DNA of 64,000 nt from Sarea resinae (lineage: Eukaryota): assembly GCA_026026165.1 (NCBI GenBank), contig JAPEUD010000042.1, forward strand, positions 1-64,000, written 5' to 3'. Shown here piece by piece: positions 1 to 64,000 of this stretch. Both the position numbers and the translations under genes were made by a program. The stretch's first letter is position 1. Every line of letters begins with the position of its first letter. The notes beneath the pieces are model-generated. The model worked only from the letters and a program-made list of their open reading frames with translations, ran no database searches and was not told the DNA's origin.

Positions 1-2
1 TG

Positions 3-1613
3 CATGAAGTTTGCATAGTGCTGTTGCTGCTTAGGGGTGCTAGCTATATTTGCATAATATTCACCGCTTAGCTCATCTATATCAGATTCACTATCAGTGT
101 CTATTATGTCAGGTGTGACTGAATTGTTATCACCTATAGAACTTTGATCTTCTACTGTTACAGGTTCTTCCTGTACTGTTACAGCAGGTGTAGGAGGTGA
201 ATTTTCGACACCTATAGGATTTTCATCCTCTAGATCAGATGTATCCTTCTCTAGCTCCTCTAGGGCAGGGGTATAGCCTTCTGTAGAATTATAGAATGTG
301 TTTTCTATAATCCTAACATCTCTAGCCCAGATTGTTTTAGCTGTTTTAGGGTCTAGCAGCTTGTATTGATTTGAGCTATAGTTGATTAGGTAATAGGGCT
401 TAGCTCTATTATCTAATTTTTTAATTAGTTCTTTAGGCTCTCTCTTATAGGCTAGAGAACCCCAGATTTTTATGTGATCTAGGTTAGGTTTTTTGTTAAA
501 CCTTAGCTCATAGGGTGTTTTATAGCCTATAGAGCTATTAGGGGTCCTATTATAGAGGTATGTAGCGGCTAGAATAGCTTCCCCCCAGAATTTTTTAGGG
601 ATATTAGCCTGATTAAGTAGGGCTCTTACTTTATTAAGTAAGGTCCTATTAATCCTTTCTGCTAGGCCGTTTTGTTCAGGGGTATAAGGTGCATTATAAG
701 AGTCTATAATGCCCTTTTTAGCATGAAATTCCTTGAACACAGTGTTATTATAGACCTTAGCATTATCTGAGTGAAATCTTTTTAGCCTTTTTAGGCTTTG
801 ATTTTCCTCTTTAGCAATATATTCTTTGAATTTGCTAAAGGTTTCACTTTGATGTTTTAGAAGGTAAACATCAAGGTATTTTGTAGCTAGGTCTAGGAAG
901 GTAACATAGTATTTGTTACCACTAGGTGTTAGGGGTTTTATAGGACCCCCTATATCACTGCATACAATTTCAAGGTATTCCTTAGGCTTTTCTGCAGGGG
1001 TATTACTAGCATGCCTAGTAAATTTAGCCTCTAAGCAGATAGTGCAGTTTTTAATGTCTAAGTCTTTAGACTTAACACTAAGCTCTGCATTGTCCTCTAG
1101 CCTTTTTAGAGCGCTTTCCCCTATATGTCCTAGCCTTTTATGCCACATATCTAGGCTATTATCCTCTATAGTGCTGTTTAGCACTATAGGTATAGCCTTA
1201 GTCTGAAAGACACTAAGCTTATTAGCATAGGTCCCTTTAGCAGTGACACTACCCCTATTATCTAGGATAAGGACATTTTTAGGGCTAAAGTTGACTTTAT
1301 AGCCCTTATTTATGATTGCCCCTAGGGATAGCAGGTTTACACCAAAGTCAGGGATGTATAGAACGTCTCTAATATTTACTACCTGATTTGTTAGGGTAAA
1401 TATTAGCTTGATATCCCCTATGCCTGTTGCTATAGTAGAACTACTAGTGTTACCCCACTTTACAGTAGTGTTATAGGGTCTAAGATTGTTGAAGAGTTCC
1501 TTTCTATAGCAGATATGTGTTGTTGCACCTGAGTCAAGAATCCACTCTGTAACAGTGCTGTTTGACTCGGATTTTACACAGCTATAGGAAGCTTCAGGTG
1601 TAACAGTGCCTTT
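3..1613 (-). CDS. pol: Copia Pol, partial (aspartic protease, GAG-pre-integrase, integrase core); in frame with gag
   Basis: Manual translation finds no stop from 1613 to the window edge. Motifs: WILDSGATTHIC (Trp codon 1542-1544), WHKRLGH...CTIC, SDIGGP, HSDNAK, PEQNGLAERINRTL, FWGEAILAATYLYNRTP. Absent from the ORF track, probably because it has no stop in the window. Confidence 0.92.
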
Positions 1614-2567
1614 TTATGGCTTTGCAGCAGTACCTTCTAGGACTGTGCTTGTAACAGTGCATTCTGTTACTGATTTAGGACAGCTATAGGAGTTTAGGCT
1701 TGTAACAGTGCGTTTTGACACTGGTTTAGAGCAGCTATAGGAATTAGAGCTTGTAGCTATAAAGCTCTTTTCCTCTTGTGGTTCCTCTACTGTAGAGGGG
1801 TTAGCCCTATGCTTTTTAGCATTAGGCTTTTTACTCCTTTTTAGGCTAGGAAACTTTTGAAAGCATGTAGACTCATTGTGATTATTTAATCCACAATAGT
1901 CACAGTGCTTTTTACCCTTAGAGGTGAGAGCTACCTCTGTATCCTTGCTAGTGTTATGACTATTATCACTAGTGCTAGTGCTCTTAGAGATTTTAAACCT
2001 CTTAGAGTCATCTATTAGCTGTGCAAAGATTTCCTCTAGGTTGATATCCTTATCTTTGCTTTTGTTTATTGTTTGTGTGATAATAGTAACTATATTATCA
2101 TAGTTACTAGTAAGGTTGTTTAGGGTCCACGCAGCTATAAATTTATCAGGCAGAATTAGGTCTCTAGCCCTTAGCTCATCATTTAGCTGCTTGATTTTTG
2201 TGATATAGTCCTCTAGATCCTTGCATTTTTTAAGAGTTGTATTAAACAACTCTCTGCAGATTAGGAATTCAGAATTAAATCCCTTAGATTCATAGAGATT
2301 TTGCAGACTAGCCCACAATTTTTGTGGATTTGTGTGATATCTAGTCTGTAGCAGTGGGCTATCTGCTAGGGCAAGCCTAATATAGGCTAAGGCTTTTGCA
2401 GATTTTGCCTTGTAATAGTCTGAATCATTATCCATGCTATTTTCAAGGTCTTTAGACATGACTTCAAAGTAGCCCTTTTCTATAAGCAGGGATTCCATCC
2501 TTATAGACCACAAATCCCAATTAGAGCTGCCTTGCAGCTTAGGGATTTTATATGCAGGATCAGACAT
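1614..2567 (-). CDS. gag: Copia Gag (capsid-like region plus CX2CX4HX4C zinc knuckle)
   Basis: 317-aa ORF with KLQGSSNWDLWSIRM at the N-terminus and the knuckle CDYCGLNNHNESTC. Confidence 0.92.
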   Translation of the reverse strand: MSDPAYKIPKLQGSSNWDLWSIRMESLLIEKGYFEVMSKDLENSMDNDSDYYKAKSAKALAYIRLALADSPLLQTRYHTNPQKLWASLQNLYESKGFNSEFLICRELFNTTLKKCKDLEDYITKIKQLNDELRARDLILPDKFIAAWTLNNLTSNYDNIVTIITQTINKSKDKDINLEEIFAQLIDDSKRFKISKSTSTSDNSHNTSKDTEVALTSKGKKHCDYCGLNNHNESTCFQKFPSLKRSKKPNAKKHRANPSTVEEPQEEKSFIATSSNSYSCSKPVSKRTVTSLNSYSCPKSVTECTVTSTVLEGTAAKP

Positions 2568-3286
2568 AGCTGTAATTACTAATCTCCTACTTAATTTCAG
2601 AGAAAAGAACCACTAGCTATTAAGTGTATTCTACTGCAAGTAGTAGAATCACACTAGTATGACTTTTATACACCTATAGAACTTATAAGTTCTATAGATG
2701 TGTGGAATAGCTGCACAAAGAGTGTCTTATGCTTTTGCACCACTGTTACAAGTTCTATAGATGCACAAAAGATCAGCACAAAGGCTGTTTTGTGACTTTC
2801 AAACTGTTACAGTTCTATAGGTGCGTAAAATTGCAGCACAAAGGCTGTTTGCAGAACACAAGCTGCTAAGGTGTGCAGAACACAGGCTGCTATACTATAG
2901 TTCTATAGACACAAGCTATAGGTACTATAGGACTAGGTAAAGGCAGCATATATTAAGCACTCAACTTGCTCTCCTATAGGTGTTTCCCTTTAAAGGGGAT
3001 TATGCCTATAAGGCAGCACAAAGGATTAGGAAAATCCTTATTAAGTGTGTGTATACCTAATGTCTATAAGTATAGGCTTAGTTCAAGCAGTCCACCCTAA
3101 GTGGTTCTTATCTGCAAGTTAAGTTATATAACCTCTAGGAGGCTATATAACTGCCTAGGGACTATAAAGACTATAGGACCCAGTCTTTTTAGGTGAAAAA
3201 GAGGAAGTTCTACACTTTTTCAAAGGAATTTCAGTGGCTATAGGTGAAATACCATGAAATTATAGGCTTCTTTAGCAGGCTATCAA

Positions 3287-3297
3287 GGCTTATAACC
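3287..3297 (-). other. Primer-binding site of the copia element
   Basis: GGTTATAAGCC lies directly after the LTR-terminal CA. It resembles the GGTTATG(A/G)GCC tRNA-iMet-fragment PBS of copia elements, with one G>A change. Confidence 0.7.
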
Positions 3298-3501
3298 TGT
3301 TAGAAGGTAGCACAAAGATATAAGTAGAGAAAGGTGCTAAAGAAGTATAGTATAGAATGATTATATATTATTTACTTAGAGATTCTAACTATAGAGGTGT
3401 AAAGCAGTTAATATATATATAACTAACTTACTAGATAGAACCTTTATAGTAATAATTAGTTATATAAGTGATTTGTACTTAATAAACTAATAATAATTAC
3501 A
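3298..3501 (-). repeat. Putative 5' LTR
   Basis: The PBS-proximal end (TAACA on minus) is well defined. The distal end is guessed from TGTAA at 3497-3501 (minus). Confidence 0.5.
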
Positions 3502-4020
3502 TATACTTTATAGAACTACTTAGAAACCTATAGAACTTCTATAATATAATAGTTATATAACTATCTCTTAACTTTCTTATAGACTTCTAGATAATTCTAA
3601 GATATTTTAGAATATTCTATAAGAATCTATAGGGTTCTACTACTTTCTATAGAGTTTTACTATGTGCTATAGAGTTCTACTATATTCTATCTTATAATAG
3701 TCTATAATAGTCTAGATACTTAAGAGTAATTAAAATTAAGGTTATAATTCTAATATCTATAGCTAGAGTCTCTAGAATTACAGCATATAATTATTTTATA
3801 CTATTACTTTTGTAGCACTTTCTTCTACTTATCTATCTATTCTACCTTCTTATATAAGTACCTTAAATACTTTAACTACTCTACTCTAAGAATAGAATTA
3901 CTAGGTATTTTGTTTATTTACCTATAATTCACTAAATATTATAAGCTTTTACTCTTCACACATAAATAGGCATAGAAGACTGCTAGTACTACTCTACTAC
4001 TGTAGCGATTGAATCTAAGG
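3502..4020. repeat. Extremely AT/TpA-rich RIP-like repeat relic containing an inverted, diverged LTR-like copy (~3755-3853)
   Basis: TA/TAG/CTA-saturated sequence. The reverse complement of 3755-3850 aligns by eye with 3302-3397. Confidence 0.65.
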
Positions 4021-4064
4021 TTATTATAGCTATGCTTGTGTAAAATCAAACTTAACGATTTCTC

Positions 4065-6423
4065 TTATGATCTGTGCGGAGCCGGGAGAGCAGATTCATC
4101 ATCCTCTGCCTCGACTCTAACCAGAACTTCCTCCAAAAACCCCTCTAGAAACCCATGCACTTCGCCCCCCATGCCAACGGGCGCCTGATTGTCCCACTGC
4201 TCGATCTCGCTGAATATTGCTGCCGCCTTGAAGACAAGTTTTCGTAATCGTTCGTGTGCATGCTGCCGCTGCTGTTGTAAGTGAGCCTTCGCTACGCTCT
4301 TATCGTTGCGCAGTAAGGTCGTAAGACAGTAAGTTCGCCGCTGCAAGGCGGCATCAAGTGCAGGCAAAACAACCCCATCCAGTGCAGTCAGTTCTGCACT
4401 CGTATCTGCTGATGGAATGGAAAAGTCGGCTGAAGGAGTTGGACCCAAGGAGGTCTTAGGGGTAGCTGCGTTGGATTCCGGATCAATAGGGGTAGACGGT
4501 AGTGGTTGCTGGCCTGGTGGTACATATGTAGGAGATGCGACTCTTGGTGATTCCTGTATTGGCGAGGACTTTTGTTCCTTTATTTGCGATTTGTATTCAC
4601 TAATGTCCGCACTAGACGGCTCCGCGGCACTCGAGTTGATTGGCCGACCTTTGTATGGGGGGATATCTCGCAAGCCTACTAGCATAGGTGAGTACTCCGG
4701 CAGATGATCCCTTTCCTTAGCTAGATCGACTTTGGTAAAAGGCTCCGGTGTTGGCCCATGTGCCAATTTCAGACAAGGTGGGACTGGCTTTGAGCTGAGA
4801 GAAGCATCGCAACTTGTGCCCAGATTGAGGTGATCAATTGCCTCAGCCAGCGTATCTCGTATAGAAATGCCACTTTCCGAAGGTAAGACCTGCTTTTTGG
4901 CATTTGAGCTTTGACTTGAAGCATGCTCGTCATTCTCGGTCTGCGGCGGGATTGGTGGCTGGGATTTGATAGGAGATGGCGGAAGAGGTACGCCGGCCGC
5001 CATGCTCGATGACAGTGATGTTTGCGTAGGATTTATCAATTTTGGCGTTGACTGATTGTGTGTATGAGGGGCCGATGGCACATTTGAGGCTCTTACAGTG
5101 CCAGAGGAAGCATAGCCGGAGTCTCTCCCGAGGTTCCCAGGATTGATTCTTCCTTTCAAGCCTTCTTGAGCATAGTTCTGGCCTTCCATTTTCTCCTCTC
5201 TTGATTGTGATCTGGCGTTGGTAGCGGCATCGTTCAGTGCTCTCAATCCGGCGCCACGGCCAGCTACTGGACGGACTGTGCCAAAGTCCCAGAGATCATC
5301 ATCTTCAGCGAGCCTCGATTGCGGCTCTTCACTCATGTACTCCTCCTCGTACTCTGAATCCCTGCCCCCATGCATTGCTTGCCACCGCTCGTACCGCTCT
5401 ATTAGCTCTGTAAGATAAGTAGTTTTCTTAGCCTTGCGAATGAAGGGATGCTTCAACAGTTCCTTGGCGGACGGTCGCTCTCTTGGATCTCGCTTCAAGC
5501 AGAGGTCTACGAACTCCTTGAAAGATTTGCTGAAATTGCCCTCTAAAACGGGTGGCGGGTTTTTGGGTATGAGAAAAAGCACTTTCATCGGATGAATATC
5601 AGAGTACGGAGGTTCACCGTTCGCAAGCTCCAAAGCCGTGATGCCAAGTGACCATATATCTGCCTTATGGTCATAGCCTGATTGCTTGATGACTTCTGGG
5701 GCCATCCAGAAAGGTGTGCCCACAAATGTGTTCTTCTTGGTCATTGTAGCCGATAGCTGACCTGAGACCCCAAAATCCGCAAGCTTTACTTGTCCATTAG
5801 CACCCAACAAGACATTAGCAGCTGCATTTCAGTCAGTGACCTTTCAGGTAGCAGTTGGGACCGAGAAGAGGGCACTGTGAAGCCTCACCCTTAATGTCCC
5901 GATGGAGTTTCTTGTCTCCGTGAAGATACTCTAATCCCATAAGAAGCTCCCTGATGATTATAGTAATATATTCCTCAGGTATCAATCCCGGCTTCATGAG
6001 ATCCCCACAGCTGCCTCCAGAGCAGAATTCCATTACAATCCAGAGATCGGAACCCTTCAGAAATGAGCCATGGTATTTGGTGACGTAGGGAGAATTCAAC
6101 TCGGCAAGAATTGATATCTCTTGGATAATGTCTTCGACCTCGTCCTCGGCATTCTCGACGTCGATGACTTTGATGGCGACTGACTGCCCTGTGCGCTTGT
6201 CTACTCTAGAACGAAGAGCATCAGATGCTAGAAAACAATTCACGATTACATCGAATCACTCACCCTTTGTAGACCTTCCCAAAGCTTCCGCCACCTGATA
6301 ACATAATAGTAAGAGGGGTTCCTGTAGCGCACAACCAACAGACGTACCGATGCAATTTTGTTTTGTGTATAGCGTCTCCGGATCTGCCGCACCTTCCATG
6401 ATACCTCCCATAGAAGTAGCCAT
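4065..6423 (-). CDS. Ste20-family GCK-III serine/threonine kinase (Mst1/STK24-like), multi-exon
   Basis: Spliced N-terminus [35 protein letters not shown], then LHRDIK, DFG and [12 protein letters not shown]. Long low-complexity tail and C-terminal helical region. The start could be ATG at 6423, 6411 or 6399. Confidence 0.93.
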
Positions 6424-7974
6424 GCTGGTAGCTTTGTTCAAGCAACTAGGATCAGAGGCAGTGACTGAGCTTCGCAAAGAGGAATAAGGCCAAGTCCAGA
6501 GAAACAGAGGATTCTATCCGCCGACTGCTGGGATGACAGGCTCGTGATTTAGATATCGAGAATGCAAGCAGTGACAGGCCAAAGTGACCTCAGACTGTAC
6601 AGGTCCTGTCGTCCGCTATGCTGAGTATCGTAATGATCGTGTCTCGTTGTTCGTGCCTTCTCGTATTTTCGTGCCTCAACCGTTCAAACCGTTCAGTCGT
6701 AAATAATAAGGGATGAGCCGTCCACAAGAGTTTGATTGGTACAGTTACAGGAACGCATCAGAGCGTACACGGTGACTGATGCCGTGGGTGATGTGCGTCC
6801 AAGCGCTGATTCGCGGTAAGGTGGTTTGTTTGTTGTGGAGCGGCCGTGAAGTGCTGCAACTACCTAGGCCTCCAGAATGCGACCTCCCCAATGCGTGTTT
6901 ACATCCAACGTGCCGGCCACCCGTGAGCTTGGACTCGAAGGGACGTCAATCTAGAAAGTCTCCCGCTCAAGACTGAAAGAGTGGCCCTCAACTCGACTGA
7001 AGATCGACAATTGCCGCCGGCCAGTACCGTCGGAATGGATCAGAACATTTCAGCAAAAGGAGGGAGTTTGTTTCTGTGTCTCGGGCTTTGCCGCTCGCGC
7101 GTGTATGTGAATCGAATGTAGGTACCTAACTATACCTTTAGAAGCGATTATTGACGCGAGAACTAGGTAAGCTGATCCAGGCGACTAGATGCCGATCAAG
7201 AGGATTGTTAGATTTACTTTCCTCCTTCTGTGATTCAGCTCTACCACTGTACTCGTACTCTTCCTTTCTATAAGACGATGTTCTGTACCGTTTTTATGAT
7301 GCAAAGTAGTGCATATCGCTGCCTATTGGGGGCCCACTTGCCAGGATCACTCGAAGGTCTTGGGGACAATTCGCGCGGCACGAGTAGGTAAATTACCTAG
7401 AGGTAGATATGTCACGAATCAGGCACGGGAAACCGATAGTGTATTAGCTCTAAATGATCGTAAGAAGGCTCAGCTACGGCAAAATAAGAGACCCCCCTAC
7501 GAAATGCTTTAGACTTAGTAAAAACACACGAAGTACTTCCTAAGTCAACGTCAGTGATCATTAATCAATCATGCTACTCTGCTATTCTTTCAACAATTAC
7601 GACTATATTGAATTAGCAAGTATTGCTGTTAGAACGTCTAAAACCATTAGACCCCGAAGAACTAAGGCCTTATGATGCAAGGACACTCCATGAAATTGCA
7701 AATATGTAATTTTTACATATTCAAATCCTCCAGACATCTACTTACACGTCTGAGTGGATAGAGGCATGTATTTTGAAGGATTTTATTGGTATTTCGAGCC
7801 ATCGATTTCGTACCCAGCGAGAGGGATAGTATGAGCAAGAAGCTGGAGGATAGGAGAAAAAGGCAGGGAAACTTCGCCAAAGTCAATCCGTATATGGATT
7901 AACTCGATGATCGTTGATGAAGAAGATAATGCCCGACCATTCCAGAACGCCAAGCCACGACGACGAACGGACGT

Positions 7975-9748
7975 CTAATCATCTAAAAACTCGACCATGA
8001 CCGTTGCGTTCTTGAGTCCTGCTTGCTCAACCGTTTCCTCCAAGGCATCAATTAGATTCTTGCCCATGGAAATCAACTCAAACTCCACCCCTTCTCTGCC
8101 CGTGATGGGGTCGGCTTTGAGCCATTCGTAGATCCTCCGCACTTGATCGGTGACAGAAAATCTTCGAACTATTCGGCCACCCGAATGTCTGAACTGTATG
8201 CGAGTGGTCGAGGATAGGTTGGCAGCCGGTTCTTCATGAGGTGAGCTTGACGATATTGTCGAGAAGACTGAGACCGCAGGCTCCGCGCTTGCTTGGCCGT
8301 TCGATTCCAACGCATCAGTCATCGTCTCATCCTCGCCGGGTACTGCACCTGCTCTGGCCTTGCCCTTCCCTTTTCCCTCCCTAGCATCGATGGCTTCACG
8401 AGTCAATGCATCCGGGTCGTCTTCCCTAGGTCCCCTGGCATTGGCTAAGCTGTTGTGCATTGCCATCTCCAACATCTCCTCTTCTGTCATTGTGTTTACA
8501 TCTACTGTTTTCTTTTCGGCCTTCCGGGTAGGAACCGGATTCCTCGCGTTTACCTTTAGGCTATATCGGTCCAGGAATTCATGCAGTTGCATCAAGAAAT
8601 CCATTGGTTTTGGTACTGGTGGTCCAGACCATACCTTGACTTGTTCTCCCGTCCTAGGATCCACAATAGCGATATGTGGGTACGCATCCTGGCTGTCACG
8701 GGCCTGGAAATAGTACTGTATGTATTGGTTTCCGCGAGGATCATCCTTGGTGTATTGCATGAAGATGAAATTCTCCTTAACAGTCTCCTTGATACTAGCG
8801 TTCTTCCAGATATCGCGGTTGAGTACCTGACAGTCGAAGATCGCAGGATCTTGGATGTTGACTAGAATCCATTTCTCGTTGTCCCTCCCTTCTTGACGCG
8901 CATCGTCCCATGGGAGCGAAGACATCAATTCGAAAGGTGGCCGATACATTTCAGCTAAGAGATTCGACTTTGAGGAAGCTTCTGATGCCCCTGCTGTCGC
9001 TTGCGCTAGATTCTGCCGTCGAGAATTGGAGTCAATGTTTCCGTCATCCCACACAGACGAGGATGTAGCTCGCTGATTAAAGATGCCAGGCCTGCCTGAT
9101 GAAATGGTCAACGTCTGAATGATTCCGATTATGAGCGAAGAGGAAACAATTACCCTGATTTCTTTGTCGGCGAGCAAGCATTTGCTCATCGACCGCTACT
9201 CTCATATCGTCGGCATCACTTCCCCAATCGGCCCCAGGACCGACAAGAGTCTCCGTTGTTCGAGCTATAGGAGCTCTCACGCCCTCTGAATCTCTATCCC
9301 CAGCCATGTCCGCTCCAGCATACATCTCTTCCTGTAACCGTCTAGCCATAGCCTCGTCGTCTTCCATGGCAGCTTGATTAGCCGGGCTATCCACTCTATC
9401 GTATGACAAGGGATCTGCTCTTGCTGGACCTTGCCGCCCTGGGGCGTAGCTGTTTATTTCTGGACCACCTTCCTCAATCTCATCGTCTGAAGGTATGTGG
9501 ACAACCCCGCGACTATCCTCATATGTACCGGACACGGCACTTTCGGGAGGTTTCATTGAATTTCCCGTTGCATGCTGTGTTGTGGAAGAAGCTGCAGGCA
9601 TATCTTGGTTCTCAAGATCCATCCCATCGCTGTCGAAGTAAAGTTGCATCGCCTGCTCCAGGTTGCCATCCGTAAGCCTGAGGTATTGGGCAGCGCGCTG
9701 AGGTGGGGCATCTGTGATGCTAGTGAACTGGGCAACAAGATCGTCCAT
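7975..9748 (-). CDS. UBX5: UBX-domain Cdc48/p97 adaptor (UBA-like, UAS thioredoxin-like, UIM and UBX), Ubx5/UBXN7-like
   Basis: MDDLVAQFTSIT...LEQAMQLYF (UBA-like), MYRPPFELM...FDCQVLNRDIW (UAS), TEEEMLEMAMHNSL (UIM), TRIQFRHSGGRIVRRF (UBX). One intron near 9093-9153. Confidence 0.9.
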
Positions 9749-10099
9749 GGTTTTGGCTGTCCCGAAAGCCGATCTTCGCAGTTAATAGCAGCTCAGAATT
9801 GAGGCTGTGAATCTATGAGATCCTGATGAGCCACCAGGCGGCGATAGGATTCAGGTGTACCTGATCGTTCACGAAACTGCGGCTGTGATTGATAACTTGG
9901 TCGTGATGCTTATATGGTTGCGGAGAGGGAATATTCCGAGCGGAGCATGAGAGGTGGTGTGAATGAAAATCAAAGTAAGTAAAAAGATATTGGGGGTGCT
10001 CAATGACGTTTGAGCCGTTGACTTTATCGGGATTGCGACAACCCAAGGACAAGAAGGGTGTCGCCTTGATGGCCCGCAGCTAATGTGTTGGAGATGACC

Positions 10100-11022
10100 T
10101 TAGATAAGGTATGCAAGATACCTAGGTGACCTAGTTATGATTTCCAGCCCAGCGAAGCTGAAGTGATGATGACAAGTAGTTTGGAAATCGCAAAGATGCC
10201 TCGTGCTCTCAAGTTCGATGTCAACGGCACAGGGTCCGGGTGAGCTCGTCAGTCGCAAAGAAGCCAGAACGACGTCGCTACTTTGTACTTTCGCAAGGTA
10301 AGGTGTCTTCGTCTGTACAAAGTACTTCCTGTCACCTCGCTCCAGGTCTTCGATGATGTGGATTGCAGTGACGACGCTCGCTTGTTCGGCTCGCGTTTGT
10401 TGGGCGTTTATCTTGAGCGTCAAGCGTCAGTAGGGCAGGGAAGGGGGGTGAATTGGCCCTTTGTCACGGGAACAAGAGAGTCCAAGTACGAAGGACGAAA
10501 CATGGAAACTAAGTTAGGTATTCTAGATTGTTTCATCATCCTGAAAAAGTGATTTACTGATAGTTGGGTAGCTGTTGCATTATAAAACTTTGTGAATATA
10601 CTCCGGAGTGGGTATTAGGTATTGATCACGGTCTAAATTTCAGTAATTGAAAATTGTTATCAGGAGTCGTAAGAAATAGTAGATGGATGAAGAATGTATA
10701 CGGAGTAGATGAGTTCCGGCATATGAAAAATTTCACTACGACTTCGAGGGACTTGATGCCAATGGAGAATGCTTCACAGCAGAGATCATATGCTAGGTAC
10801 AGCGGTATATAACGACTCGAGGGAAGTTGCTTGATGGTGACTTGCACTCCTTTCCTGTCTTCTCTCATCAGCCAGACGACTATGCCTTGTCGATATGCTG
10901 CAGAGGAGAGGCCATGATATCGCGTATCTTGGTAGGCTGTCTTACTTCAGGTGTGAAGCAAGGAGGTAATGAATATCCAGCGGAGATCCTTCTCCGAAGC
11001 GAGGATGTAATCCTGTGAACAT
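10100..11022 (-). CDS. Possible small multi-exon gene of unknown function
   Basis: An ATG at 11022 and a GTAAGA...GCTGAT...CAG intron (10855-10945) join in frame to the 10626-10868 ORF. A further branch/acceptor lies before the 10100-10423 ORF. The middle exons cannot be resolved and no domain is recognised. Confidence 0.3.
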
Positions 11023-11620
11023 TGTATCGTGATTGTCGATTTGCTCGAATTAATGAATCTCAGAGGTTCGTCCCCTAAGAATCTCTACCCAGCCATATAA
11101 GTCAGCCATATACTACTTTGAAACATGCAGTCCGGAATAGCGTACTGCTGAGGAGCTCTTTTGACACTCTAGGAGAAGAAAGGTCCACCTGCCTGTGCAT
11201 TTCCCAATTCAAGCCAGTGAGCGACGACGCCCTTTGCGTCTTTCTATACACTCAGAGAGTAGGATTTGTCAGAACGCATGGTAAAGTGACGTTCCCTTTC
11301 CTGTCCGGGGAAACATTCCAAGCATAAGTCAACTAGGGCCATATAGGCTAAACAGGCGATTGTAAGATATGTGTGGTGCGGCGTCGCCCTGCTAATTGAC
11401 CTCTCTCTTCTCTTGGGAAGGCTTCAGACCCCAACCCCAATTCTTGTAATATATTCATGACTTGCGAACTGGCGGCAGACTTTGTAGAAGCGATCTGCCG
11501 GAACGTTGGGCGCTGTAATGCTGGCAATTACTGCTCTCCTTTTTGACTTGCATTGAGATCGCTCGCTACGTTCTTTCGCTGCTCAGCCGAGCCTGCAACT
11601 CCACCCTTCTCCCAACTACT

Positions 11621-14337
11621 TTATATAGTGAAAGTGATGATCCGAAGGTCAGTGCCTGCCATGACGTCCATCCAGTCAACGTGGAATGAGTGCCCGAAAG
11701 CCACGAAATTCTGATTCTGGCGCTCATGAACTTCCTGCAGAAGATATCTGGCTATCATCGCATTGCGCCCTACATCTTCATTCTCTAGAGACCTGATCAG
11801 ATCAAGGGCCAGCATCTTTTTCTCCGTCGAAGAAGCCGCAAAGCCAGCCATGAACAGAGCACAGATGATCCACTTGAACTCATAACGCTGGCGATCCACA
11901 ACAAATTGTGCTTGCCGAAGCAACTCAGAGACACATCGATCAATCTCGCCTTTGGCATCACCGTCAGTATCGAGCCGTTGAGAGGACCACATGCTTGTGT
12001 GTGAATAAATGAGACAGACACGGTATAACGTATAGGTCTGTAGCGCGTGGTAAGAGTCGGTCCGCATTTACGATAGGAGAAAAGGACTTACATGGTTTAA
12101 CAAAACTTGTGCTTGACGCGGAAGTCGCTCAAAGCTCAACCAGTCGGGATCCAACAACCAATGTGGTTTTTCTGTTGCCCAGGACCGCCTCAGCTCCTCC
12201 TGCAGCTGTGAGACTTGTCCTCCCATCAGCATGCGCTGATCATGCCCGTATACCCCTTGGTCCCCGTCAACGGAACGTTCTTGAGACTCTTCATTACGAA
12301 ACTTTCCAGCCAGTCGACCTACCCGAGCGGCCAGAAGAACGATTTTCCGTTGGAATGCAGAGATCGAGTAGAGCAGGTCAAACTCTTCTTGAGATATTTG
12401 ATTCTTCCTGGAAAGCGTCTCTAGATGGAGCGTTTCCTTCGGCGAAGGTACAAGGTTATTAGCCAATAACGTGTGGATGTACTCTCCGTGCCCTGTTCCA
12501 CTCAAAGAAGCATACACATCCATAACACACAACCACCAAATGAGATGTGGGTAGGGCTCGTGCCCAAAACGGTCATGCCGCAATAACGTTATCCTTAGCA
12601 GATGCTCGAGATGGCCAGACCAGAGGTTGGAGGCGCCTTGATCTGCCGCCAATATCTGGACCCAATCAGTCTCGCAGTCTTGTAATGGGAGATTTCCGGA
12701 TATTACCTCATATATTAAGAGAAGGAAATGGGTTAAGAAGGGCCCGTCTGATGAAAGATCCTCTTTCCCCTTCATGGTCGATTTCAAGGATGGCAATGCT
12801 TGGTCATAATGTTGTAAAGCATCTAAGCATTGCCTCCCTTCTTGACGATCCAAACTCAAGGCAGACAGGGCCATCATAGCATGGTATACCTAGCGCGGCC
12901 GATAAGCATAAGCTGCTGGTCTAAAGTCGAGGCGATTTAACACGTACAGCAGGGGAATTCATCGCGAGTCTCTCGAATATATCTATACCCGCTGTACCGC
13001 TAGTATCTGGCATCCTGGGACTGTAGCCGCCAATCTCAATATATAGCGGTCGAATAGAGCTACGATAGTGCTCTAGCAGTACTGCTTCTCGATTGCTAGG
13101 CATTAGAGGTTCAGTCAGGTTTCCCTTATCATATGTGCTACAAGCGCCTAGCTCCCATAATAGGGGACTCGAGGGGCGAGAAGGCGAGACCGAAGGAGAG
13201 GTCGAAGACTGGAGTTGCGAAGGCAGCCTGGCAAAGCTGTGGTTGACGTCCTCGAACTTTTCCAAGATAACCACGTGGGGATCTGGGAAAGAGTTGCACC
13301 TAGAGTCGTGATCGATATCTTGTCGACTGGCGGGCTTCTTATCATCAAGGAGGTTTTGAACCTCGTGTGCTATCAAGCCCTCTTCGCTGTACTCTGGAAG
13401 CTGAGAAAAACTGGCTGGATTTACAACTATGTGAAATGTGCCTGGATCCCACAGAGCTGCCTTTCTTTCGCGGTCAATGTCGTTCGTCAATTGCGCAAAT
13501 GGTGACAGGTAGTCTCCGAATGAAAGTGTCTGAGGGCGTGCTCTGTCCTGGGACTGGTCAATCAGCAGATTAGCAGTAAGTCGTTGCGAGGTAAGTGTAA
13601 GACCGTCGCTCTTGACCGTCAGTCATGAGGGCCGGGCGCAACAGTGGGCTTATGACCCAGCAGCATGTATACTACTGATGTTACAGCCGATGGCTGTCCA
13701 GCTCGATCATTCCCATCCGGTCTGTTTCTATGAGCCGTCTCGCACAAAGGCCCTCATGGTCTTCAGGCATGATCTCACAAAGCGCTCGATACTGTTTTCA
13801 CACACCTGATGTTCTATCCCAAACCGAACTGCCTATCGTTACTACCTCGTGCATCTTCTCCACGATACGGAGCGTATCATTGCGGAAGGTCAGCCGAGGA
13901 CTGTAGTCGCATCGAATGCTTAGTCGAACACATTGCTGGAGGGTCGTTCAGCAATCTCGTCTCTAGTGTTCATCATCGGAAAGATATGCTTACAGCACAG
14001 GTCGGTCGTTCCTCCGAGCATTTGATTCGCTCAAGGCCTTCAGCAAACGGTGTATCGCGTGCACCCGAAGATCAGAACTCACCCGATCACGACAAGTCCT
14101 GGGCAGCGAGACATTATTATCAGATTGAGAGCGTTAGAAGTGCGGGGTCACTTACCAACATCCAGTCCTGGAACGTGGAGGAAGTCGAGCCCTAGGAAGA
14201 ACACATGCTACGGCATTCGCACTTGGCCCATGTTGTGTTGACGCCGACGCAGTAATACTCTCGCTCTTGGGAGCTATGGCTGGCAGAGCGCTCTTCTGTT
14301 TCCGTGCCAGCTCGGGTCCTTTCCTACTAATGTGCAT
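11621..14337 (-). CDS. Zn(II)2Cys6 transcription factor with Fungal_trans_2-like C-terminal region
   Basis: Splicing gives RSRTGCWTCRDRRIKCSEERPTCAQCVRLSIRCDY. Later exons include ALQHYDQALPSL...FLTHFLLLIYE and LIWWLCVMDVYASLSG. The start codon is uncertain. Confidence 0.88.
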
Positions 14338-16226
14338 CTGCAACAGGGTCGATCCTCAGCAGGACCTCCTAAGGTAGGATGATGCACCTTTGCAGGCTGG
14401 TCATACACGATCAGACCCAGGTACTCGGTAGCGCCAGGCGTCTAATGGAAAGCAGGTAACAATAGCAAAGTGAATTTCGACGTGTGCACACTTCTGGGTT
14501 GGCTGCAAGTCTGCAATCTCATTTGCAGATATTGTTATCGATTGGATCAGGTCGGTCGGCTACCTAAGGGAATCGAAAGTATCAATCAAGCCTGATTGAT
14601 GCAACGGAATCGACACAGGTACACACAGGTATGAGTTTCTCCTTAAAGACGGCTACCTTAGTTGGAGCCTATTGCCTTGTCGTTCCTTACCTGGATCTTG
14701 AATATCCGTCTGCGAAGGGGGACAACTTATCCAGTAAGGCCGGATACGAGCAGCTGGAGATGCGTTTTCGTGCTCTACTAGTCTGATCTACAAGTTCTCC
14801 TATCCGTTTTGCATACTTTTACCTACCTTACCTACCTACTAAGGTACCTACTAAGAGTATTATTCTCTAACATTGATATTGCAAGTGGAAGGCGTAGCTG
14901 ACTCTCTATCTGCAATTTACCAAAATATGGTGCTTTTTATTGTGTTGAGAAAGTCAAGCCTTTCGGCCTCTCGATACCTCATACGTTATATACTCTTGGA
15001 AATATTAATGGCTCTATACCTTGAAAGGTGTCAAAAGGAGTATCTACCTTCTGACTTCTTTGCGCAAAAGATTGGAATTGAAAATTCCCGCTTCTCTGGA
15101 TGAGAGGTATTTTTTCTCCGTTAACGTCTGCTGTACTTGATCGCCTTTACTGTTAAGTTGCCACGGTGCCAAAACGTTGCTGGGGATACTGAATATCTGG
15201 CTAGAATCTTGACGTTATTGCTGTCCTAAGGGTGTAGCGTTGAACCTCTGGTGGCTCTTTCCATGGGCGAGAAGACCATTCCTTTCGCAGTGTTGCAGCT
15301 AAAGTAGCCATCTCTTATACCATGTATCTATCGACCATGATATTGGAGGTAGATCTACCGAACGCGGTGCATACTTTCCGGTAGGCGCGAGTTTTGAGTC
15401 GGACATCCATGCCAATAGCTCCCTTGCAAATGGAGCGTTGAGTGTTGCTTAACCCTCGAACGCCTAGGTCAATCCCCTGAAATGGCTTGAGTAGTACGGA
15501 ATACATTTCAAGATGCGTCCCTTTGCGTAGTCGCTGAGCGAAAAAATCTGTGGTGCGGGTCATGACTCGGAATGAAGGTTAGAGCAGAACAGACACTTGG
15601 GCTTCAGGTGGAAGTGCAGAAGAGTACCCATTATGGGCTGGTTTTAATTACTCTAGAGGAAATCTATCGCATTCTATCGTAACACGAATTTGCCTCAAGG
15701 ATGGACGGCCCACGTCTCTAGAGTTTAATAAGACTTGTGTGTTCAACCACACTCGAAAGATGATTGTCAGATCCCAAGTGAGTCCTGAGATCCGATCCAA
15801 GCCAACTGCTAATAGCGAACACAAGAAGTATTGACAATATCATTGGCGGCATTCCGCCTAGTCGTTCCGATTTTACAAGCAACATTCTCTTCTGGTGTAC
15901 CTGGGGTCGCCGAATTTGGTGCTAAATTTACCGCTTGATATAGCGGCACAATCAAGGAAAGTTTATCGCCAAATGAGAGCAATCAGACTGGACTGCTGGC
16001 ATGACTATTGCAAGGGTAGATTCCAGTTTGTTACTGCCGCAATAACCATGGAGAAAGAACGTGCTTTCCAGATTTGGTCGCTGTTAAGATCCCGAAGAAA
16101 TCCTGAAGACTCGGGCTTCAAGCGGCAGGCTTCCCGTGACCAGTATTTACAGTCCACAAAAGGGTGTATTTTGTCTTGAACCTTTCCTTCGTCAGGTCCA
16201 TACTGCTAATTAAACTACTTAAGTTG

Positions 16227-19200
16227 TTACGTTGCGAGCATCTTTGCGGCAGAATCTAAGGTATTCTGTACGGAGCTTGACCTTTCCCGAACTCGGAAAG
16301 CTGCGATACCTTGTTGAAGGCAGGATCGAAGGACCGGCTTGGCGTCCGAAACCTTAGCTAAAGCCAGGATACAATCCGCTTTCTTTTGTCGGACTGGTTC
16401 CGTCGCTTCGATCAACTGGAAGAGCCCCTCCGAGAACCCGACAAGAATTTTTTCCAGATCATTTGAGATGACTATAGAGACTCGCGAGTCGCTTCCCAGC
16501 TTCTCGAAAAGGGTTATTTCTCCATCCAAGATAGCATTGTATATGGTTGTTGACTTTTCAGAGCTTGCTTGCTCTGTTTTCTGCAGTATCTGGGCCAGAA
16601 TGGGGATGATGTCTATTCGGTGTGATGAGTTCCATGTGATCTTATTGCTGGTGAGCTAGCTCGACGTACCTGGACCTTGAATTTGACGTGGATTCACGGA
16701 TCGGAAAAGAGCCTTTATCCCCTGGGCAATGGTAGTCTCGTTCCTGTAAGCATCGTAAGCTGAAGCTACTCAATACGATCTAATTTGTAAAGATGGACCT
16801 ACAAGCGAGTTGTGGAAGGAAACCCCGCGCTTCCAGTATCAGAGTCTATGACCATTCTGTCGGTGTCTATAAGTTCGTCAATGATTGGGGCGACAATGTC
16901 GTACACGGCTTGAGACATGTCCACATCATCCCGCACTTCGGAAAAACAGCCCAGGCTTTCTAATGCGAAGGGACGGTATATAGCATTTTGCCGTTTGGCT
17001 TCTCGATAAATGATCTAGCCCAACATTAGTAGAAGCCCTATTATCATGGGATGGTTGGGGCACTCGAATGAAGTGAAAATGGCCTCTACCTTCTGCATAT
17101 GGTCTGCAATTTTAGAATCATTCCTCCAGAATCGTTGCTCATTTTGTGCGAACAAAACAAAAGCCTTCAGCACAATTTCTTTCCCTTCCCATGACTTACC
17201 CCCAACTGCTTTATCTAAAGCAGGCCAGATCTTGTCGGCATTTGACAGGCCTATATCTTTACCACATAGTGTCACCGCACCTGCAATCGCCAAGGCTGAA
17301 GTCTGCTTCACTACATGCCGAGTCGATTCAAGGTAAGATGATGCAAGGTCGACTATTTCTGGAAGATAGAGAAGGACGGTTCGAGAGCCTCCAACATTGT
17401 CGGACCACGTCGTTTGAAAGCGTTCTTTGACCTGTTCATGAGAGTCATGCTTCGCTATGAAAATGAAAGGGACGAAGTCTGAGGCAAGCGCGGCGAATCG
17501 GTCGGTCGAGCTTTTGAGCGCATCAGCCTCTGAAATTTAACGAGACAAAGGCGGATTTGCTCTCTCGCCAACGAATAAGTTTTTTTAAGCAAGGATTACA
17601 CTCACTACTTCGCAATTGCTTCTACTATCTCGCCAGAGATTATACGATTACGATCATCTGTTCATGACCTTAGCATACCCCAATCGAAGCACGGAGGAAC
17701 AAGGAGACACGGACCCTCGGATGTGAAATAAAGCTTTTTTGCAAATATAGCCATCTTTGATATCTGTGAATCCGATGCTAATCTCGCGAGATAGCCAGCA
17801 GCCATAGCATAGGAGCTCGAGACTGTTTCGTTGCGGTCGAAGACTTGCTTTTCGACAAGCTGTAAAAATCTGTCCGCGTGAGGTCGGAACAGAAAGCTAT
17901 GGCGAGTACTGAGAGATACGAGCACACGACTACATCCGACCTAAAGCGCAGGTAGAGCATCAGCCAGTCATGTTGCGTGAGACTTCTCAGAGTCCTCATA
18001 TTGTATACAAGAACCATGCCTCGCTTACCTTCGAAGGGAGGCCGACGGCACTTTTGATGGCCTTTTCTAAGGTCGCACAGGTCTCTGTCATCGTATTCTG
18101 ATCTAAGGCATCTAGGCACATCTCGACAGCCTCCATCATTGGAGATGCTCGTATACTAGAAAGTCGCATGTCATCGATCTAACGAAAATCAGCGAATAGT
18201 CTCTTCCTCTAAGAACGACCGATACGACCTTCTGCTCTGTCAGATTATATTTTGAGGCATTCAGATGAAGGTAATTGATCTCTTGAGGTTCCAGCGAGCT
18301 GAGCAGCCCGAGAAGCCTCTCAGTAAGCTCGGGCGTGAATGGACGGAGGACCTTGCCACTGCTCTTCTTTATTATTTGCAGTAGCGCATCTAAGAAGCGT
18401 CAGCGACCGCGCGAACCTGATAATCGCCCCATGTCTCCAATAGCTTCATTGGCAGTCTAGAGATATAACAGACCGTGTCGCTGAAGGATTCTGATGATTT
18501 CCACAACTTGCAAGAATGGGGGCGAACAGGAGCAGGTCCCAGGGGACACAGCAGAGCAAGTGACAGCGGAAGAGAGATTTGATCTCTTAAAGGGGCCTTA
18601 CCTATGGCGAATGCTTGGACCTCCTGTGCGCTTGACTCCATCTGAGACAGAAGAAAAGGCATGACTTTTTTGAGCAAAGATTCAGAACCTTTTCCTGACG
18701 ACTCTCCACCTTCCAGGCTCCGAATTATGATGTTCGTCAATACGCGCGCCAATGCCATGGCAGCCGCGCGGACAGATTCCTTGATGTCGTCAAGGACTTT
18801 GAAGCTCGTACTCCAAATCTGGTCGAGATATTTTTCGTACTATGGTGCCATTTGGCAGTTAGCCTGAGACTTGGCCGCTTGAGAGAACATATCCCACCTT
18901 CTCTAACGGTCTACCTTGCACCAGATCAGCAATGGCAGCACAGCTGGCTTGTCTAACACGCCATTCCCTGCCGATCACGCTCTTCAGGAGATCTTGAATT
19001 ATAGCATCAAAATGATCAGTCAGGGTAGCAGTCGGGTCCTTCACCAAAGCCACCCAGATGTCATTCATCGCCCTCTGCACATTTGGATTGGGGTCGAACC
19101 GATATCTAAAAAGTTTAGGATATAGTTTCGGATTCTGTGCGAGATATCCATTGGTGGTCGACTCGGAGAGTATGTTGCTCAATCCGAAGCGGCCAAACGC

Positions 19201-22200
19201 AGCGCGGCTAGACCATAAGGCATTATTCGAGGCCAACGACATGAATCGGTATACTAGACTCGGATCGCCGACTTCTGACGCAAGACTCATAATCTATATT
19301 AGGTTAGCTATATTAAAATTAATAGCGGAACCAATACATGCATCTTTGTAAGTTGTTACAGAGCCTTCTCCTGTAGGAAGAGCTCCAGGTTCGAAAAGCT
19401 CCGTTTCATCCGTGACGTTGCCTGAAAAACTTGAACCGCCCCCAGTGAAGGAGCTGACGAGATCCCGTACTAGTTCATCCTAGGCCCTGTCAGAAAGGGA
19501 TCTTCCATCAGTCAGGAGAAGAGACTTGCCTTAAGTTGCCGGTCGCCCTTGTCGTAGACCAAAGCAAGGCCTCGGGAAGCTGATTCTTGGACTAAATCGT
19601 CCCGATCCCCAAGAAACACTTTGAAGATTTGTTGGCAACGAGTTAGGTTCTCCTGTATTTCTGTGGTATGACTGCAGTGCTGTATGAGGCATAGGAGCCA
19701 GATTACTGATGCCTATTCCTGTAAGCCACTGGAGAAGATGGAAAGAAAAATGAGTACGCCAACTCACTTTCCTTAGTGCTGGCTTGGTGTTCTTGCAGTA
19801 TTGTAAGACTCGCTCCAATGTCTCTTTGAGAGTATTTTCCCTGGGAGCTGCGACAGGCTGAGACCCTTCGATGTCTAGCGCAGCCATCAAGGATTTCGAG
19901 CTCCAGCCGATAGCAGCACAACTCAAAGCATCCCCAACTGCAAAGTGTATTTCAGGCTGGCGCACTTCGTGCAATGAATAGAGCTGATCCAGAATTTGAT
20001 GAAGCATGTCCGGGCCTTCAACTTTTTCATCGAAGATCATTGCAAAATGACCTAATGTAATGATGGCCCGTTCTTCACCCAATCGTGCTTTCCTCGAAAG
20101 CGATTCAATAATTGAAGCCACAGGAAGCAATTTTTCGACGCTATCAGGGCTTACAATTGAAAACAAGCTTAGCTGATCAATGGCTAAGTAAGAAGCCTCT
20201 AGCAGTAGACTGTCCCGCGAATCGACTAGAATATGCAAAACCTGGGTGAGAAAGACCTGAATCGGTGGAAACGATTCTAATTTGCGCTTGCGATATGAAA
20301 GCCTACTGTAAAAGTATGCAAGGGCAATGATCGCACCATGAGTCTTATTGACATCTGAACCGACAGCCTCTTTCCAAGAGCTGGCTGTATTTAGCAGTAC
20401 GTTTAAGGGGCCTAGCAAGGACTCTTGAGAGCAAGCATCGTGAGATGACAGCACTCCGAAGGCATGTGCGGCGGCAATCCGCGTTGTGTGTCTATTGGAG
20501 AAGATAGGCCGCACCAAGGCTGGAGCTCGTGCTGCCAGAGTACGGATAGTGTTGTCCGTGCTTAAACCAGAAATCTCTGCAAAGTATTCGCCACATTTAT
20601 CAATGCCCTCTCCGTGGTTCCATGTCAGCCCTTCGAAGCACGCTGAAAGGTAAGTCAACAGGGCTCTGGAATTGACTCCACCATTTCTGGCATCTAGAGC
20701 ACTCAAATACTTCTTCATACCCTGTCGAGCCTTGAAATCGGTAGTCGTGGCAGCGTCAACCCTCTGTTCCCAATCGGCGTCGACAGTCACTGGGACTGTG
20801 GAAGAAGCCACTGCCTGGGTTATGAGAACTCGTCGACAGTAGCCTAGAGCGAATGCAAAAGCGTGAATTCGAGGGCCACGAAAGTGACGAAAAAGTGAAG
20901 TACCCTCTATCTCTGTAGAATTCTGATCGGCGAGATTCCCGAAAATGTACTGAGTAAGCTCAGCAAAATCTGGGAACTGGAACCTTGGTTCAGTTTCGGA
21001 CTGGTAGCCAGGTGAGGGAGCCTCATGCTTTCCAGAGTTGATATTCCTGTACCAGTAAGGGTCTAAGCCGCGTTTGCCCTCTTCGATGACCTCGTTTCTC
21101 TCGTCAACTCGACTTCCGATAGCCAGAAGGTCTATCCATCTGGCGGTGACATCTCTGTAAGGGAGGCATCTGTTGGCAAAACGAACAGAAACGAAGCGGG
21201 TGCTTCGGCGGACTTCCGATGAGGAATTCAGGTCTAGTTCCATGTGGTGTAGAAGTAGTGACCGTAAGCTTCCTTCAACATCAACATCCAAGCCACCGCT
21301 GAGAGGTCCAAGGATACTTCCTAGAGCCTCCTCAATGCTCAACGAGACGTTTCCGCCCCAAGATTCTTCGCTGAGAGATCGGAACAACCATCTGACAAGG
21401 TCAATATTAGGATCCATCAATAACTTCTTCGGGCTCGCTCTGGCTAGCAGGCCGATTGTCTCGTAAGCATACCCACGGAGAGGCAATTCAGCTGTTGAGC
21501 GAGCATCTCGTGTATTAAGGTTCGGCCATCCTTGATTCTCAATGTAACGGATGAGCTGTGAGACAAGCTCTGGCGCAACTGTTTCTAAATCGGACTCATC
21601 TCCCATCCGAACCACCCAAGTGATGAAGGAAAAGATAGTTGAACGAAGCTTTGAAGCCTCTCGTCCGAGGCTTGCGGTGGAATATTGCTCAGCCTCATTC
21701 GCTTCAGAAGGCATGATTCCTTCGCGGACAAGTCGCCTGATACTGCCAGTAAATTCAGAAGCTTTGACCGACTTAGACAGAAGCATCAGTATCCTGATTT
21801 TCAGGGCAGGAAGGACTGCTGGAGGCCCTTCGGGGCTTTGACTTCCGAAGTACATTGCAAACATGGTCTCTACAAGAGAGCCATCTTCCAACGAGATTTT
21901 TGCCAATGAGCGTTTCAGGATGTCTTCTCCAATATCAGAAATGAGAGAATTTGAATCGGCTGCCGCTATAAGAGCAGGGAAAAACCGCTCCTCTTCAGTA
22001 AAAGCTCCACTACGTATGAAGTTCAGCACTGCGATCTTAGTCTCTGTCAGGTTCAATCCCTGGTCTGCACTTGGATTCCACGTGTCTTGCTTCCTTTGCA
22101 GCGTGAGAAAATCATAGTCTTGCACAGAAAGGCCTGGACAGGTCGGCTTAGCAGATTCAGGGACAGTCGGCACTGATGACCGCGAGAGGGCCAATAACAC

Positions 22201-23067
22201 TACTTTCCCGCACCAATACGCTATGAAATTGGCATCCCCTTGGCGGTCGCTCAATCCAAGCCGTTCTCGGAGCTCAAGATCTTCTTTGCTTCCTCTTGGA
22301 GGAAGCGAAAGGTAAGGCAATAATCTGAGAAAGAGATTGAAGACCCTTGAGCCGTGGGCTGCGGAGTTCGACGCATCTGCCGCTAAGCCATGGATCACGA
22401 TAGGAAGTAATTCAATACGCTCGTTGACAGGTAAACGACCTAAACCCTGCTGTATGTAGAGTAAATCAAAGTGACGCACTAAAGGAGATGCAGGCTGGGA
22501 CTTGAATTGTTGTAGTAGAGCCAAGACCGGCAATTTGATGGAACTGTGTGCACCCAGTCAGACAAGACTTGCTGGGTTGAAGGCATGTTGGTCGGGCACT
22601 TCATGGTCTTTCTGAGGGAAAGGCTCCAATCATGACTTCATTCGCACTGCAATCCCTCTTGATCTCAAGTCATACAAAAAGGGAAGAAGATACATACGGA
22701 GGCTTGATGCGGGTGTTTATATGTTGACATACGGAGATAACCTAGGAAGGGAAACGTGTTAGACATCCATGATCACCAACTTGAGAAAATGTCCAGCCAA
22801 GGTAGAGAGCTTGTAGAGAATGAAGCCCTGTAACTCCTAAAATATGGAAGGATAGGTAGAAAATGGGCATAACGAAGAGATTCCTCTTACCTTATTGCGG
22901 ACGCTCACGTGCTCAGAAGCTAGCTTGAGCAGTAACGGAGGTAGAAAGGTCTTCAAGATAGATTCGAATTTCGAATCCGTATCGGCCAAGGCTACTCGGA
23001 GCTCTACTTTGCCCACCAGGCTCAGCTCTCTGGCCTCCGTGGATTCTGGGACCGCTGGGGCGGACAT
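16227..23067 (-). CDS. ECM29: Proteasome adaptor/scaffold Ecm29 (HEAT repeats), multi-exon
   Basis: ELSLVGKVELRVALAD...FLPPLLLKLAS at the N-terminus; LVYRFMSLA...SRAAFG, LYPKLFRYRFDPNPNVQRAMNDIW and EWRVRQASCAAIADL internally. Confidence 0.95.
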
Positions 23068-23870
23068 TTTGGCTGTCGTGAGGTTCAATTCATAAGACTC
23101 TGGTAACAAGGTAAGCAACTTTAGCGAAAACAACTTGCTCTTCCAACAGAAATGAAACTCCTCATCATTGAATTATTGAGGCACGAAGCATGAGGTAAGG
23201 CGGGTAGGTAAGGTAGACAGCGTATGGTAGCAGACTCGGGAGAGGACCTCGACTACCCAAGTAGCTAACGTAATTTACTAGGCAGATAAAGTACCTGGGG
23301 TAGGCACTCATCAGTGGCGCGTCGTGATGGCTTGCCATTGTCATCTACGAAGTGCCTAGGTACCTCCTACTGTACTCCGTACTCGTATCAATTCAGTGCA
23401 GCGGGTGTTGTAGTACTGAGGTGCAAGAGTAGAGAGGTACATTGGACTGCGACCTCATCCATGGATGTAGTTGTACGCAGTACTGTACGAGTGATTCTAT
23501 GAGAAGTGTGGTATCCTCCACTTACCTTTATACTGAGTAGTAGCCTTTTGAGAGCTATCCATCTTACCCACTCCATGCTACCATTACTACGAAGCATACC
23601 CTAGCGCCTCAGGTACAGCAATTAGTAAGTACCTAAGGTACCTTAGTAGGCACTTGACCTCAAAATGATAGTCCGCTCTAATCAGAGTTCCATGACGATC
23701 ATTAATATTAATGCTTCAGCCCAACTGATTCTTTGATTCTCCATGAGAAACGCCGATTAATCGTCTCCCCAAGCACTGTATATGCAATGCGACCAGAGAT
23801 GCCCCCATCACATGGTATTCGATGTATGATTTGTATAATTCGGGCTCGGACTGACTGGATCATCCAATCT

Positions 23871-25533
23871 CTATATAAATTTGATCGGTTCAAGTCGGTC
23901 CTCTACAGGCTGCATTATCTGCTGCAATTTGATTGCAATATCATCGACATCTGACCAAACCCGTAGTAGGTTTGCTCCCACAACCTTTGCAGCATCGCTA
24001 TCACTGATTCCTGCCCGTAACATCTCCGCAACCAACATCGGGAACTCTGACACATCTTCCAGCCCCTTTGGCGTACTCAGAATGCCATCGAAGTCTGTAC
24101 CAATGCCCACATGATCGTATCCAATAAGAGCCCCAATATGCGTTATATGCCGGACCACTTGTTGGATAGTCGAGTTAGGCGGGTAAAAGTCCGGAATTCC
24201 AGAGGTTGAATCAGGTGAAGGAACACAGGAAATGAAATCCGGGGCGATGTTGACCATAACGAGAGAGTTGGTCTTTTTCACAAGATGCAAGATGTTGTCC
24301 GGCACATTACGGGGATGCGGACACACGGAGTATGCTGAACTATGGCTGAATATGATGGGGGCTAGGCTTCCGTTCCAATGATTTTCTGGATCGCCGTTCA
24401 GAACGTCGAGCATGGTGTTCTGGCTGACGTGCGCGAGGTCTACTATCATTCCCAGTCTGTTCATTTCGCGGACCACGTCCCTGCCATCTTGACTCAACCC
24501 ACCCCAGTGTGGAGTTGAGGCGACAGTTCTGCCATCGGCATCCGTAACCACCGCTGCGTCTGCAAACCGATTGTGGCAATTGTGAGTCAAAGTAGAATAA
24601 CGGACTCCGAGACGGTGATATAAGCGGAGCGTAGAGAACGAATTGCCGATTTGGTGAAGCCCTTCGATGGCGAGCGGAGAAATCAACTGATGCTTGCGGA
24701 AGGCAGTAAGCGCTGTCGTGCTATTCCCAGGTTGTGAGAAATAGTCAGGATAAGCGGCCTGGAGGCGCTGCAGAAGGTCCAATTGAGAGATTGTTGCGCG
24801 AACAGCTTATACAATCAGCTTGTTTCACGTCTGGATTGGAGAGCTTGGAGACACAGATTGTAGATGGAAAGTAGATAGTCAAAGCGAGATGTCGAGAGAC
24901 GACTAATGGAGATCATGGCAGGCCATCCGAGCGACTACAATCAAGGGAAAGGTCTTTACAAAAACCAAAAGCAAAGGTAGCGTACCTTCTGCGTAGTTTT
25001 CATCGGAGAAATCGGTCCAATTCTTGGGACACTCGACAAAGGCGCTCCAGAAAGCGCCACCAGCTTTCCCTTCTCTGAGACGAGGCAAGTCGACGTGAAA
25101 ACCGAGCCCGCCCTTCTCGAAAGGGTCTGTGAAGTTTTTGGAATAGATACGGTTACCATAGAGATACCGTACTACGATGGCAAGATCGTTGTGACCGTCT
25201 GAGAGAACAAACCCTGGCATGATTAGAATAGGTTTCCCATAGATTGAATCATCATGGAAATTGAATCATCATGGAGATTGGACCTATCAGGGGAGTCATA
25301 GACAGAATCCTGTCCGCCCTCTCTTCGATAGTAGCCCGGTTGAGCTCAATATCAGACGTGCACGAACTAGAACGCCAGACGATGATCAATGCGAAGGAAC
25401 ATAGGACCGAAGCAACCACAGCCTTCATGACGCGGCAAAAACATGACTTGATCTTCGACCCACGAGGAGCTGGTGCACCAGCATTGCGAGGAAAGCCAGT
25501 TGATAATATCAAAGAGGTCTTCTCAGGTGCCAT
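23871..25533 (-). CDS. Membrane dipeptidase (peptidase M19) with N-terminal signal anchor
   Basis: PLI|DGHNDL, HVDLPRLREG, AIEGLHQ, TLTHNCHN, EMNRLGMIVDLAH, FSHSS, HPRNVPD, HVGIGTDFDG; two introns. Confidence 0.93.
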
Positions 25534-26665
25534 ATTGTACAGGCTGGAGCGAAGCTGAAACAGGTGGACGAATGAGCAATGGAACAGTTTGGGACAGACT
25601 GAGAAGGCTGGTTGTCAAGCCACACCCTTGAGATAGCTTGCTCAGTGATGTGGATTATCCATGTAAAGGATTCTGCAGGCTTTCGCGTACGCGTACTGTG
25701 TACGAAAAACCGAGGGAACCAGCTTCAGTACGAACTACCTACTGGGGAGGTACCTAGACACATATCAAGGTACTGCGCAGTACTCTGTAGGTAGGTATTC
25801 GTAGAATGGAATTGTCCCGGTTGGACCCCTGAAATTCATCAGCCGTCATCTCGCCAGAACGGGGAAAGTACCTGCCTTCCATTAAGGTGAGGTTGTGAAG
25901 TGCGAAGTATCACAGTACCTCCGTACTCCGTACATTCCCTCAAGATTTGCTTGAGACGGGAGTACTCACTACCTCTCAATGCGACATCGTATTGCTCATC
26001 TCGCCTGGTCTATTATTATCCCCAAGTATCTCCACATGGCCAAGACGTGCCAGGAGTACGACAGCTACCCGATACAGTAAGGTACCTAACCCGTATTGAC
26101 TACCTATCACTTACCCTACGTTGCGCCTTGGGCGAATACCTTACTACTACTGACTTGACTGTTTGAGATTCGGAGAGAGCGATTCGATTGTTTGATGAAT
26201 GTGATGAACTACTGAAGAAGCTGCAACTGACCGCTAAGGACAGCTGTCCACCGCATCTATTCATACCTGCTCTTCTCACATAAATCCTCATCACGGGAGC
26301 GTGGACTTCGCTCCTCCTTTGTTACGTGCCAACCACGATCACGTCTACCTTCTCTCTTTCTCTCTTCGGCTTCGTCTCTTGCTGTTAGCATCGGCTGCGG
26401 TCTTCTGCGATCTTCTGCGCCATCGTCCATCGTCGCTTGGTTCCTTGACGATTATGAGAAACGTCTGCATAGATACGCTCGTGACGCCGTAAGACAAGAT
26501 CCTTATGCGATTCAGACCTGCCGACCGGACGCTCTTTCAAATCTGATCGCGGAGTGGAACGACGCAGATCGACGAGCTTGCTGGCCGTCGCTTCACTAAT
26601 CATCACTTCTCCGTCGCTACCTTGATCGTGCCCCTAGCACAGCCTGCGATCGCGACACCGGCACT

Positions 26666-29602
26666 ATGCCTACTTTCGCCGACTCATTCTGGTCCAGCGA
26701 CTATGCTAGTGGTAGGACGCCGTGCATTGCTCCTTTATGGGACACGCGCTGACAATGTTCAGGCCTCGATACACTTTTTGGAAAATTGCAACAGGGGGTC
26801 GTAGAGAATCAACAGGTCCTTACGGTTGCACGACTACGAGCCGAGGCCGAAGAGGGCTATGCTCAAAAGCTTGGAGACATAGGGCCGGCGACAGACAAGC
26901 TGTCCGGGGGATTCTCGCGCGACGATGGGGCGAGCGTTCGAAAAGTGTGTAGATCATTCAACGTCGTACATTTTGGCTGAAGAAACTGACTTCGGAATCC
27001 TAATAGGCCTACGAAGGAGTGCGCAGCGAGATGGAAGAAGCCTCGAAAAACCATTGGAAAATAGCTTCCAACATCCGAGAACTTGTCGTCATACCTTTCG
27101 GTCGTTGGTGCGATGCACACGAAGCACGGGTACAGCATTCCCGAGACGACCTCCGTTCCCGAATCAAGGCACACGACAAGCAGGCCGATGTTGTGAGGAA
27201 GCTACGTAGTCATTATTTCAACAAATGTAGGCTGGTGGAGGATCTCGAGGAAGAAAACAAGCTTGCCTTCCAAGACCCTCAAAATGACACGACAAGTCCA
27301 AAACCCAAGGACATTCCGACCGTCAAGCTTCCTGAAAGCGAAGATCCCGAGGAGCCTGAGCTTCTGGAAATTGGGGACGAATCATATGATCCGGACCAAC
27401 TGAAGAAAATCCTCACACATATGTTAGAAACAATCACCCTCGGCGAAACAAAAGTTCCCATCCTAGGTACCTATCAAAATGTCTCGAGCGGGGCAGAGAT
27501 CGTGGAGTATCTGCAAGAGCACATGAACGCTACGACGGTCAGCTATGCGGAGAGAATCGGTCAGGACTTGGTAACGAACGGCTTTTTAAGGCTGGTTGGC
27601 AACGTTGGGAATACATTCGCCAATAGTTCGAGAATGTACTATCAATGGCGGCCCAAGGCATTCCAGATGACAGGAATCCCAGAAAGGAAGAAGCCGTTGG
27701 ATCGAGTATCCTCGACTTTTTCCACCGAAGGCATTGATTCTCCGATCGTCGGTTCGGTAGGGGAGTACTTAGCCGGATGGAACCCCCTAAACAATCCCTA
27801 TCCCAATGAAACGCCTTCAGAAAAGCTGCGTCGGGAAGCACACGAAGCAGATGAGCGTTACAAAGCTGGCATACGTAAGCTTGACTCGTTGCGCTGCAAC
27901 CTCGAAGAGGCCATCATGGAGCATCTGAAATTCATGGAACGCTGCGAGCTCGACAGGCTAAAGGCCATCAAGGCGGTCGTGCTCGATTTCTCCGGTGCCA
28001 TCAGCAATGCGATTCCTAGTCTGCAGAGCACTGTGGATAATATGATGCTCTATCAGGAAACCGTTCAACCACTGGGCGACCTGAGATATCTCTTAGAGAA
28101 CTATCGTACCGGAAGCTTTATGCCTAAGGTGCATGTCTACGAGAATTACTATAATTCCGTCGATGGTAAGTTTTGTTCCTGAGATATTATAGATCGTGTG
28201 GTGTTTCAAGTAGTGGAGAGTTGACTGATACTTAACTCTAGAGCAAATATTCGGTGTTGACCTCGAAGCTAGAGCGAGGGCTGACCGAAAGAGGGTGCCA
28301 ATCATCGTTACTACTATCCTTACTTTTCTAGATAATCGTGTGTCTATCTTCGCCAATTTTGAATTACGTTCTGAACTGACTTTTACAGACTACCCTGACT
28401 TAGAAGGGGACGAGGCTCGCCGGGGTATTTGGCTCGTCGATGTGCCATTGGCTGCAACGCATCATCTGCGAAACATCATCAATAACGGCAAGGCTATCCC
28501 GCACGATGTTCTAGAACGTTATGAGATACCCATTGTTGCGAGTGTTTTGAAATTATATCTTCTTGAATTGCCTGGTGAGCAAGCTTGGGTCTCCACAGTT
28601 CGAATTATACTAATTTGCGCAGATTCTCTTGTATCCTCTCATCTTTATGAGATAATCAAAACGATATATACTACCACCGCCAGCGAGACTTCCGAGTCGA
28701 CGCGTCTCTCTGTCATTCAGAATACTCTCGGGCAGCTTCGTCTCGCTAATATCGCTACCTTAGATGCTATTACCACTCACTTCAACCGTCTCATTGAACT
28801 CACTTCTGCAGATGAAACCTACGTTGCGGCCCTCGCACACAGCTTGGCGCCCTGCATTCTCCGTCCACGCACAGAAAGCGGCTTGACCATGCATGAGCGA
28901 CATGGTTACCGCCTCCTTCGCGATCTGTTCGCACATAAAGACGCCATATTCGGTGAACTTAAGCGCGCCGCAAGTGCTCTGAACCATTCCAGCTCGGGAG
29001 CTGGCCGAGCTAGAGCTGTCAGTACGGACGAAAGCAACCGTCGCGCTGCCATGGAGGCGAGGAATCGTGCCATTGCATCGCGGAGCCGTGCCGGCAGCCC
29101 GCAGCCCGGAGTCCGCAGTCATCGCCGCGATCGTTCAAGCGGTCCTGCCGAGACGAGATTTCCTATTCAGACAAGCCCAACGGCTGCTTCGGAGAGGATG
29201 AGAGGCGCACGCCACAGTCTCGAAGTTCCTGGAAGCAACGACAGTTCGCCCACCATCGAGAATTCAACGCCGGGTCACAAAATTAGCGATTCGATTCATA
29301 CGACGACGAATGGGAACACAGAAAAGGGCTCCGAGATGCCATCCACGAACGGCTCGACTCCGGAGGCGGACAATTCCACGCCCGAGAAGCGTGAATCAAT
29401 GGGCCGTTCATCTGGTGTACCAAGCGCAGGCCGGCTTCCAAGAAAAGCGGCAGCTAATTTACAGCGTCAAAGTCTCACCGGTTCTGTCACCAACAGGGAT
29501 AGTCTTGGCTCTCTCAATGGAAGCGTGACTTCGTCAACAGCGAACGAAGAGTCAGATCGACCCGTTGGCGTCAGCTTGACCGATAAGCCTATGGACGATT
29601 GA
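26666..29602 (+). CDS. RGD2: F-BAR/FCH, DEP and RhoGAP domain protein (Rgd2/Rga8-like), multi-exon
   Basis: Starts MPTFADSFWSSDYASG, then ARLRAEAEEGY (FCH), AERIGQDLVTNGFLRLVG (DEP), and FGVDL...VASVLKLYLLELP...LAPCILRP (RhoGAP). Confidence 0.88.
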
Positions 29603-30618
29603 ACGTGGTGCCTTCTTAGCTCCTTCATATGAGGGCCAAGAAAAGCCGACGAACACACATCCCAAGCGGTAGCCGAGAAGCGGGCACATAGGGTGTTGAG
29701 GAGTGATGGTGGTGACACGAGTCTCATTATTTCAGCGTCTTACTCGATTAAGAGGAAGTCCCTCTCCTCTCTTTGGAGGGCTCGGATGTGTGGTGAGCAG
29801 TCCATGTAGGTTGGGAAAAAGAAGGCAGGACGAGCTTTTGATATTATGCTAGGCAAACCCAGCGGAAGGTCTATGCCTCATTCCATATTTTCTCCCCTAC
29901 CTATAGCGAGCGAGACTCTCTCTTTGTTTTTACTGTACACGAAATGTTTTGTTGTCATCATCTCTCTCATCTCCCATGGCGATGTCACTGCTTTCGTAAA
30001 GATGTCTTTCTATCCTTCTCTTTTCTTTGTCCTCATCATGAAGGCTAATCGCAGAGCACGCCAGGCCAAGCAAGCCGCGCGCGCGTATGAATGAAATCAT
30101 CTGTCTCGTATCACGACGCCTAGCTACTTGCCATTCTTCTCAACGCCCGTAGATTAATACTCCTACTTTGCCATCGGCGGTATTGTGATATTGCACCTGC
30201 ATTCTTGCAATGGAAGAAAAAACGCTCTCCGGGATCCATCCACCTCAGGTTGAAATTTCTGTACCGTATTTGTAATATCTATGTCTGATTTATTCTTTCG
30301 CGTTCCTTAGGATGCTTATAGCTGTACAGGCAATGCCAGCCCTCGAGAAAAGGACCTTCTTTCTACACCGTCCCCAAGCGCCCCCCCTTCGGCGAAAAAG
30401 GAGAAGAGAAAAAAAAAACCGAGCTATGCCAAACACCCCTTCCATCTCAGCCAAAAATGGAGTATGCAATGTAGCGAACGCAGACAGGAGCTGCCCTCTT
30501 GAAAGGGTAGTGACACTTGACAAAATCTTACATGTGAACACCTTCTTTCACCGTCCCCACCTTCTCCCCCTATCACGTCCCACAGCCACCCATTCCTGCA
30601 CAGTCCTCAGACCCTAGG

Positions 30619-32771
30619 CTAAAAGACCACTGCTTGAAACCCATCGGCCTGTAGCAGCCCCTCGAGGATCCCAGCCCCGACACCCTGCACGGCGGTCAAA
30701 AGCTCCTTCTTACTAACACAGCTGGCGACGCGTCTCTCGTCCGCCGCCGCACCACCAAAACCCATGGCCATGGCCTTGCTGCTGCCGCTGGGACGACCAC
30801 GCTTACTGGGCGTTGTGGGCGTCGAGCTAAGGGAGGCGAAACTGCCGGCGCGAGAGTCGGCGGGGCCCACAAGAGATTGTGTTTCCAGACTCGCCACGAC
30901 GTCGCGGAACTCGGTGCCGCTGAGGGGCTGGAGCATGCGATCGCGGTTGCAGAGGCCAGCGTAGGCGTCGAAAAGGGCGCGGACCGTAGGAGCCGCATTC
31001 GCATGTTTCGAGGGCGTGCTCGGGACGCTGCTGTTGTTGCCTGCGGCGTCGTTATTGCCGTTGCTATGGTTGTTATTGTTGCGCTTTTTCTCCTCTAGCG
31101 AGACAAGCACGCACAGTGCGGCTTTCTGTTGTAGGTTGAGCGTTTGCAGCCGCTGGAGAGCACCATTGCCGAAAGCAGCCGAGGCAATGCGCGCGACGTG
31201 GGCGATGCTTGCTCTTGGGGCGTTTTCGGGTGTTAGTCGTGCGAGAGACGCGGCAAGTGTAGGCGGCTGCTTCGAAGCTGCGTTTGGTGACTGTGGGGAG
31301 GAGAGGTTGATGTTGTCGACTAAAGCCGTTTGAGAGGCGCTCGTTTCGACATCCTGACTAGCAAGCTGCTGTTGGTGCTTCAGTTTTGTTTCTGATTCGA
31401 TGAGATCGATGGCTCGTCGACAGATATCGAAGGCTTTGCGCAGGTCGCCGGTTTGGGAAGCCACCTTCTTGGAACACAATTGGATCGCGGCGGGTTGGAG
31501 GAAGGGAATGAAGTCCGATGCTGTCATTCCATCTGCGGCTGCGAGCGACTTGAGACGAGACGTGATAATCGAACAGATCTGTGCCGATGAGTAGGGTAGA
31601 AATGGTAAAAGCTGAGGCCGGAGATTTCTTGCTTTCAGGCGCGGAAGGAAACGATCTGTAAGATCGAGAGCATTTGCGATGCCGACCAGAATTAGACGAG
31701 AGGATCGCTGAAGCGACCATTCGAACAAAGTATAGAGCATCTCCAGATCCAGAGTCAAGAGGTGATCGATCTCATCGAGCACAACAACGAAAACGCTGCT
31801 GCTCTTAGTCTCCGTCGAGACGAAGAGACGTCTGAGGGTGTCCAGCTCATCCTCACCGATTTCGTCCGCATTCTCACACAAGTCCTCGACTAGCTTTCCA
31901 TGAATGTCTTTGGTGGTCTTTGCGCTCATGCAGTTGTAGTAAGCCATCCTCACTGTCTCCATCTCATCAAAGCGCTTGCAGACTTCATTGACGAAAGCAC
32001 TCTTTCCAGTTCCAGGAGGTCCGCTGACATACATGCATCCGCCCGTCTTCTTTGTGACCCGGGTCTGAACAAAGTCTTCAAGCTCGAATCTTTCCGCTTC
32101 CCGGCCAACTAATCTCTCCGGGATCGCACTCCTTACAAATAGTTGACGAGCAGCGTTGTAGATGGTGGGTAGCGAGTTCGGGGTAGACGGAGTTCGAGGC
32201 GTGCGGGGGCTGTATGGCTTTGCTGCAACGGTAACACGATGTCTGGGGGTAATCGGGACCTTTTTCGAAAGTGCATCTCGGTGCCTAGGAGTCTGAGGCG
32301 TGCGTTGTAGAGCTTCTTTTGTTGCTACATCTGTTGAAACTCAGCTGCTGCAGAAAGTTTGGAAGACGGAAAGGAGGAGCATCATACCAGGGACAGCTTT
32401 CGTGGTCTTGAAGTGTGCATTGATCTTGTTCGGCGACAAGGCAATCCTTCCTCCCGTCACTGTGTGCTTGGCGGGCACCGACTTCTCGGCGAGCCTGGTC
32501 CGTGTCTTGAGTGGAGACGCAAGCTCATCGTCAAGCATGTCGATATCCTCTGGAGATTGACTTCTTCTCCGAACGACAAATGGGTTGTCGTTCTCGTCGT
32601 TGTCGGGTGCGGCACGGCTTCGGCTTCGACGCTTTACGCGCGCAGAGATTGAGGACGGCTCTGCTTGCAGTCAGTATAAACAATGCTGGTAGAGATGATC
32701 GTGGACTGGAGAGGTGTACCAGCAGCGATAGTATCGGCCCTCGAGCGTTTTCCCAGCACAGATGAAGCCAT
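30619..32771 (-). CDS. CDC6: Replication licensing AAA+ ATPase Cdc6/Cdc18
   Basis: MASSVLGKRSR start, TP/SP-rich N-terminus, YVSGPPGTGKS (Walker A), VVVLDEIDHL (Walker B), LVGIANALDLTDRFLPRL, GDLRKAFDICRRA; two introns. Confidence 0.95.
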
Positions 32772-32952
32772 TCTGGATACAGAGAAGAGATGGTATTCTG
32801 ATCTGAATGGCCCAGTAGCAATGGGTAGTGGTGGGTTGTGGTGGATTGTGAGGCTTGTAGATGGGAGGAAGACAGGAAGCGCGCGAAGTAACTGCTCAGA
32901 CACGACGTACCACTCAAGTCCTAAAGTAGCCAATAAATTGGATGAAGGAAGT

Positions 32953-33122
32953 CGCGTCGCGAAAGAAGTACCTGAGCTGGGTTGGCACGCAATCACGCAG
33001 GCACGCAGGCACGCGAGTACCAACGCCACGACACGGGACGCTGCTGCCACTTCAGTACTACGAAGTACATCCCCAGGTAGGTAGTACTGCGTACTCGTAG
33101 AACGCGAGACGCGCACGACGCG
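32953..33122. promoter_or_regulatory. Cluster of MCB/SCB-like G1/S elements upstream of CDC6
   Basis: ACGCG cores at 32953 (reverse), 33011, 33102, 33109 and 33118, and CGCGAAA at 32958. CDC6/cdc18 is an established MBF target in yeasts. Confidence 0.6.
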
Positions 33123-33424
33123 CCATCCACTCGTACCTCGGCGAGCAGTTGCATGTACAGCGTACATAGTACTCCGTATTGATCTCTCTACCTTAGTCAT
33201 CCCCACGGCAGAGATACCGTACTGCATACCTACTTCGCACTCAATTGACTGATCGATAATATCCATTCCTAAGCTACCTACCTACCTCACGTACCTGACT
33301 ACTGATGGATTCAAGGAAATCGCTGTACGCGGAAAGCAGAAGCAGAACCCGGGAACGCTGTGCTCGCAAAAATGTTCCCCTTTGTTCCTCATGTGCCCGA
33401 CCAACAACAAACGACCAGTAGAGC

Positions 33425-36400
33425 TCAACGACCGTACTCCAGGCTCGGGATGATGACCGGTCCGTACTTGACGGGAAGACCGTAAACGCCCTCATTCTGG
33501 ACCATGAAATCAACCGCGAGACTGAGTCTCCCACCGCCTTTCCCGAGTCCCGTCGGTCCGAACGTGCCGTTCACCACCTCCGGATCATAAGCCACACAGG
33601 CGACGTAATTGCGGCGACCCATCAACTTCTTCGTCTCCTTGGGTGCTCCGTTCACGTCGATCTGGAAGATCTCTAGCATGTCCTCCTTGGTGTCCGAGAT
33701 GTTGTTCGTAGAGCGATGTCCGTTGGCTGGAACGTAGAGAGGCTTGTTACCGGTGTGCAGCATTTTGACTACGTACGACGGTGGCGGTGTATTGACGACC
33801 GAGGAGGAGATGATCTGGTACATCGTCTTATGATCACTTGGATGGCCCGGGTCGTGAACGAGACCAGCACCGCAGCAGCCAACGTCTAGAGGCAATAGTG
33901 ATTAGCGGAAATTCTTCAAAAGGTAGTATTTGAGAGCGTACCGCCAGAGAAGAAAGTCATGCGAAGTGATTTCTGACGAGCGATGCCTTGTAACGTCCGT
34001 ATGAGGTACGTCCGCTCAAGATCCTGTTTATAGGTTAGCAATCATCAATTCGGCACCTAATTCTGTATCTCACCTTCGATTCATGGGTCCATTGATCTCT
34101 CAGCTCATCAAGCATATCGATATCGCCAAAGGGACTTATTATACCACCCATCAAACCGGACTTCCCCACTGCCTTCTTGATAGAATCGAAGCCGGTTCCC
34201 ACGGCCTGCTTTGCTCCCACCACCCCTGCGACAGAGCTTGTCATCTTCCCCAACATGTTATAAGCACCCGTCACAGCCTTCTTCCCAGTAGCCACGGTAT
34301 TGACAATGGTTTCTGCGCTTTCCAATCTTGGGTAGATAATCGGTACGGAGATCATCCATATGCAGTGTTGGACACTAGGCGGTAGTAAAGCCACTTTAGG
34401 AAAAAGGCCTTGGTAAGTTGGCCCTGCCATGACCTGGTGCGGATTCCTCTCCGAACGGCAATCTGGTCCGACGACGACAACCGCTGGACCAAGATATTTC
34501 ACGAAGTGCCACCCTGTACCTGTGATTGTGAATAGATCCTGATCGTTGCTGACATTACGCAAAATTTCGAGCGTTGTGTGATGTTGAAACAGGAGATACA
34601 TCTCTATGCCAATACGACCAATATTCTTGAACATATGAGAGAACTGCATATATTCTGGATAGGACCCGAATCCATCAAAGCTAGATTGCAAGTCAGTGAA
34701 AACCAAACTCTTGACGTGAGTACAACTTACATGTCATGGTCATCGATCTGCAAAATATGAGGTATCTGCGCAAAAGCTTCCCTCAAATGCGGTTGATCAA
34801 AATGGCTTGAATAGTAGTGAAAATAGGCATGAGTAACGTCTTCTTCATGCTTCGCACTCCAAGGAGCATTTCTCCTGTTGTCTTTACCGCTCATAGCAAG
34901 CCATTGCCGAAGAAGTGGAACTTCCTTCCACAGTCTATCAGCGTAAATTTGGTCGCCCATGCCAAGTTGAGCATGAAAGCCTCCACATTCCATGTGCTTT
35001 TGCATGATGTCTTTCCACATAAAGCCAATGCCACCAACTCGCTGGCGCTCATTGGCGTTCACGTTGAGCGAAAAGTCATTGCCTGAATGCGCAATGAAAC
35101 GCCAATTGGTTTCGTGGCGACCAGCAACAACAAATTCGTAGCGAGTGCAGCCTAAGTGTGATGTGATAGCGTAGGTCCACTTTGCGCTGCCAGCGTCCTC
35201 CATGCGCAGATCGACATCGTAGCGATAGAAGACCCATCTTTGATGGGAATAAATTGCAAATGGCTTCAGCTGTCGAGCTATAGCGTCTGTTAGTGGAAAT
35301 GGACCCTAAATAGCTCCATTTGGACTTACGGTTCGGCGACAGATCAACGGTCTGGTGGATGTGAATCGTGGGTGGCTGCGGTGCATCTGTAACCAGCAAT
35401 ATTGAGCCTAACCACAGTCCTCTTTCGAGGTCCATGTTGGTATAGCGCAGATACGGGCCAAAGTAGACACCATTCGTAGGGGCAACCCTGTAAACATCCA
35501 CCCCGGCGCTGGGAGGAGGCATAGAGAATCCAGCAGCTGTGGGTGTACTAGCCATACTCATGATACTCTCTGCATATCCTCCAGGCTTAGAGGGAAATCC
35601 TGGTGAACCTAAGCCCGTCCCGCTGAAAGTGCTGAAAGCTGGGGAAACCAAAGGATTGCCGCCGTAAGTGCTCATGGTCGGTGATGCAGGATCGGCGAAA
35701 TTGAGTGGGGTGGGCCCCTTAGGGAACTCCCATTGAGTGGATTGCGTCGGTAGGTGAATGTAGTAGTACTGACCAGAACTTGGGTCCATATGGGCTATCC
35801 ATCCTTCAGGTAGCAACGGAGGCGACGCAGGACCTGCACCTGCACCAGGTCCTGGTGAAGCATTGGCGAATTGCTGTTTGATTGGCGCGAAAGGCTCTTG
35901 TGTTGGCGGAGTGCTCTGCTGTCTGGGGTCGTTTGCAAACGCAGGATGCCCTTGAAGCACTGCACCATCTTGCTGCGAAGGTCCCGCAGCAGGTTCATTC
36001 ACTGGATTCACGGGAGGTGCGGCCGATCCACCTGCTGGCTGGGCACGTTTCTCGTTCGGATAGCCTTGTGCTGTGGTAGATCCTAAAGCTTGCTGTGATA
36101 CATCTGAATACGCAGGAGGAGGGGAAGAGGTCATATGCATTCGTTGAAAGTCATGCTCTAGAGGGTCATGCTGAGGGGGCTCTGACCCAGGACGGGTTTG
36201 CTGGTCTAACTGCGGTCCAGAGCTGGACGTCGGCGAGTCGCTCACTTCGCTGGACCCTTGATACACAGTGGGCGGTCCATGGGGCTCGCTTCCGGGTAGT
36301 TCAGTAGGTGTCCAGGGCCTGCGCTGAGGCCCCTGCTGCTGCTGCTGCTGATCATCTTGCGGAGATGGCCTCTGCCTTTGTTGTGGTTGCTGTGGATACT

Positions 36401-37331
36401 GATTTGCTCTCTGAGCTGCTGCTGCACTTTGGGCTTGCAGACCGGTCAGAGTGCCCGCGCCTGCGATACCAGCTGCCGCATAACGTGCTTCAATGCCTGC
36501 TCCTGGCTGGTCTCCAGGGCCAGTCGCAGGCGTCTCTGGCGGCGGAGGTGAACCACGCTGTGCTCTCGTTGTATGCGTGGATGATGTCGAAGCAAGACGG
36601 TTGACCGAGCTTGGTGTTGGAGCAGATAGACCCGAAACGCCAGCGTTGGGATTAGTCGTAGGGGGAGGCCAGTACTGCTGATGATACTGGGGTGAGATGT
36701 CGGCTTCGGTGCGAGACGGATAGTTATGTTGAGAGTCTGGACTCTGCGATTGTTCAGAACGTCGAGGTGGTCTCTGAAATAGCCCTTCTTTGTCAGGAGG
36801 CTCGGGGCCCGGAGAATCAGGCAAGGGTTTTGGCACATTGCCTCGCCTCTCCGCCAGTCTCATCGGAGGTTGTTGACCATCGCGGTGCTCTCCAAGTCGT
36901 GGTGTCGCAGAATAGCTGCCGATACTGGATCTTCCGGAATCAGCAGTACCGGTTCGAGGAGGCGGTGATTGAGATTGAAAATGGGGTGAAGATCTGCCTT
37001 GGGCAGAGCCTGAAAGCCTGTCGCGGTCCGGATAAGGAGGCTGGAACAGTCCTTCGTTCGCAGAGCCATACTGCGGGCGTGGGTAATCATGGTCGGGGTA
37101 CGGCAATGGGGCCGTGGGACCTGGCACTCGAGGGTATTTTCGCTGTCCAGACGGCTGGGCGAAGCCAGCGGGAGGAGTTGAGGAGGGTCCTGTCGTTGAG
37201 GCAGGCGGTGGTGAGACTGACTCTCCTTTGTTTATCCTCAGAGGCGCGACTGTCGGAGTCTGGAGGTCGGTTGCAGGCGTTGGAAGAAAGAGCTCCTCCT
37301 CAGGATTGCCATGGCGACCACCTTCAGCCAT
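33425..37331 (-). CDS. Proline/glutamine-rich WW-domain protein with C-terminal PhoD-like metallophosphatase domain
   Basis: LPEGWIAHMDPSSGQYYYIHLPTQSTQWEFP (WW), QLGMGDQIYAD and QIDDHD|IFDGFGSY (PhoD-like); about four introns. Confidence 0.85.
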
Positions 37332-38534
37332 CCTCGAGACCGCAGGCGAAGTTGGCAATGTGGAGATGTCCCGAATCGTCAGCCAGTAATGTTCAGTATG
37401 TTATTTATAGGCCGCAGACGTTCCCGTAAGCAGCCCGTCTCAATCTGTAGCCTCTCGTTTCGTACCCCGCGCGGGCTGTCGAGCGGCGAGGATCGCAGAC
37501 TTGCGGCGAGGGAGAACAACAACGACAGAGCCAGATACGATTTCGGGGTTGAAGATATGCGACGTGCTTTTCGGTGGCCCACGGACAATACTATGTAGGA
37601 AATCCTCACGAAAGGCAGAGACGTTGCGCGGCATCAACGCAGTGAATTGTGCCCAAGGCTGGAAGCGCCGCACTGACGTGGGGGACAAGCGGCGGATAGG
37701 CATCGTGTAACTTGATTGGTGGAGGGGGGAACGATGAGCAGAGTACAGAGAAACCCCTGTACGAGAAACGAGGAAAAGAGGGAAAAGAGGTATAAGCCAC
37801 GACGATCATTGCCAATGAACAAGCGGAAGAGGAGCAAGAGAGCATTGCAGGGGTATCAAGGGCAGGAGAATTGGCAATCATGATACAGTAGCACCAAGCC
37901 TGAAAGCCGGTCCTGGTGAAGAAATAGCCATCCGGTATGAGGAAGCTCATTATCATTGTCATCGTCACCTGCATCATCATCATGGTTGTTGTCGCTATGC
38001 TGTGTGACAGTGTGAGTCAGGTGCCTGATTCTGTCCGAAGACTCTGAAGACACTTCGACGACTGCATGAAGCAAAAGAGGATCGAATGCTTTTCTACTAT
38101 GGAGGAAGAGGGTTGATCCTCGTTCTGAGGTGAGTACTGCGTACGGAGTACTACGCAGTACTTCAGTAGAGCATCGCGCCTCGTCTCGATGTGCTGGCTG
38201 TATGACGCTTGCGGATTCCATGCCATGTGGCCGTTCAACAAAGGATTACCCTGCGATGTACTATATAGACCTTGCGGCATCCATGGCATTTAAAGGTCAC
38301 CGGATATGCGCAGCGTCGCCCGCCAGGCCACCGTACCCAGTGCCAAGAGTTCTTCGAAGCGCAACCCACAATCACACAAATCGCAAAAAGAGCGAGATCG
38401 ATAACCCAAGGTAGTCAGAATCAAGGGCTCGAACGACCACTCCTTCTCCAAATTCCTCGACTCTACACCAGCCGTCCTCTAGAACCTCCCCATCCGCTCG
38501 AGGGTCCTTCTACGAGCCTAATTCGACCGTCAAG

Positions 38535-39914
38535 ATGCCTGGTCCGACAAACACCCTCCTGATCGAGGGCTCCTTTGAGGAGTTGGCCGACGAACTAGCC
38601 CAATACATCGACACCGTCAAGAATATCGACGATGGCACGGGCGTGGAAGCCGAGATCAGTCCATTACTGGAGCAGGGCCAGAAAGACGAGGCGCTCAAGA
38701 AGTTGGTCACAGGAAGTGCCGCCTTGAACGCTGCACCAGAGAAAGGTGAGATGGCTACGATCATCCAGTGCCTGTAAGCATGGCGGCTAATAAATTGTGG
38801 AAAATCAGAGATCATAGCAGCATACAACCTCCTCATTCATCTGGTCCGCCAATCGCCAAATCTGAACATGTTCCTCCCCAAGATCTGCCAAAACCTCTCC
38901 CAACCCATCACTTCTGCTCCCATCAACGGCCCCGGTCTCGCCCTCTCAGCACTCACTACCATCTTCAACATTCTCCAACCCGACAACGATAGCCGGTACC
39001 ACGTCTTACTAGCCATCCTCCGCGTCCTCAAGAGCAGCGGCTCCTTCGAGGCACTTCGACCCCAGCTCAAGAACCTCGACGTCTGGCTCAAGCAGTGGGA
39101 TGTCGACGAAGATGACCAGCGCAAGCTCTTCCACGCCATCGCCGACGTTGCCCGAGACGCCGGCGAAGACGAGCAAGCTTACATCTACCTGCTCCGTGCC
39201 CTTCGCACCATCCCCTCTGCCGAGGTCTCCTCGGACGAAGCCCGCACCCTTTCTCTTCGGGCTCTCAAATCCGCCCTTTTGCATCCCTCGCACTACGACT
39301 TCCAGGACCTCGCCGATCTCGACTCTGTCCAGGCGCTCCGCAAGTCCGATGCCGAAGCCTTCGAACTCCTCGAGATCTTCAACGCGGAGCTCCTAGACGA
39401 CTACAACGACTTCAAGGACGAGCATGACGGCTGGATCGACGAGCAAGGCCTCGACAACGCCGTCCTGCACCGCAAGATGCGCCTGCTTACGCTGGCGTCC
39501 CTCGCGGCCTCGACCCCGTCCCGAAGCCTGCCCTACGCCCAAATCGCAAAAGCGCTCCAGATCCCCGCCGACGAGGTCGAAGTGTGGGTCATCGACGTCA
39601 TCCGAGCCGGTCTCGTCGAGGGCAAGCTCTCCCAGCTCAACCAGACCTTCCTCATCCACCGCAGCACGTACCGCGTCTTCGGCGAGAATCAGTGGCGCGA
39701 GGTGGCGTCGCGACTGGATACGTGGCGCGAGAGCCTGGTGGGCGTGCTCGAGGTCGTCCGCCGCGAGCGCGAGAACGTCATTGCGCAGAAGGAGCGCGAG
39801 TTGCGCGAGGTAGAGGGTCAGCTGGAGGGCAATCGGGGCGGAAGAGAGCGAGGGGAGCGTTCGGCCAGGGGCAGAGGACAGCAGATGAGAGAGGTCGACG
39901 TCGGTGCCGATTGA
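38535..39914 (+). CDS. eIF3m: Translation initiation factor 3 subunit M (PCI domain)
   Basis: TLLIEGSFEELADELAQYID at the N-terminus; RKMRLLTLASLA...EVEVWVIDVIRAGLVEGKLSQ (PCI); intron 38746-38808. Confidence 0.93.
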
Positions 39915-40786
39915 GAAATGAGAGTCCGGTATCAGGCGGGAAAGAAAGAAGGGGAAAAGGGAAGGGAAAGGCCGAACGTATGTACTGGGTCGGTATGAAT
40001 CTTGTTTTGTTTTCTTTGCTCTGCGAACGAAGCTACGGAATGCATCTAGATGATGATGGTGAAGGGGGCTATCATCCATCCATCAGCGACCTCAATTCGA
40101 GAGAGAGGAGACTATCCCTTTGTTGGGAAGAGAATCTTCCAAAAAAAGAAACTCGTTTTGTTTTCGACAAAGGAGGTGGTGATGACGATGATGATGATGA
40201 CGATGACGAAAGCTTCAAGCTTTCCGTTATGTGAATAGAAACGGCCAAGCCCTTGGGTACCTGGCAGCGGGGTCGGACGGGCAGGTATATCAAAAAAGCA
40301 TAGGAGCAATGCTCACTTTCAATACAATAGAGCAAGATTCCGTCCCATCCCATTCCCCGTCCACCGTCCACGGAAACCAGGAACGATCTACCTGGCCTGG
40401 ATTGTAGATTATACCTTGATTACCACAAACAGGTAGGCATGTTTGGACATATTTTGTGGACCGATGAGTGATATCATACAGTACAGTTGTCCAAAAAAGG
40501 TCTAATAGGAAGTAGAGTCTTAGGAGACAAGTGTGGGTGGAGGTGTAAGTGTAGGTGTACAGGAAGATTAATGGTATGAAGTGAGAAACCCCGTCTTTCT
40601 AAAAACTCGGCCTTCGATGGTCGTCCTTCCAATCCTCTGATCTCTTCTCGGAAACAAATGCGTATATAACAGTCTCTTCTTTCCTCTCCACTTGGCCGGG
40701 CCGACTGCAAAAGGCCCCTCGCCCCAATGCCAGACCAATCAAGTCCAGCCTAGATCGACCCATCACAGGCCTTCCTTGTATCAGTT

Positions 40787-42012
<1,226 letters not shown>

Positions 42013-42406
42013 GGCTGGTTTGTTGCTGAAAGAGACAACCGGGATTGATACTGGAACAGGAGAAAGGAGAAAAAACCGAAGGAATGACGGGTGTGATTTG
42101 GTCAAGTGTTTCGTTCGAGGAGAAGGAGGATGAGGATGATGTATCAATATGATTCTTGGTCTGGTGTGTCAGGTACCTAGTCTACTATGTAAAGCGCGCA
42201 GCAGCTGCCTGTACAGATACTTTGTGGAGATGGTTGATTTTGGCGTGGACCAGGGGGGTATTGCAATTAGCTTGCCGACTGAAGCAACGCATTCATCTCA
42301 AAACAGCGAGTCCCTCAGGTGCAACATACATATGACCACAATCCCGTTCGTGGAAGCTGAACAGATTTAAGACGAGGGACTCGCCATTTAGGGATGGCCG
42401 GTCATA

Positions 42407-42450
42407 TGAGCATCGTGAGCACCGTGAGCACCGTGAGCATCGTGAGCATC
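42407..42450. repeat. 9-bp tandem repeat (TGAGCAYCG) x~5
   Basis: Read directly from the sequence. Confidence 0.9.
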
Positions 42451-42805
42451 TGCTGATCGACCCGATGTGCGTGTCTGACCCCTGTAGGTGGGTGAGCACC
42501 TTGATCATCACGAATGCCAGCACGAGCTATCTGTTCAGCGATTCTATGCTCGATAGCTCGAAGGTAGCTCAATCACAGCTCTACGATACATCATTCATCA
42601 TCACCGATTCAGTCTTCTTCATCTTGGAATCAAACATGGACTTTTTATTGATTCAGAGCCCGACAAAAACATGATCCAAACTCCTGCCGGATATAACCTC
42701 GACCATCCCAGCTTCAAAGCGACAACATGAGGCTATGATGAGCGCTATTCTGTACTGCAATGGTATTACTAAAGTTGACTCTGCGCCTGATATCCAACTC
42801 ACATC

Positions 42806-43214
42806 TCACAGTAAACCGATCGTGACATCTCCCTTGACCCGCGCGTAAAGTTCAACCTGTTTCCTACATTAACCCTATAACCACATCTCCCTTGACCCTG
42901 GCGTAGAGCTCTACCTCGACTTCGAGATCCAACTCGATCTTGATCTTCAGACTGCTCTCCTTCTCGTCCTTCTTCTTCGGCCGATCCTTGATGCGCGATT
43001 GCCGGACGGGGACGATTTTGGCGTGGCCCTTGTCGGTGTCGATGTGTTCGCCTTGCTGCTGGTAAAGTTCTTGGTTCTGCTTCTCTTGCGAGTCGGATCC
43101 GGCGTCTGATGCAACGTCTGAGCCGGCCTCGGAGACTTCTTGTTCGGCTCTGTGGAAGAGTTAGAAGCGACACCAGCTGAAGCCAAGCACAGTTGAGCCT
43201 TACACTGAGGACAT
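42806..43214 (-). CDS. 98-aa uncharacterised protein with disordered N-terminus and amphipathic beta-type C-terminal motif; two predicted isoforms
   Basis: CACAATG start, 11-nt exon 1, canonical intron 43150-43203 (GTAAGG...TTCTAAC...CAG). Translation MSSVAEQEVSEAGSD...KKKDEKESSLKIKIELDLEVEVELYARVKGDVVIGLM* (stop 42864), or ...GDVTIGLL* (stop 42806) if 42857-42914 is spliced out. Confidence 0.85.
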
Positions 43215-44362
43215 TGTGCGTGAGTCGTGGTCGAGAGAGTCGATCTATATGAGGGAGCACTGGGTGGAGTGAAGCAGTGAAGGTTTGTTTTTGTTCAGTT
43301 GAGGAAGCTTTTGTGTAGTGGGATTTGATTTTGTTCAGATGGCAGAGCTAGAAAGGGAGGCTTCAGAAGGAGCAACTTCCGTCATAAATACATGATCCTC
43401 AGTCTCTCAAACATCATGACGATGCGCTGCGACAGAGCGATGACATGCCGCCCGTCTCCACATAAAACCGGATTGGAACGCGGGAAAGAGAAAGGGAAAG
43501 ACGACATGCCACATATCGAGGTAACGATCGAAATCGACGTCTCTTCAGGGCGTAGCAAGAAAGAGCAATTAATATGGGTTCCCTGGCACTGGCACTTAGA
43601 GTAGGTCCCACCCCGCAGCGCCCTCGAGATGACGTCCTAGTCCCAGACGGGCAACTCGTCGATCCTATCACGATAGAAGGGTCTCCACGTCTCCACCCTC
43701 GAGGTCGGCGGCGAGGGCTGAGAGGACGAAAGCAGGTTTGGGGGGTGGTTGATATTGGAAGAGACATGCATGGATAGTAAGCCACGCAGTCATTGTACAG
43801 CACGAAGGATTGATGAACAAGAGTGGGATTCGAGAAAGACGGGCGGAGGAGACATTTCGCTCATAGGAGGAGTGGCGTTCGAGTCAAGTACCTATATCTT
43901 CCGCTCTCTACTACCTCCCTTAGTATCCATAGTATGTGGGTACGACACGAGTCCTGGGGTGGATGTGTGCCGCACCATGCAAGAATAGATGAAGGATGGA
44001 AGCTGGAGGTACTTGCTGCGAGGTGTGATCTACCATGTGAGCACCTGTCAGATCGTAGATTATCTCCATAGCACCATCTGTACCATCTGTACTTGCGGAT
44101 CCTGCAAATCACGGTACGGCCTGAGGTAGTGATGAGCAGCACTAAGGTACCTTACCTGCAAGCGTATTGCGGAGGGAGCACCGAGGTACCTTAGGTACCT
44201 CCCTACCCTACTATGTATCAATGCGAGACGAGACTCGACGAGACGACCACGGTATGATCAACTACTGTATGACCAACTACCTACATTACATAGTGCGGCC
44301 TCCAGACTTTATATTACCTTACTGCCAAGTAACTCTCCAGCTAACATCAAAGAAGAATAAGG

Positions 44363-44409
44363 GTACTCTGGCATGAGTACTCTGGCAAGAGTACTCTGGC
44401 ATGAGTACT
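44363..44409. repeat. 14-bp tandem repeat (GTACTCTGGCAWGA) x3.4
   Basis: Read directly; lies upstream of the 44742 gene. Confidence 0.9.
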
Positions 44410-44741
44410 GCAGTGTACTGCCCGCAGTACCTGCCGTTTCCTTTCTCCTGCGATGACGACTGACACAGCTACCCCTGGCCCTCGACTTACTTCGTAGTAC
44501 TCCCATCTTTGCAGCACGTTCTGGTTGCAAGTGGCCTCTATTATGGTGCCCGACATGACGTCGCATCAATATTTCTCCAGTATCCGGCGCTGAGCCTGTT
44601 GTCGGCTGTCTGCTGTCTGCTTTCTGCTGTCTGCTAATGAGAATCCTTCGTCTCTCCTGATTGTTTTGCGTTGTTGTTGTTGTTGTTGAAGTAAATGCTA
44701 TTCACAATTAAATTGGACGACCATCTCTCTCCCAACAAAAC

Positions 44742-45468
44742 ATGGTCCTCGGCATCCTGACCTCGATAGCAGCTTGTCCTGCTATCATCGGCACCACCGA
44801 AGCAGTCCGTCAAGGCACCAAGCAGAACGCAAAAGAGCGACACCGAGGCCGCAAGACCAACCTCATCGTTGAATGCGACAGTACCCTACCACACAGCGGC
44901 GAGATCAATGGAAGCTTGATCGTGCTCTCGAACAACAAGGTACGTGCTAAGATCCCCCGCCCTTGGTCCAAATCGTAGAGATTGACCTCCAACCCACCAG
45001 CTCTACATCGCGCCACGCACAGCCTCCACGACCGACGAGACCTCCATCCCCGACGCTCACCCCTTCGCGGGCTACTACCTCCCGTACCCCGGCGAAGACT
45101 TCCGCAAGCGTGGCGAAGGGCTCGTGTCGACCATCTCGGACGATCCACCGCAGCTGAACTGGATCTATCTGGACGAGTACTCGTTCGAGCTCAAATATGG
45201 GAATAAAGCCGAGTCGCAGGACCAAACGGTCGGGCCCTTTGATTGCACCATGGTTGACAAGCGACTGACCTTGGACGGCTGGGAGGGCTTCTACGCGGTG
45301 AAGGAGAGCAAAGAGGACGGAGGCAAATGGGCGCTGTATTTCGACTACTTCAATGATGGGTTGAACGAAGTGGTGGAGGGCAAGGAGATGCTGCCTATCG
45401 AATTGGTCAGAAGAGAGAGGAGAGTTGAGAAAGCGGATGAGAATATCCCATCCGAGTTCGCCGATTAG
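44742..45468 (+). CDS. Conserved uncharacterised fungal protein (221 aa), hydrophobic N-terminus
   Basis: MVLGILTSIAACPAIIGTTEAVRQG..., canonical intron 44940-45000, then HPFAGYYLPYP...GEGLVSTISDDPPQLNWIYLD...LTLDGWEGFYAV...WALYFD. Codon usage is strongly biased. Confidence 0.88.
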
Positions 45469-45826
45469 GATGGAGAAAAGGGTCGCGAAAGTGACCTAGC
45501 CTTGTCCTTGTGCTCAATGTCTACCAGACTCCGGACCTCATGAACACGAAAGATACCCCACTTTGCTTCTAGGACACTCATCGAATTCTCTTGACGGCCC
45601 TACATGACGAGCCAACGATAGAGTATGACTCTCTCTTCTACAGCCACAACGTTCCTGCGTTAATTCTCCATTCGGGCATCTAGATGCCGCCTCAACCTCC
45701 TACCTCCCAATTCGCTATTTGGACCGACATCTTCCCTTCAACTCCTGGACGGAGCAAAACACACTCCGAAAAGGGCATTCACCACGCCCTCGCCCCTTTC
45801 AACCCAAAGAAGGCGCCAAAAGATTG

Positions 45827-45832
<6 letters not shown>

Positions 45833-45858
<26 letters not shown>
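45833..45858. repeat. (CT)n microsatellite
   Basis: Read directly. Confidence 0.9.
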
Positions 45859-46653
45859 GCTAGAACAAAAGCAACTAGAGCCAGAGACATGCCCTCTTCT
45901 TTCACATCAACAAACACAGCCCGCTCTCTTTTGCCAGGCTCATAACACCGGATGCAAGCTCGACAGTCTCATGCCGACAGGAAGAAGATAAATAGGCAAT
46001 CTCCCTTCCTCTCCTCTCATCCCATCTCGTCCTCTTCTCTGAACAGCAGGATCAAAGTCCAAGAGACTTTTTGGGATGATTCCTCTGGCCTGTTGACGGC
46101 TCGTCATATGGGCGTGAGGGTGTTCGCTTGATTTGGATGGAGCAATGGAGTCGTGGAGGGGAGCAAGGGCTTGTTTTTATATCCGTGCGCGATTGGGTTG
46201 TATTCTATTTCTGGTGTTAGATCTATATCCCAAGCCTATCGTCATTTGCGTATATTCACATCCAGGTCGACATGTTGATCTTGTGACTCATCTACTTCAG
46301 TCATTCACATCAGCCACGTCAGTCACATCAGTCACGTCAGGGTCGATAGAGCAGTTGGGTAAATCGTATGTACACGACGAAGCTCTCGACTGAGTTCTGG
46401 TGCCTGCAGGATAGGTGGGTGGGCTGGCATGATTGACAGGGACATGAAGTCGACTAGGACAGGGGACAAGAAACCAGGAACCAGTGATACAGGCAAAGAG
46501 AAGGAGAGAAAATGATAAGACGGACCCCGCTCTCCGCCCATGTGGCGTATCCCACTGCCGTGCCCATTCTTTACTTCCTCCTCCATAGCCCGTTCCTTCC
46601 TCCTTCCTTGAAACTCTCATTCCCTTCCTTCCGAAGCTCAGCTCGGCTCGGCT

Positions 46654-47652
46654 CTACTCCCTCCACAGCGCACCAACGCCAAGGTCCAACTCGTCCATCA
46701 GATCGAGATCGGCCTCTCCATCCCCATACAGCAGCCTCGACTCGATCTCACTGACGACGCCGACCAAGACCGGCTCCTCGGCCGCGGCCAGCGCCCACCA
46801 CGCCGGCAGCGTGAACTCGACCCGGACGCGCGCCAGCACGCCGTCCAGGCCGCCAAAGGCCCAGAAGAGCGCCATCCACGCCTGCGAGCGCGCGTGGCCG
46901 TCGGCGCGGATCCGGCACAGCTGCTGCCAGTCGGACAGGTGCAGGGCCAGGTGCAGGCTGCGCAGCTGGGCCAGCGCGTCGCCGGCCGTCTGGCACGCCA
47001 CCAGCCAGGCGTAGTCGGCGCGGGCCTTCCAGCGCCGGTCCGCCGTGCGGTTGGGCTCGCCGTAGGCCGCCGCCGCGATCGAGACGTGGTGGACTTGCGC
47101 CCGGGTCCGCGGCTGGAGGCGGCCGATGAAGTGCCGCAGCGCGTACGGCGAGCCGAATGAGAAGGTCGCGTTGTTGTACAGAAGGGGCGTCGTTTCGTTG
47201 TAGAGCTGCCGGCTGACGAGCGCGAGGTGGGCGGATACGTTGTCGGAGCGGAAGCTGCGCGTGTTGGGGCGGCCCTTGGGCTTCTTGCTCTTGGTGGGCG
47301 TGCTTTGGCTGGTTGACGTGGCAGCGGTGACGACGGAAGGGTTCTTGGATCGTTTGCCGTTGCCATTGTTGGCGTCGTCTTTGCCATTGGTGGAAGAAGT
47401 AGATGTCGAAGGTGAAGATCCGGCTTTCCCTACACGATAGGTGATGCCTCTCCCACCCTTCCGGCGAACAATCTCAATGGCCTGTGGCGGGAAGACGTAT
47501 TCGTATATCTTGATCCTCAATTCGGCAGGAAGGTCGAGGAACCGAAAAGGCTTGTTTTCGGCCTGTTTCTTGGGCGAGAGGTGCGCGGGAATGATCCAGC
47601 TTCCCTTGGATTTCCGGGCTTCGGCTCCGGTCGTGGCGACTTTGAAACTCAT
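46654..47652 (-). CDS. Fungal protein with F-box-like N-terminal motif
   Basis: PFRFLDLPAELRIKIYEYVF and LALVSRQLYNETTPLLYNNATFSF motifs; single GC3-rich 332-aa ORF. Confidence 0.8.
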   Translation of the reverse strand: MSFKVATTGAEARKSKGSWIIPAHLSPKKQAENKPFRFLDLPAELRIKIYEYVFPPQAIEIVRRKGGRGITYRVGKAGSSPSTSTSSTNGKDDANNGNGKRSKNPSVVTAATSTSQSTPTKSKKPKGRPNTRSFRSDNVSAHLALVSRQLYNETTPLLYNNATFSFGSPYALRHFIGRLQPRTRAQVHHVSIAAAAYGEPNRTADRRWKARADYAWLVACQTAGDALAQLRSLHLALHLSDWQQLCRIRADGHARSQAWMALFWAFGGLDGVLARVRVEFTLPAWWALAAAEEPVLVGVVSEIESRLLYGDGEADLDLMDELDLGVGALWRE

Positions 47653-48607
47653 TCTTTTAGAAGGGTCGAGTACACTAGTCGTCTGAGGGTGCTGAGGGAG
47701 ACACGAAGAAGACTGATCGAATGTGTCGATGAGAGTAAGGAGGATGGGTTACAACTCGTCCACAGAATCAGATTGGATAGAGGACTAAATTCGTGAGAGC
47801 TTCTGATGAATGGGATGTGAAAGCTGATTATACTTGAAGGTGTCGAGTGAGAAGAAAAGAGGATGGATTTGGGTTCGTCCGGCGAACAAGAAGATGGAAG
47901 ATGTGCTTTGACAGTGGTGGCGGCTGAGGTAGAGCGTAAAGTTTGCGGAAGCTGATGACAGGATCGAAGTGATGATGGTGATGATGATGATGTAGTGGAA
48001 CGACTGATCAGTCAATCATTAATTAATAGAGGTCGAGAGGAATGTGGACAGTGAATGAGAGTTAACTAGAAGTAAGAGAAACTTGGCGAGAAGCCTCGTG
48101 GTTGCCATTGAATAAGGGTTGGCAAAAGGTCACAGCAGACGGATCGACGCAAAGCTCAATTGACACGAAGCTCACCAGTGAATGAAGTCGGAAAAAGGCT
48201 GATAGAAGTCATACTAACATCATACTTTCACGGCGTGAATGTCACGACATGAGCAAAGTCCTGGCCGCCAGACTGACTCCCAACGTTGTTTATTGACTCG
48301 TATTTTAGGACACGATAGATTACCAAGATCAGTGATCGCAACGAAAGTCGCCGCTGGCAGCCTCATCTCATGCGTCGCCGATATTATATCTATCGCAGAT
48401 TCGCAGGGAATCAAAAAGGAAAACGCCACCGAACGCTCATATAAAAGCATCCCAGCACCTGTTTAAACCGTCAAGGTATCAATCGACCAACCAAAGGGAA
48501 AACCAAAAGGAGAGACACGAATAGGAAAGATCGTAGCCAGAAAATATACATGATCCACGTAAACGAACATCAACAGCAAAGGAGAACGTAACCACAATGG
48601 ACGCGGC

Positions 48608-50195
48608 TTATTGCTGATGCTCTTTCACGTCTTGCCCGTAAAAGGCGGGTGGATATGTACCGTCTTGCTGCATTGTCGGGTCGTACGAGTGGCTGGCGGC
48701 GGCGCCAGTATAAGCGCCAGGGATCGGCACAGCCTCGTATTGAGTCTCTCCTGGTGCTGCCTCATCATAGTGCCTAAGCTCCGATGACGATCCAAATTCA
48801 GCCTGAGCTGGTTTCGGTGTGGCATTCTGGATCCTGATCGGTGGAGCTTGAAGCTGGAATGGCTTCTCGGCTGGGAAACCTTGAGGTTGCTCTTCCGCGT
48901 ATTGGACCGCGGAGCCCTCGCCCCGCTCGGCCACGGAATGCGGGTCCGCGTATGATGGCGGGAAGGTCGAAGCCATTGGAGACTTGAAGCCAGGTGTGTT
49001 TGGAGCAGTCTGCGTACGAAGCTGGGCAAGGTAGAGATCGCCACGCGCCTTTTCGCGCACATTCATTGACTTTCGAAGGCGATTCTTTGTGTAGAAGCGG
49101 TAAAGCCCGGCACCGTACACGGCCATAGCACACATCTCCACGACAATCTCAATGAAGGCGCAGACAAATGACCAATTCTATAACCAGGCGTCAGATCATG
49201 CCAAGCTTTTGGCCTGCAGGAAAGGGACTTACTTGAATTCTGCAAACCAAGTCGTAGTGAACTTGCCCTTCAAAAAGCTTCTTCCGCTGATTGCTGTTGC
49301 AGGCCCAACCCCACATATCTTTCTGGCCGCTATGCTGCCTGGTCTGGTGAAGGATCCCAGCGCCGATCGCCCACACGATGATGCTAGAAAGGAAGAAAGC
49401 CAAGGAGAAGTAGGTGTAGTACTTGGCTGACTTCTCGGCCCGCCTATGGCCACCTTTGTAGTATGCATAGAAGATGCAGATGGACAGAAACAGAGACACG
49501 GCAGCGATACACAAAAGAAGCACCTGTGGCCATATCTTCTGGTTCTCGGCCCAAGGTGGAAGGTTGTTGCGCTTGGGTATTGCCTTGGTTGCATTGAAAA
49601 TGGCAAAGGTTGACGAAAGCATCGACAGCACGATCAAGCTGCAGCTGAAGTTGATGCCTCGGAGGAATACCTTGGCAATTCGTACGCGGAATTTCATTCT
49701 CTGTTCGCACATCGTCAATACAAAGGACCCAGAAAACAGACAGACTTGGCGCTAGCCTACCAGATCTTTTGCATTCTCTTTGTCGGTCCTCTTCTCCGTC
49801 TTGTCAAGTATTTGCTCCTCGCGGAACGTCGGACTCAGAGGGTTTTCGGTCATGGATGTGTCGATTCTGCGTGGAGGGGCACCAGGGCTCTTCAGCGCAC
49901 TCTTCAGAGGCGGACCTCGGGAGCCAACCTCCTCGACCGCGATGGTGGGAAAGTTGGCATGCTTTGCATCCTCAGTGTCGGCGATATAGCCAAAGCCAAC
50001 ATCCGAAGGCCGTGCCTCTTCTGACGGATCATCAAAAGGCGATTTGGAGGCCTTGGAAGGGCCAATGGGCGAATTCACAGCGGTGGCTTCGGCGAATCTG
50101 GGCGTCCGAGGCACGCTGAGCGACGGAGTGGTCGATGAGCTTGACGACGTTCGAGAGCTCACGCTGAGCGTGGGGTGCTCCTTTCTGTTCGCCAT
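48608..50195 (-). CDS. ham-8: HAM-8-like (hyphal anastomosis) MARVEL-like four-TM protein
   Basis: PRTPRFAEATAVNSPI, LKSALK, PLSPTFREEQIL, RVRIAKVFLRGINFSCSLIVLSML, KDMWGWAC; two introns. Confidence 0.75.
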
Positions 50196-52793
50196 GATTC
50201 TCAATTCGATGAGAGGTGAAAGGACGGGAAGGGAAGAATAGATGTTGCGATTAAATCAGAAGGCTAAAGACGAAAGATGTTGCTGAGATTCTGTAAGTTG
50301 ACGTCGAAGAACCAAGCTCCGAAGGTCGTGAACGGAAAGAAAGCTGATGCGAATGAAATATTATGGAGAGACCTGCTATCGAGGAAAGATCAAGAGTTTC
50401 GTCCTCGATTGGGGTCGAGGGCCAGCTTTTGTCGTTAGAGCAAGCGCCGTGGCACACCTCACGGTTTTACGGCAGTCTGGGATGGGGAGGATGGAGATGT
50501 GATGGAAAGCTTAGCACCGACAGTTGATATGGGACGATCAGAAGATTGCGGGTGCACCTACATGGTATGCGCTGAGTGGGCGGCAAAACGAATTGCTGGG
50601 TCGCGGGTCCCGGTGCGGTGATAGGTTCCGTGCAAGATAGTCGGTACAGCAGTACAGTGGGAGGACAGGGTACGAAGAGCCTGGAGAGCAGAGGGCAGGC
50701 CCGATGGAGAGGGTTTGGGCAGATCCTCGCCGTCCTCGAATAACCGCCCGCCCACCCTCCTCCATGCAACAACGGCTACGGCTGCGCGGGTCTGGCCAGG
50801 GCGATCAGCAAGGCCCCATTGTACGGAGTAGATGGGCTCTCCGACCAGGTAGAGGAAGGCCGACTGCCATCAGGCAGAGCAGAGAGAGGCCAGGTCGAGC
50901 GCAACTCTTGAGCGCTCTTGATATCAAAACGTCTCTCATGCTCCCGGGGGAGGTGTCCATCCTCCAGTGCTCCGTACCCATAGTACTCTTCTCGTCGGCC
51001 CTTGCGAGTGTGTGCGACCATAAGCGGGGAAAGACATGCATCCACCTCTCTCTCTCTCTCTTCCAATAATGCCCTCGGTGCTCGCGCCCAGAACGAGCGA
51101 CATGGCTTCAGGGCGGTGGTCAGTGTGCCACGAGCAGCATGAAGTGCTGCAGATGGCAGATGCAATAGGATGAGAGAAGAAGGGAGGGGCTGGGGGGGGG
51201 GGGGAGGTCGTGATTGGCGGGGGGACGGGCGACGGACGGGCGACGGGCCACTAACATAGCTCCGGACGGGGACTACTGCGCAGTAAAGGTACGACGTACG
51301 AAGTACATAGTAGTCGGTCAGGGTCTGTGGAGAGCCCAGAGGAGGAACAGAGAGGGAGTGGGCAAGAATCAATCCATTCGAGTGACGGTCCAGAACTGCC
51401 TTGCAGCAGCAAGAATGCGCCCGATGGCGTCCAGAGGCCTTGACTGGATGGGCCTTTGCGTGCTCTCCCTCTCACGCTCGAACTAATGCACGTGCCCTGC
51501 TCGCGTCGGCACAAGATCTGCAGTGGTCGGCGCTTACATAGTAGGTGATATCCACCTCATGGATGACAACTGCCCTCGGATAACCTATCAGGTTGGCTCG
51601 GCCACCACCACGGCCACCACCTCAGGCCATGCGGTGATGGTGATTGTCTCCAATGAGACGGTTGGGAGCCGTCCATGGATGCGATCGGGGGGGGCTTCGT
51701 GTGCGGTACCTCTGTACTCTTGCGTGCGCACCTCCCGTCGCGGAATGACGGATATAACGACCAGAATAGCAACATGGAAGATCAAGATGGATCGATCGTT
51801 CGCTCGATCGAGTCAACACAACAGGAAGGCTTGGCCGGTGCCATCATCTCGATGCTGCAGACAGATAGCAGTCCGACATCTGCTGTATCTACATAGTAGG
51901 TGCAGTGTAGGTGGCCCGTGGGGTGGGCGTGAGCGGGCCGTGTAGGGCGGGTAGCGCAGCGCAGCGGACCTACATAATAGTGGAGAGTAGGAGCCGGTGA
52001 GGTCGGGCATACCTTACGGAGTAGTACTGCGTAGAGCTTCGCATACATAGTACGCAGTACCTTGATTATCAGCTTACCTTACATGATCTCGAACTATCAC
52101 CAGCACCCAGTATGGATCTGGATGCTTCGTACCTTATGGATCAATCAACCTACGAATACTCCGTACCTTCCAGATGATTGTCCAGGTCTTTCCAGTCGGT
52201 GTTCCACCAACAGCTGAGGATTGCGAAACGAGTCAGCAGCATCCAGCGTAATTGGCAGGTGCGACGCATAAATGGCCTGAAGCTGGCTGCTGAAGAGAAA
52301 GCCGCGAAAAACAACAGTCCCTTGCAGGATGGACTGAGAGCGAGGTCTGAGATCAATAGAAGATCAATGATATCATCAATAAATGTACTTCAACACGAAG
52401 TCCCCCTATCATCTCCAGATGACCACCCTACGAAGTACTATCCATGATGAAGCATTACTCCCTTCCAAGCTCCAGCAATTCACCGCGTGAAAGGTTCCTC
52501 CAGGCGCATATACCTTACTGGGCAGTATATAGTATCCATTGGAAGCTCACTTCAAACCGCAAGAACCTCGGATCGAGCGCACGTGGCCGGTCCACACGTG
52601 ACCACGCACACCCTCGGCCATCGTGACGCTGCAAGTCCCCTCCACGTACCGTACCACGACTACTCTGGGCGGGCTACTCGGAAGTACTCATCACCATCAG
52701 AGAGACGGGCAGCTTGAGACAGACATCTAATTACTTTCATTTCATCTCAGCACTTCACATCTATTCGTCTCCATCACAACAAACTCTCCCATC

Positions 52794-53761
52794 ATGGCCA
52801 CATCAGCACCCCAGATCCCGCGTTTCCTCCTACCCCGCCTAACATGGCAACCCACCATATCGCGTCCCGCGGGCCTTACAGCGCTGGCTCTTCAAAGCGC
52901 CGCGGCCACGGCCAACGGAAAACCCCCATCACCAGCATCATCATCAACATCACCAATGACAACACCGACGTCAATGCGAACCTACTCCTCACAACAGCAT
53001 CACCGTCAACAGGCTACACGACAAGCCTTTCGCCGGCCAAATCTAGCCCAGATCTCCTACCACCACAACCACCACCATCCCACCATCCCACGCGTCTCCC
53101 TCTCCGCCGCCTTCCATACCTCCGCCCCATTGGCGCGCGACCACCACTTCGACACGCTCAAATTCGTCAAGCGGCTCAAGGGCGAAGGCTTCTCGGAAGA
53201 GCAGGCGGTAGCGATGATGCGGGTGCTGGGCGACGTCATCGACGAATCGATCCAGAACCTGACCCGCACCATGGTGCTGCGCGAAGACCAAGAGAAAGCC
53301 ACGTACACGCAGAAGGTCGACTTCGCCAAGCTGCGCTCCGAGCTGCTCTCGGCCGACACGTCCGAGTCTAGCCTGACGCGCGCGAGCCACGAGCGCCTGA
53401 CCAACGACCTCGCCAAGCTGAATAGTCGCCTGCGCGACGAGATCAGTCGGACCCAGGCGAGCGTGCGCCTCGATCTGAATCTCGAAAAGGGCCGCATCAG
53501 GGAGGAGGCCAACGTGCAGGAGTTGAAGATCAAGGAGACCGAGACCAGGATCGAGCAGGAGGTTGCTGGCCTTCGGGAGAGGGTCGAGGGCGTCAAGTTC
53601 AGTACGCTACAATGGCTGATGTGAGTTTTCCCATTCCCTTCCTTCAGATACCCACCCCTTGTGCGGGGCTCAACATATCCGTATACTGATAACGCTACTA
53701 CAGGGGAGTCTGTACCGGTACAGCGGCGCTCATTTTGGGTGCTTGGCGTCTATTGATGTGA
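52794..53761 (+). CDS. FMP32: Mitochondrial DUF1640/CCDC90-MCUR1 family coiled-coil protein
   Basis: Presequence-like N-terminus, HHFDTLKFVKRLKGEGFSEEQA, QKVDFAKLRSEL, VRLDLNLEKGRIRE. Intron 53621-53703 adds the C-terminal TM segment GVCTGTAALILGAWRLLM. Confidence 0.88.
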
Positions 53762-54180
53762 TGGCCATCATCAGCCATCCACTTACTCGCTCATCCAGGC
53801 CCGTAACCAGTCTCATAACACCATACCATTCCCATAGATAAAGTCAATATAGAAAGCAGCATCTCATCATTCTCGGCATCCACATCTCGAACGGAGAAAA
53901 AACTTCCATAATGCAGCACAAGAAGGACGTAGGATAAGTCTACAAACAAGTTCCGAATCCGTAGCCCCTTGCCCCTTCCTTATCCTTCCATTTACCCAAA
54001 GCCCTCGAGACCAGCCAGCCAGAGAAACCCCACGACGTAAGAAGAAGCCGTTCCCTCATCCTCATCCTCATCCTTCCCTTTCCTCCTCTCGCTAGTCGGT
54101 TCTGCTTCCACCCCCGCCGGCCCCTCTTTTTCCTCACTAAAGAGGGAAAACAAAAGACCAGACAAGTAAGAAAGCCAATC

Positions 54181-57130
54181 CTACGCCTCCCCCTCGATGA
54201 TCTCAGCGCCCCAATCCCTCTGAATGCTCAGCTCAGTCAAGCCCTCCTGATTGCCGAGCACGAGGCCCTTCTCGTTCGCGAGATGCAGCAGGCAGATGAA
54301 ACAGTACGACGTGGAGATGTCGGCCATGGTCTGCTTCGGGTAGACGGCCTGCAGGTTATTCATGACCGAGGTGAATTTCAGCGGGGTCTCCGACGGCGCT
54401 GGCGGAGCGGGTTGTGCTGGTGCCTGTTCTTGTTCTTCGGCTTGGCCGGCGGGCGGTTGTGATGGTGCGGCAGGAGGAGAAGGCTGGAGATCCTGATCGT
54501 GGGGAGATGGGCGAGTTAGTATGGATTTATTCAACGCCGTCCACTCTTAGCACCGCTGAAGACAAAAGGGGGCCAGAGAGCACCATCCAGACCAGACAAG
54601 AGGAACATGTGAGAGGCAAACAAGGGAGGGGGGGTTGAGGGGCAACAAGGAAGGAGATCGAACAAACCTCAAGATCAATGCCGATACCCCGCCACATCTC
54701 CTCCTTCAGCCTCCGTACATCCACCTTCTTCGCCACACGCGCATACTGCATATACTCCGGCCTAGCTCTCCGACTTTGCGTCACAAGCTGCGAACCAAAT
54801 GCCCCGCCACCCTCAGCGTTCGCGTCAATACCTCCACCAGCCAATAAGCCCGCAAGGCCACCTGCTGCAGCGGCAGCAGCAGCCTCACCCTCCGCCTCGG
54901 GGGAGAACGTTTCCCGTGCGTCAGCGAACTCATCGTCGTCATCGTCTGGTAGACCACCGGGGAAGGCCAAGCCATCATCCTGGAAGAAGTTGGCGTCGTA
55001 ATTGCCCTGGCCTGCCTGGTCGTCTGCGGGGTCCGCAGACCCGGCAGGGTCCTCTTTCCGCGCCCAGAAGGCCTCATCCATGTCGCCGTTGGGCATATCC
55101 TCGACGCCACGGTTGGATGACTTGTTGGCGCCGCCGCTGCCGACGCCAACTCGTCTGGACCCTGTGCGGGCTTTGGGTTTCAGGAAGAGATGGAGCAGTT
55201 GGCGGGATGAGAAGTGTTTGTCGTCGGGGAGGAGATTGCGAGTTTTTGACTTCCATTGGGTTTTCGGCAGCGAGATGGAAGAGTTGGATGCGGCGGGTGT
55301 ATAGATGGCTTCGGCCAGACTAGGACTGAGAGGAGAGGAGAAATCGATGGCGAAGGGTTCCTTTTCTTTCCGCCGTGTACTAGTCGGGGTAGAGGACTTT
55401 GTCATGTCTTTAATTCTCCGTATCCGCCAGTGCTCTGGCCCTGCCCAGTTCTTGCGTAGAGCCTGGTCGAAGTAGCTGAGAATATCCTCGTGTCCGCCTA
55501 TGTTCTTGTCTTGGTTGAGCGAAACAATGTAGTCTCCACTCCCGCCCTCGAATCCTCCGACGGCCATTCCATCACCATCCTCTCCATCCGCTCCACCGTC
55601 ATGGTCGAAGACCCCATTGTGAACGCGCATCTGCGGCTCGATAGCCGCATCTCTCGCCCATGCTTCACCGCCTTCACCAAATCCAGTATCTGGGGGAAGG
55701 TCAAAACCTCCTAGCGCTCCGTCATCGTCGTCAAAGCCGGCAGGATTGTCCTCATCGAGGAATATTCCAGATTTATCGCCTAACCCTCCAGAAGTCTCTT
55801 TATCCCTTCTCCACTCCTCGGGAGCTTTCAAGAACGGCAGGTCCAAAGAGCCAGCCGGGTCGCCGAGATCGAAATTTTTCAACGATGGGCAAATATCTTG
55901 TTCATCTAGTCGCGCAAGATCGGGGAAGAACTTTGCTCCAAGAGAAGCTATGTCGACCTCGGCATCTTCTTCCGTCTCTCCGTCGTCGTCCTCTTGTAGT
56001 TCTGGGGTCCCATCTTCTAGCTCCTCGGCTTCCGGCTCTTCCACATTCGCATCGCTCTTTCTCCTTCTGGCATGCTGCTTTGCTGTCGCATCACCGGCAT
56101 CATCGCTACTGTCAAACACTATCCGCCCTCGTCCATCTATGGCCAGATGGTTGAGGAGTAGCCCCTTCGCACCACCTTCGTCAAAGTCCGCCGAGGCCTT
56201 TTTGAAGAGCGGATCTACCGAAAATTCCAGCTCGAATTTCTTCAGTTGTAGTGGCGCAAAAGACGCGGCCAACGTTGCTTCCGAAGACCTCTGTGCCTAA
56301 GAAGAAGTCAATTCCGTCACTGGTGTCATCTGAGAACGATGGAGCTCACCCTTTTCCTAGCCCTCTTCCTCACTCCATCTTCGCCCTCTTCATCCTCTTC
56401 CTCTTCACCGCCACCCTCGCCATCCTCTTCTGCTCCTCTTCGTTTCTTGTTCCCACTATCCGCTAAACCACTCAATAGCTTTCCCGTTTCTGTCGCCACA
56501 CTGTCGACCCGGCTGGTGTAAATTTTCACACATCCATCAAGAGTACAGCTAGCTTTCTGGAAGTTGACTCCATCGCCTTCCTTGAGTAAGGACATGTCGT
56601 GAAAGTAGTCGATGAGAGCGAAATTCCAAGAGTTCGTCGCATTGATTTTCTAAGCAAGTCAGTCGGCAGTCCCTGGCAGACCTTTCCCAGAAAAACGTAC
56701 ATTATCTGTAGCCATCTTCATCCACTCCTCGAAATTCGCCAAGATAGGCACCCGCTTCATCGGAGTCATGGCGCCTCCACCAACCACCATCAAATCTCCA
56801 TCCCCTTCATTTTCTTTGCCTCTTCCACCAAGAGGAGTCTTCGGGCTTCCGCTCACCACGCGGTCAGCCATGACCTTCCTCACCGGAGTTGCGGCAGCTT
56901 TGAGCTGGTTCATCTGAAGGTCATGCAACGCCTGCCGTGACTGGAGCCGGACCGCCTTTTCTCGCCGGTCATCATTCAAGGGTATCCTAGAGAGCCGGTA
57001 AGCATTTTGAAAGTTGCATGCATCAGCAGCTCTCGTACTTGACCGGCGACTGCTTCTGTGGCGTCGCATTTACCAAGCCCTTGGCAGGCGACCTGCCACT
57101 GGGCCGGGGCGGATTGGCGACTCGAGGCAT
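54181..57130 (-). CDS. BRN1: Condensin kleisin subunit (Barren/CAP-H/Cnd2)
   Basis: NFEEWMKMATDN|KINATNSWNFALIDYFHD, NFQKASCTLDGCVKIYTSRVDSV, DPLFKKASADFDEGGAKGLL, WAGPEHW, AKKVDVRRLK, FICLLHLANEKGL. Confidence 0.95.
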
Positions 57131-57236
57131 CGTGGATGTTGTTGCGAAAGGCACGACACTTTGAGTCGAAGACGTGCAGCAACCCGCAGCCGTCCCAAGT
57201 CGGTGCAGACCTGGTAGATCCTCGACGACGGATGCC

Positions 57237-57310
57237 GATGGTGGTGATGGTAATGGTGATGCTGATGCTGATGATACTGATGCTGATGATGCTGATGCTG
57301 ATGCTGGATG
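57237..57310. repeat. Degenerate (GATGCT/GATGGT)n simple repeat upstream of BRN1
   Basis: Read directly. Confidence 0.85.
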
Positions 57311-58190
57311 TTTACCCTTGGTCCGGGTCGCGTAGGGCGAGATGGCTCGGCGTAAACAAAGTGGATAAATCCGTCTCCAGCGGGTCGATTAATGCGGGGT
57401 GCGAGGGAGCCCGTTTGTGCAGAATCTCGGTGTGAATCCTACGGCACGCCATTGTCTGGCTTTGGCACCCACAATGGATGGATCCGATGGATTGCAATAG
57501 ATGTTCTTACAGATACAAAGTCTCCATCTCATACGAATCTCGAATCTTCCAATATTGATGAGTCTATTCCGATCCGAGATCAGGACAGAACGTCAGCATC
57601 ATTGCCGCGCAAATGCGTGCCATCACCAGAAGATGGTCATCTGGTGAAGGCGTCGATATCCATGGGGATTGGCGATTGGCGCTATGACGAAGGGTTCGAG
57701 GGGACCTTGGAAGTTGGTCGTAACCTGTCCGCCGTGGTTGGCTGTCGGTCCCGCTTGCTGCCAAGGTTGCACACGACTTCACCAGCATTACTCCGTACTC
57801 TACTACCTTACGCAGTACCTACCGTATCCTGCCATCGACGATATCTCCACTGCCAATGGCCCGCATCCTTATCCCGCCACAGACAACTGACATTGACACT
57901 TACACTCATCATCATCATCATCACCACAGTCACAGCCTCACTTGCACGCTGCCAGCTTCGAGGCTTTTCTCGTGTTGCAACCAGGCAAGAGACAATGGCC
58001 TGCGTCAGCATGAGATTGCTTGACACTTCCGCTCTCTATTAAATCCTACCAGTATCACCTTACGTCGACATCGACATCGACATCGACATCGACACCACTC
58101 TTCCGTCGAAGACCCTCAGCTTGACATCCAGATGATTTCTTCCTCCTCACCATCATCATCATCATCGTCATCATCGTCGTCATCGTCATC

Positions 58191-61100
58191 ATGCCCTATC
58201 CTTCCTCTTCTGTCACCGTGCACCACGGCATACCCTCGATCCGACGCAGGCCCAAATACTCCGTCCGCGCATTTTGGGTATCTATTCTTATCATATCTTG
58301 CATAGCTGTCATCAGTCTGCTTGCAGACAATGGCGCGCATATCTCCAGAAGGGTGGAAGATGGCGGGATCCGGCGCAGAGGGCTTAAGCATCAAGCGGGC
58401 ACACGGAACCTCTCCGCCATACAACCGACGCAAGACTTTCAAGATGTAAGTGCTGTCAATCAGCTTCAGTGCCGTACATGGCCTCATTGTAGTCTCAGTC
58501 CATGTCAGTTCTCGGCTAATTTGAGATGAAACAGTGTCGCCTGGTTCACAAAGCCGCCGACAAATGCGCCTTCGTCCACAGCAATTGTCCAGATGAAGAG
58601 GCCGGCTTGATCTCCTACCTATCGCTGTATTACTGTAGCCTTCCGCGCGCAAAACCGGTAGCCTTCATCATAATAGCTGTCTGGCTCGGCTTGCTCTTCA
58701 GTACAATCGGCATTGCAGCGAGCGACTTCTTCTGCATCAACCTTAGCACGATCTCGAGTATGCTAGGCATGAGCGAAAGCATGGCTGGCGTGACATTTCT
58801 GGCCTTTGGCAATGGAAGCCCGGATGTATTCTCGACTTTCGCCGCCATGGGCACCCACAGTGGCAGTCTTGCGGTCGGTGAGCTCATTGGAGCTGCCGGC
58901 TTTATCACCGCTGTCGTCGCCGGGTCAATGGCATTGGTACGGCCCTTCCAAGTTGCGCGGAAGAGTTTCGTGAGAGATGTGGGATTTTTCATCGTGGCAG
59001 TCAGCTTTAGTATGGTCTTCTTGGCCGACGGTAGTCTCCATCTTTGGGAATGTATCGTGATGGTGGGCTTCTATGTCTTCTACGTCGCCGTAGTCGTCGT
59101 CTGGCATTGGTGGTTGGGCCGAAGAAGAGAAAGAAACGCAAGAAAGGCAGCCGCCAGACGGGAATACTTTATGCCTGATGACCAAGAGATCCAGGCCGAG
59201 CCGGAGACCGACGAAGACGATGCCGATGCTGATGAGCGGACTAGTCTGTTAGCACGCACGTCGGAGGAAGATTTCAGTGCCTTGGAGCGTGGAGCTAGCC
59301 CGCGAATCGTACCTGCCGATGAAGATGATGAGGAAGAAGCTCGTGATAGGTGGCTGGCTGAGTTGAACAGCAATATGCGGGTTAGCCGTCCTCCGCGAGG
59401 CGAAAGACGAAACACTATCAATCCGATCCGACCCAGTCTGGTTGGCGCTTTGGAGTTTCGAGCTGTGCTATCTTCTCTTCAAAAGGCACAGCACATTCAG
59501 ACGATACCTCTCACCCCACCTCCTAATATAAGAAGGTACTCTGATGATCCAGTCTTTACGTTGGCTCACCAGCAAAACCAAATACCCACGATTGCCAATA
59601 TAGACCTTGCGCCCGATGAGGAAGTCAATACTATGGAAAACGAGAGTGCTGATATCCGGCCCAACGAGACTTTTGCTGCTAACAGACGACGAGCCGTATC
59701 TACCAGCGATGCAATGACTCTGCATCTCAATCATGCTGGCCGGGAACGAGGGGGTCTTTTGGAAGGCCAATCGCGTCGTCCACCAGCTGCTCGGCGGCCT
59801 AGTCACCCTCACTCCCCACTGGGTGCAGTTCCTAAAGGTACGCGGGTAAGCCCCACTCCGCCTCCCCGTTTGCGAATTCCCTCACCGGACCTCCTCGCTC
59901 CCCCTCAGGGGGGTCGCCATCTTGTCTCTCAGTCTCGGACCTCCCCACTTGCTTTCGAATACCGAGATTCTCCTTCAGAATCACCGAAAACTATGTCCCA
60001 ACAAATTCCTACACTAAATCTTCCGCCCCCTGTGCAAGATCAAGGCACCGACGCTTCTGGCCCTGCATCACCATTCCCAGTTTTCAACGAAAGTCTCCTA
60101 TCTTCTACCACTACTTCGCGCGCTCCAAGTATTCGCCTTCCATCTCCCAGTCTATCTCCTGTGTCTTTCTACCATCATGAAGAGTTTGGCACGCCTGAAA
60201 CGAATCCTATTTCGTGGTGGCCATACAAAGTTTTTCCGCCCCCTCAGGTCTTAGCATCGACGCTCTTCCCAACCCTGTATTCCTGGAACGATAAGAACAT
60301 CTGGGAGAGATTCTTAGGAGTCGTCGCAGCTCCAAGCGTTTTCATTCTAGCCATTACGTTGCCTGTCGTGGAGGGCGACAAAGACGATGACTCTATCGAA
60401 GCTTATATTTCCGATCCAGCGCTCCTTACTCCTGATGGTAAAATTTCGCGTTCTCGAAAAGGCACGGTTACTGTTCTTCCTGCTGACAGCCCGACGGAAG
60501 AGGAAGCCAATGAGTGGGGGGGTTTCAAACCATCTACTCAGACTCCTGCAGTTGTGAAAGATGAAGCTTCTCGCCGGCCCACTAGCAGAGGAAGCTTAGG
60601 TCTTGGGGGACATGGAAACACTGCGACCGTAGCGACATCAGCCGAAGACCAACATCAGGAGCACTATCATCAAGTTCCAAAGGCTGCACAGCGTCCAGCT
60701 TCTCCTCCACAGACTCTCGTGTCTCCTCGTGTCACCAAGAAAGAATGGAACCGGTGGCTTCTTTGTGTACAAATAATCACAGCTCCTTTCTTCGTCGTCC
60801 TGATTGTGTGGGCCAACTTGACTCCCGAACCAATGAATCCGCGCACCCTACTACGTCCGGTACTTTTTACACTGCTCGGCTCACTTGTTGCCCTCGTTAT
60901 TCTTCTGGTAACCACCTCTTCCTCTGAGCCGCCTCGATGGCATTCACTCTTCTGTTTCCTCGGCTTCGTCGTCTCCATATCCTGGATCTCGACCATTGCG
61001 AATGAAGTAGTCGGCGTGCTCAAGGCTTTTGGGATCATTCTGAACATATCTGACGCAATTTTGGGCCTGACCATCTTTGCCGTTGGTAATTCTCTGGGCG

Positions 61101-61483
61101 ACCTTGTCGCCGATGTGACTGTGGCTAGATTAGGCTATCCTGTCATGGCTCTCTCCGCCTGTTTTGGCGGACCCATGCTCAACATCCTCCTCGGAATTGG
61201 GATCAGTGGGCTGTATCTGACACTTCGGAAAGGACATCACTGGCATGATAAACACCCTAATCGCCCAACGAAATATAAGCCATACCAGATCGAGGTTAGC
61301 AGTACGCTGATGATATCCGCGATAACGCTGTTGGTCACATTAGTAGCGCTTCTCATCGTCGTGCCCTTGAATGGATGGAAGATGGACCGCAGGATTGGCT
61401 GGGGACTTATAGCCATCTGGTGTATCAGCACGGTGGGGAATTTGGTAGTTGAAATTGCCGGCTACGGTGGCGATTATACATGA
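58191..61483 (+). CDS. Cation/Ca2+ exchanger (CCX/NCLX-like sodium/calcium exchanger)
   Basis: Alpha-1 repeat AGVTFLAFGNGSPDVFS and alpha-2 repeat GLTIFAVGNSLGDLVAD...ACFGGPMLN. First exon starts at 58191, with an intron at about 58447-58534. Confidence 0.92.
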
Positions 61484-61959
61484 TGACTCTTTCTGTTACG
61501 TTGGCAGGGGTGGCGAACCCCCTCTTTGCATGAACGGGCGTTGGATATCCCCGGCGTCTACTTTGGGAAATTATTGAATGTGTGGATTACTCACACAGCC
61601 CTTTTCTTTCTCCTAAGCAGCTTTGAAGAACAAGTATACCATCATCTTCATCAATTACCAACTACTTCATTCCATAAACATCTTGTTGTCGCGAATTGCG
61701 AGGCTTAAGATGTAAAAGTCAGTGACACTCGTAGGTTTTGGTCCAAGGTCGAACCAAATTTATTGGTCGGTCTCGATGAACACTGTCTGGTATCTGTACC
61801 GGGCTAGATAGTCTGTGGCCAGAACTGAATAGATGCACACCGGACTGATGTAGAAAAGTACCTTACCTAGATGATATTGATACAGAGTCTACTAACTCTA
61901 GCACATCTGCTGTCTGCGTTGACTGAACCGGCCATCTATTGTTGTTTGTGATGTTCTTG

Positions 61960-62350
61960 ATTTTATTGTGAAGACAGTGTTTTAGGTATTATTTGTTAGG
62001 TTACAAGTAAGCGTTAGAGACTCAAGTTCTAGCTTTTATTTGAGTATTACCTTAGTGGTCCAGTATAGACTAAGAGCTGGCTACTAGATATCGTATGGTA
62101 TTGTAATATCTTCAGTTCCTATTATTGATTTTATCCTCCTTAATAGCATACAGAATTAATAGATGATTTCTGAGTCTAGAGTAGAGTCAAGTTAGATTTG
62201 CTATGATGTTTTATTGTATGTATTAAATTGTGTTCTTTGTCTCTTTAAAGTGGTAGAAATAAATAGGTCGGTCTTCATTTGATCCAAGGAGTATTTTCGC
62301 AGTTCAATGCTTTAATGTCTATAATCTCTATGAAGAATTTACTCATCTAT
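61960..62350. repeat. Short AT/TpA-rich tract, possible RIP-degenerated repeat relic
   Basis: Abrupt compositional shift with TAG/CTA excess; no intact ORF. Confidence 0.35.
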
Positions 62351-64000
62351 CTCGACGATTCACAAGGACTGGAGGAGACGGGAAGAAAAGACAAGAAATG
62401 GCGTGCTTCCACCGGGGCCAAGAGTCGTTTTCCGGAAAGGTTAAGCGGAGGGCCCAGGAAAATTTTCGCGGGGTCCCCCCAAACTGTGGGGGCCCGCGTC
62501 GGTTTGGGTGTAGTCGACCTTCGAAGCTTCTTCGATTATTCGCGAACAGGGGGGTTACATGGGGCGACCCATGGGGCGACCATGGGGAGATGGCGGGGAA
62601 GATCTCCCGTCCGTCTGTATGTCTGTCTGTCTGTTCTGTCCTCCTGACATGGGGCCTTGCTCCTGAGCCGTCCGCCGCAGGCCCGCAGCCAAGCCACATT
62701 TTTTCACTACTTGCCTACCCTGCTTGAGCCGGCGACGACGTCCTTAAAGAGGATGCACCACCCTGTCGTTCGCGGGACGTTAATTTCAACTGCATTCCTT
62801 CTTTTCTCTCCCGCTTTTCGTTTCGTGGTCGACGCGGTCGATTCTTGTGCGACGAAAGCGAGGTTTTCGTTGGAGGGATCGATATAGAGGAGTCGCATGC
62901 TTCGGCCATAGTATGGGATGGAGCGTTTGTTTTTCCTGGGATTGACCATCGCCGCCTTTCTGCGATATTCGCTACAGTCGCCGCCATCGGAAGACCTGGC
63001 ATTTACCACAACGAACGGGCAGCAATCTGGTCCTTGCTCACCTCCTCGCATAACTCTCTGCCTGAGCCATGAGTCGAATCTCGCTGCGTCTGTATTCGCT
63101 CAACACCTTGTCGTCCTGGCGGCTAATCTATGGGCCCTGTCCGCCATCTCCGGCTTCATACCTCCTTGGCTGCGAATATCCGGAGACCGTCAGATGGATG
63201 ATCCGGGTAGAACAGGAGTAGTCGAGGAGCAAGAGTGGCGATGCCTTTTGAGGACTGGGAAGATAACAGAAGGCTGACACCGAGGCCACCACCAGGAGAC
63301 ATGCGTGGTGTATGTGAAAAACAATATTCGAGGGTGTTTTCGTATGGCTATTGAGAAGGACACAAGGCCGTTGAGGATACCAATTTCGTGACAGAGCTTT
63401 GGAGATGGAAAACGACAAGGTCGCGCTCACAAGGACTGATATGACCAGGATCGACTCGAATGAAACAAGCTTCCCGGCATGATATTGATGCAGGTGTCGA
63501 AGCACCTTGTTAAAAAGAGAAGGAAGACATTGGGGAAAATGGGACGGAGGTCCAACAAGGCTTGACGGAAGCCAAAGGTCGCCGGAATATACAGAGCTTT
63601 TTCGCATGTATCCGTCATGTACCGCGCGCGTCGCATTGCCACGAGAGGTCCTCTGTTGGCCCCGCGATCATCTATGGATATTGGCATCGATACTGTTCAA
63701 TTAGTTGCAGTCAGTGCTCTGGGTGCATTGGGTATCAGTCGTCGAAGTTGGAAAGCCTTCTCAAATGATACAGCGGCGACCGTGGATCGGAGATGTCATT
63801 TGAAGCCATCTCCAGATTGAGGCCATCTCCAGATGCAACTCCACTGTTTCCAGGAAATGGGGGATACCGTGGAATCTTTATCTTCCGCAGTACTCAAGGC
63901 TGGATTTGAGGCTCCATATATTCTCCATATATTCCACGTGGAAGAAAGCAGGCCTAAAATGGCCGTGGATGGACTATTCCGTCACCGTCACACCGATAAG

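Follow-up and report, generated by a model that had tools for sequence, protein, structure and literature searches.

A conserved fungal intron that duplicates the last coding segment of its own gene

On the minus strand of the window (the whole stretch of 64,000 nucleotides of Sarea resinae DNA that was analysed) a small gene carries its terminal coding segment twice in tandem. The first copy, together with a short spacer, has the shape of a fungal intron, and it reads in frame with the upstream exon up to a stop codon of its own. The locus raises the question whether this segment is an intron, the end of a protein or both, and how the pair came about. The features of the gene are collected in Table 1.

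Table 1. Features of the gene in the window (positions of the forward strand)
Feature	Positions	Strand	Description	Basis
Exon 1	43204..43214	-	11 nt; ATG at 43214-43212; codes for M S S, then has two bases of a Val codon	sequence
Intron 1	43150..43203	-	54 nt; GTAAGG..CTAAC..CACAG	spliced in RNA contig X2 record 10
Exon 2	42915..43149	-	235 nt; variable acidic/polar N-terminal part, then conserved IVPV.QSRIKDRP...SSLKIKIELDLEVE	translation; alignment with 20 homologues
Copy 1	42864..42914	-	VELYARVKGDVVIGLM and TAG; continues the frame of exon 2; makes up nt 1-51 of intron 2	
Copy 1 splice signals	42864..42914	-	donor GTAGAG; TTAATG (Leu-Met codons), candidate YTRAY branch point	
Spacer	42857..42863	-	GAAACAG; its CAG end is the acceptor of intron 2	
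Intron 2	42857..42914	-	58 nt; copy 1 and spacer	skipped exactly in RNA contig X2 record 4
Exon 3 / copy 2	42806..42856	-	VELYARVKGDVTIGLL and TGA; C-terminus of the spliced mRNA	
3' UTR	42641..42805	-	AATAAA at 42649-42644; RNA contig ends at 42641	
Candidate 3'-UTR intron	42755..42802	-	48 nt; GTGAGT..TAGTAAT..TTGCAG	unspliced in the sole RNA contig (record 4 contiguous through it)

Copy 1 and copy 2 can be aligned without gaps, with 37 of 51 bases identical. Their codons differ synonymously at eight places and non-synonymously at two (GTT/ACG, V/T; ATG/CTG, M/L), and the stop codons, TAG in copy 1 and TGA in copy 2, lie in register. An earlier note on this DNA had described the pair with the same sequence, coordinates, difference counts and in-register stops, and all of these were confirmed. 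When copy 1 was compared with every 51-mer on both strands of the 64-kb window, copy 2 was the best non-self match (37/51) and the runner-up reached 28/51. The method of Nei and Gojobori gave 8.8 synonymous and 3.2 non-synonymous differences for the pair (pS 0.72, pN 0.09). When 14 random substitutions were placed on copy 2, none of 200,000 trials retained the open frame and the stop with two or fewer residue changes. The longest in-register run of identity between the copies is 16 nt, and they have no 31-mer in common. Tandem Repeats Finder missed the pair in the window, as two copies are too few and their divergence is too great; a separate repeat search recovered it as fragments lying 58 nt apart. 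RIP was ruled out as the cause of the divergence, as many of the differences are transversions and the pattern is codon-periodic.

A search of sequencing runs yielded 14 runs, 13 of which held at least part of the stretch; four of them (X1, X2, X3 and X12) were compared with the window. A Logan contig of run X1 contains the whole stretch with 0 differences, although X1 is possibly the source of the DNA and so is not independent. A contig of run X12 (222 nt, 93% identical, of unspecified library type) spans both copies with no gap. As both contigs hold the pair, it is no assembly artefact private to this record. X3 covers 42918-43111 only and says nothing on the copies.

Splicing was assessed in X2, the RNA library of a wood-decay metatranscriptome; the RNA evidence for the organism of the window comes from this one run of one study. 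Record 4 of X2, a contig of 262 nt at depth 307.5 with one mismatch, runs over 42954-42913, skips 58 nt and resumes over 42854-42641. Shifted by 2, its joint 42854|42913 becomes 42856|42915, and the skipped segment then has GT..AG ends on the minus strand. The contig carries the copy 2 variants at every diagnostic position, and the joint sits in a 4-nt AGGT overlap outside the 16-nt identical run. Logan contigs are assembled with k = 31; with 16 nt as the longest identical run, neither an assembly jump at k = 31 nor a template switch at the best homology can explain the joint. Because of the copy 2 variants throughout, the position of the joint in AGGT and the lack of a shared 31-mer, the joint is a splice, and the 58-nt segment 42914-42857 is a genuine spliced GT..AG intron. 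The earlier note had called this segment an intron and had proposed a search for reads joining 42915 to 42856; record 4 has exactly that joint. Intron 1 is removed in record 10 of X2 (475 nt, depth 123.9), which covers 43340-43204 and 43149-42925 with the joint 43149|43204 and GT..AG ends. Downstream of the intron 2 joint, record 4 is contiguous over 42641-42854. The spliced mRNA codes for ...LEVE|VELYARVKGDVTIGLL, its copy 1 having been taken out and its reading ending in copy 2 (...GDVTIGLL), and its 3' end lies at about 42641, just past AATAAA.

The retained reading gives a translation of 94 residues from 43148, and with the 11-nt exon 1 either form comprises 98 codons. Two of the 57 compared X2 contigs were at least 99% identical to the window, and both were spliced forms. 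No retained copy 1 of the organism of the window was found among the X2 contigs: all four contigs that cover 42880-42881 differ from the window. Rare variants are lost in contigs, and the missing retained contig therefore limits retention in that one sample without excluding it. The unspliced X12 contig was set aside as evidence for retention, since the library of X12 may be DNA or RNA. Of the two 98-residue proteins that the earlier note had foreseen, the spliced form was seen at the RNA level; the retained mRNA of this organism was not, and the claim of two proteins rests on the comparative evidence.

Some records of other organisms bear on splicing and retention. Record 5 of X2 (depth 2.1), an RNA-library contig from another organism, runs unspliced through copy 1, spacer and copy 2. 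Loose ends of X2 contigs from other organisms continue straight after the upstream exon with ...TIGLM* (two rows, four contigs each) or with ...TIGLL* (one row, two contigs). Among the homologous loci described below, L064 is a poly(A)-tailed contig without both introns that looks like cDNA; its 3' UTR aligns with those of relatives, and its single copy matches copy 2 of L043 at 46 of 51 positions and copy 1 at 40 of 51. L040 and L041 have no intron 1 at the conserved 11-nt position, yet copy 1, spacer and copy 2 are all present; their starts are at most 57 nt and their ends at most 7 nt apart. These two and L076, whose records may be RNA or DNA, may be mRNAs that retain intron 2.

The retained translation (P0001, 94 residues) matched no Pfam family at E<=10, and the Pfam column was empty for all 120 homologues listed. 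Among 519 candidates, 511 database relatives of P0001 were found at E<=0.001; the best match to the protein of the small gene was 57% identical, and the database holds no near-identical protein. All named relatives fall in Geoglossomycetes, Eurotiomycetes, Lecanoromycetes, Sordariomycetes or Dothideomycetes (Pezizomycotina). In an alignment of 21 sequences the N-terminal halves were variable and the last ~50 residues near-invariant, all of them ending in ...YARVKGD..IGL[MLI]. The C-terminus was GLM in 109, GLL in 9 and GLI in 1 of 121 proteins (the 120 database homologues and the retained translation of the window); the ratio of GLM to GLL indicates that annotation pipelines usually miss intron 2. 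AlphaFold, run from the 21-row alignment, gave a poor model (pLDDT 57) with no secondary structure. The neighbours in the ESM Atlas were clusters of Ascomycota unnamed beyond 'hypothetical protein', with structure matches below TM 0.5. The gene encodes a 98-residue protein of an uncharacterised Pezizomycotina-wide family, whose N-terminal part appears disordered.

The distribution of the two-copy layout was followed in 80 metagenomic homologue loci, the best 80 of 157 tblastn-positive stretches. Together with the window they make 81 sequences, 71 with two copies and 10 with one. Collapsing identical regions left 60 distinct sequences; 52 of the 60 have two copies, a fraction that is possibly inflated, as two-copy loci may score higher, and that comes from phylogenetically non-independent loci. 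The earlier note had suggested tBLASTn against related genomes as a check on the persistence of both copies, and in these 52 sequences, metagenomic loci and window together, both persist. Of the two-copy sequences 49 are canonical (including the window, L045 and L025), and three variant forms occur, in L033, L001/L002 and L072. An 11-nt exon 1 followed by an intron at the same position recurs in most of the loci. The eight single-copy sequences end in GLM (L044, L047, L067, L069, L070, L074) or GLL (L050, L064) and have no intron at the site; one of them is the cDNA-like L064. The six genomic GLM sequences could be ancestral, or they could have lost copy 2.

Taxonomic spread was estimated by comparing each locus with 19 named proteins; the assignment is approximate and uses matches of at least 110 residues that include the variable part. 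The best matches of two-copy loci lay in Dothideomycetes (Alternaria 81%, Ascochyta 83%), Sordariomycetes (Echria 70%), Eurotiomycetes (Capronia 66%) and Lecanoromycetes (Caloplaca 68%), and the window represents the class Sareomycetes. Its condensin ORF at 54527-56296 shares 99% identity with a named S. resinae protein, so that the DNA belongs to S. resinae or a very close relative. Two-copy loci in four classes and in the Sareomycetes window imply that the pair is older than the split of several classes. Judged from these matches, the duplication is old and common to many Pezizomycotina, and neither recent nor private to this genome.

The codons of copy 1 carry the signals of an intron (Table 2). 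In all 49 canonical sequences the codon before the donor is GAG, giving the donor GAG|GTAGAN, and the acceptor at the end of the spacer is YAG (TAG 36, CAG 13), followed by GT. The introns are 56-91 nt long. The spacers (5-40 nt) do not align between loci, and as their lengths are often not multiples of three, read-through of the copy 1 stop into copy 2 was ruled out. The consensus sequence of the branch point is YTRAY. In the window a TTAAT motif lies 12 nt from the acceptor, and a predicted branch site YTRAT was found in 49/49 sequences, 10-45 nt from the acceptor. The donor departs from the consensus GTRNGT, in which position +5 is G: A takes this place in intron 2 in 49/49, whereas intron 1 of the same genes has G in 35 of the 36 scored, although the scoring favoured G at +5. 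The A at +5 would follow from the coding role of the donor, which must specify Val-Glu/Asp (GTA-GAN). As splicing was observed, GTAGAN is read as a weak donor rather than as a sign of a non-intron.

Table 2. Codon usage and coding constraint in the 49 canonical two-copy sequences (pN/pS from 43 distinct copy 1 and 45 distinct copy 2 sequences; synonymous sites are near saturation)
Property	Copy 1	Copy 2	Upstream 16 codons
First Val codon	GTA 49/49	GTT 22, GTC 20, GTG 5, GTA 2	
Asp codon at position 2	GAT 21/21	GAT 7, GAC 10	
Leu-Met codons	YTRATG 49/49		
Stop codon	kept 49/49 (TAG 27, TAA 13, TGA 9)	TGA 34, TAA 14, TAG never, lost once	
Last residue	M 49/49	L 49/49	
pS	0.65	0.71	0.63
pN	0.056	0.059	0.063
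pN/pS	0.085	0.083	0.099
Variable sites by codon position	5/1/14	7/3/16	8/4/15

By substitution pattern copy 1 cannot be told from an exon: the intron changes in the way coding sequence does, and the adjoining spacer varies freely. Purifying selection at the protein level acts on both copies, as the earlier note had supposed from the single pair in the window; the family values of pN/pS (Table 2) now bear this out. The relative represented in X12 has the same pattern. Six of its ten listed differences from the window fall in copy 1, where five are synonymous, none is non-synonymous and the stop is changed from TAG to TAA. Two fall in the spacer, where the acceptor is still YAG, and two, both synonymous, in the upstream exon; five more differences near the contig ends were not itemised.

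The reading that we prefer, with a probability of roughly 0.8, is that the intron arose by tandem duplication of an AG|GT-bearing terminal segment, that its splicing is incomplete, that both mRNAs are translated and that selection keeps both copies. In an ancestor of several filamentous ascomycete classes the last 16 codons, the stop and a few 3' bases would have been duplicated in tandem. The duplicated segment would have opened with a Val codon (GT.) following a Glu codon (GAG), so the duplication would have put AG|GT at both repeat boundaries and produced a spliceosomal intron consisting of copy 1 and the spacer, as in the Rogers model. This route of intron gain had been proposed in the earlier note, and AG|GT, which the tandem-duplication model demands at both boundaries, is present there in 49/49 sequences. 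Splicing also restores the reading frame and gives a product of equal length and near-identical sequence, which again agrees with the Rogers model. If the intron is retained, translation would enter copy 1 and end at its stop, so that an equally long protein would end in ...GDVVIGLM. Since the donor lacks the usual G at +5, splicing is probably incomplete; the retained mRNA would be translated often enough for selection to act on copy 1. With both mRNAs translated and selected, the intron would evolve as coding sequence and yet carry fixed splice signals (the GTA Val codon, GAT and not GAC, YTR-ATG, YAG).

Two alternatives question the intron itself or its translation. The RNA joint might be a template-switch or assembly-jump artefact between direct repeats, copy 2 being merely 3'-UTR; an in-register switch would also remove exactly one 58-nt repeat period. 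Against this stand the copy 2 variants of the contig, the location of the joint in AGGT outside the longest identical run and the absence of a shared 31-mer. Moreover, 49/49 homologues share GT..AG, the branch motif and YAG, copy 2 has the substitution pattern of a coding segment, and intron 1 is spliced in the same contig set; we consider this explanation hardly credible. It is less far-fetched, but still improbable, that the intron is essentially always spliced and that an untranslated copy 1 is kept coding-like by recurrent conversion from the selected copy 2. Mean third-position identity of the two copies is higher within loci than in permuted pairings (7.41 against 6.44 of 16; 0/5000 permutations reached the within-locus value), some loci, such as L004 and L005, have nearly identical cores, three of the five synonymous differences in copy 1 of the X12 relative match the state of copy 2 in the window, and for the organism of the window the spliced form alone was assembled. 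However, more than half of the third positions differ, on average, between the two copies of a locus, and pS between copies is 0.767 within a locus as compared with 0.804 between loci. Conversion would also homogenise the M/L difference, GTA versus GTY and the stops, yet these are distinct in 49/49. The window, moreover, has its eight synonymous codon differences without damage to the frame, and none of the 200,000 random placements was as good. Gene conversion is no explanation for the coding-like copy 1; the small but real third-position excess may reflect shared codon bias or occasional gene conversion.

The preferred reading, duplication followed by translation of both mRNAs, leaves room for different views of the two C-termini, which may mark two functionally different isoforms or merely a frozen, fail-safe pair. 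Both residue differences to which the earlier note had drawn attention are present in the window, but V/T is lineage-specific and M/L is universal in the family. That GLM and GLL are functionally distinct isoforms with a regulated splicing choice (e.g. for partner binding, stability or targeting) is possible and agrees with all the observations, though we would sooner doubt it than adopt it. The invariant last residues, M for copy 1 and L for copy 2 (49/49 each), would fit such a role, as would the turnover of the copy 2 Leu codon among TTG, CTG, TTA and CTC, M being one step away from TTG or CTG, and the fact that single-copy genes accept either ending (GLM in six, GLL in two). On the other hand, M and L are chemically similar, the M of copy 1 can be explained by the overlap of YTR-ATG with the branch site, and the protein has no Pfam family and a poor AlphaFold model (pLDDT 57). 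A conserved candidate 3'-UTR intron could complicate selection on copy 1: GTRAGT occurs within 25 nt of stop 2 in 26 of the 49 two-copy sequences and in none of the eight single-copy sequences, and if this intron is spliced, the retained form could be exposed to EJC-dependent decay, which would be awkward for such selection. In its boldest form, which we put forward tentatively, the interpretation would be that since before the split of several Pezizomycotina classes a duplication-born intron has kept two roles, that of an intron and that of an alternative end of the coding sequence, with codons and signals superimposed in the Val-Glu/Asp donor and the Leu-Met-stop branch region, and that the universal endings GLM (retained) and GLL (spliced) mark functionally distinct isoforms, with a donor that is deliberately weak setting their ratio.

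The arrangement combines known kinds, an intron derived from tandem duplication and the alternative use of duplicated coding segments. In intron gain by tandem duplication an AGGT-bearing exonic segment is doubled, the first copy contributes its GT as one splice site, the AG ahead of the second copy forms the other, and splicing restores the original frame and peptide, according to the available portions of PMC3265369, which covers ATP2A1. The corresponding portions of PMC4974935, which covers potato RdRp and cites SPOG_01682 and SOCG_00815, both genes of fission yeast, state that proven source sequences of spliceosomal introns are rare. The fungal gene resembles the cases in these two papers in the doubled AGGT segment and in the frame and peptide restored by splicing (PMC3265369, PMC4974935). 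It differs in that the duplicated unit includes the stop codon, so that the unspliced mRNA also encodes a full-length protein. It also differs in that the intron copy is still constrained (pN/pS 0.085) across many lineages, whereas the known cases are not reported as coding in the portions of the papers available. A further difference is that the splice signals of the fungal gene are written into codons.

KRAS 4A and 4B have alternative last coding exons that stem from exon duplication. With these, and with the mutually exclusive exons 3 and Ab of U2AF1 (PMC5224494, available in part), the fungal gene shares two conserved homologous coding segments in tandem, one used per protein. In KRAS and U2AF1 both copies are exons, each provided with an acceptor of its own, whereas the fungal copy 1 directly continues the upstream exon and is an intron itself; the fungal choice is between retention and splicing, and one or two residues distinguish the products. 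SKI7/HBS1 offers another likeness, an alternative splicing event kept across many ascomycetes; as far as the available part of PMC3597508 goes, however, that event yields two clearly different proteins, whereas the pair described here is near-identical and stems from an internal duplication. In the literature covered, outside which most subscription journals fall, neither this family nor a coding intron repeating the terminal exon was found described, and searches with the peptide motifs gave chance matches only. The arrangement is apparently undescribed. The finding is real, and the two-copy layout has been conserved in a fungal gene family that is widespread.

As the end of the protein is still written in the intron, dozens of lineages continue to show its probable origin; for the Rogers mechanism in fungi this would be an unusually clear natural record. 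The family provides an intron whose pN/pS equals that of the neighbouring exons and a test system for the coexistence of weak splice sites with coding constraint, in a gene that gives almost the same protein whether spliced or retained.

Some loci depart in part from the usual layout or sequence. In L001 and L002, the closest relatives of the gene in the window, the intron has slid: copy 2 lacks its first three codons, and the donor has moved by 8 nt to GTATGC. The resulting 50-nt intron keeps both readings, ...VDLYARVKGDVTIGLL when spliced and ...VDLYARVKGDVVIGLM when retained. Three other cases serve as natural controls. In L072 the AG|GT acceptor is lost and copy 2 reads IDLFARAKGDVTIGVL; copy 2 of L045 has the changes R>H and L>S; and L025/L026 have lost stop 2, which adds seven residues. 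In these loci loss of the acceptor or an odd copy 2 goes with residue changes or loss of the stop in copy 2.

Gene callers usually overlook intron 2, the segment made up of copy 1 (the first of the two tandem copies of the gene's last 16 codons and stop) and the spacer that follows it. Among 121 proteins, that is, 120 listed database homologues (out of 511 at E<=0.001) and the window's own retained translation, 109 carry the GLM ending of the unspliced reading, and just nine end with GLL, the product of splicing to copy 2. The database homologue search found no protein near-identical to the product of the window's gene; the product of a neighbouring gene is 99% identical to a named Sarea resinae protein.

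The stop codons of the two copies were compared in the 49 canonical two-copy sequences, drawn from the window and the best 80 of 157 tblastn-positive metagenomic stretches. Stop 1, the stop of copy 1, is TAG in 27 of them. In introns with a long spacer this TAG is often directly followed by TAAC or TAAT, which creates a branch-like TAGTAAY. At stop 2, the stop of copy 2, TGA (34) and TAA (14) are used, one sequence has lost the stop, and TAG does not occur, perhaps because a cryptic AG beyond the true acceptor is selected against at this position.

A further, candidate intron begins 3 nt past stop 2 in the window (see table). The matching arrangement of donor, branch and YAG|TAC was found within the first ~60 nt after stop 2 in 26 of the 49 two-copy sequences, and in none of the eight single-copy sequences. 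Splicing of the candidate intron was not seen in the sole RNA contig of the window's organism, which is contiguous across it. If the intron were spliced, the distance to the junction would exceed 55 nt from stop 1 but be only a few nt from stop 2, with the junction downstream of both, and the retained form could therefore be sensitive to decay dependent on the exon junction complex (EJC).

Features downstream of copy 2 in the window
Feature	Positions	Strand	Remarks
Candidate 3'-UTR intron, 48 nt, GTGAGT..TAGTAAT..TTGCAG (then TAC)	42755-42802	minus	canonical-looking signals in the sequence
9-nt tandem repeat TGAGCATCG x 4.9, 94% matches	42407-42450		lies ~200 nt beyond the 3' end of the gene

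Variants occur among the two-copy loci. The two nearest relatives of the window's gene (L001, 1678-1790; L002, 686-790) display intron sliding: the first three codons of copy 2 are missing, the donor is shifted by 8 nt to GTATGC, with G at +5, and the resulting 50-nt intron keeps both the retained and the spliced reading. Copy 2 looks damaged in other loci, which possibly represent lineages losing the spliced form: L072 has no AG|GT and shows four residue changes, L045 has the changes R>H and L>S, and in L025 and L026 a TGA>TTA change of the stop adds seven residues.

Run X1, the DNA run that is possibly the source of the window, contains a 583-nt contig (record 2; depth 4.4 versus 331.5 for the main contig), which matches window positions 42885-43019 at 84% and continues past the matched part with ..ITIGLM*, TGTACAG and GT. 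This contig represents either another organism present in that run or a paralogue, and it shares the two-copy layout.

In three single-copy loci (L067, L069 and L074) the conserved C-terminal domain is preceded by 221-475 codons of open frame, thus in some lineages the domain may be the end of a far longer protein. Locus L043 is a palindromic assembly artefact, because its head and tail are mutually reverse-complementary, and L077 carries Illumina adapter sequence on both ends; the gene region looks normal in each.
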